This document shows positions 1-64,000 of a DNA stretch of 64,000 nt, piece after piece (position 1 is the stretch's first letter; every line of letters starts with the position of its first letter). Under the pieces are notes generated by a model that saw nothing but the letters and a program-made list of their open reading frames with translations, was not told where the DNA came from and searched no databases. This stretch comes from Vitrella brassicaformis CCMP3155 (lineage: Eukaryota > Protista > Chromerida). A program made the translations under genes and the position numbers. The stretch spans positions 62,001 to 126,000 of the forward strand of contig CDMY01000297.1 of assembly GCA_001179505.1 (NCBI GenBank), read 5' to 3'.

Positions 1-464
1 CCTCAATCTTCACGATCCAACCTTTTGCAGCCTGCGCGTTCCCCTGGCGATGCGTTCTCTCTCCTCTGGCACCTCTGCGAGCTTAGCCACTTCCACTTGC
101 GAGCTGAGATTTCTCGAACAGGAGGAGGTGGATACTCCCCTGGCCAGCCCTGCTCATGCCGCCGGTATGCTTCCCGCTATCGACTCTGTAGCCTTGTAAG
201 AAGAGCCTTGCAACAAGGCTTTCTCGGGTGGCTGTGGCTAGCAGACCCTCATTCAAGGCCTCCAAGCGGCTGTCCATGGCATGAGGAGTGCGGCGGAGCC
301 ATCTGAAATGGCTTCTGGCGGCGGGGAGGCGCTCAACACCGACAGGCACACCGGTGAGAGAGGGGCACACACATGGGAGTCTCAGCGCTGCGAGACGGTC
401 TGCAGCACATTCTGCGCTGTGTGTGTGTGTTTCCATGTCGGTGACTGTGTCAGGTGATCCATCT

Positions 465-2812
465 ATGAGTCAGAACGGCTACGTAGCGATGCCGCACTCT
501 GAGCAGCCGTCTTGCTTCGCCACAGTGGCCAACCCTCTCACTAGTGGTCTGCCCCAGACCAACACGGCCACCACGACCATTCCTGCGTCGATGAATCTCC
601 CCTTCCCGTCTCTGCTGGAAGCGTCGCTCGGGTTCGGTGGCCAGCCCATGCCTCCGATGGCTGGCCTGCCGCCGCTGTCCGCCCTGCCACCGCCCTTCCC
701 CGGCTCCTCTTCTCAGTCGCTGCTGGGGCTGGGCGCCATGGACATGGACACTCTCACTTCGGCAATGAATCTGTCGATGCTGGGCGGCATGCCGCCATCG
801 GCCTTCCCGCCACTCCCACCGCTACCCGACCAGCCGGCCAGCGAGAGCGCCTCTGCCTCGTCCTTCCCCCTTCCCCACCCCCATCTGCCCCCGCTCCCGC
901 CCCCGCACCCTGGCTTCCCATTCATGGGCGGGATGCCCGTGCCGCCACAGCTGTCGCCGCCCGTCGGAATGAGTGGCAGTTCGGCCGGTGAGGACAACGG
1001 GCCGGTGGGCGGCATTGGGGGCGACGGGGGAGCCGGTGATGGGGGGCTGGTGGAGAATCTGATGATGCACTTCATGAAGGCCGGGAGTGGGGGAGGCGGT
1101 GGGGGTGGCGGTGAAGGGCAGGGCCAGATGATCGATTTGCAGCAGATCGCTGAGCAGCTGGCGGCCAAGGACCACATCGACCCCGCTAAAGCAGGTGAGT
1201 GAGACTAACAGCGGGGGGGAGACAGGGAGGTGCAGAGAGAGGTCTAGGCAGGCAGCCAGCCAGGAATGGAGGGAGGCAGGCAGCACGCACACCGGCCGAG
1301 CTCGGCTCAAACACCTCGAGTGGGTCCGGGGGTATGGTAGAGTGTGCCAGACAGACAGATGAGAGGGGCATGCACCAGCTGTCAGGGGCAGACAGGGAAG
1401 TCTCGAGCCTGCCCTCTGATGCCTGACCCACAATGGCTGCATGACCTTCATCTCTCTCTCTCTCTCTCTCCGCGCGTGTGTGTGTGTGGTCAGCGCACTG
1501 GACGCTTCAGCAGTGGACTGAGGAGATGCAGGCCCTGTTCGACAACAAGGGTCCTCCCCCCTTGCAGCACCAGCAGCCGATGCCGCCCGCCCCGGTGCTG
1601 CCTGCACCTGCTGTGCCGGGCCGCGGGGGCCACAATGTGCCGCCCGCCACGGCCGCGAGAGGCGGCAGAAGGATATCTCCATTGACTGGGTGAGGGAGGG
1701 AGGGAGGGAGGCGTCTACTCCCACGCGTATCCACCACCTGTGGTATGTTGTGTCGTGTTGCGTGTTCTGCAGTGAGCCTGAAACGAGACGCGGGCGCCCC
1801 TCACAGGACAAGAGCACCTACTTCTGCGGACTATGCCATGTATGTCAGTCAGTCAATGCACACCGCACCCTCACCACACAAACACACGTATGTGTCGCCC
1901 GTTGGTTGTGTCGTGGATGGATGGATGGATGGATGTGTTGTGCAGTCGCGCGAGACCCCCCAGTGGCGGTACTCGGGCCAGCTGCGGCTCTGCAACGCCT
2001 GCTGGCTCAAACTCTCGCGCCGCATCCGCGCACACAAGAATGCCACCGAGCAGGCAGCCATTCAGCAGGCCCAGGCACAGGTGGCCAACGATGCCTCACC
2101 CACATCCCAGCACGAGAACAGTGGCGGTGCCGGTGCTGGTGCTGGTGCTGCTGCTGGTGGTGGCTTCGGGCAGCATCCTGCGTCTGAGGGTCCTGTGGGA
2201 GGTGTGGGTGGTCATGCGGACGACCCCCGGATAGCGCAGCTGCTCAACGAGACCATGGGTGGCAGCGTGACCAGGGATGGGGAGCGGAACTACATGGCTC
2301 ATATCAAGACAGAGCCCGTCGATGACGATCCAGGTGGGTCAGAGAACGAAGAGATGAGACGTCTTTGTTGCGTAATGGATGTGTCTCGGCTGGTGTGTTG
2401 TGTTGTGTTGGTTGCATCAGGTGGGTATGGATTCTCCCACCCTGCCCACCCTGCCCTCAACAACAACACTAGCAGTGTCGGTGCCCCTCCGGCCAACGGC
2501 CTCCATCCCCGCGAGTGCTCCAAGTCGCCCACCTCGTCAGCCATCGACTCACACGAGTCACCCCCCCTGCAGCCGGCACGCAGCCGGCAGCAGAAGCGGC
2601 AGCAGAAGGACCGCCGCCCGCCGTGCGAGCGCATCCCGGGGCCCTGCGAGTCGGCCCGCAAGAGGGCCCGCACGCGGAGCCGCAAGGATGACTTGCTGGG
2701 CGGTGGTGATGATGGCGGGCTGACGGCGCTGTTGTGCGCGGAGGCGGTGCTGCATCGGGAGGGCCGGGTGGGCCTGGAGCAGGAGGACAATACTGGAGCG
2801 GGGGCGGAGTAG
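465..2812 (+). CDS. GATA-type zinc-finger transcription factor-like protein (5 coding exons; Pro/Gly-rich N-terminus)
   Basis: Exons about 465-1194, 1494-1689, 1773-1839, 1946-~2332, ~2421-2812 join in frame at GT-AG sites. Splicing 1839 to 1946 gives FCGLCH|SRETPQWRYSGQLRLCNACWLKLSRR, matching the GATA C-x2-C...TPxWR...LCNAC signature. Confidence 0.8.
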
Positions 2813-2872
2813 CAAGTGACGGTGGATGAGGTGCGGTGGGGTGGTGGAGATTCGTGCCGTAGCGTGTCGCAC

Positions 2873-2972
2873 AGAGAGACACAAAGAGAGCTGATTTGTC
2901 AATATCTGAGAGAGCAAATGAGAGAGACACAAAGAGAGCTGATTTGTCAATATCTGAGAGAGCAAATGAGAG
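2873..2972. repeat. Perfect 48-bp tandem duplication (2 copies plus 4 nt) downstream of the GATA-like gene
   Basis: agagagacacaaagagagctgatttgtcaatatctgagagagcaaatg at 2873-2920 and again at 2921-2968. Confidence 0.95.
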
Positions 2973-5195
2973 CTGTTGGAGAGGAGTGAGTGATTTGATG
3001 GTTGCCTACCTGCCTGCCTGCCTAGCTAGATGCCTGTGTGTCCGACCGAATTGGTCAGCGTGCGTGTTGACCGCTTGATTTTTCCCTCGTGTGTGGCGAT
3101 TAGACAGAGAGCGAGAGCGAGGTAGAGAGAGGCACACCTAGACGAGAGGCAGGCACAGCAGCAGCAGCAGCAGCAGGAGCAGGAGTTGAGAGAAGTGCAT
3201 TGCTACTGGTCCAAGGAGAGACATTTAGCGAGCTACGGTGGGTGGATGTATTGATGTATTGCGTGGTGTGTGTGTGGGTGGGGTGAATAGCCATTGATGG
3301 TGCTGTGTGTGGACAGATCTGATTGACTCATTCATGCGTCTGTCCGTTCTGACTGACATTTGTAGCGAAAGAGTGAACGAGCATCGGTTCGTCGAGCAGC
3401 AGCAGCCACAGACAAGTCGAGTCGAGTCGAGTCGACGCGTAACTTCCCGGCCAACCGACCCACCTCTCTCTCTCTATAAACGCAGAGCCACCTCCCCTCC
3501 CTCCAACCACAGCACAACACAGACGAACACACGGATAGATAGAACCCCAGCAGCCAGCCAGCCAGGCCATACATGCGCAGTTCCTGCTCGTCCGAGCCGA
3601 CCACACCCGTGGTGTATCCCTGGCACCCGACGTGTACGCGCGGTCGCCAGCGACGCCGCGCAGGTGAGATCGGCTCGGACACACGGGAATGCCACGCAAT
3701 CCAACGCAACACACACCAAAGGAACCAACTGTTCTTTGCCTCTCTGATTTGCCTCACTCCGTGTTCCACTTTTCAAGATTTCGTCGGCACACCGCATCGA
3801 CGACACGACGCCGGCACGATACCATCGACCGACCGACCGAGACCGACGGATGGATGGATGGATGGGCCAACACTGACAGGGTGAGAGACCAGGTGGACAC
3901 GGTCGTTGTCAAGAGGTCCATAGGGAGATATCTAGAGCCCGAGCGACTCGATACACACATACATAGGCACAGACGTGTGGACAGACAGACAGAGATACAG
4001 AGATACAGACAGACAGGAAGCACATGACGGCCGTCATCAATCAGTCGATAGATAAAACTTTCTTCCTTCTTCAGCGGTAGATAGTCGACACATGTGACTG
4101 ACATACATGGACAGACATGGGCAGACAATACAGACAGCTTTCCCCTCCCTCTTCGTTGAGCATTGGCGGCGGCCGACCGCACAGCACACACAAAAACATA
4201 CACGGGGCGGTAAGCCACCCACCCGCCAGAAAAATTGTCATCGCTGACACGTCATGCATCGCATCGATCAGGCGCCTCCCTGGCGGATCCAGCTCAAAAA
4301 GGAAGAAGGAACGCAGACAGAGCCCGGCTGACGCCTACCTACCCACAGACACACATTCACTCACTGAAACATACGATCGATGGATGGGTACGATATAAAG
4401 GATGGGACACAATGGATGGATGGATGGATCGATGTGCCAGCTCATGCACCATTGTAACTGCACTGTTTACCTCGCCCACAGCTGTCGCCCCTCCCCGCCC
4501 TCCCTCAATACAATGAATGCCTCATAGATTAAGATGGATGTGTGCTGAGAAGACCGAGTGCGATACACATACATACATACACACATACACACATACATAC
4601 ACACATGTATACACACATATATGCCTGGCAGCTGCCTGCGTAGGCAGGCAATCCGGTCGGTCCGCCGGCCAGCCGGCTCTAAAAAGGGCAGGCAGCCACC
4701 CCCGACCACACCACACACACGTACGGAGATAAAAAGTGCCAGACCACAGCACCCCATTCATCGTCGACAGTGGAGCGAGTCGAGCCCAGTGGTGTGTGTG
4801 TGTGTGTGAGCCATCTTGCGTGGTGTATGAATACCCATTGCCGTGGCCGACCGACACCGTGGTGTCCCCCTCCCCCTCCCCCCCCGGCCAATCCAAATAG
4901 GCACATGTATGTATGTATGCAATGCACACGATCAGCATGCCAACCGACACAGAGGAAGGAAGGACCGATGAATGAATAAAACCGACGTGCACTGCACCCA
5001 CTCGTCCGTCCGTCCGTCCACGGCAGCACATGGACATCATCCATCGATAGATACATGTACATGGCCACACGGCTGCTCACCCCTCTAGGAACTGCGTGTA
5101 TCGACCTAACACCGATTGACACATCCAACCATCCAAGCATCCAACCGACTACCCACGAAACAAAATCGATCGCCGATTTCTCCAGCCCCCAGTCG

Positions 5196-8100
5196 TCACA
5201 CCTCCTTGACGGAGACCTTGCCAGTGTGTGTGCCGGTGTGTGCGTGTGTTGGGGGAGTGGTGGAGTCGCTGTCGGTCTCCTTGTTGACGGGCACTGGCTG
5301 CTCCAGCTGCTCCCTGAGCTGGAATATCACCGACGGCCAGATCGACATGGCGAAGAAGTCGCCGATGAGATCGCCCTCGATGCCGTAGATACTGCGCACC
5401 TTGCACCGCAGCAACGCACCTGAGACATGCACACACATAAACAACCAACAATATGAACATCTCTCGCCGTGTGTGTGTGTGTGTGTTCTGTTGGTCTGTC
5501 TCGCGTACCCATGACGGCGAACACAGTGAGGCACGCCCAGGCCACACAGTGCAGATTGTGCACTGGCGCATCAACCGCCCTGGTGATGGCCTGGATGATC
5601 AGCAGCGCCCATGCGCCGTAGAAGAAGACTCCCATCATCAGGGCGGTTGTCCAGCCGCCCTTGCCCTTGCCGTGGGCCTTGCGTGCGACGGGGCCGAAGC
5701 CCAGCGACGGGCAGACGAGGTACAGCAGGTGTGCCGGGACGGCCGCAAAGTCGGGGCGGTGGAACATCTGATGGTGTCAGGTCATGTGCAGACAGGGAGA
5801 GGGAGGGTGGGTGTTGGGGTGGGTTGGGGTGTGCGCTGTCCGATGGATTACCTACCTGGATGAGGGGCAGCTTCCACTGCTCCCATCCATAGTGCTTGAG
5901 GACGCCCTTCTCCTTGGCCACATACTTGTAGAGCGACATCATCATGTAGCACATGACCACCGTGTATATCAACCTGACAGACCGATCTCAGCCACACACA
6001 CACATAAGCTTAGCGCGCCTCCCTCCCTCCCTCCCTCCCTCATTGACCCACCCAGTAATGATCGATGCTGTCTGCAGGGATTTGAGAGCATGGTCGCCGC
6101 CCGACATGAGCAGCGCCGTGGCCGTGGCGCCCTCAGTGAAGGCCCAGAACACACGAGTGACGATCGTCGGCTCCTGCGTCCCGTTGTCTGCCAGAGAATC
6201 AACCACAAGCGACCCTGCAACACACACACGAAGGCCGCATATCGTCGATGGATGGTGTCTGTGTGTGATTGTGATTGTACAGTATTGCGTACGTACCCGA
6301 GTCCGACGACGTGACAAAGTAGAGAGTGATGCCGATGAGCGAGAGGAAAGTGAGAAGCGGCCCGATGCCCTCGTACTGGTCCATCAGGTCAAACCACATG
6401 TCATTGGTCCCGCGGCACGACAACCGCAGCTTCTGACCTGGGTCCGGCACCTTCACACACACGACACAAACGCAGTAAGTGGCCTTTCACCCCATCCATC
6501 CGTCCGTCCATCTGTTCGGCCGCGCACGCACACACGCACCTTGAGGTCTTTCATGGAATCGCACGTGATGCCTTCTAGGGCCGCCTCGCGCTCGACCCGC
6601 AGCGCGCTGCCGCCGAAGATGGTGAGCCAGAGGAAGGTGTAGACACAGGGGGCCGTCATGACGCCCATGATGAACTGGCGGATGGTGCGGCCGCGGGAGA
6701 TCTTGGCGATGAAGATGCCGCAGAAGGGCGCCCAGGAGATCCACCAGCCCCAGTAGAAAATCGTCCTGATTGATCGCACACACCGACACAGACAGGTCGA
6801 AACTGTGTGTTCACATGTGGATGAATGAATGTGTGTGTACCACTCGTCCATCCATCCCGCGGGAGCGCCTGTGGCGTCGGGCGATCCACCGCCGTTGAGT
6901 TGCTCGAAGGCGTCCGTCCCTGCAATGCAGTACAGTGGATAGACACACGTAGACGAAGGAATGGATTGATGGATGGATGGATGTGTGTGTATGTGCAGGT
7001 AGGTGGTAAGGCACATGACGTACACGTCTGCAGTTTGAGGATCCACTGGAAGTAAACACCGAGGTTTTGCGTGTAGAGGTTCAGCAGATACCTGACAAGA
7101 GGACACACACAGACAGTGCAGCACAGACCCCGCCACACTGAGACGTCCCCATCAGTGGCTGCTCGCCTTTGATTGACTCACCATGTGTCGTCAGCGAAGA
7201 TGGTCAGCAGCATCAGGACGTTGCCCACCATGAAGCAGATCTCACTCAGTATCTTCACCCCGACCTTCAGCCCTGAACAACACATGAACGACGGGCAGCC
7301 AGCCATACACAAACACATATCCATGCGCTCAGCCGCTCGGTGACTGACACGTTCCCTCCAATGCTCACCGCTGACGACCGACAGTGTGGCGATGGCGGTG
7401 ATGACCCAGATGAGCAGCACCTGAGAGTTCTCGCTCACCTCAAAACCCGGGAAATACCTTCACAAACAGCCAGAACCACATCACATACCACGTGACAATT
7501 ACACGTCCAAGCCCATCGTCCTCCCACACACTCACCTGTTTAGGCCTGCGTTGAGTTGCATCGCCCCAAGGCCCAAAGACGTGCACACGCCGGCCACCGT
7601 GGCGACGATCGAGATGACATCGATGACGTCGCCCAGTGGCCCGAACACACGGTCGCCGAGCAGTGGGTAGAATGTGCTCTTCATGTTCATAGGAAGGTTG
7701 GATCGGTAACACAAAAGGCCCAGCAGCATGCCAAGAATCGCATACACCACCCAGGCGTGGAAGCCCCAGTGGAAATACGTTATCAGCATGCTCCTGCCAG
7801 ACGGGAAACCAGGCCAGGACGTCAGGAGGAGGAAGGATTGTGCCCCCATATCTCTGTCTGTCTGCCTGATCCGCTCCCGCACGTACGTACCACTGTGCGC
7901 GTTCGTTGTCTTCCATCTCGGACCACCGCGCCCCGTGGCACTCGCCCGTGCCAGGGACCGGGCTCCCGTCCTCGTTAAACCGGCGAGCACCGGCGAAGGG
8001 ACTGCCATAGCACGGCTCATAGTGCCATATTGGCTGAACCGATCGACACCAACAAACACGTGTGAGAATGAACATATGAGCACCGTGCGCCAGCGTGGCC

Positions 8101-8890
8101 GTCATGTATCCCCGATCCTCCCCACTAACTTACCTCAGCCACACCGAAGTAGAACAAACCGATACCAACGCCGCACGCAAACAGCATGGCAAACCAGGAG
8201 CCTGATGATGTCCATGCATGTCTCTCAACTCAATGCCCTGGTCCACCCACCCTTCCACCCACCGAGTGAGAATTCGGGATCTTCGTCATCCTTGCCCATC
8301 TTAATGTCGCCATACTTGGACAAATACAGCCACAGCAGAAACACCGTCCACCTGGTTGGTTGATGCAGACAGACAGACAGACGACCTCAAGGAATCACAG
8401 CCGACGAAGAGGCTATTCCCTTGCCTTCCCTCCCGTGTCCACTTCGCTCACACTGCCTGGGTGCCCATATACAGCCACGTCCAGGTGCTGGTGATCCACA
8501 GCTTGGCCGACTCGAGGTGGATACGTGCGCAGGTCTCCGAGTCAGGGTCCTGGCAGGTGATCATGGCCCACGCGACGAACCCCCAGAGGAGGATGCACGC
8601 GGCTATCGTGATGACGGGATTGCAGCGGATCTTCAAGAAGCCGATACCAAACGGGGTCACCTCGAACGAAAACATCTTCGACGACCAGTCCACCTCACCA
8701 TTCTCGGACGCCTGGCACCAGAAAGACACAGTCACACTCGATGACGCATGCGAGATGTCTCTCGTGTCGCTCGGCGTTCCTCGTCTGTCGTCACGACGCT
8801 CACCTCGGACGGGAGGATGTCGACCTCGTGGTTGCCCGGGGAAAAGCCCAGCATCCCCTGGCTGCTCTTCTCGGATTGATGATGCGCCAT
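5196..8890 (-). CDS. BCCT family (betaine/carnitine/choline) transporter, multi-exon
   Basis: Spliced translation has the BCCT hallmarks [17 protein letters not shown]...LP...STFYPLLG...[27 protein letters not shown] and [31 protein letters not shown], plus many hydrophobic segments. ATG at 8890 (MAHQSEKSS); stop at 5196. Confidence 0.93.
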
Positions 8891-9111
8891 GGCGCAGATC
8901 TTGACCACCGGGCAGCACTCGAGTCACTCTCTCACACTCACAGCGCCGCGGACGCGAGAAAAACCTGATGTTGAGATCCTCCGCAAAAGCTCGCTGGGGA
9001 GAGCTTAGCTCGCAGGCCTCGCAGCTCGCATCGTTGTTTCGGTGAGCATCTCCTCGCTTGTACGTCCATTCCGTCAAGCCACAGCTGCACGAAGCGACGT
9101 GAGTGACTGAA

Positions 9112-10554
9112 ATGAAGAAATCCTTTGCAGAGGAGGAGAGGGATGACGTGCCATACTTGCGCTGCCTGGCGGACAGGAAAGGCCTGCTGATTGGCACTGC
9201 TGTCAATGACTGGGCCCTGCGCAGCGGCGACGCTCCTTATCAGCAGATTCTGCAAAAACAGTTCAACGTGGTGGTAGCTGAGAATGCCTGCAAGTGGGGA
9301 TCTCTTCGGCCGTCGAGGTCGGTATTCGACTTCACCGATGCAGACAGGATCCAGCAGCTGGCGGAGGACAACAAGCAGAAGTTCCGGGGACACTGCCTGT
9401 GAGCTGGCGTGTTTGTTTGGTCAGTGCAGATCTGCACTGCACTGCACACCATCTTGCCTGTGTGTGTGTGTGTGGTGTGCAGGGTGTGGCACAACTGGAA
9501 TGGCAACCCGGAGTGGCTCAATCGCTTCCACGGCAGTGCTCAGGAGAAGCAGGCCCTACTCGAGGAGCACATCGGCACTGTGGTGAGGCACTTTGGCGGC
9601 AAGATCTTCGCTTGGGACGTCGTCAACGAAGGTGATTGGGCCAGTCGTGGCATCAGCACCGACCATGTGCACATCCATCTGTCGTCTTTCACTGCTTGCG
9701 TGTGGCCAGCGCTTGAAGATCAGCAGCCGGCCCCGTCGTGCCCCGCCCTCCGTAAGTCCATATGGTCAGACATCCCCGACTTTATCGACTTGGCCTTCCG
9801 CCGCGCCCACGAGGCCGCCCCGCCCTCCACACAGCTTTTCTACAACGACTACAACGTCGCCTCCTGCAGGGGATGGTCCAAGCCTAAGGCAGACGCCATG
9901 TTGCATCTTGTCAGGGGCATGCTCGAAAGGGGCGTGCCCATACACGGGGTCAGTAGGCAGCAAACAGACGAGTGGTGCACAGGCACATCTATCTATGTGT
10001 CTGCTCTCTGCTTAATCTGTGTGTGTGTCAGGTGGGCTTCCAGCTGCACACCAACACTCACGCCAACACGTCAATGCTGATGGACGGCATCCGCGAGAAT
10101 GTGAGGCGCTATGCTGACCTCGGCATTGTGGTGCACATGACGGAAGTCGACGTGCCAGGTGAGCGTCAATGGTGGCAAACATCTGTGGTTGTGACCGATT
10201 GCCCACGTGTGTGGTGTGTGTGCAGGTGGCCAGTGGGATCACGGCAAGTTTCATCCACTGCCAGCGGACAAGTGGACGGACGCCGACAGGGCGACTCAAG
10301 CGGACATATACGGCGAGCTCCTCAAGATCTGTGTGGAAGAGCCGAACGTCAAGGCCTTCCTGAGCTGGGGATTCACCGACAAATACACGTGGCTGCCAGG
10401 TACTGCGTATAGAGAGATGCATGTGTCCTAGCGGCATGTGTCCCATGTGTGTCTGTGTGTGCGCGTGTCTACAGAGGATTGTCCACTGCCGTGGGACCGT
10501 CAGTACGGAGAGAAGCCAGCGGTGAAGGCGATGCGGCGGGCACTAGAAGCGTGA
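9112..10554 (+). CDS. Glycoside hydrolase family 10 (endo-1,4-beta-xylanase-like), no signal peptide
   Basis: Spliced motifs ENACKW, RGHCLVWH, WDVVNE (acid/base), LFYNDYN, VGFQLH, HMTEVD (nucleophile) and WGFTDKYTWL. Stop TGA at 10552-10554. Confidence 0.95.
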
Positions 10555-10781
10555 TCAATACATGTGGATGAAAGGAAAGAGAATTCGAAGTTTTTGTGTT
10601 GTCAAAGGGATGGGGCAATGGGCAGACTACATGGATTTACGTTGCACATAGAATGCGTGTCCGTTTGCAAGCAAGGAGGCTGCGAAACAGCGATACGTAT
10701 TGCGACTGCATGCACTGACACGCAATGATCAACAGAGCAAGCGAGAGGAATACACGAAACACACAGCGACCAGTAGGTCAA

Positions 10782-13700
10782 TTACACATGTTTATCTCGC
10801 CGTAAGGTAGCCGCTCCTGACTCTTGTGTGCGATGTGCGTGGTGTTTTGGGCCGCTGTGGCCCGGGTGAGACCTGGCGTAACCGGTGTGTCTGACCCAGA
10901 CACTCTCCCACAAACTGCATGGGACACAAGTGCAAGCAAAAGACGCACACACGCGGCATTGAATGCATTGAGCTAGTGCGGCGGCATTTCTGACCTGGAT
11001 GAAGTCATGCGAGTGGACCTGCCACGCATTCTTCGGGACGGGGGGCTCTGACAGACACACAATCAGGCAGACAGACAGACAGACACACAACAGAACACGT
11101 GTGCACACGGATGGATGCTTGTCTGCTTCTCGCTCACTCGACAGGTTGTGAATGAGTATGAGCTCCAACACGCGAGGGCCCACCACCGTGGCGACCTGCT
11201 GCAGCAAGAAGGGATCGCCACTGATCAGTACAGCCCTCGTCCGCCAACTCTGCACACACACACACGCACAAGAGATTGCATAATTGCGTGTCTCGCGGGG
11301 CGGATCGGATCGGTGGCCGCTGTCGACCGCCTGACCTTGACGGTGGCGATGAGCGGGAGGAATTCGGTGAATATCATCTCCTGCTCTTCGCCCAGCTTGA
11401 AGGTCTTGACGTCCATAACCTCACATCCACCGTAGCGAAGAGCCTTACGCAACTACGGTGGATACAGACGCAGAGACACAGTCACGTCTCCTTTGGGGTG
11501 TGTGTGTGTGTGTGTTTACCGGTACTGGAAGGTCGGCCTTGAACGAATTGTAAACCACCTGCACACATGGACACAGAAGCGCACATCGTGCAGTACGGCC
11601 GCATCCCCGTGCAGCGACTGCATCGGCTGTACCAGCATCTTGCGCTTCGACAACACGCGATCGCGCTGGAAGCTCTCGACACAGAAGTGGTTGAGGCCGA
11701 ACCTCAGCAGCAGCACCCGAATGACCCGCACAATGTCCCCAATATTTTCCCAACACGGCGGCAAAGGACACGTCGTGATGTCCCACACCACCTGATGGAT
11801 GACACACACCCGCAGAGACACATGTATGGATCCAATTCGCTGTATTGTGTGTGAGTGTATGTCCATCCTCACCTTTTGATATGTCTGATCGGTGGTGCTG
11901 GGAAACGGTGCCCTTCTGTACTCGGTGATGCTGCTGCATGGCTGCCACCACTGCGGCCGCGGCAATGCTGGCATCAGCTGGGGCGCTGCTTGGGGGCTGG
12001 GTGATGCTGCCTCATACTGGCCGCGCACCGGAGGCCGAGGGGAGCCGGTGGCGTCAGACGGCGACACAGAGGGGGCTGCGTCGTGGTCGGCTGTCGTCTG
12101 TGTGGCCTCCATGGGTTGGGGTGGTGGTGATGAGGTGTCTGTTGGCTCCTCGTCCACTGCCTGGTGCCACCTGGCAAACTCTGTCCGGAGCACCTCCAGC
12201 CTGAAACTCAACTGAGAAAGGCAATGATGGTGAAATGTCTCTTTGTCGGTGTGTGTGTTTCATTGTCTCCCTTACTTTGATCATTTGCAGGTATTTGTCC
12301 TGGTTAATCGGTTGGTTGAGGACCTCTGACGCCACCCAATCAGGGGAATTCAAAGCCCGGCGGAGATACCCCTCCAAAGCTGCACAAAATAGTTACAGTC
12401 ATCTGTGTCGCTCCCTGCCCTGACCTATTAGTGTGTGTGTCGCCCCTCCCCTTTTAAGACACGCACTGAATGCGGGCGCGTCGAGGTTGGTCTGGGGACG
12501 CTTAGCGGGTGCCCGCGTGGCGCGGTATGTCCTGCACGGCGGCTTGGCGTCCTTGGCGCCCCTCGGCTTGGCCTTTTTCTTCCCATGGGCCGCTTTCACC
12601 TCCTTAAGATCCCTCTCGATCACCGACTCGCCCAGCACTTTGGCCGTCCTCTCCTCGGACCTCTCCGTGTGTGGGATGGGCAGGCTGAGTACTTGGGCGG
12701 TCGTGCTGGTCGTTTCCGTGATGGCTGTGCCCCTCTTAAGGGGGTGCGGTGTCTGCTGCTGTTGCGTGCTGCTGGCGGTGGGCGTGCGGAGGGTTGTGCG
12801 GAGGCTGACCATTGTGGGGGCCATGTTGTTGGCGCGCTTGGGGGCGTCGTCGGTCAGGTCCATTTCATCCTCCTTCGGTGTGGGCAAGAGAGCTGAAAGA
12901 GGGAAAGACAGAGAGGGGTAGTGTCGGTGGTGCGTGAGCATACTGCTCGGCGTACTCTCCAGCTGTGTCGACAGATGGAGGATGGCGAGCATGGCGTTCC
13001 GAAACTGCTCGAGCGGCACATCACGGTAGTTGAGCCACACACGCCAGGCCTTCTCAAACACACCCCTGGCACACACGACGAGAAGGAGAAAGAGCCATGA
13101 CTGCGACCTGCAGGAGGTTTCTTACCTTGCTGCATCCCGCTCGCCAGGAGTGTCGGCCAGATGAGTGAGAACGTCGCACAAGTTATGGAAGTCTTGCGCC
13201 TGTGGTGCAATTGTTGAGAGCAGATGCGTGTGTGCAGTGCAAGGGGGAATACTGATGGCAGCTCTCTGTTACGTACCTCCCATTTCTCGAAGAAGACCGA
13301 TGGGTGGTGGTTGGCAACGCACAAACGCACCAGGTCCCAGAGGCTCGCCAGCTCACTCCGCCTCGCCAACATCTGATCGTCCTCTTGTCTCTTCTGATGC
13401 CCAGCCCCCTCTCCCTCTCCCTCTCCCTCCTCGCCCTCCCCGCCCTCCCCGCCGTGCTGTCCGCCTGCCTTTTCCATATCTGTGTCTGCAAGCTCCTCAT
13501 ACTTGAATCCGTTGTGGCACAGCTGGATGAACTGCGACAGACACAACTCCAGCTCCACATAGGTCTCGCCGCCACCATCTAGGAGGGAGGACGGCAGCGG
13601 CAGCGGATACACCTCCACCTTGTCACTTCCCCTCAGCAGACGCCTGTTCCAGAAGGCCTGTCTCGCCTGGTTCGGGCCCCTCTGGCGCGGCATGTGCTTG

Positions 13701-14610
13701 GGGTGGGGCGGCGACGCCAGTCGGCTCCACTTGTTGGCGTTCCTTAGCGAGCGCACCTCCCTTATCTCCTCAATCTCTTCCTGTGTGGCCGTCTCCCACC
13801 CTCCCCACGGCGTGGGGGCGCTGTAGAGGTCCCGCAGGCGGCTCCAGGTCTGTGCGAGCCGGGTGGTGAGGTCCACCCAGGGTGGGCTGAAGTATGGGTT
13901 GACGGCAGGATCGCTCAGGTGGGCGTAGAGGACACGCTGGTTGAGGAACACGCGGATGCGGCAGTAGTCCTGTGTGGGGACGACGCGAGCAAGGTACGCA
14001 AAGTGCATCTCGCCGTCATCGGTCGGGATGATGATGGTGTGGCCTTCCACGAAGTCCTGCAAGTCGTGGGCCGTCTCTTTGCCGCTCTGCCCCCTCCCAT
14101 TGCTTCCTGGACCATTGCTTCCTGGATGACCACCACCGTCGCGAAATCCCAGGGCATCCCAGTGCAGGGGCCCTTCGGCGGACGGGCAAACCTCTTCGAT
14201 GGCCTCCCTCCAGATCTCATCGATCTCGCGTTGGTCAAGCCCTTTGTCCTCAAAGCTTGTCCTCTCACGGATGGTCGCTCTTGCCTGGCGACAGATCTGG
14301 TCGTACGACTCTGTGACGAGCTGCTTGGCCTGCCGCCGCAGCTGTCCCTCCATCAATGAGAGCGAGAAACCAAGGGCCACGCCTGTGCACAGACAGATGC
14401 AGCATTCAACAGACAATGCATGTGTGACACGCGTGTGTGCTCACCTCTGCATTGCTCAATAGTGGTTGCAGAGAAGCCCCGCTCAAACTCGCGCATCCGC
14501 TGTCGGAGGGCGGCGATCCCGCCATGAAGTGCAGAGGGAGCCACTCCATGACTCAGAGGAGGGGTCTCCACTGACTTGAGTTGTGCTTGCTTCCTGGGAG
14601 ATCCTGACAT
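10782..14610 (-). CDS. Hypothetical multi-exon protein of unknown function
   Basis: ATG at 14610 (MSGSPRKQ). A coding-like exon of about 1.1 kb (13275-14383) is followed by exons flanked by TG-rich GT-AG introns. No recognisable domain; the 3' exon structure is uncertain. Confidence 0.55.
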
Positions 14611-14914
14611 TGGGTTTTGAAGCTGCGCGTACTCATTCCTGACAAAAATGGTTGCATTGGCATCACAACAAGTATCACAAGAAGTGAGGGAAGATGGGAA
14701 TTCGCTGCTTACGTGACGCGGGGAGGCTTGTAATCGTTGTCGAACAAGGGATCACAGCGTATGTCCCTCCACATCTTGTATGCTTCTGGCGATAGTTACC
14801 GTGGGGGAAGGGAGAACGTCGAGACTGGGCCCCCAGAGATTCTGGGGACATTTTGTTCCTTCCCTCCCATCATCGTCGCAAGGTTGAACGGTGCACGGCT
14901 CCCACATCGTCGCA

Positions 14915-17900
14915 ATGGCGTTGCCCGCTGTCCCGCAAGATGACCTGTCGCATCGCATGCTAGAGGTGTACGCCGCTGCTGGCCTCTCTCTTCTACCGGC
15001 GGGCTCTCCTGAGGCACACTTGAAGGCGCTGCTGACACAACGAGGAGCGCTACCGGACAAGCAAGACGGCCACGAGGCCAAGAAGAGACTGTCCATCGCT
15101 GACCAGGCTTCCCCCCGGCCAAAGGCGGAGGAACACACCAAGGCCGCGCCAACCAAAGCCAGGGTGGCCCTCCCCCCGTTGAGAAACGGCGAAAAGCGCC
15201 ACGAGCACGAGGATGAGAGCAGACCTGACGAGGAATCAGCCCCAATCGTCCCTCGCAAGCGCAGATTCCCGCGGCAGCCTCGCGAAGTGGTATGGATTCG
15301 ATCACTGACATTCATGCACTCGTCGGTGCTCTTGGAGGGATGTTAAATGTCCTTCCAGGTTCAATTAAAGGCGATGGGCTACAGCGAGCTGATAGATCTG
15401 TATCGGCAGAAGAAGGCCTCGGACATGATTTCGCTTCTCAAGCAGCACCCAGTCAAGACCAACATCAGGCAGCGTATGGAGCTGGCAGAGGTACATACAT
15501 GGAATTCGCTCTTACACATCTTGAGCTGATTGCACATTATGTGGGTGATAGGCTTTAGGTCTGAAGGACAGTGAGTGGGACAAGGTGCAGGACTCGTCGG
15601 CTTTGCAGATCTTTATGAGGGCCGAGAAGAAACTACGCACAGTGCAGGTGGTGGCCGCCGTCCGCATTCAGGCCGCATGTCGTGCCTGGAAGGTCCGCAG
15701 GGAGATCAAACGGGTGAGCTTGGGAACCAGAAGAGCCCACACTGCCAGGGACCAGGGCACCCATTCTTTGTGCATGTCTCATGACCATGCAGGCGCAGCT
15801 GCTGCAGGAAACGAAGTCCTGTATCATTCAGCGGAAGTGGCGCCGTTGGGCGAGATACCAGCGTGGAGTGGTTAGGCTGATCCGTCTTCGGGAGAGGCGC
15901 CTTGCTGCCGTCATCACCATCCAAGCTGTCAGTCAGTCAGGGCTGAGGGCACACCAAAGAGACACAAGGGCATGCGTAAGGTCCACGTGCAATGTGCAGG
16001 CTTGTCGCGGGTGGATATTCCGTTCGGGCAGGGCTGGGCTTACATCTCTCATCAAGATCAGGATGCTGCTGCAGACCTTCCACTGGATCAAGAAAACAAG
16101 AGAGTCGCTGGTAAGGCGGTGTAAATGCCGTTGCACCCCGCGCATCACGGTGTCTTGTCTCCCCTCGTGATCACATACAGGCAGCGTTCCGGATACAGAG
16201 GAACTGGCGCATATACGCTGATGCCAAGAAGGCGCCTGTCGATGCTGGCAAGACCATTCTCATCCTCGGCTCACTCTACCAACGGTCACTTCAAGAGGTA
16301 ACCAACAGCCGGCACCCATGAATACATCGCATCCCTCGATGTGCATATGTGTATTTGCCTGTATTTGGGATGGGAAGGCGAGGCGGCGAGCTCTGAATGT
16401 GATACTGGAGGGGACGCCCAGACCACTACGCTCTAACTTCGAGTTCACCTTCAGCATATTCGCCCTCGCCCAGGCCCAGGGCAAGAGGATCGCTGTCTTA
16501 GGTATGTTAGCCGCATTTGCCCAGGTGGAAACCTGTGTCTACTCCCTTAATCGCAGAGCGTCGGGCTTTCACCACAGCCACAGGGTGCCTGACCAAGCTG
16601 GGAAGCAAGCTTTCAGACGAGCACGGCAGCAGCGCCAGCAATAAGGCAGATGGTGACTCTAGTGGTCAAAGGCCGAAATTTGATGGCAGTATGTGGTCAA
16701 AAGCGACTCTGGTCGTCATGGGACTCACGTCCGTCAAGCCCAACGTGTCGGCCAAGACAAAGAAGGAGTGTGTGGCCTTCGAGCAGGAAGTACTGCGGCC
16801 TCTCTTTCCCAGACGCAAGCCAGTCAAACGACTAAGTAAGCGGGAAGAAGAGACATGATATATATGGGGGCCTTGTGTGCATCATGTGCAGGGACAGAGG
16901 CCACCGAGAAGAAGCCCCCGACCCCCGGCCGCTCCCCAGCAAGAGAGGCCAGGGGCAGGGGCACGCGGCGCGCGTCACAGCACGAAGCAGCCAAACAGCA
17001 GGAATCGGCCAAATCGGCAGGGCCATCCAAGACGCAAGACAGCACAGCCAAGGGCGACGGCACGCCCCCTAGTGACAAGAAGGGCGGCCTCCGTCTGCCT
17101 GCAGCCGTCAAGCACACGCACGAGGGTCCGCGGCAGCTGCCGGCGATCGCGAGCCTGAAGAGGCAGTCTGTGCCTACAGGGCCTGTCGGCTTTGTGATGG
17201 CAGACATGTCGCCCACCAGTGCTGACCAGGAAGTGGCACGACGCCGCCGCCACTCGACATTCGCTGACGGCCTTCACCACGCCACCCCCCATCTCCCCTC
17301 GTTAACGCCGACAGTCCTGTCCCCATCCAGCGGAGCCTCAGACATCCGCTGGCGGCAACGGAGCGTTACGTACAGCCCCCAAACCCGCGCGAGAAGGGCG
17401 TCAATCGGGGCCACCGTTCCCAAGGAGCTGCTCGTGCGTTCTGTGCAGGAGAAGACCCCACTGCAGGGGCTGCTAAGTGACGGCTCCTTCAAGTACAGCA
17501 ACCGGCTGCGGCAGAGGCACTACGCGTCTTTGGTGGCCATGCTGGTGGCGAGGAGGGCAGCAACAATAACGGACTCGGCGGCCTCCTCGCCGGCGGCCAA
17601 GCTGAAACACTTCGATCGGACGTTCTCGCGAAACTCGCTCGAGGCCCATCCTCTCTTTGAGCTGGAACACAAGGGCAACACCACTCTGGAGGGCGTCCTC
17701 GCCAAACTGGGCGATACGGGCGCACAGGAAAGGTCGGACATGAAGAGAGAAGGAGATGGGTGCGTGTCATGGATGGACTGCTGCCTGTGGCTTGAGTGGA
17801 TCAGAGCCGAGAATATTCCCCTGAGACGGTCAACGAGCCAGAAGATCGAGGAGCGGTTCATCGAGAGGTGCGCTAAGTATGGGCGGCAAGCTGTACTTTC

Positions 17901-18811
17901 GCTGCTGCAGCTGCAGCCAGATGTGTGAATAATTAATGTGGTGTCAGCTGTGTGCTTTGGAACATATTGACGCTGCTTGTGTGTCTCTCAGACAGTGTTT
18001 GCTCTCAGTCAGTCATTGTGTTATTGAGCCATCAATCGATCAACCAATCACACGTATGAGTGTGCCGCTGCCTCTGCTGCTCAGTCGGTGTAATTCTTCT
18101 CCTGCGTGTGCCCACACAGAGACACGAAAAGGAAAGAATGTGCATTTGATGAGGCGTGTCTGCTCCGTCCCCCATACACAACATACGTAGTAGTGCCGCA
18201 TCCAGAGGAGATCTCTGATTTTGTCAGTCAGCTCTTCGCGCTTCGTTCGCCGATAAAACCTCTCACTGCATCACAAGAAAGAACCTCTCTTGTTGTCTGT
18301 CTGTCTGTCTGTCTCCATGTGTGTCCGTACGGTATGGTTCTGTCGAGGTTGATGTACGAGAGTGGGGTGGCGCGCCTCTTTGTCGGTGCAGGGAAGGGCT
18401 GAATGTAACCGGTGCCTGCGCATGCACAAACAGACAGACAGACAGACAGGCAGGCAGGCAAGCCAAGGAGACAGATGGCTGTGTGTCGGTCTGTCTGTCT
18501 GGCTGTCTGTGTGTCTGTGCCTTCGAAGCCGGTCAGTCCCTCAGTTGGCATGCCGATCGGCAGAGCTGACGAGTACGCCGTGTCGCTCTCCTTCCCTCCA
18601 TCAGACGACTACACACACATGTCAGAGACACACATGGATGCGCACGAATGTGTCTCTCTGCTTTACTGCAGCCGTGTCAGCTGTGGCTGGTGAGTGGGCG
18701 ATGACTGCCAGCAGAACCGCAGCGACCAACACACACTTGGGCAGCGACATTGTTTATGCTGTCGGTCAGTCGATTGATCGATCACCAGACGAGCAAGCGA
18801 TGCACTTTTGA
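14915..18811 (+). CDS. IQ calmodulin-binding motif protein with long Ser/Arg/Pro-rich region
   Basis: Several IQ-like motifs in separate exons: AAVRIQAACRAWKVRREIKR, SCIIQRKWRRWARYQR, AVITIQ...CRGWIFR, FRIQRNWRIY. Long exon at about 16891-17925. The 3' end is uncertain. Confidence 0.7.
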
Positions 18812-18903
18812 ACGTGTCAGTTGAATTGGGTCGTCAATATATACTCAGTCGAGAATACACGACAGATGCACGTCGATCACCACCACACATGCGCTAGTTC
18901 TCT

Positions 18904-18958
18904 TCAGGCGAAGTGGACTTCGCCGGTTCGCTGTGGTCCACTTCGTCAGGCGAAGTGG
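18904..18958. other. Compact inverted/direct repeat element with alternative hairpins
   Basis: ggcgaagt (18907-14) pairs with acttcgcc (18917-24); cgaagtggac (18909-18) with gtccacttcg (18936-45); ccacttcg (18938-45) with cgaagtgg (18951-58). 13-bp direct repeat tcaggcgaagtgg at 18904 and 18946. Confidence 0.75.
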
Positions 18959-19107
18959 TTCCATAAAATTTAATGCTATACACGAGCGACGCTATCACTA
19001 CCCACGAGAAGGTCAATATATGCTTCAAGCTGGCCAAATCGGTGAGTTCACATAGTGATTTTGCATTTGGGTTCTTATTCGTTGACCTCTCGGCATCTCG
19101 CTTCGTC

Positions 19108-19791
19108 ATGCATCGCGTTGTGGTTCTCTTCGCGATCGCCGCCGTGGCGGTGAATGGTTTTCTTGTGGCCATGGCTGCCAAACGCACCGAGGACAAACGT
19201 ATGGACGCAAGAGGGAGGAAGACGCAGATCTGTGTGTGTGTTGGTGTGTGTGGACAGATGCGTCCGAAAGTAGTGGGTCTACGCGTCTGTCGCTCATGAG
19301 CGACATCAGCCGCGCAAAGACCATGATAACGGCCGCCAGCTCGATGACCGCCGCGGCCCTCGAGGCCATAAACAATGCCCAGCACCACGTAACGATGTTT
19401 CAGGAAGCATCCGGCAGAAAAGCTGGTACGCCATCCATTGAATTCCATTGATGACACAACACATGTGTTGTGTTGTGTTGTGTGTTGTGTCGTGGGTGCA
19501 GAGGCCCAGTGCACCCCGTACAGGGGTGTAGTGTGCGGGTCGGCTGCTCCTGACGGCACGCCTTGTGGCATCGACAGCTCCGGTCATCACTGCTTCTGCC
19601 AGGGGGGAGTCTGCGGATCAATGACAACGTAACCAAGCGAACTGTTAGTGTATTTCTGCTGTGTTGGTCAACTGTGTGTGTGTGCCTGTATGTCTGCGCG
19701 TGTGTCGGACGGCATCAGGTCGTGGGACTTTGCAGATCTGGAGTATGGTCCGGCCACCGGCTTGGACCCCATCGGCTCGGGCTTACTGTAG
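19108..19791 (+). CDS. Small secreted cysteine-rich protein (152 aa, 4 exons)
   Basis: Exons 19108-19198, 19258-19425, 19502-19628, 19719-19791 join in frame. Signal peptide MHRVVVLFAIAAVAVNGFLVAMA; 6-Cys module CTPYRGVVCGSAAPDGTPCGIDSSGHHCFCQGGVC. Confidence 0.75.
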
Positions 19792-20605
19792 ATATCTGCA
19801 CAGACAGACAAGTAGCTTCGGTAGCCACCAGAGGGAGGGAGGGAGGGAGGGAGCGAGGGAGAGGACACGTACGTGTGTGTTTGCGCGCGGTTGGTGGGGC
19901 CAATGAAGGGCACATGATCGTTTAATGTTCTTCTGTGTTGGTTGGCGGCATGGCATGGCATGGCCTTTTTGAATGTCTGGCTGCGTGGTGTGGTGTCTTC
20001 TTTTCCCGCTTTCCGTGAGTCTGACTGGAAACACACCCCCTCCCCTCTGCTTTCTCTTCTCCCCCACGTGTGGGACTCTCGCTCGGTTTCTCGCCCCTTG
20101 GTGCGTGTGTCCGTGCATCGGTGTGCTTTGGCGGCGTGTCAGTGCGGTGGGAATGGGGTGACTGGCTGAATGGCGAACAGAGAGAGGCATGACGGGCGCT
20201 GTGGCTGGCCGTCGTTGCGGGTGGTGCACTTGTGCTGCGCCAACCGACACACACAAGGATGCGCACACCCAACACGCACGACTGATCACCACACGCACCA
20301 TACCGCTCGCCATCGCCTTGCTCGAGTTCCTCAATGCCTGGGTGGCACTTTGGATGCATGGTGGTAGCTAAGGACCCTCACGGAGCAATGAATCAGCACC
20401 AAGGACAGCAAAGAAACAGGAAGGCTTCATTCACTTTACGAATATTGAGTCACATGTCCATCAATCGATCAACACGCATGGACTGCTCCCCATCGGTAAG
20501 TGGGTGGAGGAGGTCACCCCACACTCACGGACAGAGGCAGGCAGCCATTCAGCCCCGCACACAGATCCCCCGATCGTCCAAGCATTACAAAGGTCGATCG
20601 TGCCC

Positions 20606-21404
20606 TCAGAAGAGCCTGAATTGCTTCCTGGCTGTCCCGAAGATCTGGTTCTTCTCGACCTTGAGCACGTTGAAACGGACCGTCTTGGCCAGAGGACTGC
20701 ACACACAGCACACACAGATCAGATGAGCGCTGTACGCCGTGTGTTGCCGGGGGGAGGGGAGAGGATGCGTCGTGGTACCGGCACTGTCCGAAAGTGATGA
20801 GGTCTCCCTCCTTGACGTCGAATGCGGGGCTGCAGTGGACGGAGAAGTTGGCGTGGCGCTTCTCGAACCGGTTGTACTTGGGGATGTAGTGCAGGTAGTG
20901 CGTGCGGACAACTATCGTACGCTGCATCTTGGTCGATATGCACATGCCCCTGAACACACAACACAACACACCACACACACAGTAAGTACACACTTTGCCC
21001 TCGTCCCTCCCCGTCAGCTGAGAGTGAGCGTGGCCATCGTTGCGTACTTGAGTATTCGCCCCCTGATGCTGACGTTTGAGGTGAAGGGGCACTTCTTGTC
21101 GATGTAGGTGCCCTCCTTGGCCTCCTTTGGGACCTGGAAGCCCAACCCGATGTCCTTCCAGTACCGCAGACCCTTGGCGCCCTTCTTGGCGAGCATACGC
21201 TTGTTCCCAAGGAAGATCGCATCCTGCTTCTGGAACGCACGCTCAGTCTGGTCGGTGGGCACACACACACACACACCACACGCAGCACGACAGACCACAC
21301 ACACCAGAGTGATGTGCGCACAAGGAGCGGTGCTGCATTTCGTTTTTTGTGAGATCTGTGTTGGTTCGCACCTGATCAAGCGTTGCGTGGGCTGTGGCCG
21401 CCAT
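20606..21404 (-). CDS. RPS11: 40S ribosomal protein S11 (uS17)
   Basis: [11 protein letters not shown]|TERAFQKQ...[33 protein letters not shown]|...[24 protein letters not shown]...QCR|[13 protein letters not shown]. Confidence 0.97.
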
Positions 21405-21878
21405 GGTGCGTGAGAAAGCACTTCTCGTGAGCGAGCTTGGCTTTCACGCGAGCTTTCAAGCTCGCAGTGCCGGTCACCGCTTGCGCCGCTGCAGCTCTAG
21501 TTCAGGCGTCCTCCTCCTTGTTTTGTCAAGCCAAGGAGGTTTTGCAAGCTGCAAAACGGTCGACAGCTCTGCAGTGAAAGGAAGAGCTCCGCAACCTGAC
21601 CACGTGCCTGACCGCTGCCAGCCTGGTAAAGGAGAGCAGGTCAGCGCGGCAACGTTCCAGCGATATCCAGCGACCAAGAAAACGCGACGCTCTTACACCC
21701 TCTCAACTGCGGCGCTTGGACGACGGCGCTGCCTGAAGGCGGTGCTGGTGCCTAAGGAGGCCCCTGCAGAAGGAAGGCAACCAGCTCATTGCAGTCTCGC
21801 AGCCTTAGCCGACGAGCAGTCCGGCGGCCCGCCAGTCAGTCTGCAGTCAGTCCCGGGTTCGGTAGCCGTCAGTGAGGA

Positions 21879-22942
21879 ATGGAGGTTTGGCTGTTCATCA
21901 TCGGGTACCTCATCAACTTCGCGGCGAGCTGCCTGCTGCTGTACAAGATATGGCGTCACAAGTCCATCTACGGCCTCAGCGGCGACACCCAGTACTGCTT
22001 CCTCTTCGCCACACTCGCACGGTGCTTCTGGTCTTTCGACACACGACTTGTAGAGGTACGTAGGGATGCATGCAGGCAGCCAGGCAGCCGTCTGTGGGCA
22101 ATCCAGAGACCACTTTTGCCTGCCATCTGTGTGGCTTGTGTTTGTTGTCTTGTCTTGGCTTGTTCAGACATGGCTGGCTCACTTTGAGCTGCTGTGCTCG
22201 ACGGTTGTAGCGTGTCTGCTGTCGTATTCGGTGTGGCGGTACTGGCACACGACCACCAAGCAGGCCCCCCCCTACCTTAGGCTGCTCTTCGCCGTGCCCC
22301 TTGCGGCTCTGCTGGCGTTTTTCTTCCACCCCGGTCGGCAGTGGTTCACGATCCAGAGCCTCGTGGCGTTTACCATGTACGTCGAGGCGGTGGCGCTGCT
22401 GCCTCAACTCTTCCTCATGAGGAACATGATCGAGGTCAGCGAGAGGGAGGGGGTGAATGGACCACGAGTGGGGGAGGCTGGATGGCCAGATTGTGTGTTG
22501 TGTGTTGTGTGTGTGTCGTGTGTTATGGGTGGCTGCAGATAGAGCCGTTAACGTCCCATTATGTGGGTCTGCTGGTGATATCGAGGGCCGTCAGGATCGC
22601 ATTCTGGATACAACTATACATACAGGGTGGGAAATAACGCCACACGCGAGAGCGGGACACACGGAAAACAGACAGAGCATGGTGTGTTTGTCTGTTGGTT
22701 GATTGGTGCTGTGACCAGGTGAGCACTTCGTCAGCCTCATCCTTGCAGACGTCCTCCACTCACTATTCTCAGGTGCGTCACACGTCCGTCTGCGGGAGTG
22801 CACGCGGGAGTGCACTCCCGCAGGACCAACCGGCAGGCACACACACAGCACAAGGTGCTTCCTGCTCTTTTGTTCAGCTGACTACTTCATCATGTGGATC
22901 CGCAAACTGCGGAACGGCGGGGCGCTCGTCTACCGACTCTAA
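21879..22942 (+). CDS. ERD2: ER lumen protein-retaining receptor (KDEL receptor/ERD2-like)
   Basis: LLLYKIWRHKSIYGLSGDTQ, AFTMYVEAVALLPQLFLMRNMIE|IEPLTSHYVGLLVISRAVR, and C-terminal ADYFIMWIRK. About 7 hydrophobic segments; 5 exons. Confidence 0.88.
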
Positions 22943-24780
22943 CACACCCCAGCCAAAGACTAATCCCCTCCGCCCCCCAAGCCCACTTTGCTTTTGTTGG
23001 GCTCACAGATGACACAGACAAGGCAAGAGAAGAGGAGAGAAGAAGCGACGCTGATTGATTGATTGATTGACCGACTGGCTGCCTGATGACGACACTCACT
23101 TGGCGTGCCCTTTTTCTGTGTGCCACCATTTGTGTATGGCCCTCTCTCTCTCTCTTTTCTACCTGGCTGACTGCTGCTGGCTACTGCCATTCTGGCCCGC
23201 TCGCATGTACATATGTCTATGTTGTACCTATGTACGTATGTATGTACCACGATCGTACGGCCGGCCGACTGACTGGATGTGTGGATTGATGGATGGATTC
23301 ATGGATGCCCTGTGAAGAGAATGCCTCTGCCTGGCTGTCTGTCTGCATGTGTGGGTGCAACGAATGGACGGTGGGATGGATGGTGGCTGTGTGTGGTGTG
23401 GTGGGGTGGGGTGGGGTGGGGTGTGAATTCGAGCTGAGATGCAGCCAGCTTGCTGGCGTGTGCGCGTGGCTGATGCAGATGCGTGAACAAGAGACGGCCC
23501 GATGAAGCACTTACTGTTGTTCATGGTGTCTTGCCGGGCGCACTCTGCCACGAACCTGACAGCCAGGAGCCAGTGAGCAAATGAGTGAGGGATGGAGCCA
23601 GACACCAGCAACACACTCGCACACTCTCGTGCGCACAACTGACCGGCAGACAGAGGGGACACCAGGCGGGCAGGCAGCCTTTTTCCGTCCGTATGTAAAG
23701 GCAGGCGATCGCATCTTGTGTGTGTGTGTGTGTGTGTGTGTGGATAATCTGCTGTCGTGTGGTGTGGTGTATAGCGACCTGGACTGACTGACATGGGTGT
23801 GCATAACTGGTGACCGGCTGGCCGCCCGGGTGGCCAAGTGGCTGGCTGGTTCGCCAGGCAACGAAACGTTGCGGATTGTGCAGACCAGAGAAACTCTTGT
23901 ACAGTCGGTCACGCTGGCAAGGGAAGGCAGGCCCTCCAGGTCTGAAACCACCCAAAGCGCCTACTTGCTTTACATGTTTATACACCTGCATGTGCTGTGT
24001 GTGGTACTGATGGATGGATGGTGTGTTGTCAACTTGTGTGATGGGAAGGGGCTATGCGGACGTCGGGATATTTGTGTGAATGTGAATTGCATGTGTTGCC
24101 TGTGGGAGGGGAGGGAGAGCCATCGATTGACGGCCATTCCCGAACACATTTGTATACTTGCATGCATCGCACGCATCGTTGCTGAGTGAAGCGTCAAGAA
24201 GCGCGAAATGGCGTCACACGCGTCCGTGCACACATGCATCCATCAGGTCCGTGCGCGCGCAAAGAAAAAGATCCACGGCATATTTGTTGCCGTCGACACC
24301 GCACGGATCTCACATACACGCATACACGGACAGAAAACTAATCATCATCGTGTATGGTCCCTCCGGGGCCGCGAGCAGACCATGTACCAACACAGCCATA
24401 CACATGGACACACACATACACATACACATACATACACACACATACTCGACACCCTCACCCCCGCCACATCGCGCAAAACGCACCTCGCGCATATACACAC
24501 ATTCACGTACACGCTTCAAAGCACCCAAGCAATAGTCGAAAAAATTGCCCGTCCCTCTCTCGAGTGTGAGTGTCCCCTCCCCCTCCCTCCTGAAAAAGGC
24601 CGCCTCACACGATATGGCCGGGAGAGAGGGGGAGCGACACACCACACGTACCCACTACACACCCACTTCTGGCCAAGCCGTCTTGACGGACACGCACACC
24701 AACACGTGCGCACGGCGACCGATCGACCCCACACTATCAGACGAAAATTGCCCTACACACATGGCCGTCCGTCTACTTTG

Positions 24781-27057
24781 TCATCCGCCGCTGATGTGTC
24801 CGTTGGCATGTTCGTCTTCGTCTTCGGTGTCGTCGGTGACTGAGTCCATGCCGTTTTCCGACTGGTTGTCCCGCAGCTCCTCGAGGATGGCCTCCATGCG
24901 GGGCAGCTGCTTGGCCTGCTCCGTCCACATCCACGTCAGCAACTTGGCTGGCGCGAAGCGGGGAGGCTTCATGTCAGCCTGTACGCATAAAGAGGCAGGA
25001 AGGGACGTGTGTGGGAGGGTCAGGCAGGCAGGTTATGGGTCACTCACCTGTGCGATCATGGTGACGTCGACGGTGCCGTGAGGCGTCTTGTGCAAAACAA
25101 GGCCCATCATCTGCAGACCAAGCGGACACCCATACAATACAGGTACACATAAGCGATGACATACACGGCACATCTCCCTGCCTGTGCTCAGTCTGTCGCA
25201 TCGTACCAGTATATCTGCCTTGACGGCGCTTTTCTCCTTGGTGTAGAGCTTGTCCTCACTGACGTAGTCACCCAGATCGGTCAGCGCAACCACCTCATAA
25301 TCGCAGCTCAACTGACAGGAACCAAACACCACACAATCTTCCCCCACCCGTCCCCAATTTCCCTTTTGACTCATTTACTCACTCACCGTCTTGACGTATG
25401 TGGTGTGGCACAGGATGCGCCTCGTGTCGCCGGGCGCTGGCGACCGAAAAACCTGGTACGTCAGCAAAAAATGCGGAGCCACCTCGGCAACGTGCTGGGC
25501 TGACCGGACGAAGAAAGAGGAAAGAAAGGACACGTCATGTGTGCGCGCAAATGTGCCTGTCTATGGATCACTGATACCTCCCTCGAACAGCCACGTGTCG
25601 ATGCGTGACTTGAAGACACAGTCGTAATCGACGAACACGTCGCGGACTTCCTCAATGGTGAGGCCGGGGATGCTGAACGAATAGCGGCCACGAACAATTG
25701 GCACGCTGTTGCGCGTCTCGCGCAGCTCCTCCAACTGACGGATGAGCAAGACCCAAAGGAATGCATGCTTTGCGTGTTGCGTCTATGGCCACGTACCTCG
25801 ACTCCTCCCTTGGTGCCCAGTGACTTCCACATGGGCGACTCGTCGTTGGCGCACTGAGCTATCCGCTCAGCCATGCCCTCACACTGAATGCACGACAGGA
25901 GTGACGGACGGCAGGTGGTGTTTCGCCCTTCCCTTTCTGTGCCTACCGCTCCTCTGAGCTGCTCGACATCGATCCGAACACCGAACGCGGCCTCGCCCGG
26001 ACGACGCAAATCACGGCCCTTCACCTGTTCACACGGAACAACATAACCAGGTGCACACACACGCCACGGCGCTAACTCAATTGTGTATACCGGCCAGCAT
26101 GGAGGGAAGACGATTTCTCTCGGCGCCCTTGCCCGCGACGAGAGCGGGGAGTCAGTGTGTGTGTCGACGGACGATATGCTCGACTGCCGTGTGGATATGC
26201 GGGAGTAGATGGCCGACGAGTCCCGCGAGTCGGCCCTCAGCCTGGCTCGCGAATCCTGCTCCCACGCACCCTCGTGAAAGATGATGGAGCTGGGCAGGTG
26301 GGACAGGAAGCTGTGGAGAGAGCTGCTTGTCTGAATGAACAAGGGGAAGGAAAGACACACAAACAGCAAGATGGCGTGCGGTGCTGTGCTTGTGGTTGTG
26401 TGCTGTGATGCTGCTCTACCGACCTCTCCCCGCGTGAGTGATGGCGCTCGTCTTCTCCTGCTGCCGACACTCCTCTCGTCGTCCGGCCCCTGGGGCGATA
26501 TGAGGGAGCCGCTCCCGGCAGTCTCCTTGGCTATCGACTCCTCCACACCCGATATCGTCAACCGACGGCGACCAAACCTGCACAGTGACGCACACACGTC
26601 ATCAAATCGCCTCACACGCACAGAAGCGTTCATACCTTGACACAGTCCCAGTGCGGTATGGCGTTCTTCTGGAGCTGGACCGGCTAGGCGCCTGTGAAGG
26701 CTGCGACTGGACGGGTGAGCTGGGTGGCTCGAGCTCACTCGTCGACATGACTTCGCTGACAGACATCACCCCATTGTCGACCATATCAGCCGTGTGAGTC
26801 GCATCGCTCTTCGTCTTAGCGGCACCACGGCGGAAGCTGAACCGCCCCCGACCATCCGGAGGCCTCACGAAGGGGAACATCGGCATCAACCGGTCCCTCT
26901 CGTCCCGAGCAGTGCCGGTGAAGTCGTCATCGCGATTGTCTGCGAACTCGTCATAGCCTCGGTGAGTGCGATGACGTCGGCGGAATCGGCGATGGCGGAG
27001 GCGGAGGATAGAGCTCCAGACAGTGACGCATGAGCAGGAATCGCTTGTGCCCGACAT
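24781..27057 (-). CDS. START/SRPBCC-like lipid-binding domain protein with low-complexity Arg/Ser-rich N-terminus
   Basis: C-terminal exons (PMWKSLGTKGGVE...IVRGRYSFSIPGLTIEEVRDVFVD...LTYQVFRSPAPGDTRRILC...GLVLHKTPHGTVDVTMIAQ|ADMKPPRFAPAKLL) follow the START helix-grip pattern. Domain assignment is by eye. Confidence 0.6.
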
Positions 27058-27492
27058 CTTTCGAAACGGAGATCGTATCACCACACAGTTGAGGATATAT
27101 TCGACTTCTCAGGCTCCTCGTGAGAGTAGAACACGGCGCTGGAAAAAAAGTGCGCGCTTCTCGTCTTCGAGAGTTTCACGGTTTCATGTACCGACAGTTT
27201 AACCTCCTTCCTCCGTCATTCAACACTGGTCCCTCTTTTCGTTTGCTGATCCCCTTCACCTTTCTGGTAGCTTGGCACTTCCTCGCCACCCTCGCCATTG
27301 TCGTGAATCCTCGCCGCTCGCGCTTGCCCTGGACCCAGTTGCTTGGACGGAGGACCACGCGCGGGCCGACATGCCTCAGATCTTCCTCTCGTCCGGCAAA
27401 CAATGTGAATACGTACACGTTTGTACTCCGTGCATGTGGCTGACGACGTTACGCACGTACACAAGCGAAGCAGAGGCACACGGAATAAGCAA

Positions 27493-27524
27493 TCAATTGC
27501 CTTGAGTCAATTGCCTTGAGTTGC
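27493..27524. repeat. Left target-site duplication with an extra 14-bp tandem copy
   Basis: tcaattgccttgag occurs twice (27493-27506, 27507-27520), followed by ttgc. The right-hand TSD copy is at 28023-28037. Confidence 0.9.
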
Positions 27525-28022
27525 AGGCGGCTGCGTCGTTTGACATCTGTATTACGGATCCTGACGCAACGTCTTACGCTTCCAAGAACCGATCGACCAA
27601 GTCCATCCTGAAGCAGCACGAGACCGCCAAGAAGAAGAAATACCGCTCGGCCGTCTGCGACTCCCGCGTGACCTTCTGCCCTCTGGTGGTGACGTGTGAC
27701 GGTGTGTGGGGACACGATGCCAACGTGTTCATCGCCCACATGGCTCATGCGCTGTTGGAGAAGGAGGGGTGGAAGGGTCGGGGGTTCAGTCATGTGTCTG
27801 GATGGATTCGCTCTCGCTTGTCTATCGCCCTCGCGCGTGCGACTAGCTTCTGTCTGCGTGGGGGAGGGAGGGGAGGGTTTGCGGGACTGGGGTGTGCTGA
27901 TGGGGCGGGGATTGATCCCTCCTCCCCTTGAGCCTGTTTGAGTCTGCGTGCTGATGGGACTGTATTTGTATGAGTATCACGGACACACAGACGAGTGTTA
28001 CGGTTAATGACAGTTTCCCTTC
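27525..28022 (+). mobile_element. 5'-truncated non-LTR retrotransposon fragment (CRE-like, restriction-like endonuclease C-terminus)
   Basis: Intronless ORF remnant FDICITDPDATSY...E.AKKKKY...FCPLVVTCDG..G..A..F..LA/MA..L..K......V..WIRSRLSIALARATSFCLRG, typical of RLE-encoding CRE-type elements. Flanked by the identical 15-mer attgccttgagttgc at 27510-27524 and 28023-28037. Confidence 0.85.
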
Positions 28023-28051
28023 ATTGCCTTGAGTTGCCGTTGACACAGCTG

Positions 28052-30346
28052 ATGACGATGGCCGGCATCATGCTTTCGAGTGTGTTTGTGTGCGTCTGGG
28101 TTGTGAGTGTCGGGTCGGTGTCGCTCACTGGTCGGCTTCGAGATGTGCCTTCGAAGCTGCAGGAGGTCGCCACACTCAACGCTCAGCTCAAGTCACTCGC
28201 ATCGGTAACACAATGAAAAGCATCCACTCAGTCACCCAGTGTGCGTGTTTTCTGTGTGTGTCTGTGGTGTGTGCAGTCGGGTCAGTCGTCGTACCGTTCG
28301 TTGCTGAGCGATTTGCAGAGTATGACGGCTGACTTCAACACGAAGATGGCCGAAACGGCGCCAACTCAGACGCCGCAGAGAGCAAAGCTACAAGGAGGAC
28401 TACACCGATGAACTCACCCGGTGAGTCACTGACCCTGAGCTGCACACATGGCAATGGACATACAGATCAATGTTTCTGTCTGTCTCTCTGTCTGTCTGCT
28501 TTATTGTTCAGCAATTGGGAGGTGATTGATCCGCCGAGCGGCCCGTCGGGCAGGTGGCACTTCGCCAAGCATTCGGCCGGCCACCCAATCGTCATTGCAC
28601 AGGTACACTCATTCACGCACACGTTATGGCCATGAGACACACAGCAATCCCTCTCCCGCTCTGTGTGTGTCTTAGGATGAGGCTGGTCTGTCCGTGTCCT
28701 CGTCTGTGTTGCCTGGTGCACTGCTCATGCACCACGGCACACTCGTCTCGGAGGGCTTCGCAGCGGCGTCACTCTACATGGACAAGGAGACGCCATCCGC
28801 AGGAGTCGTCTTTCAGTTCAGAGACGAGGACAACTTCTGCTTTGCCGCCGTCGCTCGGGCCGGCATGGGCAATGCTCACCCCGGGAAGGGCAAACTCACC
28901 ATCGGCAGAGTCATCGACGGCCAATCACACACACTCAACGGTACGCCAGTCATCACACACACACACACACACACACATTGACGAGGGTGTGGTGTGACGT
29001 GAGCAGAGGTGGAGTTTGGTCCGTCTGTCGGCGAGTTGGCCGGCTTTGTCAATCTGGGCGTGCAGTTCTCGCCCGAGAAAATTGCTGTCTTTGTCAACGC
29101 CAATCCAGTCGCCCAGGCCAAGCTCTCACCAACCATTAGTAACACACACCTCTCTCTCTCCGTCTGCACTGTCGGTGTCTATGTGCAGATTATCGGGGCG
29201 TCATGGGTGTGTTCGCCTCCGGTCGCGCCTTGTTCGACTCGTTTGCGTGCGGCTTCCGAGGCGATGAAAGTTTGGTCGGCGGTGCATTTCCCCACACACA
29301 GCCAATGCCGCAGCTCACCGCAGCCAAACAGAGGGAGGGAAAACCCAGAACACAGCAAGGTGAGTCTCCTCACCAGACCGCACAAGACACCCATATGTAT
29401 GCCGTTCGATTCAGTGTCGACGCCCGGCACTCCCTCACCCTCACTGCCCGCAGCGGCCGTGCCTCGTCAGTGTCTGTACACCATGCCCGACACGCCCACG
29501 ATCGAGTGAGTGGGCAAGCAAAGGAAGCAACACGCAGCAGGCAGTATTGTTGTGTCTGTCGTGTGTGCAGGGATTGGGAGGACGGCCAGTCGGGGTGGGT
29601 GGTGCTGCGCGAAAGAGGAGAAGTCACCGCCTCGGCAGCGTCGGTGAGCATTTCACTAACACACACACACACTCACGCACTCCCTCTGTGTCTGTGTCAT
29701 CAGAGTGCACGTAGCGCGTTGCTGCTGAAGGACATTGTGTGTGGCCCGATGACGATGGGCGTCTCCCTCGAGCTGAGAGGCGACGACTGTGCGGGCGGAC
29801 TGACCTTCAGATCTCATGGGCCAGACGCTCGATACATCGTCACACTCGACGCGCCCACGTCAGTCCGACACGGCACATGAGACACAAACACACAGCGACA
29901 TGGCAAGTGTGTATGTTTTGTGTGCAGAGGTCGTCTGTTGCTCAAGCAGCAAAATGGCGCCGCCCCAGTCGTCATCGCATCCCAGGCCGTCCCACTCAGC
30001 GCAGGGTGAGAGTGCCCAGCGCCAGCGTCATGTGTGTGATATGATGTGTGTGTCCATGTGATAGTTTGGTGTATGACGTGCAAGTGACTGACAAGTCCAT
30101 CACGCCGACCAACTCACGCGTGTCGATCAGCATCGACGGCCACACAAAACTGCACAAGGAGACCCCCAAAGACAACACACCAGGCAACCAGACACACTGA
30201 CACACGGACGTGTGGACAGACAGCTAAGGTGTGAGTGTGTGTGCATGTTGCGTGCAGGTGGTGTGGGATTGTTCATCGAGCGGGGTGACGTCGAGTTCAA
30301 AAAATTTCATGTCGGCCCGCCCAGCGACACAGAACAGTTCGACTGA
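28052..30346 (+). CDS. Secreted protein with two concanavalin/lectin-like beta-sandwich regions; apparent +1 frameshift near 28385 (possible pseudogene or assembly error)
   Basis: Signal-like MTMAGIMLSSVFVCVWVVSVGSVS. Downstream exons YKEDYTDELTR|NWEVIDPP..., AGVVFQFRDEDNF..., GGLTFRSHGPDARYIV..., GVGLFIERGDVEFKKFHV. The exon-2 entry frame stops at 28409-28411. Confidence 0.55.
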
Positions 30347-30509
30347 CCAACGCGTTACACAGACAAACACAGACAGACAGACAGACAGACACATGGATCT
30401 CTACATGCTGACAAATGGATGACCAAAGTCACCAATAGCTTGTGATCAGTGTGTCTCGCCTTGTGTTGAGACTTGCATGTATTAATGAAGACCGTCCATC
30501 GTCCACGCA

Positions 30510-31483
30510 TCACTCACTCCTCTTCAGCTCGAATATCTCAATCTCATTCTCATCCAGCACAAGCGACTTCAGAAACTCACAGTCACGCACCGTGCCGGCC
30601 TCCGACAAGCCATGCAAGTTCGCATCAAAGAAAGTGCGTATGGTGGCCTCTGTCGCCACTCGCTTCACCAACACATCAGAGGGGAGGGAGGCGAAGAACT
30701 CTCTCTCCTTCTCGCTGTCTCGCCACATGTGGGCGAGGAGACACACAGTCTGGGGCGATAATAGCTCCAGCAATGTCTCTTTGAGGGGGCCGTGAGCATC
30801 AGAAAAGGCGAGCACGTCACAGCACAACAAAACGTCGATGCTCTTGGCACCGGACTGCCGAAGAACATTTCCCGAGTCGGCCGTCCCCCAGTGGAGGCGC
30901 TCCTCTTGCGGCATGACGGCGGGCAGCCGGCTGTCTTCGGCTGCTGGGCGCTTGACAAAGAGAGAGCGGTTGCGCTCGACATTGGAGGACAAGAAAGGAA
31001 GCACAGACTCTGAAGGGCACATACAGCACCACTCACAATAGCCCCCACGAGATGAACGACTTACCCTGGTCGGTGAGGACTACTCTGGCTCCGAGACGGG
31101 CGGCAGTCAGGCCACACAGGCCACAGCCGGCCCTACAAGCAGACACATGAGGCTGACATCCGGCAATGCATGCACACCTATCCGGCGACTCCCATCCACC
31201 CGAGTTCCACGATTGTTGCCGGGGTCGTGAAGCTCATCCTTCCCTCGTGTGCGCACTGCTCGAGGTATCTGAGGATGTTCCGCCCATTGATCGACGCATG
31301 GCCGTCTGTTTGTGCTTGATCATCTTGATGCGAACCATGCGCATGGCCAGACTTGCTGTCCGACGAGGCCCCATTTGTAGGCGCATCACGATCATTGATG
31401 GTCGTTGAGGGAGGAGGAAGCACCTCGTAAGTGAAATCCCGAATCATTGTATTTTGGGCCTCCGTGCGCACTTCTTTTGCCAT
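30510..31483 (-). CDS. Family-16 (METTL21/METTL23-like) SAM-dependent protein methyltransferase
   Basis: Spliced IVELG|AGCGLCGLTAARLGARVVLTDQ (motif I), LHWG, and IDVLLCCDVL...L.ETLLELL...LLAH..R....EFF. Confidence 0.8.
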
Positions 31484-31595
31484 GTCTTCTTATCCCACTG
31501 CCCCTCCATCCGCCGGAATGAGACGCCCCCCGTCTAAGCTCGCGATCCTCCGCGATCCCCTCTTCCCTCCCCCCCTCCCCCTTCTCCCCTTCGCG

Positions 31596-32201
31596 ATGAA
31601 GCACAATTCCATAAGCATTCACGACCTGGACTGGGACGAAGACGAGGACTGTATCGGTAACGAAAGGCTCGACCACGATGAATGGCTCGGTAGATGAGTC
31701 CGTGTTGGACTGCCAGGGGGAGGATCATTCGCCCAGGTTTTCAAGGCCAAATGGGAAGATCGGATAGTCGCCGTCAAGAAGGCGAAACGGGAGTTGATAG
31801 CGCAGCTCGGAAAAGATGTACTGTCCGCATCGCACATGCCATTGGCATCGTTGGCATCCCAATCACTGCACGTGTGGATCTTTTGTCGTGCAGGGTCTAA
31901 CCGACAAAGTGATGATGGAGGCGGACATGCTGGCCCGCTTACAGCATCCACACGTCGCAAAGCTGCTGGGAGTGTGTTTCGACAAGAAGATCCCCTTCAT
32001 CGTGCTGGGTGAGTTAAGCAAGCCCGAGCACAGTTTGATGCTGTGGTGCGGTTTCAATGCAGAGTTTTATGTCGATTCACTTCGCGACTGCCTCAGAAAG
32101 CTACGCCAACGAGCAGGAGGACTCCCCGAGCACTTGCAGGATAAATACGCTAAGCAGGTGAGGCGAGGCTGCACACCCATGGCTCGGCCACTTTGCTGTT
32201 T

Positions 32202-32232
<31 letters not shown>

Positions 32233-35200
32233 CGTCAGATCTGTGAGGGTTTGATTCATGCTCACAGTCTCGGCATCGGCCATCGCGACCTCAAGCCCGA
32301 AAACATACTTGTGAGCGACAAAGAAGGCCCCGCATAAACTTGTATGTGTATCCATGTCTTATTCCTGTCTGCAGCTCGATGATGATGGCAACGTGAAGCT
32401 GTCCGACTTCGGCCTTGCTTGGGAGATGCCAGACGAAGCCACGCACAAAAGCGTTCTGGAGTTTGGTAAGAGGACGTTTCAATGCCCGTCCTTCAATCAG
32501 ATCGCAGCATGTTTGCATGAGTGAATGCAGCGGGCACTCCCATCTATGCACCTCCCGAGGCCTATGCAAAGAGTCAGCACAGCACAGCACAGGACGGACA
32601 GGCGTCTTCGTTTGTGTCTCCTCGTTTTTGCAGGGCCCAAGTTGGAGCTCAAGTCAGATATCTGGCCTGTCGGGTGCATCCTGGCAGAGATATTCGGCGG
32701 TGAGCAAGACACGCCTTCAGTCTAGCATCGAATCCATCAAGGCTGTGTCTGGCCTTTAGGTTCTGCGCCTTTTCTCAACCTCAACAAGTGGGAATTTAGA
32801 GAAATGATATACGAGAACAAAGAAGTACGCACCACCATGGATAGATCGGCGAATGTATAGGCAGGCACGTGTCTCTGTGTCGGACAGATACCTCCCGTCC
32901 CCGAGAGTGCCCCCGTCAATGTCAAACAGGCCATCCAAGTAAGACAGAGCTTTATGGTGTGAGTGCAATTCGTATGCTCGCATGGCCCGCTCCTCAGAGT
33001 TGCTTCGCCTTCAGTCCACGAGATCGCCCGACTGCAAAAGAGGTGACGTACCCTGCGTGTGTCTTTGCCTTTGTGAATATGACGCGATACACATGATACA
33101 ATCAGCTTTTGGACAAACTCAACAAGCGAGGTCGCGCAGGTGACGCCTGAAACCGACACTAAGAGAGGGACATGATCAATTCGTGTCTGGTGTGTATGTG
33201 TACCATGGCAGTGACACCCGACCCGCGATCAAGCCACGCACTCGGTGGGTGGCGCCTCCAACAAAGGGGACGATCGACGGCTTGCACGCAGCCACCTATG
33301 AGTATCTGTTCATGCAGTCACACCCTCGCCAGACCCCGTGCCCGTCTCGCCCTCAGCACCCGACACCCCACCAGCTCCACCAGAGCCAGAGATCGAACAT
33401 GTACACACATAAACAGAGGCCGTCGGATATAGGCCTCCTTACTGATATCAGGGTGACATCTTCGAGGCCGTCCAGGCCGGCGATTTGCAGTCGGTCAGGG
33501 CAATACTGAATCGAGATGGCAAGGACGTTCTGGCTTTGACAGACTACAAATCTGGCTTCGGCTTCTTCGGCGAGGTATGCGATCGTGGAGACGACAGAAA
33601 TGCACTCAGTGGTCCGTGTCTTCTCATATCTGCGCAGAGGACACCTTTCCTTGCGGCGGCTGAGAACGGTCATTTGGATGTCATGTCGCTGATGTATGAG
33701 AAGAAGCGAGACATTGTGAGTCAAAGAGTCGAGCCACACGGTGTGACTGCTCTGCTCCTGGCTGCCAAAGATGGCCGTATTGCGGTGACGGAAAAGCTGC
33801 TGGAGTGGGATCCGAAGCTGATCGACACCCCAGCAGAGGTGAGAGATGCATAATGATGCGTAAGAAAGGTGAGAGGGCACGTATCACTGCGTTGATTCCA
33901 TCGTTGGTTAAAGGGTGACCAGACAGTTCCGAGTCCATTCATCGTGGCTGCCGCGTTTGGTCACGTGGGCGTTATGACAGTTCTGTATGAGAGCAAACGT
34001 GACATACTGCAGCAAACAGACAAGGTACTTCCACAACCAAACCACCTCTGTGCTGCTAGTGGTGATGATGAGGAGATGTGTGTCGGCTTTGGTGACTGTG
34101 ATGGAATGCAATAGGATGGTTGGAATGCCTTGCACGTGGCTGTCAAGATGGGCCATGTTGCGGCGGTCAATCAGCTGCTGGAGTGGGATCCCAAGCTGAT
34201 CGATGAGCAGGACAAGGTCAGAGCACACATGTCTTCGATGCTCTATTGTGTCGATTTTCTGTGTCGATTGCAGGAAGGTAACACGCCGCTTATCCTCGCG
34301 TCCCAGGGATGTCGTGTTGACGAGCTGATCGCCATGGTTTCCAAGACAGGAAGGGACATTATCAAACAGAAGGACAATGTGAGAGGCAAAAGCTGGAGAC
34401 AAACAGACTGCCTCTCATCTGTTTGATTACCTTTCCGTGTGTCTTGCATGACACACACAAGGATGGGGACACAGCGCTTCACCATGCAGCACGCAAAGGG
34501 GATATCGCAGCTGTGGCTCAACTGTGAGGGCGGACAGACACCGATGAATGAGGTGAACATTACCTCATCTCTCTCTCGGTCTGCACTTAGGTTGGAGTGG
34601 CGCCCTGAGCTCCTTGCTGTGCGCAACACAGTAATGGAGCAAATGTGTCTGTGGCGCCTCTTTGTATGGCCTGCTGGTGGTGAGTGCATGCAGTGGGATA
34701 GAAGTGCCCTGCACGTGGCTGCCAGGAATGGCAATGCTGAAGTCGTAAATGAGTTGCTGAAGTGGGATTCCACTGTCAATCATTCCAGATTGCTCGATGC
34801 GCACGACAAGGTGACAGAACACACATTTCTTTGATGCTCTATTGTGTCAACTGTGTCTGTATCGATTGATAGTTCGGAAGGACGCCGTTCATCTGGGCTG
34901 CATTCAACGGTCATGTTGCTGCGATGAACTCCCTGTATGCCAAAGGGAAGATAGACATTCTCACGCAGCAGAGTAAGGTGACTGGAAGTCACGCAAAACG
35001 TCTCTCCTCACGCCTCTCATCTGTTTCATTGCCTTTTCTTTCTTTCTTTCCTTCTTTCTTCCTTTGGTCAGGCCACTGGCATGACGGTGAGAAATCTCAG
35101 AGAGAGAGAGATGTGTCCGACTTGTCCGATGTGGATGAGGCACACAGGCTGGATACACGGCACTACACTGGGCTTCATTTGAGGGCCATGTTGGAGCTGT

Positions 35201-37473
35201 AAAGCAGCTGTGAGAGAACAAACTAATGGTGCGAATTTTCGTCTAAATATTGCCTCCCTTTCTCTGCACTCAGATTGGAGTGGGGTCCTGAGCTGCTCGA
35301 CGCACGCTGCAACGTGACGGAGCAAATATGTCTGGAACGCCGCTTTGTGGCGACTGTGTGTGTGTGCGTGTGTGTGCGTGTGTGTGCGAATTTCAGGATG
35401 GTGGCACACCATTCATCGAGGCTGCCACCGAGGGTCATGTTGATGTGATGAAAGCTATGTATGCCGTTAAAAGGAGAAGACCTTCTTTTGCAGCAGAACT
35501 ATGTGAGAGACACACGCGGGATACAGAACACTGTTTGACTGGCTTTTCTTGTGCATGACACACAGGGTGGGTCGACGGCGCTCCATTATGCTGTATCCCA
35601 TGGTCGCTCTGAAGCTGTGGCTCAGCTGTGAGAGACACAGACGAATGACTCAAATATTATCTCGTTCATTTACTTTCTGTCCCCGTTTCCAGGCTGCAAT
35701 GGGGTGCGGAGCTCGAAATCGAAAACGAAGCGGTGACTACGTGGACACATCAAAAGGGATCAATTGTCTGGTCTATCTTGGAACAGGGCCACTGTCCGTG
35801 GGATCTCAGCGAGGGAAAGCCTGAGATTCGTGAGCTGATGAAGAAGTATAGGAGACCAGCGAAAACCGCGCCGCAGGTCAGAGCCGTATGACGCTGAGAT
35901 GCCGCCCTTCGTCAACGTGCTGTTGTGTTGACTGACCAGCCTGACATCTTCATCGCCATCAAGGCCGGCGACGTAAGGTCTGTAACTGAGATGATCACTC
36001 ACCAGGGGAAGTCGATACTCGAGAAACGAAACGGCATGGGGGTATGCAGCCTGATTACCCACTCGTTTAACAACAAGGCTTCAATCGCGTGTATCTCATT
36101 TCTGCAGTTCACGCCGTTCCTTTGGGCGATGCTTAAAGGGCAGGAAGAAAGTCGTCTTGGGCTCATGTCGGTCATGTATGAGAGCTACGGCCCGTCGCTT
36201 CTGCTACAGGCCATCACTTGGGTACAATCACAGCCATGTGAGCGAGGAGGTTTTCAATTTGTACGGCTGTGTTGGGATGCAGCTCGGAATAACTGCTTTG
36301 CACGCAGCTGCTTCTGATGGCAAGCTTGAGATGGTCAGTCAGCTGCTCAAGTGGGGCGGGGCTCCATTGCTTCATGCGCGCGACAAGGTGCGAGTTTCCG
36401 AAGACACTTGTAGTGTATTTGAAGTCTTTTCGTGTCGACTGTATCCATGTCGATTGAGGATGGAACCACGCCACTCATCGCAGCTGCCGAGGGTCACCAT
36501 GTTGAGGTCGTAAATGAGCTGCTGAAATGGGATTGCAAGTCGCTCGATGCGCAAGGCAAGGTGAGAGAGAACACACATTTTTTCGATCCTCTATTGTGTG
36601 CCTGTGTGTGTTGATTGCAGGAAGGCATGACGCCATTCATATGGGCCGCCGCGGGCGGGAGTCCCGATATGATGAAGGCCATGCATGCGATCAAAGGAGA
36701 GGACCTGCTGACACAGACGGACAACGTGAGGCACATATTTCATGACGAAGGGAGTGCGCTTTATATGCTTGACTTGTCAGGAAGGAAACGCGGCCCTGCA
36801 TCATGCTGTGATGACTGTCGGTGAAATGATTCGCAGTCCTGCAGCTGTCCTTCAGCTGTAAGAGAATGAACCATGAACACATCATCCACTCTCTCTCTCT
36901 CTCTCCCTCTCTGTGGCTCTTTCTGCTTTTCTCAGAATGGAATGGGGCGGCTCTGCTCTCCTCGACGTCAAAAACAACGATGTAAGTGCAGCCACGTCTG
37001 GGCTCCATCGATAGTTGACTAGTGCTTCTGCTGTTTATCAGGGAAGACGCCTTGGGACTTCGCTGCGGAAGATGCGGAAGCCGCCTCCTTTTCACAGAAA
37101 CAAGTCAGAGACCTCATGGACAGAGGTCTGTACGAGACACCAACATGTTTGGGCGCTAGCACATGCAGTCACATTTGTGCTGCCTTCAGTCCGGAAAGGG
37201 TACGTCATTCACCGATTTCGCTTCCCTCTGCCAAGTGCGGGTGTGCTCGGATCCTCTAAGGTGTGCCTTGCGGGCTCGTGGGATAACTGGGAGACCACAG
37301 AGGGGATGGAGTTCTCTGAAGCTGACCGCGCCTTTGTCCTTCCCCTGATACTCCCCCGCGGCAAGTATATATACAAATTCCTCGTGAACGGCAAGGACTG
37401 GTTGTGCGCCCGCACCATGCCAATCGAGAGGGACAAAAGCGGCCAGGAAAACAACGTGCTCGTGATTAGTTGA
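31596..37473 (+). CDS. Protein kinase (TKL-like) + Pro-rich linker + about 18 ankyrin repeats in two arrays + C-terminal CBM48/AMPK-beta-type glycogen-binding domain
   Basis: Kinase motifs IGGGSFAQV, VAVKK, HRDLKPEN, DFG, GTPIYAPPE, SDIWPVG, DRPT. In-frame splices link kinase to linker (RA|VTPDPRSSHAL|VTPSP), the two ankyrin arrays (TAPQ|PDIFIAIKAG) and the last exon (DR|VRKGY...VCLAGSWDNW...YKFLVNGKDW...ENNVL). Confidence 0.8.
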
Positions 37474-37982
37474 ATGCATACTGGAGTTGGGGAGGGGGGG
37501 CGTGTTGTTGGTATTGTGTTGTTGGTTGTTTGGCCCCTGTTGTGTGGTTGCCCCTGTGTCGTGGGTGAGGGTAGGGCGTCACTGATCGATCAATAAGTGT
37601 GTCTCATAGCGTGTCTCACCATGCATATTCAGGCTAGGTGCGTTCGTGCATCTAACGCTCTACATGTGGAACTGAGGTCCTACCTACTATGAAAGGCAGA
37701 CAGTCAGCACTTCATCGTCCACCACCCCGCCCCCCGTCTGCAGTGCAGGTCTGCAGTCAGTCAGCCAGCCATTCAGCCACCAAACACTTGGGTTGCGCGC
37801 ACAAGACTCGAAAAAATGCCCATGCACGCCCCGCCAAGTTGGGCACACCCATACACACACGACGCGACGCCCCAAACACCCAATCACCACACCTACTAGA
37901 AGGCGGCACACATGTATGTATGTATGCATGGATGCATGTATGTATGTATGTCTGTGTTGTGTTGATTGAATCATTCGTTCAT

Positions 37983-40900
37983 TCATTCGACGGATTCCTG
38001 CGATGGTTTCTCGCCTTGCTGCGGGTTGCCGTAGCTGGAGGCGACGCTGTTGCGGGTATGGGGCCGGTACAGAGACGACCCCGCGCTGTCACGCCGAACG
38101 ATGGACCCTGCACCCAAACATGTAACAGATGAGGGCCGAATGGTGGCAGGGGCGAGTTCCTGCTCCTGTCCAACGTGGCTCCTCTCACTTTGTTGTGGTA
38201 TGGGATGGATGCGCAGGTCACCCCAGCCGTCCATCTGACTCAGCCCTGACACATACACACACACACACACACACACATACCCAGAATTTGTGGCTGTGTG
38301 CGTCTCCTGTCATGTCCCATCTACCTGAAGGAGGTGCCATGACGTCGTCTGCCTTCATCCGTTCGGCCACGGGCACCAGCCGGTCCCAAAACACGTAGGA
38401 GCACACCAGCGAGAAACCAACCAGCACCACAGAGGGAATCGCCACCAGGTTGTTGACCGACGCCTCACCGGCTGCATCATATCAACACACGCAGGCACAC
38501 AACGGTGTGACGTCCTTGTGTTGTGCTTGTGCGCCGCTTTATATTACCAACGGCACCGGCGATCGAGATCATGACATTGCCAACCACACGACCAAATGTG
38601 CCTGGTGCCACCACGCGAAAACACAAGAGACCGCCATCCATCCATCCATCCATTTGATGCCCCAGCTTCACTCAGATACCAGCTTCGGTTGAAAGAAATC
38701 CGCTGTTGAATAGGCCCTTGCTCATGACCTTGGGCATCACCTTGGACAGCAGACCCATGTTGACACCCTCCAACACCTACACAAATGCAGACACACACAT
38801 ACAGATCAGTCGATTGCGCCTCTGGCTGGCCCGTCCATTCCGCCCACCTGCGCCGATATGAAGAGTGTGAATCCGCCTATCAGATACTGCACCACGGTGA
38901 AGGAGCTGCTGTTCAGCTCAAAGGTCAACGCGCTGCCTGTGCACACGAAAAGACGGCACACATACATGGGTGCCGTGTTTCGTCCACGTATGTGCCTTCC
39001 TTCTCGGTGATCGGTTCATTTTTGCTCACGAGCTTCCTTACCCAGTCCAAGAAGGAAGAGCGAGATGCTCTGGCCAACACGGTCGGGGATCATCTGAGAC
39101 AACTTGCCTGCATGACGAGGGAGAACAATGCACCGTGGTTCTCACATGTCTGTCTGTGTCTTTGTGAACGCGGCGCTCACCGACGGCCAGGTTGGTGGGC
39201 AGGACGAGCAGGCCGATGATGGCCAGCATATTGCCCACAGCTGCGTCGCCCCAGCCGAAGAAGTGCGCGGTCACGAGGGGCGCTGCCGTCTGGAAGGCCT
39301 CCTGCACCAGCTTGAGCACGAAATAAACCCACAGGCACACCACCGTGCCCGACGGGTCCATAACGGACTTGGTCGGCTGGCATGACACACACGAGAAGGA
39401 AGAGAAAGAAGAGGAAGGCGATCTTTTGCGGCTCCTGGCTGTCCATCCATCCATGCATCCATCTATGCGTACATCTTTGAGAGATCTAAATGAAGATGAT
39501 GCTGCTGGCATGCCGTCCTCAATGGTCTCGTCGCCCTCCTCAATCGCAAGCAGCGGCTCCAACAGGTCATTATCACGGCTGCAGAACCACAGGTCACACA
39601 CACACACACACACACACCGAGAGAGAGAGAGAGACAGCCAGCCGGTTGCTGTGTGCACTTGGTTGGTCGTCATATATACCTTTTTGCGTATTTCCTGATG
39701 GGCTCAGTGAATGCCAGCCACGTCATGAAGAAGAATATGAACCAAAGGATGGCCATGATCCAGCCGGGGGCCGTCAGGGGATTCACAGGCAGACCAAACA
39801 CCTGCAATACGCATAGACGCACGGAACGGGGATGTGCGCACACGCCGTTAGCTGACCGAGAAGTTGATCATGTTGAGCAACGTCTGGCTGCCGGGCCCGA
39901 CGGTCATCCCCAGTGACCCCACGGCGACAAATATCGCCGACTGGAAGGTCTTCTGGTCGATCGTCACGAAATCCGCTATGTACCGACGGTTCACCGCCCG
40001 ATTCCCGCCAAGACCCACAATCAGACGGGCTGCACACAGCCACAAGACACATACACATAGACATAGACATAGACATATGCAGACAGGAGATGTAGATGAG
40101 CACAGGTGGCTGGCTGACGTGGCTTACCCAGGAAAAGCAGTGCAGGGCTGCCGAACGGCAAGGCCAGAGCGTAGAGGAGGTTGCCGAGCACTAGGATGAT
40201 TGTGCAGAAGACGAGCGGCTGCTTGAAGCTGCGGTTGGACCAGAGTGAGTAAATGACGGACGACAGCAGGGACGAGAGGGGCGTCATGGCGAGCAGCAGA
40301 CCCGACAGTGTGGCCCACATGCCGAGAGCGCTGGCGTACTCGTTGGCCGTGGGAATCACCACGTAGTAGTTGGCCATGTATAGAAACGTGTTGTAGTGAT
40401 TCAGAAACAAACTGACCACCACACACACACGTATGCACAAGCGTCGTCGGTCTTCCGATCTGTGTCCTCTCCCTCCCTGGCTCACCCGAATGCATCAGCC
40501 GCGCCGACGGGCTCGGCCTCATAGTCGATCTGCGCCTGGCCCGCCAGTGTGCTGTAGAACTTGGCCTTCCTGGCGGTGCGCATGGCTCGGCGCTGGAAGG
40601 TCAGCAACAGCTCCTCGGTGTGCTTGCGCTCGATGAGGTGGCCCTCGCCGTCCACAATGGGCTCTGTCGTGCGGCCGTGCAGCTCGTTGACCTGGTGCCT
40701 GGTGATCTTGCCCTCCCGCAGCCACTGGTCCTCCTTCTCACGCATTGAGCTGAACATGGCCTGGAGCTCACCCCACAGGCGGGGGATGTTGGGCGACAGC
40801 CGCAGGTCGTCCAGACGAGAGGCGGTGTTGTCGGGTCTCAGACGCTGGCGCACGAAGTCTCTCAGGAGCCCCTCGCCAGTCGTGCCACGGTATATGAAGC

Positions 40901-41719
40901 CAGCCTGATAGTGGAAGAGAGCAGCACGGATGCGATGATGTCGTTTGCACACGAAAGAGGCTGACCATTTTGGTCTTCTTTTCGCATTTCTTGAGGATCT
41001 TTCTGACTCCCTATCACACACACACAAGCAGAGATATCACACGGGAATGTGAGTGTGCGTTGCGAAAGAAGACCTCGGCGTTCAGCTCGGCGAACTTGAT
41101 GACGTCGGCCATCTCCTCGGTCGTCTGGCGCAACTCGCCATCTGACGCACGACGCAATACTTCGATGTATCCGCATATCGTATGCCGTTTGCTCGTCCTT
41201 ACACATGAGTGGGAGTGTGGTGGGCGATATGTATGGCCATCGCTTCTTGAGTGAGGCGAGGCTGTTGACGCCGCGCTTCAACACGTCCTCATAGAAGATC
41301 TGCACACGCGCGGCAGGCAGGCCAACGCAACAGGCAGGCGCAACGTCGTAGATCATCATAGATCAATCATTCCACGCTGCATCTCTGCGAGTACTTACGG
41401 CGCTCTTGTTGATCTCGTGGTCCAGCAGGTTCCCGAATCTGCACACAGGCAGAGGCGCCGCAGACCCATCCACCATCCATCATACGCCGCCTTTCGGCTC
41501 ACCTGTCGATAGATTCCTTGATGTCGGCATTTGGCTCCTGGGCTGTGATCTTGGCAACAACTTCTTTGATCTCTTTCTTGAGCCTGAGCACACAGAACGG
41601 CCATCCATTCACGGGTATGCACAGCTGCTGCCACTTGATGATCACCTCTTATAGTCAATGTAGTAGCCCCGCCACTGCGGCAGACTCTCCTGCTCTATCG
41701 TGTTGCCAAACTTAACCAT
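37983..41719 (-). CDS. SPX domain-containing MFS transporter (PHT5/VPT-like vacuolar phosphate transporter)
   Basis: N-terminus [25 protein letters not shown]|LKKEIK and [17 protein letters not shown] (SPX). MFS part [22 protein letters not shown]...[20 protein letters not shown]. Confidence 0.92.
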
Positions 41720-41747
41720 GATTGCGGTCAGATCTGGCTTCGAGATC

Positions 41748-41759
41748 TGCAAGCTTAGC
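41748..41759. promoter_or_regulatory. Candidate promoter motif (T/C)GC(G/A)AGCTT(A/G)GC
   Basis: tgcaagcttagc lies in the 60-bp spacer between two divergent ATGs. Related copies at 76-87, 9001-9014, 21431-21441, 31534-31544 (reverse) and 56686-56697 (reverse), all upstream of predicted starts. Confidence 0.55.
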
Positions 41760-41779
41760 AGCAGATCGCCCTACCGAAA

Positions 41780-44700
41780 ATGATGTTCCTTGCAAGCGTG
41801 GGAGGGCGGCTGCTTGGAGGCAGCAAGAGCGACGACAAGAAGGACAGCAAGAAGAAGAAAGATGACGAAGATGCAGCCGATGAGGAGGAGGCCAAGGCAG
41901 AGGGCAAGAAGGGCGGCGACGAGGGGGATGAGGAGGCTGAGGATGAGCTAACGCCTCCGCCCGAGAAGGTAATACCGCTGGACCAGTTCTTTGCGCGTGT
42001 GGAAAAGATCCAGGAGGGCTGGAAGAGACGGGGCGCCAGCGACCAGGAAGCGCAGCACTGGAGCTACCCACGGAGATGGCAGGTGCGGACATTCATGTAT
42101 CACTGCAATGCCCACATCTGCATGGTCCCTGTTTCTTTTGTGAAGGTGAAGATATGGGACATGCGGATAGAGAACCTCACTCAGGGGCCCCAGTAAGCAA
42201 TCATAACGAAGCCTTGACTTATTCATGACCTTGCCTTGATTTGAGCTCTATGGAAACAGAGACCTCTTCTGCGACTTCACATTCGGCGGCTACAGTGAAG
42301 GACTAATAGTGGCTGACAACAAGAAGGAGCGTGTGTACGTGGCCGCTAACCCAGAGAGCCTCAGGAAGCAGTGCTTCGTGCGCACCAGTGTGCAGGAGGG
42401 CATTGCTCCCGAGGAGACACGAGACTTCGACCTGCAGGAGATCTTTGAGTATCGGGCTTCCTACCTTGACCTCGAACTTGAGAAGGTCGTCGTGCAGGTG
42501 CGGCTTGGAACGAGTGAGGACTATCACGCGTCTCTTTGCATTTGTCAGCGCCCTTTTGTGTCTGTCTCGTGCGTGTCAGGTTTGGCAGTGGTATCGGCGA
42601 GCGCTCAACAAGCTGGTTGGGACACTGGAGAAGTCGCTGGTGAATTTCGCGCAGGGAACGGTGTATTTCGATGAGACAATCAAGCAGAAGGTCAAGAGGG
42701 TGGGAATGGTCGACGTCTGTCGGGTGAGCTTCCAGCTGTATTTCCAAGAGATCTATGACTTCGAGCTGCTGTTCAACAACTGGAGCATCGAGAAGATCAT
42801 GCACCCCAACAAGGCACAGTGGATGCTGCAAAGAACTATTGACGAGAAAACAGGCGGCGGAGGACACATCGGCGTGAGATGGATCGTGTCAGAGATCAAC
42901 CGCCAGCTGGACAATTTGGCAGACATGGAGATGCTCCCATTCGGCAATCTCCGGAGGGCCAGCGTCGTTGAAGAGCGAGTGAGGCCGTACGAGCGTGGCT
43001 CACAAGATCTGGAAATGGGGGAGGACGAGCAGCAGGAGAAGTCTTCATCGAAGGCGTCGTCTGAGGTCAATTCCTCCGATGTGGGCGAGAGAGAGCTGCC
43101 CCATTTCATCCCGACGACCAACACACTGGAGGCGGAGGAGCTGTGCAACCCGCGGCTGTACCTGGAGATCCCCTCGCGGGAAGGCGTCATGTACAGGAGC
43201 CCCATGAACAAACTGGCTTGTACAAGCCCCATGCAGAAGCGCACCAACAACCCTTCCTGGGACTCCATTGGTGTTCTGTACTTCCGCGGCACGGCTGCCG
43301 ATCTGGAGAACTCTGCACTCAATGTGCGCAAGTAAAGACACTGCACAAGCAGTGAGACACACAGTTTCCTTGTGCCTGCGGTTGTTTTTGTTTGTATCAG
43401 GTCCGTGCAGTGGATGAGCGGACCAAGCGGCTGATCGGCAGTGCCTTCATGCCGTTGAAAGGTGTGCTGGAGTCGGGCTATGTCCGTCGCCAGCTAAATG
43501 CGCCCCTTGCCCTGGCCAACAGGGCAGACTCCGAAGGGATCGACGTCTCTTAGTGGTTCTTTGGTCTCGTACACGGCAAGGTGGGAAAGCACCATGGGAC
43601 ACACTGCAACAATAAGGCTTGTGCATGTCGATCTCTCGTGCAGGTACAGATCCTGCACCAGCCTCGGTACCGTCAGGTTGGGGACGTGTTGGAGATCATT
43701 CCGGGCGCGTTTTATCTGATCGTCCGTGTTATCGAGATCGACCACTTGTATACGCGAGACGACAGGGACCAGATCGACTCGTGTGTACAAGTGACATTCG
43801 ATGGTACCTCGCGCCACACCCGGCCCATCAGGGGCTCGCTGAAGCCGGAGTACCAAGTGAGACCGACATAGATGGGAGGAGACCCGTTTTATACCTGCGG
43901 CTGTTGTCCAGGACGAGCTTGCGTTTGCGATCCGTCTGTCTCCATACAAGATTCGCGAGGGCGAGAGCAAGGGCGAGGAGCGAGTGGCCATGTCGGATGT
44001 CAAGGCAAAGGGGCCAATCGCATTCGATGTCTGGGGATTCGCAAACGATATCGAGGGTCAACCAACCAATAAGCAAAGCAAAGGCCTGTGTATGTGAATT
44101 GCTGTGTCTGCGTCAGGCAGCGATCATTTGGGTGGTGTTGAGGTGCCTCTGTGGGAAATACTGAGCGACAAGGACGGCAAGCCATTTCCGGCCAAGGAGA
44201 AGAAATGCCTCAATGTGTAAGCAAGTAGACAATTACAGGCCCGGGATGCGATCGTCAGTCATTGATTGATTGGTTGCTTGTGTGCAGAGTGAGTGGCAAG
44301 GAGGAGGCGTACAAGGCGTATGTGTGGTCGGGCCGCAAGGACCTCACGCTCACGTGGACACGGGAGAAACAGCCCAGACTTAAACTGCAAGTGAGACATG
44401 AAGACGCGTGTCTCTCACATGGTCAGATGAGACTCTGCCTTGTTTGCGTTGGCAGATTTGGACAAAGCCAAGCCTGATTGACCTACTCGATGCACCATTG
44501 TAAGATGTCTGGATTCTCAGAAATTACATTTTTATCTTTCCATTTGGTGCAGACCTCGCACCGAAGCGGCTCACAGCTCGACGGACGGTCTTCCGAAAGC
44601 CATTGCAAAGAACTTCACCAAACACAAGGCCAACTTTGACGCCAAGACGAGTGCCCATCGTATCAATGATCGCTTCTTTCCGTCCATGGCCATCGATCAG

Positions 44701-47700
44701 CGGCAGCGGGAACACTTCCTGCCGACCTATCTCACGGCCGTCACCCCACCAAAGGACCTCGACAACGAGAACGTCATCGCATACTTCATACAAAACATCC
44801 CTTTCTCAGCCGCCAGACCCCTCGACACAGTGGAGACAGACGGTGACGCGACTGGCAGACGGAGGAAACGGAAGCGGCTTGTGATCACCAGCCCAGATTT
44901 CTTCCTCATGACCAAAGTCGGACCGCCAATCGACCACTGCATCCTCCACTGTAGCATCCTCTTGGGCTATCCCACGCCTGCATACGTCTGTATTGGGACG
45001 CTGTGGAACAGGCGGCCGCATGCGTGGGTCATGACATGGCATTCGGAGAGGCTCACTGTCAAGTAAGCCTTTCTGTGTCCATTTTGCTTGATTGATGAAT
45101 ACGTTTGTGTCGTCAGATTTTGGGAGACGACACCTTTCACGACTTACAACCAGCCTCACCGATTCTACGATACGGAACGGGCGAAGAAGTAACCCTGCAG
45201 TCAAGGCCTGCAATGGCGCACATTCTTCTTCCTTGTCACTTGCTGCAGGCTGATTGAGCAGATAGAGGCAAGGCAGCCTTCTGCTCTCGACAAATTTGTC
45301 CACGTAGACACACAAAACGTGAATCTGTTTGGGCTTGCATCCCTGCTGGTGCTTTTCCTCGTACAGGACATGAAGACTCGGGAAAAGAGAAGGCATCGAG
45401 AAGAAAAAAAAGGCGTATGCACGTGAAGAGACATCGGCACAACATACGTTTATGATCTCTGTTTTTGTTTGTGGCTGCAGAGCGACGGAGAGACAAGGCC
45501 GTCAAACTCGACGAGGAGTCATCCTTATTCCCCGTGTAAGCCACACTGAAAACTCCAGACAAGACGATCACATGTCCCATCTCCCTGTTCGCTGTCGATC
45601 AGCACCAGTGGCGATGGGGAGACGGACGGCGACAGTACGCAGAGGTCATTTGAGGAGCATGACCCTCTGCCCTACCGCAGTATCGATGTGGTCTTTGATA
45701 CCACCAACGTCTGGGCTAACCTGCAGCACCACAGCCCCGCCAAGATCTACTATGACCTGTGGAACGATGTACGCTGAGAAAGATCCACTGTAGCCTTCTG
45801 TCTCGACTTCACGGGTCCGTGCAACTGTGCAGGAGCTTTGGTATCCGTTCCACAGGACGAAGGAGCCGCTGAGGCCGTTCTACTCTCCGAAGTCGCTCAC
45901 CGCGGCCAAGGACCCCAACAAGGACGAGCGACGTCTGCGGCAGATGGAGGACATTCACGACAGGCTGCAGTATGAAATTGCCACACACCGCACCTCACTC
46001 AGCCTCAGCACCAAATTCCACCGAGACGACAAGCTCGAGGCGTTCCTCCACAAGTGAGTGAGCCTGTAGGAGACAGCGACAAATGTCTTATGCGCGTCTT
46101 TTCTTCTATCAGAGGTCTGATGATCTACGAGCAGCTGGAGATTCGTGAGAGCTATCAGGACTTGCAGTATGCCAGGGCTCAGCTTAACGACTGGAAGTCG
46201 GTCATGCATACCAAGACGCCCGAGAATCATCGGCTGCTGATGAGCTTCTTCCACTTCAACACGGTCAAGTCCACGACCATCGCCCAGCGCGTCACCGAGC
46301 AGACGCCTTTTCTGGCCACAGTGAGGGATCGCGGTGCTCGATTCGCTATTGGCGTTTTGAAGACGAGCCTGCCGGAAGGCATGTCATCCGTTTTTGTGGT
46401 GGTCGCCTGTGTGAGCCCCGTCACCCAGGAAGAGCGAGATCGGGAGCTGCTGGAGAAAAGAGAGGTGACTGCTGGCCGAGTTTGGATGCTGGAGAGCTGC
46501 GCCTATGTATGTGTTTGCAACTGTCTGTGTGTCAGCAAGAAGAGGAGCAGCGGCGGAGACAGAAGATGGAGGAGACACAGACACGCATGCTGGAGCAAAA
46601 GGCTGCCGAGACTGAGAAAGAGTCTGTGTCCGAGTCAGAGACACCCGCGGCTATCGCTAACGGGCAGATCGAGAGCGAGGAGGAGGAAAAAGGGGGCGAT
46701 GGGATTCAAGAAGAAGGTGAGCCGATTGAAGCAGGGGGAGAAGATGAGAATGCTGGAGACGAGGAAGCAAGCTACGCTGGGGAAGAACAAGAGGGGCACG
46801 GCGACCACGAAATCACGAGGGAAGAACCGCCTACACACCGGGCTCCTCGAGCTGACATCGCCGCTGCTACAGATTGGCAGAAGCAAGAGGACGACGAGCT
46901 TGCCATCACAACGGGAGTGACGACAGAATACAAGACAAAACGGAGGAGATCGCGGGAAAGAGATCAAGTGGACGACGACCACAGAAGGTCGACCATCGGC
47001 AGTACTCGTCTGAGGCCTCCTCCCCCTCCACAGGATGAGAACGTCGCGATCGATCGCCCCGCCTTTCGCCAGTCAATGCTCATGTTCATCAATGTGGCCA
47101 AGAAGACAGGCGATGACATGCACGGTCCGAGCACGAAGGACGCCTGCATTCACGTCATGTCGCAATCCCTCTGTCTCTTTTGACAGAGATTATTGCGAGC
47201 ACGAGGCGTGAAAGCGCCATGATGCCAGATCAGAGGTGGCATTGGGATAGTGAGGACGAGCCACATGTTGTGGACCGGAAGCGGCGGGAAGAGGCGTGGC
47301 AACAAGCCTTCCACCGCTTCTCAGTCATCGCACAGGGCGGGGCCGACCCTCTGGAGCACCAAGACATGGGCCCACCTGGCCAGCCCGAAGACACGAGCGA
47401 TGATGCCGATGACGAGCAGGAGGAAGACAGACCTGCGTCAGCAGCCCCATCAGTCACTGATCTCCAGCCCGTCACACCACGGGATGCTCACAGACGCACG
47501 CGGCCGTCGTTCTCATTACCACGGGAGGACCAAGACGAGGAGCAGCCCACATCTGCGTCTGCAAGGAGATTCGAAGACATTCGTTTCGGAGATGACGATG
47601 TGGAAGACGACAGTGATGAGCCAGTGACGTCTCACCATGTCCCAATGCAAGCACATCGACCCCAACGGGCAGTCAGCTTCAAGGACGATGCATATCTATC

Positions 47701-47803
47701 GGAAGAGGGATCACTGTCTTCAACGAGCATGCGACGCAGCAGTGGAGGCTCGCCAAAGGGCATCTTGAAGCTGCCTTCTGTCACTGTCAATAGGAAGGCA
47801 TGA
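41780..47803 (+). CDS. CEP76/CC2D2A-family centrosomal/transition-zone protein (multiple C2 domains + transglutaminase-like domain + acidic tail)
   Basis: C2-like exons (VWQWYRRALNKLVG; LIVRVIEIDHL...DSCVQVTFDG). DHCILHCSILLGY..AYVCIGT.....HAWVMT; LPYRSIDVVFD..NVWANLQ; ARFAIGV....LPEG..SVFVVVA. Confidence 0.75.
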
Positions 47804-48025
47804 CCGATCCGTGGAGTGATGTGAGCGATTTCAACCCTTTTATCGTAGGCCTTCATTGTCATGTAGGTGGACTGTTGCGTCTCTCGCACACTAGCTATTG
47901 AGGGAATTCATGGACACCAGACCTTTGTCTTCATGCCAATGCGAGTCTCCTCAGACAGGGGATCCTAATGATAGATGGCGAGATCAAGACACACAGCTAG
48001 AAGACTCGATACACTTGCATAGCCC

Positions 48026-51000
48026 TCATGTTCTATATCTGTCCATGGCCTCCCGTATGTCCTTATTTTTGGCCACTTCATATGGTGTCTCGCCCTGCAC
48101 ATATGACATACATCCAATCGCCGATGGCCATGCCAGCGTATGTATGTCCTGCCACCTTATCGTTTTTGCGAGCGAGGGCTGCTTTGTCCCACTGTAAGAG
48201 CTGCCTGACTGCCTCCAAGTGTCCATTTGCGCTGGCGCAGTGCAACGCGGTCCGTCCACCCTGACGAGACACACACACAGTGATGCAACGGAGACATGGG
48301 ATCGCCTCGCCTTCACCTTGCCCTGCTGCTCCAGCAGCCCCTGACGCCTGTCCTCCGGCACTCTCTCATATATCGTACGCATCACCTTGACGTGTCCTCC
48401 GCCAGCAGCCGTCAGGAATGCGGTGTATCCTCCATCGGTAAACGATTCCAGAAGCGGCAAGCCGCCCCAGTCGAGCAGCTGACCCACAGCGACACTGTGT
48501 CACTTGTTCGCCGCGCAGTGAATCGCCGTCCACTTGCCCTACATCGATTGTTCTTCATCCATGAGCCTTTACTTGACTGAGGGCTTCCTCACCTTATTGT
48601 GCTCTTCCAACAAGCTTTTGCGACCAGCTTGGTCTGGGAGAGCATCATACATGACCTGCATCACCTTGGCATTGCTGCGTCAAGAATTGGTTCATGCAGA
48701 TAGGGGCTAGAATGTCAATGGCATCCTTCATCACCTGCAGACAGGAAGGGCGTGAATTGTCCGTCGGTGCGCTGCTCGAGCAAAGACACGCCACCCCAGT
48801 TCAGCAGCTTGCGAACTGCAGTCGCATGGCCGTTGTTTGCGGCGCAGTGCAAAGCGGTCCACTGGCTCTGACGATCAGCATGCACGGAGAGAGCAATAGA
48901 CGCGCAATGCGCCTCTGCTGTCCGAAGAGGGCTCACTTTGGTGCGCTCTTCCAGGAGCGGTTTCCCATCGTATTTGTAGATGAGCTCCATGACGGCTACA
49001 CTGCCGCCTGCCGCAGCTAGAATGAATGGCGTCTCATCGTTCTTTGTGCGGTCCCTGAGGATGGCGGCGCCTCCCGCTTTCAACAGCTCGTTTATGACGA
49101 CCGTGTGGCCCTTCCGTGAGGCACGATGCACCGCCTTCCATCCACCCTGCAGTCACACCCCACCCAAACAGACTGCGTAGTCGGCGTCTTGTGCCTTGTT
49201 TGCTTACATTGTTCGTTTGGTCCAAAAGCTCTTTGCGCCGCTCTTTCGGCATCGTGGAGTACATCAGGCGTACCATTGGCAGGTTGCCGCTGTCCGCAGC
49301 TACGATGAATGGCGTGTCGCCGTTCTGAATCACACGAGCAGAGACACGCACTGGACTTCCTGTCTCTGTTGGTGTTGAGACGCACATTGGTGGCTTTATC
49401 GAGGAAGGCCGGTCCTCCCAATTCCAGCAAATGCTTCGACACTTCATTGTGGCCCTCTCGCACAGCCAAGTGAAGAGGCGTCCGGCCCCTCTATGAGACA
49501 GCAATCAGCAATACCCAATTGAAACGTTTCTTCGCCAGCCACAGGCTTACCTTGTCTTTGAGTGACAAGATGAAAACCTTGGGGTCCTTCTGGCGCGCGA
49601 CTATCTCCTTGAGGACCTCCAAATGCCCCTCCTCAGCAGCCTCACTGGCGATGGTGTTGCCGAACTACGTGGCACACGCAGCAGGAAAGTAGAACGATGT
49701 GGAGGCTCTTGTGCATTGCGAGGCTGCCCACTTTGTCAGGAAGTGTGAAGAGGTCATTTCCTCCGGCTGCGAGTCCGGCATCAAGGAAAGTGCCGACCAA
49801 CTCCACATCACCTTTGGACGCCGCCACATGTATAGGCGGGGGATACGACTGAGAGCAAAAGCAGGGGAAAATATAGTGGAAAAGGATTTCACAATGAATA
49901 AGCGTACCTTGGTTGCCATTTTTATGAGGGCCGTCCTCCCACCCTCGATTATCTTCTTCGCCGCTTCCGCTTTGCCATTCAAGGTGGCACAATGCAAGGC
50001 TGTGCACCCGTCCTGGAAATGGAATCGATCAAAGCTCAAGTGGCCATCGCTCCTGCACTTAAGTGTGGCTTACACTGTCAACTTCCTCCAGGCATTTTGC
50101 CCCTTTCTGCTCGATCAACCGTGCTAGCACTTCCATGTTTTGCTCAGCGCTTGCGTCGAATATGGTAATCTAGAAAAGACGAAGCGAGACACGATCCGTA
50201 CGAAAGACAAGCTGTGGTCTACCTCTTCGGTGGCTGTCTGTGCCGTCTGTCCACTGCTGGGTGCCGCTGGAGCAAGCACAGACGGAGGCAGGGCCTCATC
50301 GACATCCACTATTCCAGGAAGGCTTGGTGGGGCACCCCGCAGAGGCAGCAGATCTGCAAGTAATGCACCGAGACGAGAGACAGCTTCATGCATCAAAGTG
50401 CTGTCTCTCCTCACTTTGCACTGGAGAAGTTATGGAAGTTCTCCTCTCCTCCCCCATGGCCCTCCAAATCAATGTCCGACGGGGGGCACTCCCTTGATCA
50501 AATTGTTGGATCTCCACACTCTTGCCGTTGGCTGCCAAAAAATGCCCAGGCAGACCCACGCACTCATACATCTTGGGATTGCCGTAGACGAAATTATTCT
50601 CGCTCTGGCCTTTGGGGCTGAAAACTAGATCATCATCCTTCGCCCCAGCGGCTTCGATGCAGTGCTTGCAGCAAGCACAGCAGCAAAAAGTGCAAATACT
50701 GCATAATCCGGCTTTCTTCGCGGGCGAGATGACGAGCTCTTGTCGATCGACTTGTGTCCACTGCTGGTACTCCGCCCGGTCGACGCTGTCCTTTTCAAGC
50801 GCAGGTGTCTCAAGGATAAGCTTGGGCCGCCGACGCTGGTCGATACTTGCTGGCTTAACCGCAAGCGTCTTGTTGGGGAATGCTAGAGAAATCAGCCGGA
50901 ATGTCTCGGTTTTCTTCATGGTCAGATCGTCATGGGCCTTCCTCCACAGCTCTTTCTTGGCGATGGGCTTGCCAATCTGCGGCGTCGTCTTCTCTCTCAG

Positions 51001-51714
51001 CCCCAGATCAAAGCTGTCGGGGCCCTTGAAGGCCGTGAGGACAAGAGGAGGAATGGTGCCCACGTTTTCAAGGGAGAAAGGGGGCTCTCCCTGGTTCTCG
51101 TCATCAATGCGGTTCTGCAGCTGTTTTTTGAAGGGGGGGTTGCCTCTGCAGAGGACAATACCGTCGGGCAGCTTCCAAGGGTGAATTAGCTTCCCGCAAA
51201 AGGCACCCACACCACAGAAATAACACCAACGCATTGATTTGCACACCCACGCGCATCCCTTGCTTACCATCGGCTGCAGAATGTAGGGAGTGTACATGTC
51301 CTCGATGATGATGGACAGGTAGGAGGACGCGATGCTGTAGAGGGTGAGGTCCTTGCCGGCACCCAGCATGTGCCAGTTGTTTGCTCGCTCGAAATATCTG
51401 TAGTTGATCTCAAGCCGCTTCTTGTCGTCCTCTTCGTCTTCATCTTCAGTCTCATTTTCCACTTCAGCACGGCCTCCAAACCCACCGACTTCAACGCCCA
51501 CCCCGACCTTCCAAGTCCTCGCTCTGCGCTGTCGTTTGGCCTGCTCGATGTCCTCCCTGACCTTTTCCACCTCTCCACCTGGACACAGTCGAATGTGCGC
51601 TGTCAACAGCAAAGAGAACCTGTGCATACAGACTCCGCGCTGGAAACCCACCGTCATCTTACCTCTACGGTTGGACTTGTTTACGACCTCGAGGCTCGTG
51701 TATATTTCCGTCAT
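48026..51714 (-). CDS. Fusion: unknown N-terminal domain + ricin-B/beta-trefoil-like region with Cys string + Pro-rich linker + about 13 ankyrin repeats
   Basis: ATG at 51714 (MTEIYTSLEVVNKSN). In-frame splices PVQ|NLLPLRGAPP...TATEE|ITIFDASAEQN lead into repeats such as GCTALHCATLNGK, GRTPLHLAVREGH and GRTALHCASANGH. Ends GETPYEVAKNKDIREAMDRYRT*. Confidence 0.75.
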
Positions 51715-51893
51715 CGGGATAGGGAAGAACTTCCCGGCTGAAGGGAGGGAAAGTTGAGACTCCTCCCCGCAGCCCCCAGTCTCGACACCTGAGTTTACGC
51801 TACAGCGTGGTGGCGGACTACGATTTCTTTCCTGGTCTCGCGGCATTCGAGGGTTGCTCTTCGGCCTCGTGCACCCCTGTGATGATAAACGAG

Positions 51894-52941
51894 ATGAAGC
51901 TGGTATTGGCCCTTTGTTTCGTCGTGCTTGTCGGAGTGTACGGGGCGCCTCGTGCCACAGGGAAGGCGGCTGCTCAACTGGAGAGCTCTTTGGTAATTGA
52001 CGCGCTGCTCTCTCGTCGATACGACGTGGAGGACGTCAACATCGTCAAGAGAGGCGGCAGGGTGGTCATGGTGGACGGTCCGCCAGAGGCACTTGATGAG
52101 CTCTTCCAACGACGAGGTACGTGTGATGGTTTGCGAGGCCACAGTGCACCTCAAGCTGCCTATTCTGTGGGCTTTCGTTAGGCGCAGAGCAGGATTGTGA
52201 GGCCCCGGAAAGTACAACGGCATGCCCTGGTCAGACACAGTGCAGAGAGAGGCTCATGTGACGTCATGCTCAATGGATCCCTGGTGGTGCAGGCAGCGCA
52301 GCCAATGGCCTCCCCGCGTGCACTATCAGCAATGAGGTCACTAACGCGGACGGCTCAAAAAGCGGCACCATCAGCGGCATCAACTGTGAGGTCACAAGGA
52401 CAGGCCTTCCCATGGCTGTTGAGGTGACGGATGATGCCGACATGGATGGCCTCGACTTCTTCATCGACGAGTACACAGTGGAGATTCCTTCGACCGTTCC
52501 AGACGGTTCGAATGTCGTCTTTGCTGTCGACAGTAACGTGGCCGACACAGACTTTCAAGTGGTTCTCTTCCCAGGCACAGACGACGAAGAAGACATTCAG
52601 TCGAGGGTGGCGACTGACGCTGTCGACAACTATGAGAACGTGATTGTCGTCCGGGCCGCCGTCGATGGTGTTAGAAGAGGGACGGTCAAACTCGAGGTAC
52701 GTACGTGAATGTGTGTGAAGGTGCTTACTGTATACACGCATCTCATTCATTTATTCATTCCCCCGTGTGCGTTGTGTGTCGATGCATTGAATGGCAGCTC
52801 GGCTGCGTCTCGTTCACTGCGGACTGCAATTACACCTTGATTATATTCGAGCACACTGGATGCTGCGCCCTTGACCTTGGAAGTGGCATTACTGTCGACG
52901 ACGTGGGCACAGAATTTGCTGCTGGCGCCACCATTGCGTGA
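51894..52941 (+). CDS. Secreted acidic Cys-containing protein with probable propeptide (4 exons)
   Basis: Signal MKLVLALCFVVLVGVYG; ...DELFQRR|GAEQDCEAPESTTACP|GSAANGLPACTISNEV...RGTVKLE|LGCVSFTADCNY...ATIA*. All junctions are in frame. Confidence 0.75.
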
Positions 52942-53831
52942 AGAAAGCTCGTCGAAGCGAGCGGGTAGGGTGGGGACCTCTCGACATTCAGAGATTCGGC
53001 TGGTGGGGCGCTGGGGTGATGTGTGTACGACTTGACTGATACATGGGCAGAGAGACAGACGGTTGCACGGATGTCGAAAAGACGTCCTGCATCTGTCATT
53101 CACACACACGACAGAGAGACCTTCGTACTGTGTGTATCATGCAGCGAGAGACACGATTTAGTTGCGTTGTCGTGTTTGGTCGCCTTCTCTTTAGCCACGT
53201 AGGACGTGTTTGGGCTGTCGTTGCCTTCATTTGGCGGGAAGGAGAGAAGATGTGACCGGCGAGCTATGTACGTATCCATTGACCGTTAGATGCGGAATCG
53301 TTTTGTAAGTGAGAGAGATGAACACCACTGCTGAGTCAGCAGCGCACACGCTTGCTGTCATTGATCTGTTCCATTGGTCCTTTTCTACAAGACGTCCTGA
53401 TGCGATGTCTGCATAAAGCTACGCGTTTTGATCACAGCATGAATGAGTGTCTGCGCGTCACTGCGTCCCATGATGCACATGTGACCATAAAGACGATTGC
53501 TACCCGTGATCCCCACCCACTCCCTGTACACCTGTAATGGAATGCGCGTGTGACACGCATGCACGATGAGTACTCTCACTTATCATTATCACTGCAAAGG
53601 TCCCTTCGGGACGGCAGCACCATGAATGTGGCAAAACGAGCGGCCAACATATAGAATGAGGGAAGGAACAAAACGGGGGCAGAACAAGACGAAGAGGGAG
53701 GCAGGAGACAGGCAGATGGGTTGGTAGGCAGCCAGTACCCCGACTCGTTATGTACACAGAGCAGCGGAAAAACTCCATTCAACAGACAAGGCGGTGGATG
53801 GACAGCGGCCCTCTGATGATATCTATCATCA

Positions 53832-56618
53832 TCATAGTATTGCGGGATCGATGATCGAGAATCCCGCCTCACTCTTGCGCCCCCAGCCCTTGTCGAGCCA
53901 CAGCATCGCCACATCCACCTGCTTCTCAAGCCTACACACACAAATCCAGAGATAGGATGGAAACGTGACAGAGACGATGACGCCCAGAATCTGCGCACCT
54001 TTTCTTGTCAAAGACGGCGTCCGGTGCGAACTGCCCGTGAAGCCCCAATGGGAGGGCATACTGCAGGGGCAGCCTCCTGATCGGCCCCTGACTGATGTCA
54101 CGCGCCTCAAAGATCAACAGCTGCACCAACATCACAGCCACACGCGACGGGAGATTGCGTCACTGACTGGCCTTTTGGTAGCAAGTGTTTCGGTGATGTC
54201 GCGTACCTCAGATTTCATATCTCGCCCGTTAAAGAGGTATGCCAGTAGGTATCCCTCGTCCTCCGGCGTGTCGGGATATGGCGGCTTGGCCTTCTTGGGG
54301 GCGAACACCATCTCGCCAACGAACTCGTGGGGCTCGGGCAACCATATCTGACAATGAAGGGATAAGGACGCACGCAGAGAAGGGGATTCCAGTCCATGCT
54401 TGAGTGATGGATGGCGCCCTTAAAATGCGTACCTGTCTCTCATTTGTCTCCACGTCCAGCTTGACGGGCGCCTGTACAGGGCCGCTCGGACCCACCTCAC
54501 TCTGGGCACAGAACCACACATACCTGTGCGCACCATACACACGAGCCACAGCACATTTATCTCATTGCGCAAGTCTTGCAAGGATGGCTTCCCCCGGTGC
54601 TTGCCTGTGTTTTTGTGTGACGACTCGTGGGTTGACTGTGGGGAAGTCCAGCGAGCGGTCTGTGACGAGCGGCTCCTTCCTGAAGGTGCCGTCACGGGTG
54701 TTCAGTCGATACCGATACATCAGAGACTGACACACACACAATAAAGGGAGATGATTCCAGAAGAGTGATGAATGCGTTGTATCTGGATGTGTGTATACCT
54801 TTGACACGTTGGCGAAGAGGTCCTCTGCTTCGTAGAGCGGAATGTCATCGTCGATGTCGAACTTATCGTAGTTGTCTATCGTCACCACATCAACCACCAC
54901 CTCACCCGTGGCTGGAGACACACACACACACACACACACAGAGACAGAGAGAGAGGACAGGCAGACAGACAGGAGGGAAACGATCCGATACGTCCGTCGG
55001 CCATGTTTGCCGTGTTCATGTGTGGCTCACCCTTGTCCTCATACGAATTGACGAAGTGAAAGTTGAAGAAGCTGTCGATCGGCACACTGATCAATCCCTC
55101 GCCATCCTGACACACACCACCGGCACACGCAACCAAGATGCAACCACATCTCCTCACAGACACGTGTGTTAGCTACGCGTGTACCTTCATGTTGCTGTCT
55201 CTGGGCAGCAGGTGGACGACTGCAGGTTTGGTTTTGTCGAAGTCGATGCACTCGAAGGCCGTCTTCGTGCCCAAAAGGAAAGCGAAAGGGTTGAAGCTGG
55301 TCGGGTTCTGGAACCACACATAATAGCTGCACACACACAGACCAGGGAGAATTCACCGACATTGCTTTAGACGGTGACTGAGAGGCTCCGTCTGGCGTGC
55401 TTACTTGTCTGTCAGCGCCCAGTCGTGCATGAATGGCGTCCCCTGGACGTTGAACGACTTCCGCGACACACAGTCAAACTGGTCGTCGTACTCCCATGCG
55501 GTCACCTGCGCGGACACAAACACACACCACACACATCGACGCCGCTTCCTGCCCATCATCCCTTTTCGTCTCGGTTCCCACCTTGCCCGAGTTAAGTCCG
55601 ATTTTGGTGCCGAAGTTGACTAGCCGATTGCGAATGGGGTCGATCTTGTAGTGGGCGCTGAACGGGTCCCTCGTGTTCTCCAGCGACTTGCGGAGGTCGG
55701 TGGCCCCCCAGCAGCCCAGAGCAATTGGGTCCATGTTCCAGGGCGCCGCCCCCTCCCACAAGGCGAGCAGGAATCCCGACCAATAGACCACATGGGTGTT
55801 GGCGACGTTGCGAAGGAACGTGTCGAAAACGTTACGTATCCATCCGCCTTTCTTCTGTGTGCCGACGCCCCTGTAGAGGATGCGGTTGGCCCTCAGCTCC
55901 CGCAGGTAGTAGGGGCTTCGGATGAACTTGTTCCTGAAGAACGCCGTGCTGTCCTGAAAGGTCACCGCCGCTATCTGAGAGGCCGAGAGGGACAAAATCA
56001 TGTGTGCGCAGATCAGTGTGTCGGCCTCTTCGTCCCTCGTGCGGGCCTACCATTCCATGTGCGTCGAATGGGTGTGTGATCTTCTCGCCGCCGATCTCAA
56101 ACTTCGCAGGGATGTTCTTGAAGAACGTTCCCTGCGCGACCACATGAGCACATCACACGGGCACGGCCACACAAATGAGAAACTACCATCATGCTTGACC
56201 CAGCAATGCCGTTTCCTCACCTCCAGGTCGCTCGGTATGTCCCCCTCAAGGTAATAGTAGCCTTCTGGTGGCTCCATGAAGTTCCGCTTGAACGCATCTA
56301 CGTCACACAGCGACCTGAACACGAAGAGAACCCACGAAGAAGCCATTCCCTTCATGGCACGTTGCTGTGCGCTTACGGGTCATGCCTGGACTCCCGCCTT
56401 GGCTCAATGGCTGTCGGTGGTGGCTCACTGATGGCCGTCGGCGCACCAGACATCCTCAGCGACGCAAAACCGCTGCGAACGCGACCAGTTCTCTTTCGTG
56501 TTGGCCCCTCCTCGCTTCTCAGGGGCAACAGGAATGCTGTTGGCGGTCTGCTGAGTGCAAAGGTGTCGTCAGCAAGCAGCGCAAGCGGGAGCAAGAAAGC
56601 TGCCAGATTCGACCACAT
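53832..56618 (-). CDS. CCD: Carotenoid cleavage dioxygenase (RPE65/CCD family) with bipartite plastid-targeting-like leader
   Basis: HPFDAHGMV, RNVANTHVV and LLALWEG. Four Fe-ligand His motifs FSAHYK, FMHDWA, FNFHFVN, LGLHGQF; DEGYLL. Leader MWSNLAAFLLPLALLADDTFA then an S/R-rich LSRPPTAFLLPLRS...RSGFASLRMS. Confidence 0.93.
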
Positions 56619-56893
56619 GACAGCAAGGGTCTGATCTGACACAAACTGAGTCGTGAGATCGGCAAAACGACGGTCCTCGGAAACAGCTAAGCTCGCAGAC
56701 CGATCGCTGGTCGCGTACGCACGCAGAGGGAAAATGAAGCTCAGAGGCTCCTTGCTCGCAGAGGCGAGGAACACACAAATAACACACAAACGGATGAGAA
56801 CATTCAATAAATTGAGAACATTGTGCGGCTGTCACTGGTGTGTTGGTGCTGGCGCATCAGGATGGCTGTGTGGGGGGTGCCCACCCCTCCATC

Positions 56894-56990
56894 TACGTAT
56901 GCTGTGCGTTTCCACGCCATTGATTCATGCAGGCGATGACGCCCTTCTGCAACAACAGTGGAGGGACGGTCAACAGTTGTGTGTTGTCCG
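56894..56990 (+). pseudogene. Third, diverged copy of the peptide-gene last intron/exon junction
   Basis: gctgtgcgtttccacgccattgattcatgcag|gcgatgacgccctt (acceptor at 56932) matches ttcgccattgattcgtgcag|gcgatgacacccct (57511) and gctgtgcgttccctcgccgttccttcgtgcag|gcgacgacgcccct (63807), but it loses the RR site and the Cys pattern. Confidence 0.5.
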
Positions 56991-57361
56991 TGAGCTGCCC
57001 GCTGAGAGCGCTGTGCCTGAGTCATCATCTGCTAACGTGTTGCCGTCCGCTGCCCTCCCCCCTTCGCCCCCAGCAGGCGGCCGGCCACGACGCTGCCGAC
57101 AGCATCGGAGGACACAAAGACCACGGCAAGGAAGCAGAGGGATCGGGTGGCTCACGTGGGTGTGGTGACAATGGACGAGGCGTTATCGGTGGTGTGGTGG
57201 GCGGTGAGGAGGCCGGGCGGACAAGGGCTGCAGGGTGTCGGATGCGTCGAGTGGGTGTGGTGGGGATGGAGGAGGCATTGTCGGTGGCGTGGTGTGCACT
57301 GAGGGTCTGTCTGGCGGTGCGTTCGCAGACCCCGTCTGCTTGGAGAGGCTCCTTCGGTTAG

Positions 57362-57576
57362 GGTGACCGTAGCGTGTCCAGAGGGACTGCGCTGCTGGGT
57401 GGCAAGCAGACGCTCGACGACCACGATGGTGAGTCAACAAAGACACAACACCCACGCTTCCATCTGTGCAAATCATATAGCTGTGTCTTTCTTCGCCATT
57501 GATTCGTGCAGGCGATGACACCCCTCTGCGCCGCCTGAGCTGCTTTGCCAACTGCACTGGTACAGAGGGGAGATGA
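57362..57576 (+). CDS. Paralogous pro-peptide and mature-peptide exons of the Cys-peptide precursor family (first exon not resolved)
   Basis: Exon 57362-57428 GDRSVSRGTALLGGKQTLDDHD plus phase-1 intron plus exon 57512-57576 GDDTPLRRLSCFANCTGTEGR*. Homologous in sequence and intron phase to 63646-63899. Confidence 0.65.
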
Positions 57577-57863
57577 CTGATGCAGAAGCTCTCATTCATT
57601 CGTACAGCTGGCGACGCCTTCAGTCGCACAGGTGCTGAACACACTCACGTACACGCCCATGGATGAGGCGTGCATTTGATGTTGACTCTCTCTCTCTCTC
57701 TCTTCAGTCTGCGAGTGCATGTGTGCATGACTGAAGAGTGAGTACAGACAAAGATAGATAGATATGAGGCATCCGATGTCGTCATCGTATTGCAGACTCG
57801 GATGCGTTCATGAATGGCCTGTGACTGAAGTACTATTATGTCCAGTCAGCCATATCTCACTCG

Positions 57864-60800
57864 TCAAACAAACTGCACGTGCCACACTGCCTCATGAACA
57901 GGACAGAACACTGCAGGCAATGTGATCGAATCAGATAAATTTCTCAGTTCACAAATAACCAGGCCGGATTGTCGAGCGCCCTGTGAAAGCCGAGAAAGTG
58001 AGAGACAGGCACATACCTGTGCACATACAACATGGACACCAAGCATGCAAGACATACCTGGCAAGCCACTCCCCCGGCCCAGGGGAAGTACACAAGCCAG
58101 GCGGCCCCAAGGGGTCGCATGACACGACACCATCGAACGTCCCTGCCTGGTTTTCGCAGGGCTGCTAACCGTTTCCGTGTTCATGGAGACGCGATGAATG
58201 AATGAATTAAGTCACGGACATGTGTGTGAATGTGCGCGTGTTCATTGGCGCCAAATCGAAAACGCGTACGTTACCATGCACGATGGATGGCGAGTCATGT
58301 GACTTGAATTGCATGTGGACACTCACAACAAAACCATCGACGGACCCAACAACATGAAGCGATGCAATGCTGTCTATCAATTGACGCGATCTGTCTGCCA
58401 ATTGGATACAGCCTGCCCACGCGCCTCATAGTGGAGCAACAGCATGAACGGCGGGCAGGGACGATTGCCCTCTCATCAGCGTCAGCACGACGCTTCCGTC
58501 CCCTTACAGGCGCAAAAAGTCACGAAAGAATGCACGAATAGACAAATAGGCCGGCCGTCATTGCACGTCATACGTGCAAGCGTCACACCGACAACGGACG
58601 AAGAGACCTGGAAATGAAGCAGGCAGGCAGAAATGACCACACACAGAATAACACTGGAGCTGGCAGCCGATCTCTTCTGACCTGCAGCACACGGGACGCG
58701 CGGCTGAATGTAGAAATGCCGACAAGTTGAGTGCCGCGATCGGAGGCCCGCAAACAATGCCGAGCTCACGGACGATGTCCGTCGGTTGCCCCATGAATGT
58801 TTGGCTGCAAAGAGCGGCTAACCACGGAAGGGATAGGCCTCTTCTGCACGAAAACACAATCAGAACACACAGACAGCAACAAGCCATTGGTGTCCTTGCA
58901 TCCTCTGTCTTCCGTCCTGCGTACCGCAAATTACGAGCACGGGGCAGTCTTGAAACAGACGAATACGATTTTCCACGCCGTCTCGAGTGAAATTGACACT
59001 GATAGTTAACGGAACACTTCGAACAACGAAGCCGCCGCGCCCTTGGGTCTCGTTTCTAAGGCGCTCGATCTGGTCAGGGAAGCAGTCTAGGGCTCCCTCC
59101 TTGAATTCGCCGGAGACCTGGAGGGGGGAAACCTCTGTCACATTGAAGCTTTCCTTCAGTTCGCTTTCGGTGGGCGCAATGCGGGCGATAGTACTGAAGG
59201 GCAAAGAGACCAAACAGCAAGACAGTGACGAACAGGAATGCCAACGGAGTGCTGCTTGGTTGATTTGCATGTCACCTGAGGTCGATGCCGTCGATCGTTG
59301 TCAGGGCCATGATGTTTTGGGTCTCGCCGTCAGGTGGTGGTGGGGGGGTGGCGGACAGATCGACGGTATCAACGACGATGGGCTCATGGGAAAGGCACTG
59401 AATCTGAACTGGCGGGGCTGGGAGAAAGAGACGAGACAGACACGCGTATATCAAAAGTCAGACCCCGTAGATGTCTCCGGTTCAACTCACATTGTTCAGT
59501 CCCGATGCCGCACACCTCTCTCAAGGGCCCCGTTATTACAGATACCCATTGCGATAAGTCCTGTCCCTCACTGAACCAGGACATTCTGAAGAAGCTCCAG
59601 AGATCTGTCACGTTGTCATTATCTGAGTCCCGGACCTGAACATCAAATGCATCAGAGGACGGACATGAGCATGAAAGCTGGTCTTTGTTGGTATGTCTAC
59701 CTATGCCCACCTGCAGCGCAGGGACGGAGAATACGGTTTGTTGACGGCTCGAATTCGTCTTCGGATCATACTCACTTGAGTTGAAAGTCCCATTGGTCTC
59801 GTGCGTGAACGTTTGGGTCACATTCAGGTAACACTCGTCGCTGGCATTGAGAACCGTGTACTGCATCTCTCCAATCGGCGCGCTTGAGGTGATCAGCACC
59901 TCCGGAAAAAGGACTCTTTTGCGACTTACACCAGGCCCCACACTCTCAATCACGGGGGCAAACGTCGTGGTCTTCTCTTTTCCTCGGCTGAGGGCCTGGT
60001 TTTCTGCTGGGTCGAAGGAGACGCCACCGACAAGTGTGCCTGCACATACAGCAAGCACACACGTATCAGGAGGGGAATCCATGACAGGCTGTTTTCTCCG
60101 TCCCTGGCTTATGTATGCACCCACCTTCGACGAACATCAGTGTGCCTTGGCAGTCTTCAGGCCACACCTGCTCCACCGTCCCTTTGATCTCCACATTTGC
60201 AAAGCCCACCTGCGGCTGATCGTTGCCCGAATAATTGACTGCTGCTATTCGACGATCCAGGCTCCCCACATCATAGCGAATCCTCACTTGGACATCAGCC
60301 CACTCTCCCTCGCAGCTGAAATAATACGTCGACTCGTCTGTGGGCGCGAATTTATCAGTAGGAGAAGTGTTAGTCTCTCGGTCGACTATTAGTTGGAGAC
60401 ACCATTGGTCGACAGGTGGTGGGTCGATGCCGTCTTCGAGAGCTGAGCTGTTGTACTTGAAATCCGTCATGCGGTATGTCGACGGCTGGGCTGTAGGCGG
60501 GGCAGACAGATTAGCAGCGGGGCATGCCTCAACTGAGACACAAACGACAGGAATGTACACAGCAGACAGGCGAGCTCTCTCTGCTTTCTCTTGCAGCTTA
60601 CAGCACTCAAATCCCATCATGCATTCTTCTTCCCAAATGACTTTGAACCCCTCTTCATCCTCATCAAATGCCGCTATCGTGTCATTGCACCGCATATCCG
60701 TGTCTTTTTTATTCACAAATTTTACGCTTGCCACGATGTTGTGGTCGCCTTCCTTGGCTTTTCCGTCATGTCGACATGAGAAGTTACTCAGTTGCTCTAT

Positions 60801-63241
60801 TTGTACGGCAACGCACGTATCCTCTCCGAGAACCCCCCCATTGGGCGCAAGAGCGACGGCCGTGATCTCGCCGACGAACTCCGGGTGCAGAAGCTCCTTA
60901 AGGAATTCCACGCGGCCAACCTGGTCAAAGCCGGAGGGGAATGTCTGCAGTCTTGGTCCTCGACAATTGGCCAACACTCAGAGACAGACAGACAGACAGA
61001 CAGACAGATGGAAGAGGAAAATATGTCGCATGTTAGTGCTTTTGCTCCATCTACCTTCTCTATCATCGATCAAAGGGCCTGAGAAAACGACAGACAACCA
61101 GATTGATCAAACGGCCTGACAGATCTCCTGATACTGAAGGGTACCTACCGAGCGAACCCTTCAGTATCAAGTCAAGCGACGTGCCCGTCTCCGTGTTCAA
61201 GAGCTCAAAAGACCGAAACGGCGCACTGGGATCAGTGCCGAAGGTACAAAGGACCGACACAGCAAGAGAGATGTTCTCAAACATGGGATCTGACACATTG
61301 CAATTGGATAAAGTGTCATTGAGTAGCTCCGGCGTAGCAAGCAAAAAGTCCCCGGTCAACACGCTGGCGAAGGACAGGTCTGGCGACTTGTCTCCTGGCT
61401 GAAAGACGGGAAAGTGAATCGTTGGAAGGGCCTCGCCGAGGAGCGCTTCTTGGAGGTCTTGACCTAGACGGAATCCCGACTCAAGCTCGCTCGACGCTAC
61501 GTTAGCAGGCGGGCGCTCTTCCCGATACTTGTTCGCAAGCTCGATGCAGATCTCACTGCACTCCCGAAACGCCTTTCGATTGTCTATGGCAAACTCGCTG
61601 GCCTCCAACGGGTTCTGAGACAGACACACAGACACCCACACATGTGCTTGTACCCTCGGCTGGTGCACGTACCCTCCGAGTGGTTTCGCTCATCGGGCCT
61701 CTCGCGTAGCCTGACGTGGCCATCGCGAGCCTGCCGCCTGCGTTCGTCCCCCCCGACGTCACGGTGAAGACACGCTCGTTGAGCAGAGCATCGCATTCAT
61801 CAGGCACGTCATCGGGGAACGTCATAACGCCGAGGCTGGTGTGGGCGGCAGGTGATAGTATGGCCACGGTCCTTGCAATGACGAGGTCGTCCTGCTCCTC
61901 GTTGCCGACGATGAGAATCCGCTGCGGCTCCTGGTAGTCAAATTGCTGGGCGATGAGAGACTCCGACTCGTCCACATAGCCCGTCAAAGTGACCTCGATC
62001 TGCGCCTCAATGCCCTCGCACGCCGGATTGCTGGACTTCTCCACAACCATGACTCCTTGGATCGTTGCAACGGCCGGTATTAGTACGTTGCCGGTGCGAT
62101 TAGAACACAGCCCGGTCTCGGGGCAGTCGAATTGGAGGGTCACGCTGACGCCCTCTGTCGTGTCGCACGAGAGGTCCAAGAAGAAGTCATCGAGCCCACT
62201 ATCATCATTCTTCTTGCCCTGGATCCTCATGCAGCTCGACACACCGGTGCCCACGTTCTTGATGGTATCGAGGTAGGCATTCGAGTGCACGTCTTCAAAC
62301 AGATAAGTGCCGGGCACCAGCTGGGCGAACGTCGACTCTTGCGGCACTGGAAACCGCTCGTTCGGCAGCCAACTCTGGTTTCTTGGGTCGGGCCCCATGT
62401 CTTCCCTTCTCTCGACGACAGGCAGGCTGTCCGCACAGTCGAAGGGCACAGCGAAGCGGTTGACGGCATTGAAGCACGGATCCAGCTCCGCCGGGAAACA
62501 CAGCGACGATGGCTTGCCGCTGACGACACCCTTGGTGAGCCTGACATCGCCTTGTGCCACCTCGGCCGCCTCACCGAACAGACCTCTGGTGTCTTCGATG
62601 CAGTAGCAGAAGCGCGAGTCGCTGGTCCGCGCACAAATAGGCTTGTTAGACGGGCAGCTGACAGACAGGCAGACAGACAGCATACCGACGTTGCCATCAC
62701 GACCAATCACGTGTGTGTACCTTCCGAGAGCTGCCGTTCCCAGGTCAGTGATGTTTGTGCGATTGACGCCGCTAGGCTCCCCGCACAAAATGGACTGATT
62801 CTCGCCCGACGCAGTCACGTCACCCGCCGTATCTGAGCTCCTGCTATTATTCAAGCCGTCATTGAGGGCGATTTCCTGTTGGATTTGTAGATAGACTTCG
62901 ACGTTCTCATTGTACAGGCACTGCCCGAAGTTGCCCCGCTCGGGGTGGTCGACGATGGGCAGCAGAGCATTGGGCTCGCATCTCGAAAGGGGCTCAGTTT
63001 GAAGGAATTCTGGCAACGAGTTGACGGCTGAAAACAAACCGGGAAGTCAACGGAAGAAGCGTGGCCTCACAACGTGTGTCCTCGAGTGCTCACGTGGCAG
63101 GCAGTTCTTGTTGGCTACAGCCACAGGTCCGAAGGTATTTCCCGAGAGGCAGGCAGTCGTGAACTGACCCACAGCACCTCTCCTCTCCCAGTGGGTAAGC
63201 ACGATGAGGAACAGGCACACGAGAAGCCACCCTGCCAGCAT
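57864..63241 (-). CDS. Large secreted/surface, acidic, Cys-rich protein of unknown function
   Basis: Signal MLAGWLLVCLFLIVLTHWERRGAVG. Splices in frame NKNCLP|PVNSLPEF into long exons (ORFs 61553-63037, 61063-61668, 60066-60977, 59384-60124, 58860-59270) with many N-x-S/T sequons. The 3' end is uncertain. Confidence 0.65.
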
Positions 63242-63513
63242 ACGATTCGCTCATTCATCTGGCCTCCTGTCTTGAAGCAAACACAAACCAATCTTAGCAA
63301 TCTGTTCTTGTCTGTCTCCTGATCCTTGCGTGTACCTGTGTTCTTCAATCTCATCGTCCATCGGGCCCGAAAAATTTACATCTGTACGGGAAGAGTTGCG
63401 AGCGTAAGTAAGGCCGCCGCCACCTCTGGCTTCACTGGATGATCGTCGGTTTGCGTTAGCGCCTGGCTGTACTCTGTGTGTGTGGATATTGCCGAGTGAA
63501 ACTGAGGCCGAAG

Positions 63514-63899
63514 ATGAGATTCCTGTGGTGTGCCTGCTTCTTTGTGGCTGTCGTGTTGACGAGTGCTGCACTCGGACAGGTGAGGGAGGGACGCAATCAC
63601 ACGTGCGGCACAGGCGTGAGCTGTGTGTTGTGCACATTGGCTCAGGAGGTGTCTGGCGGGACTGCGCTGCGGGGGGGAGTGAGTGGCCAGCAGACAAACG
63701 ACGTCCACCAAGGTCAGCCACACGCGCACGACGACGCACGAGCACTCTTCCGTCCATCTGTTCACACGATGCCATGCTGTGCGTTCCCTCGCCGTTCCTT
63801 CGTGCAGGCGACGACGCCCCTCTGCGCCGCCTTGTCTGCTGCAGCCAATGCACCACCTCCAGCTGCTTTGCCAACTGTACAGCCGGCTGCATCCAGTGA
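63514..63899 (+). CDS. 74-aa secreted prepro-peptide (conotoxin-like architecture; mature LVCCSQCTTSSCFANCTAGCIQ)
   Basis: Exons 63514-63579 (MRFLWCACFFVAVVLTSAALGQ), 63646-63712 (EVSGGTALRGGVSGQQTNDVHQ) and 63808-63899 (GDDAPLRR-LVCCSQCTTSSCFANCTAGCIQ*). GT-AG junctions; the phase-1 donor position is conserved in the 57.4-kb paralogue. Confidence 0.75.
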
Positions 63900-64000
63900 C
63901 ATCCCTTCCCCTCTTTCTCTCTCATGCTGCAGAGGCCACACACGATGACACGATGCGCATCTATGGCTTCAATCGAATGCTCCATCTCTCTCATCAATTG

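Follow-up and report, generated by a model that had tools for sequence, protein, structure and literature searches.

A kinase-ankyrin-CBM48 arrangement with a twice-broken reading frame in the chromerid Vitrella brassicaformis

On the plus strand of the Vitrella brassicaformis CCMP3155 DNA analysed here (a window of 64,000 nucleotides), positions 31596-37473 contain a protein kinase, a Pro-rich linker, two ankyrin arrays and a C-terminal CBM48, and this lineage-specific juxtaposition of domains, present in DNA and apparently in mRNA, has probably been disabled recently. The three-part arrangement put forward in a preliminary description is real in the DNA and probably in one mRNA and is unique within the genome, but it has no continuous open reading frame, and the main transcript probably does not yield the three-part protein. 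No description of such a kinase-ankyrin-CBM48 arrangement was found in the literature. In myzozoans (chromerids, dinoflagellates and apicomplexans), which store starch in the cytosol, the regulation of starch turnover is only partly known. A kinase equipped with a starch-binding module would be a direct candidate for such a regulator; because the fused frame is broken twice, the fused candidate is not to be taken at face value.

Gene model and domains

Domains were called by Pfam profile searches on stop-free pieces, and junctions were taken from a GT-AG model and conceptual translation. The gene model comprises 37 exons, all GT-AG, separated by introns of 42-178 nt (Table 1). Its 5' limit is set by a Methyltransf_16 gene, a minus-strand ORF with its ATG at 31483 that lies head to head with the kinase gene; further in-frame ATGs are located upstream of 31596, at 31482 and 31518. 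The GT-AG exons, the short introns and the minus-strand neighbours as bounds argue for a single transcription unit, a view that we hold with moderate confidence, jointly with the explanation of the locus as a whole given below.

Table 1. Features of the kinase-ankyrin-CBM48 locus and loci of its paralogs
Feature	Position	Strand	Evidence
Methyltransf_16 (lysine methyltransferase-like) gene	30513-31483	-	Pfam PF10294, E 1.3e-5, on 30513-31022
Protein kinase, exons 1-12	31596-33139	+	Pfam Pkinase on pieces, GT-AG model, conceptual translation
Kinase exons 1-6	31596-31656, 31699-31817, 31894-32008, 32063-32157, 32239-32310, 32375-32465	+	model
Kinase exons 7-12	32531-32572, 32634-32699, 32760-32824, 32888-32938, 32998-33042, 33106-33139	+	model
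Pro-rich linker, exon 13 (VTPSPDPVPVSPSAPDTPPAPPEPEIEH)	33318-33400	+	direct reading; model
Ankyrin module A, exons 14-28, ~13 repeats	33452-35876	+	Pfam Ank families, frame-by-frame reading, model
Lesion 1: one extra A, gttAAAAgga, in exon 25	35466-35475	+	alignment with sister exons
Ankyrin module B, exons 29-35, ~6-7 repeats	35940-36981	+	Pfam Ank; reading
Intron 35 and lesion 2	36982-37043	+	transcript-derived ORF P0151; paralog comparison
Ankyrin C-cap exon 36, KTPWDFAAEDAEAASFSQKQVRDLMDR in CBM frame	37042-37125	+	P0151; paralog caps GKTPWDKVPDWKPEIREIMEKYKR*
CBM48 (AMPK1_CBM) exon, stop codon 37471-37473	37190-37473	+	Pfam PF16561; P0001, P0151
Paralogs on C429	43897-41340; 48882-46053		tblastn
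Paralogs on C374	32412-29885; 37007-39894		tblastn
Paralogs on C249	121243-119096; 118034-116279		tblastn

Pkinase (PF00069) matched the pieces 31801-32334 (E 1.8e-12) and 32315-32521, one piece reaching 47.6 bits against a cut-off of 31.7. In the conceptual translation GGGSFA, VAVK, the alpha-C Glu (MMEAD), HRDLKPEN, DFG, APPE, DIWPVG and RDRP were found, that is, the Gly-loop, VAIK Lys, alpha-C Glu, HRD, DFG, APE and subdomain XI Arg of a eukaryotic protein kinase, in agreement with the catalytically intact motifs reported earlier. The kinase leaves exon 12 in phase 1 at 33139 and is connected with the first ankyrin exon by exon 13, the Pro-rich linker that had already been noticed. The intron proposed at 33139-33210 fails, however, as the linker stays in frame only with the acceptor at 33316-33317, which gives an intron 12 of 178 nt (33140-33317) with a TGA at 33146-33148 if retained. 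Through the linker exon the kinase-to-ankyrin join is an in-frame GT-AG junction, and kinase and ankyrins lie in this order in one polypeptide, the literal ORF comprising the kinase and about 10.5 repeats.

Ank, Ank_2 and Ank_3 scored above the Pfam cut-offs on several pieces from 33446 to 36821, and the repeated 33-residue motif (PF00023/PF12796) occurs about 20 times in the model. Both of the ankyrin arrays claimed before, with about 12 plus 6 repeats, are present, and the counts obtained here (about 13 plus 7) are near those numbers. Module A runs from the N-cap GDIFEAVQAGDLQSV to the C-cap GHCPWDLSEGKPEIRELMKKY, and module B opens with a second N-cap, PDIFIAIKAGDVRSV. The sequence of its last exon, exon 35 (36936-36981), is (L)MEWGGSALLDVKNND; this exon ends in phase 0, as do the homologous last ankyrin exons of the paralogs (LEWGGGALLDIKNND/K). 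Between the modules an intron had been suggested near 35870-35941; it is there, although its limits in the model are 35877-35939 (intron 28, 63 nt), and on retention TGA 35889 would be in frame.

A tandemly expanded family of kinase-ankyrin genes

At least six kinase-linker-ankyrin-cap paralogs are present elsewhere in the Vitrella brassicaformis CCMP3155 genome. Identity with these paralogs in tblastn is 26-79% across the kinase exons; in the catalytic-loop exon the three closest loci reach 85-87%. Exon order, linker position between kinase and ankyrin, ankyrin type and cap exon are the same as in the CBM48-bearing gene. However, the paralogs possess one ankyrin module, have a matched span of about 1.8-2.9 kb and reach a stop straight after the cap (..IREIMEKYKR*), whereas the CBM48-bearing gene combines two ankyrin modules with a CBM48 exon and carries two frame lesions; CBM48 was found in none of the kinase-ankyrin paralogs. 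In addition, contig C705 carries an ankyrin-only copy with a homologous linker ahead of its array. Vitrella thus has a tandemly expanded kinase-ankyrin gene family that was previously unremarked, and the arrangement studied here did not arise from nothing: its kinase-ankyrin part belongs to this local family, one copy of which gained a 3' CBM48 exon.

The paralogs also bear on whether the locus might consist of two or three separate genes, namely a kinase ending at TGA 33146 and/or a kinase plus module A ending at TGA 35889, followed by an ankyrin-CBM48 gene, the fusion being a read-through of intergenic DNA. Such in-frame stops do follow when intron 12 or intron 28 is retained, the paralogs end right behind the first cap, and the copy on C705 is ankyrin-only. 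On the other hand, the two gaps measure just 178 nt and 63 nt and have good GT-AG sites with compatible phases, the Pro-linker exon and the first exons of modules A and B begin without a start codon, and P0151 ties exons 34-37 into one spliced mRNA. As the six paralogs are colinear, with kinase, linker and ankyrins in the same order and orientation, kinase plus ankyrin is one gene, and separate genes appear very unlikely.

Two one-base lesions interrupt the frame

The earlier statement that every junction checked splices in frame does not hold at two places. Exon 25 (35397-35502) comprises 106 nt compared to 105 nt in each of the three aligned sister exons 18, 22 and 33, and the alignment gap falls at the A-run. 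This one-base insertion shifts the frame from ..MKAMYAV to KGEDLLLQQNY, and because of it the literal ORF from ATG 31596 halts after 719 aa at TGA 35610-35612. Lesion 1 is read from the assembly, transcript evidence being limited to the 3' exons; a homopolymer miscall is unlikely since the assembly is Illumina-only and was corrected in three rounds of iCORN. An internal donor at 35445 (score 6.6) in combination with exon 26 would skip the lesion in frame.

The second break is seen in the transcript-derived ORF P0151, which probably shares one transcriptome source with P0001, so that the transcript evidence is effectively single. P0151 is 135 aa long, exactly as predicted from the model cDNA, and maps to 36942-36980, with a W across 36981/37042, and then to 37044-37124, indicating that exons 34, 35, 36 and 37 are contained in one spliced mRNA; the link between kinase and ankyrins is given by the architecture of the paralogs. 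Its first 13 residues correspond to exon 35 in a non-ankyrin frame and are followed by the cap and CBM48. Intron 35 (36982-37041) is therefore transcript-proven, and at the junction 36981/37042 the cap-plus-CBM48 frame is one base off the ankyrin frame. The cap acceptor reads cAG/GGAAG here and cAG/GGGAAG in five out of five paralogs, and it is this loss of one G from the first cap codon that places CBM48 out of the ankyrin frame in the observed transcript. Translated literally in the ankyrin frame, exon 36 gives GRRLGTSLRKMRK.. and runs on to TGA 37346-37348. With one nucleotide gained in exon 25 and one lost in the cap exon, the mature mRNA has no uninterrupted frame from kinase to CBM48.

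A working kinase-ankyrin-CBM48 protein, docked on starch granules by its CBM48, might still be made if lesion 1 were an artefact, allelic or spliced out (35445) and if lesion 2 were bypassed, either by the +4 donor GT 36986 (..NNDV-R-KTPWD..) or by the +5 acceptor AG 37045-46 (..NND-TPWD..). It is consistent with this that every kinase motif is intact, that the CBM48 ligand residues are conserved, that the cap and CBM48 ORFs are intact and mutually in frame, that stops and splice-site losses are absent past the lesions and that alternative in-frame sites exist. However, two independent rescues are needed, use of the internal donor would remove the second helix of an ankyrin repeat, a miscall in the A4 run is improbable in an iCORN-corrected Illumina assembly, and the transcript-derived ORF displays the out-of-frame junction. 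Moreover, the frame-restoring sites score only 2.1 (GT 36986), 2.7 (AG 37045-46) and 0.8 (AG 37021-22), compared to 8.2 and 8.5 for the donor and acceptor used. Continued production of a working protein is therefore considered unlikely. As the two GT donors at the end of exon 35 are arranged in tandem 4 nt apart (GTAAGTGCAG), a minor isoform that is in frame across lesion 2 is possible if both are usable, and the strain might harbor an intact second allele unseen in the assembly.

The 413 codons downstream show neither stop codons nor lost splice sites in conceptual translation, suggesting that the damage is recent. Intact downstream ORFs including all CBM48 hallmark residues would also be compatible with continued selection.

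The CBM48 exon

AMPK1_CBM (PF16561) matched 37015-37470 with an E-value of 1.4e-14 and 54.4 bits against a cut-off of 26.8, and PDB matches of the exon were LSF1 and the AMPK beta1 and beta2 CBMs. In the alignment, GSWDNW, YKF and GKDW..NN fall in register with the four ligand-binding positions (W, K, W and N) in CBMs of AMPK beta, and the predicted glucan-contacting Trp, Lys, Trp and Asn are thus present, the sugar contacts being those of the AMPK beta1 CBM structure. A CBM48 with both Trp motifs and a terminal NN, as first noticed, is thereby corroborated. For the intron ahead of it, formerly placed at 37126-37190, two spliced ORFs (P0151 and P0001) give proof; its exact limits are 37126-37189, and its removal joins cap exon and CBM48 exon within a G/TC codon for Val. 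Other CBM48 exons of the Vitrella brassicaformis genome are 37-47% identical, and within 10 kb upstream of those loci a kinase or ankyrin of this type is absent. Behind the CBM the alpha/gamma-binding domain AMPKBI was not found, the stop codon following directly with no further domain on the piece, and identification as an AMPK beta subunit was rejected.

CBM48 might also be made alone, as a protein of about 135 residues (the P0151 ORF, with a short out-of-frame leader, cap helix and CBM48), if translation began inside the long mRNA or if there were a shorter 3' transcript. TransDecoder classed this ORF as 'complete', and a 97-aa version was called on a transcript contig of 2638 nt, but an ORF caller will report any frame that stays open for 100 codons. 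In addition, ATG 36942 follows many upstream ATGs, among them 36937 in the ankyrin frame 5 nt earlier, there is no promoter evidence, and a search of 5.8 billion clusters gave no related short protein in the size range of 74-236 residues. Translation of CBM48 on its own is judged extremely improbable.

Proposed origin and decay of the fusion

Taken as a whole, a kinase-ankyrin-CBM48 gene whose frame was broken by two indels is, with moderate confidence, the best explanation of the locus. A family of RIPK-like kinases with a Pro-rich linker and an ankyrin array ending in a 'GKTPWD...' cap would have expanded locally, and one copy may have gained a second ankyrin module by duplication of a unit reaching from N-cap to C-cap. 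In this copy a splice donor would also have taken the place of the stop codon behind the last cap, joining the CBM48 exon in a fusion that was presumably once in frame. Because the alpha-glucan-binding residues known from AMPK beta and from plant starch phosphatases are retained in the CBM48, the ancestral product would plausibly have tethered a kinase and ankyrin platform to cytosolic starch. In the sequenced strain, one-base indels (+A in exon 25, -G in the first cap codon) break the frame twice. The product encoded by the main mRNA would be a kinase of 719 residues that includes about 10.5 ankyrin repeats, and even with lesion 1 bypassed the ankyrin frame would pass into about 80 out-of-frame residues and CBM48 would never be read. 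Most likely, the full polypeptide is no longer made or arises from rare splice variants only. The working granule-targeted kinase originally envisaged is undermined, since it rests on a continuous ORF that the +1 nt and -1 nt changes break.

Were both breaks bypassed, by rare or regulated alternative splicing or by an intact second allele, the result would be an RIPK-like kinase that is anchored to starch granules and bears an ankyrin platform of 20 repeats, which we regard as quite unlikely. Signalling would in that event be wired to storage polysaccharide independently of AMPK beta and of Toxoplasma CDPK2, and the choice between donors 4 nt apart could switch between forms with and without CBM48. 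What stays useful is the tandemly expanded Vitrella kinase-ankyrin family, together with what appears from the sequence to be an example of domain gain by conversion of a stop codon to a splice donor, followed by decay.

Comparison with known systems

In Toxoplasma, amylopectin is controlled by CDPK2, a kinase that carries a CBM20. The idea of a kinase combined with a starch-binding module is shared, in a starch-storing relative of the apicomplexans, but CDPK2 is an EF-hand CDPK with its CBM20 at the N-terminus, whereas the Vitrella gene has a C-terminal CBM48 and a kinase of another group. Since Pfam found no CBM_20 and no EF-hand on any piece, a CDPK2-like starch-regulating kinase was rejected.

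With the AMPK beta CBM (PDB 1z0m, 4y0g) and LSF1 (8j5d), about 70 residues including W, K, W and N can be aligned. In contrast to AMPK beta and to the plant starch proteins LSF1/SEX4, the Vitrella module is accompanied neither by a subunit-interaction domain nor by a phosphatase domain and lies out of frame in the mRNA.

The animal TKL kinases RIPK4 and ANKK1 have an ankyrin array at the C-terminus and no carbohydrate-binding module. The Vitrella gene shares with them a Ser/Thr kinase at the N-terminus and, behind it, a long array of C-terminal ankyrin repeats, and the top PDB matches of its kinase piece, a partial one, were RIPK1 kinase domains (E 1.2e-7), with CDPK and CaMK close behind. Unlike those of RIPK4 and ANKK1, however, the Vitrella ankyrins belong to an alternating type that is specific to the family and has 'LLEWDPKLID' loops, and the gene belongs to a Vitrella-specific tandem family.

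Domain content and gene model

Stop-free pieces of the + strand of the gene region were scanned against Pfam, and the three parts that a preliminary description had proposed, kinase, ankyrin arrays and AMPK-beta-type CBM48, were all recovered within 31801-37470. Pkinase matched at 31801-32334 (E 1.8e-12) and also at 32315-32521, ankyrin families matched many pieces from 33446 to 36821, and AMPK1_CBM (PF16561) matched 37015-37470 with an E value of 1.4e-14 and a score of 54.4 bits (cut-off 26.8). Among solved structures, RIPK1 kinase domains were the best match of the kinase piece, and the CBM exon was matched by Arabidopsis LSF1 and by the CBMs of AMPK beta1 and beta2, with nW, YKF, W and NN in register. 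Direct reading of the three frames, with splice sites checked by script, gave a model of 37 exons with GT-AG introns of 42-178 nt, so that gaps between coding exons do not exceed 178 nt across the gene. The linker would fall out of frame with the intron first placed at 33139-33210; use of the acceptor at 33316-33317 preserves its frame. (TG)n microsatellites lie within introns 4 and 24 (window 32190-32235 and 35350-35390), introns 22 and 34 hold (CT)n and (CTTT)n tracts, and readthrough of these tracts accounts for the 'CVCVCV' noise among open reading frames.

Features of the kinase-linker-ankyrin-CBM48 gene, with transcript mapping and splice-site scores (window positions)
Feature	Position	Strand	Remarks
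Kinase, exons 1-12	31596-33139	+	GGGSFA, VAVK, HRDLKPEN, DFG, APPE, RDRP encoded
Pro-rich linker, exon 13	33318-33400	+	
Ankyrin module A, exons 14-28	33452-35876	+	~13 repeats; N-cap GDIFEAVQAGD, C-cap GHCPWDLSEGKPEIRELMKKY
Ankyrin module B, exons 29-35	35940-36981	+	second N-cap at its start, PDIFIAIKAGD
Second C-cap, exon 36	37042-37125	+	KTPWDFAAED...VRDLMDR
CBM48 and stop codon, exon 37	37190-37473	+	
P0151 (135-aa transcript ORF)	36942-36980; 37044-37124; 37192-37470		Trp over 36981/37042; Val over 37125/37190
Donor	36982		observed in transcript; score 8.2
Acceptor	37041		observed in transcript; score 8.5
Donor	36986		frame-restoring; score 2.1
Acceptor	37045-46		frame-restoring; score 2.7
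Acceptor	37021-22		frame-restoring; score 0.8
Internal donor	35445		bypass of extra A in exon 25; score 6.6

Upstream, at window 30513-31483, a Methyltransf_16 (lysine methyltransferase-like) gene on the minus strand adjoins the kinase gene in head-to-head orientation. About 110 nt separate its putative ATG (31483) from that of the kinase (31596), a spacing that suggests a very short bidirectional promoter shared by the two genes. Of the ORFs tested downstream, the sole Pfam-recognisable piece was Sugar_tr-like (MFS sugar transporter; 40024-40485, minus strand), a weak match below the cut-off (E 0.0024).

The CBM48 exon is transcribed with the ankyrin exons

In a search of 1.84 billion cluster representatives, the sole 100% match to the CBM exon was P0001, a transcript-derived ORF of 97 aa. 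The same cluster contains P0151, a 135-aa ORF that TransDecoder called 'complete' on an MMETSP transcript, and both map to this locus as its spliced products. The literal model cDNA predicts exactly the 135-aa ORF of P0151, and from this match in length intron 34 must be spliced out too; judging from the start and length of P0151, exon 34 is apparently present in the observed transcript. At the mRNA level, the CBM48 belongs to the predicted kinase-ankyrin gene. A word-index search with residues 14-135 of P0151 matched P0001 alone. An annotated full-length protein was not among the matches of the CBM exon in the representative search; as other Vitrella CBM48 genes likewise had no counterpart among those matches, no conclusion was drawn from this.

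Two one-base indels break the reading frame

It had been proposed that the junctions splice in frame, and this did not hold: an extra A in exon 25 and a missing G in the cap exon, exon 36, break the frame. Exon 25 has 106 nt and its sister exons 18, 22 and 33 have 105 nt each; the extra base aligns to the run gttAAAAgga at 35466-35475, and translation of the exon yields ..GHVDVMKAMYAV and, one frame on, KGEDLLLQQNY. The literal ORF from the ATG at 31596 thus ends at the TGA at 35610-35612 after 719 residues. At the second site, the last ankyrin exon ends with ..LLDVKNND in phase 0, as in the paralogs, and the KTPWD reading needs entry into the cap exon in phase 1. All five paralog cap exons examined have the acceptor cAG followed by GGG(A/C)AGAC.CC.TGGGA, and in this gene cAG is followed by GGAAGACGCCTTGGGA, with one G fewer.

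Because the two indels are opposite in sign, the literal cDNA has the kinase ATG and the CBM48 in a common frame; the stretch of 876 nt from one indel to the other is out of frame there, and a stop is reached 26 codons in. Residues 1-13 of P0151 are exon 35 translated outside the ankyrin frame; the ankyrin frame of that transcript therefore enters GRRLGTSLRK... and stops at 37346-37348, leaving the CBM48 unread.

An assembly error at the A-run is judged unlikely, because the assembly (72,700,666 bases in 1064 contigs; PMC4501334) was made from Illumina HiSeq reads only, which were SGA-corrected and Velvet-assembled with three rounds of iCORN polishing. Programmed frameshifting at AAA-AGG (+1) and at C-AAA-AAC (-1) was considered and found unsupported, and both sites are accounted for by ordinary indels when compared with the paralogs. 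Rescue by splicing was assessed with position weight matrices built from the gene's other introns, and the observed and frame-restoring sites are compared in the table. Joining the internal donor at 35445 to exon 26 would bypass the extra A at the loss of half an ankyrin repeat. Skipping of exons 26-35 would give an in-frame product, yet the observed transcript holds exon 35 and apparently exon 34.

Paralogs and other CBM48 genes

Paralogs were sought in the Vitrella brassicaformis CCMP3155 genome with the catalytic-loop exon and the ankyrin N-cap exon, followed by tblastn of model segments. The catalytic-loop exon had 30 genome matches with E<1e-3, including 8 on contig C374, and six colinear kinase-linker-ankyrin-cap units were found, two each on C429, C374 and C249. 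In two paralogs read base by base and in an ankyrin-only copy on C705, the frame ends directly after the cap (e.g. ..GKTPWDKVPDWKPEIREIMEKYKR*). Given the six colinear units, the stop after the cap in the copies read, and the small exon gaps and minus-strand neighbours of the gene studied here, kinase plus ankyrin is, as predicted from the genomic sequence, a conserved single-gene architecture in this genome. The RIPK-like kinase family is tandemly expanded on C374 (~5.6-80.7 kb), C249 (~31.9-121.2 kb), C429 (41.3-48.9 kb), C563 and C549, and many members carry, after the kinase, a Pro-rich linker, then an ankyrin array and the conserved cap 'GKTPWD..IREIMEKYKR*'. The ankyrin-only copy (L021; C705:5683-4112, minus strand) has a linker-like first exon with a SET-like gene upstream instead of a kinase, and a second, apparently duplicated cap exon about 150 nt past its stop codon; another family kinase begins at 1593 on this contig.

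The genome contains at least nine strong CBM48 exons, 37-47% identical to that of this gene. None of the others has this type of kinase or ankyrin within 10 kb upstream, and no contig carrying a family paralog figures among the CBM48 matches listed. Six of the strong exons are on C718, where a cluster at 52-243 kb (L001-L006, L011-L015) comprises six or more exons of the AMPK1_CBM type that show 39-47% identity to the CBM48 of this gene, some spaced only about 800 nt (96939, 97763). The 160 closest CBM48 relatives fetched, mostly bacterial multi-CBM48 amylases/pullulanases and red-algal multi-CBM48 proteins, included none with a kinase or ankyrin detectable by this gene's segments. The closest eukaryotic relatives in the collection searched are red-algal (Rhodosorus, Erythrolobus; P0039, P0056, P0085), with 386-525 residues and three CBM48 in tandem; many bacterial proteins have about 480 residues and four CBM48. 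Metagenome contigs, a set that may leave out relatives of this genome, were scanned by exact 30-mers and protein-guided search for the transcript contig of P0001 and matched only at distant bacterial CBM48 loci; the ESM Atlas matched only at bacterial stand-alone CBM48 clusters. In literature on the CBM48-ankyrin-kinase combination, Vitrella amylopectin and the Vitrella kinome, the arrangement was not found described, and neither kinase nor ankyrin is mentioned in a preprint of 2026 on starch pathways in myzozoans.

Proposed gain and decay of the fusion

The most economical reading of this gene is a history of gain and then decay in four steps. One family member would have acquired a second ankyrin module; conversion of its stop codon into a splice donor would then have added the CBM48 exon; the fusion would at some time have been in frame, because cap and CBM48 are still mutually in frame and stop-free; and the two one-base indels would have been picked up since. 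That a functional granule-targeted fusion is nevertheless made, solely via minor isoforms or from an unseen allele, seems improbable to us. Following this proposed gain and decay, the main product would now consist of a kinase and some 10.5 ankyrin repeats, in broad terms similar to the single-module paralogs.

Follow-up and report, generated by a model that had tools for sequence, protein, structure and literature searches.

The window analyzed here is a stretch of 64,000 nucleotides from the genome of Vitrella brassicaformis CCMP3155, a free-living alga and sister of the apicomplexan parasites. Close to the downstream end of the window, three plus-strand segments (63514-63579, 63646-63712, and 63808-63899) join into a 225-nt open reading frame with a 74-aa product, letter for letter as an earlier, sequence-only reading of the window had proposed. 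Exon 1 encodes a putative signal peptide (M1-G21, positions 63514-63576) and Q22. Exon 2 encodes a Gly/Ser/Gln-rich pro region (E23-Q44) and supplies the first base of the G45 codon, and exon 3 encodes a conserved spacer with a candidate cleavage site, D46-D47-A-P-L-R51-R52-L53 (63810-63833), followed by the core peptide V54-Q74 (63834-63896; a 22-mer if L53 is counted) and a TGA stop codon (63897-63899). The six cysteines of the core follow the framework CC-x2-C-x4-C-x3-C-x3-C. Both introns are of the GT..AG type with acceptors ending in CAG: intron 1 (63580-63645) is 66 nt long and starts with GTGAGG, and intron 2 (63713-63807) is 95 nt long, lies in phase 1, and starts with GTCAGC. An annotated uncharacterized protein identical to the 74-aa product (P0003; CEM00730.1/A0A0G4ES92) emerged from a profile search against 1.84 billion representative proteins. 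The gene model is correct but was already present in public annotation.

The N-terminus of P0003 has one basic residue (R2) followed by a hydrophobic core with a mean Kyte-Doolittle value of 2.5 over residues 3 to 16, with alanine at position -3 and glycine at -1 ahead of Q22. Given these parts, residues 1 to 21 are predicted heuristically to form a signal peptide, and exon 1 would therefore consist of essentially nothing but the signal.

Transcription and splicing were examined in contigs assembled from public runs, among them X1, X7, and X8, for which the window position equals the L001 coordinate plus 61899. Contigs from four public runs cross the locus free of introns and are therefore cDNA. 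An X7 contig matches the window without differences over 63413-63580, which places the 5′ untranslated region at 63413-63513 at minimum. The joint 63579/63646, and with it the GTGAGG donor of exon 1, was present in X1 and X7, and the joint 63712/63808 was present in X1, X7, and X8, as the sequence-only reading had predicted. That reading had also weighed a GTGAGT at 63679 as an alternative donor, which would shift exon 3 into a frame lacking the cysteines, and had preferred the cysteine frame; no joint starting at 63679 occurs in any of the contigs from the public runs. The sole alternative joint uses a NAGNAG acceptor (CAG|GAG) 3 nt downstream, at 63649, which accounts for about 1% of contig depth in run X7 and yields a minor form without Glu23. 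At 63676 and 63679, the X8 contig has the letters of the window itself and therefore derives from the window copy, while the X1 contig has C at both positions, along with the 5′ letters of a paralogue on scaffold C770, and therefore derives from that copy. Taken together with the X7 contig, these assignments establish that both copies are transcribed and spliced. Thus, a gene with a heuristically recognized signal peptide, a pro region, a basic site, and a six-cysteine core is expressed from the locus.

Two other kinds of contig were observed in the region. In one 1444-nt cDNA contig (L001:1907-3581, running from window position 63806 past the window end), exon 3 of the peptide gene and the region downstream of it are linked to the minus-strand exons of the next large gene, whose introns read CT..AC; according to these unstranded contigs, the 3′ regions of the two convergent transcripts therefore either overlap or adjoin each other. 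Other contigs, with many loose ends, jump between window position ∼62680 (L001:781) and 64109-64125 (L001:2210-2226) through GGCA/GACA-type simple repeats, a pattern suggestive of a dispersed microsatellite affecting the assembly rather than of a splice.

Family members and paired large genes

To find relatives, the V. brassicaformis CCMP3155 assembly was searched (72,700,666 bases on 1064 scaffolds, which are the published figures for this assembly [PMC4501334]). On scaffold C770, a DNA search identified a copy with 96% identity over the 5′ part of the window gene, flanking introns included. There, five minus-strand exons (83386-83321, 83253-83187, 83091-83052, 82981-82799, and 82731-82680) join into a 135-aa product identical to the annotated protein P0007, which has the same signal and pro exons as the window gene, followed by three spacer-plus-core units. 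The joints among exons 3, 4, and 5 were set by canonical GT..AG sites and by the identity with annotated P0007. About 6 kb away on C770, a four-exon minus-strand gene (77157-77095, 77032-76969, 76885-76843, and 76749-76659) encodes the 86-aa protein P0004 (CEM33028.1), which has a single core and ends in the vestige of a second spacer. A phase 2 intron follows the CCS codons in three of the five units and is missing from the other two. The family suspected in the sequence-only reading thus exists, with two intact paralogues and four further cores, and the three-core protein P0007 is stronger evidence than was available to that reading. Its expectation that such genes would be too small and fragmented for standard annotation did not hold, since all three intact members (P0003, P0007, and P0004) are annotated.

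The paralogue inside the window, which had been cited in favor of the gene model, proved to be a degenerate remnant on the plus strand (56899-57634). Its pieces are out of order, with an exon-3-like piece at 56899-56960, exon-2-like and exon-3-like pieces at 57374-57560, and an exon-1-like piece at 57607-57634. The core has lost about 27 nt and retains two cysteines, and there is no intact signal exon. An exon-3-like piece at 57512-57560 would encode a two-cysteine tail. As judged from these sequences, the remnant lends the window gene weak support, and the C770 genes lend it strong support. Searches with spacer, core, and pro-exon patterns and a DNA search with the P0004 gene found no loci in the genome beyond the three genes and these pieces. 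Near-matches to the spacer or core patterns on C322 and C1042 were judged on inspection to be nonmembers. The pure cysteine-codon pattern, which is swamped by CTG/TGC repeats, matched the genome 226 times, compared to 36 times for a reversed control. Among the matches listed, the single other nonrepeat instance of the exact framework lies at C294:51697-51750 on the minus strand; it has no signal, spacer, RR, or other basic site nearby and is probably due to chance.

Each intact peptide gene is arranged head-to-head with a large gene, with about 130 to 270 bp between the two start codons. The large gene next to the window peptide gene occupies 58400-63241 on the minus strand, as delineated from open reading frames, with its ATG at 63241 and an approximate 3′ limit; 272 bp separate the two ATGs. 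Its first intron (63028-63093) appears as a CT..AC joint in cDNA contigs, so this neighbor is transcribed as well. The other three of the four paralogous large genes extend from window position 64578 to the end of the contig (C297, which ends at window position 68918) and over C770:77291-82036 and C770:83592-84716. C297 and C770 carry colinear arrays, in the order large gene, peptide gene, large gene, peptide gene, and the sequences indicate that the large gene was co-duplicated with the peptide gene, on C770 and downstream on C297. The retained pairing suggests that the two genes are co-regulated. The large proteins are orphan proteins of a secreted type that contain cysteines and begin with a hydrophobic leader, and their relatives (P0001 and P0002) were found only in Vitrella. 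Pfam searches with five large exons of the 58400-63241 gene and with P0001 and P0002 gave no match; the UniRef name "Thyroglobulin type-1 domain" has no Pfam support.

Conservation of the core and its spacer

The cysteine framework and the spacer preceding it, D-D-x-x-[LV]-R-[RH]-L, are present in all five cores. Across the five aligned units, the invariant residues (P0003 numbering) are D46, D47, R51, L53, C55, C56, S57, C59, C64, A66, C68, and C72. Position 52 is arginine in four units and histidine in the intact protein P0004. The codon for Leu53 is CTT, CTG, CTA, or CTC, and the cysteine codons alternate between TGC and TGT. Between units, pS ranges from 0.44 to 0.77, pN from 0.14 to 0.27, and pN/pS from 0.18 to 0.43. 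Synonymous sites are near saturation at these values, and the low pN/pS therefore indicates that the framework and the site are under purifying selection. Translated in six frames, the window has 42 places with six cysteines within 22 residues, most of them in TG-rich repeats, and the exact framework occurs there once. That it recurs in the four other cores, those of the two paralogues, while the cysteine codons vary synonymously, is not explained by chance.

The sequence-only reading had likened the gene to conotoxins, in which a conserved prepro region precedes a diversifying toxin. The evolution of the family does not follow that pattern. In addition to the constraint on the cores, the first 44 codons of P0003 and P0007 differ with a pS of only 0.06, and the introns between them are likewise almost identical; because the near-identity of the 5′ parts extends into introns, it reflects recent conversion or duplication.

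The likeness to known peptides was put forward as an analogy rather than a homology, and the searches agree with this. No Pfam match at an E value of ≤10 and no NCBIfam match was obtained for the peptide family, a core-profile search of PDB sequences yielded no relative, and no relatives outside Vitrella were found among the 1.84 billion representative proteins, in the ESM Atlas, or in JGI metagenome contigs. The ESM Atlas gave no usable match for P0007 or for P0002, the relative of the neighboring large protein. The only further significant library matches were to P0005, an EGF-like repeat protein of a metazoan, and to P0006, which has 2958 aa and no matched stretch. The automatic UniRef names of P0007 ("4Fe-4S ferredoxin-type domain-containing protein") and P0004 ("SREBP regulating gene protein") have no family-model support and are probably pattern artifacts. 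The C-x3-C-x3-C segment recalls the alpha-hairpinins, in which two C-x3-C pairs staple a helix-loop-helix, and AlphaFold2 on the family alignment reached a pLDDT of 55, with only weak helices at residues 48 to 57 and 62 to 67; because confidence is low, no fold or disulfide pattern is proposed. Neutral peptides with a high content of Ser, Thr, and Cys, the cores are unlike classical cationic antimicrobial peptides. Provisionally, we regard the three genes as an orphan Vitrella family of secreted prepropeptides with one or three six-cysteine cores.

Candidate routes of maturation

With a signal and a pro region of low complexity ahead of one to three near-identical cores, each behind a conserved basic site, the family resembles the layout of cleaved multi-copy precursors, as it was defined for the fungal KEPs (PMC6339444). 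The three cores of P0007 each follow RR, and P0003 and P0004 carry a single core, the P0004 site being RH. We infer the secretion, disulfides, cleavage, and enzyme of the family as follows. The 21-residue signal peptide would bring the precursor into the ER, each core (one in P0003 and P0004, three in P0007) would fold with up to three disulfides, and endoproteolysis at the spacer would free each core. The enzyme would be an aspartyl protease of the plasmepsin V/ASP5 type (clade D) cutting after the invariant leucine, in which case P0003 would yield the neutral 21-mer V54-Q74, with a calculated mass of 2122.74 Da with three disulfides. The peptides would most likely act as extracellular ligands or defense peptides, possibly in concert with the large secreted protein whose gene is co-duplicated and divergently transcribed, but this role is a guess, as is any toxin-like or pheromone-like activity of the cores. 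This combination, an expressed prepropeptide family whose cores are released after leucine, is the explanation that we favor, tentatively.

Three considerations favor cleavage after leucine over cleavage after the arginine pair. The R-x-L element is invariant while the dibasic pair is variable; no kexin or furin P-domain was found despite plentiful S8 subtilases; and clade D aspartyl proteases of the sister parasites cut this same motif. Toxoplasma ASP5 (TgASP5) requires RRL and cuts after the leucine, leaving P1′ and P2′ free, and Plasmodium falciparum plasmepsin V (PfPMV) needs arginine at P3 and leucine at P1 and cleaves RRLAE with about double the efficiency seen for RTLAQ, its own KAHRP site (PMC4764566). 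P2′ after the leucine is Cys or Pro in the Vitrella sites, not the E/Q/D of the Plasmodium PEXEL, and the P2′ residue is dispensable for cleavage by both ASP5 and PMV (PMC4764566). The genome has about 15 pepsin-family loci, three of which were compared for the plasmepsin V match. One of these, an open reading frame with two D[TS]G motifs at C688:132567-133730 (minus strand), matches the plasmepsin V structures 4zl4 and 8tyf with an E value of 4e-39, the next best protease being saccharopepsin at 3e-7. It is one exon of the plasmepsin V-like gene and ends 16 residues past the second catalytic motif. A clade D enzyme is therefore plausibly present, and this reading frame is a candidate for it, its orthology being suggested by the best PDB matches. 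Several points weigh against leucine cleavage, the Cys or Pro at P2′ among them. The RHL site of P0004 would be rejected under strict TgASP5 specificity, and the internal cores of P0007 would keep an acidic tail of 9 to 12 residues unless a second trimming step exists.

The family could also be processed by a dibasic, subtilisin-like convertase cutting after R-R, which would release a 22-mer starting at L53 (calculated mass, 2235.82 Da), with carboxypeptidase trimming of the internal cores. The sequence-only reading had read the site as dibasic, and the route is the commonest in eukaryotes and fits the fungal KEPs (PMC6339444). In its favor, RR precedes four of the five intact cores, and the genome has at least 53 exon matches to Peptidase_S8. 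However, the kexin P-domain (PF01483) had no match in the genome, which was read exon by exon, so that a split domain could be missed, and the intact protein P0004 has R-H at the site. A purely dibasic site would, moreover, not need the following leucine, which is invariant despite its varying codon. Altogether, we consider dibasic processing somewhat unlikely.

Less likely still is a reading in which nothing is cleaved. The proteins would then be small, secreted, and modular, with a conserved acidic/basic linker joining one to three cysteine-rich mini-domains, and would serve, for example, in the wall, in adhesion, or as partners of the paired large protein. Small secreted proteins with repeated cysteine-rich modules are common, and the head-to-head pairing in all three intact copies suggests a joint role with the large secreted protein. 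Yet the linker is as conserved as the cysteine framework, its D, D, R, and L being invariant, a degree of constraint typical of recognition sites and unusual in passive linkers, and the single-core members retain a low-complexity pro region of about 30 residues before the site.

Highly improbable is a bipartite leader to the plastid or another organelle, with the N-terminus as its first half and cysteine modules that bind metal or an Fe-S cluster. The complex plastid of Vitrella is reached via the ER, the cores are 27% cysteine with CC and C-x2-C motifs, and the UniRef name of P0007 points the same way; against this, none of the ferredoxin or metallothionein families in Pfam or NCBIfam gave a match, the region past the signal has four acidic residues, repeated internal spacers cannot serve as transit peptides, and the core has a conserved aromatic residue (F or W). 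Equally improbable is a young, lineage-specific family that is transcribed without a selected peptide function: the orphan family is limited to two duplicated arrays with decayed copies alongside, but pN/pS is far below 1 at near-saturated synonymous divergence, all six cysteines are kept in five of five units, and the frame is intact across three to five exons in three genes.

Known precursors of similar layout and wider meaning

Close parallels to the family are known from several systems. Like the fungal KEX2-processed repeat proteins (PMC6339444, PMC7329392), the Vitrella precursors have a signal followed by one to several near-identical short cores at a conserved basic site, and like them they belong to small, lineage-specific families whose functions are mostly unassigned. 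They differ from KEPs in coming from an alveolate without a detected kexin P-domain, in having six-cysteine cores that are probably disulfide rich, and in a site, [LV]-R-[RH]-L, in which the leucine is invariant and the second basic residue is variable. Like the substrates of ASP5 and plasmepsin V (TEXEL, RRLxx; PEXEL, RxLxE/Q/D [PMC4764566]), they combine a secretory signal with an RRL, which in P0003 lies at residues 51 to 53, 30 residues past the predicted signal cleavage, and the alga encodes a plasmepsin V-like protease. A TEXEL can act far from the N-terminus (PMC4764566), as the internal sites of P0007 would need. Unlike those substrates, which are parasite effector or dense-granule proteins, the Vitrella members are short, tandem, cysteine-rich peptides with one RHL and with Cys or Pro at P2′.

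Other resemblances concern layout and cysteine pattern. Conopeptide precursors share the prepro organization and the short C-terminal cysteine-rich peptide, and the CC-C-C-C-C order of all five cores is that of conopeptide framework IV, a likeness of pattern alone. In contrast to conopeptides, the Vitrella peptides come from a nonvenomous alga, with up to several cores per precursor and cores under purifying rather than diversifying selection, and they show no sequence relation to conopeptides in Pfam, in the PDB, or among the 1.84 billion representative proteins. The Ib-AMP polyprotein of Impatiens balsamina is a similar multi-peptide precursor, containing several disulfide-bonded peptides of about 20 residues with acidic propeptide spacers between them; Ib-AMPs are strongly basic and have four cysteines, whereas the Vitrella cores are neutral and have six, and no homology is apparent. 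The pheromones of Euplotes, another alveolate, are likewise small, secreted, disulfide-rich products of prepro-proteins and are not cationic. They have at least 38 residues and single-copy precursors, and the library search found no sequence similarity between them and the Vitrella family.

The wider question at stake is what the PEXEL/TEXEL-cleaving protease did before apicomplexan parasitism. One possible answer, which we hold more cautiously than our explanation of the peptide family itself, is that the plasmepsin V/ASP5-type protease of Vitrella is a general propeptide convertase that cuts R-R-L in secreted precursors, with the six-cysteine family as one class of substrate. We found no literature linking RRL or TEXEL sites to secreted proteins of chromerids. 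If the answer is right, the export-processing step of malaria and Toxoplasma parasites would descend from an ancestral peptide-maturation pathway, and the family would also represent a new disulfide-rich peptide scaffold. Independently of that answer, the family is a six-cysteine peptide scaffold from a coral-reef alga that had not been described before. If none of this holds, it would be an ordinary orphan family of small secreted cysteine-rich proteins. The sequences further suggest that multi-copy precursors of secreted peptides, little studied so far in alveolate algae, are produced by chromerids. Because Vitrella has both a candidate enzyme gene and candidate substrates that are short, abundant, and easily synthesized and carry an invariant R-x-L, the protease question can be tested.
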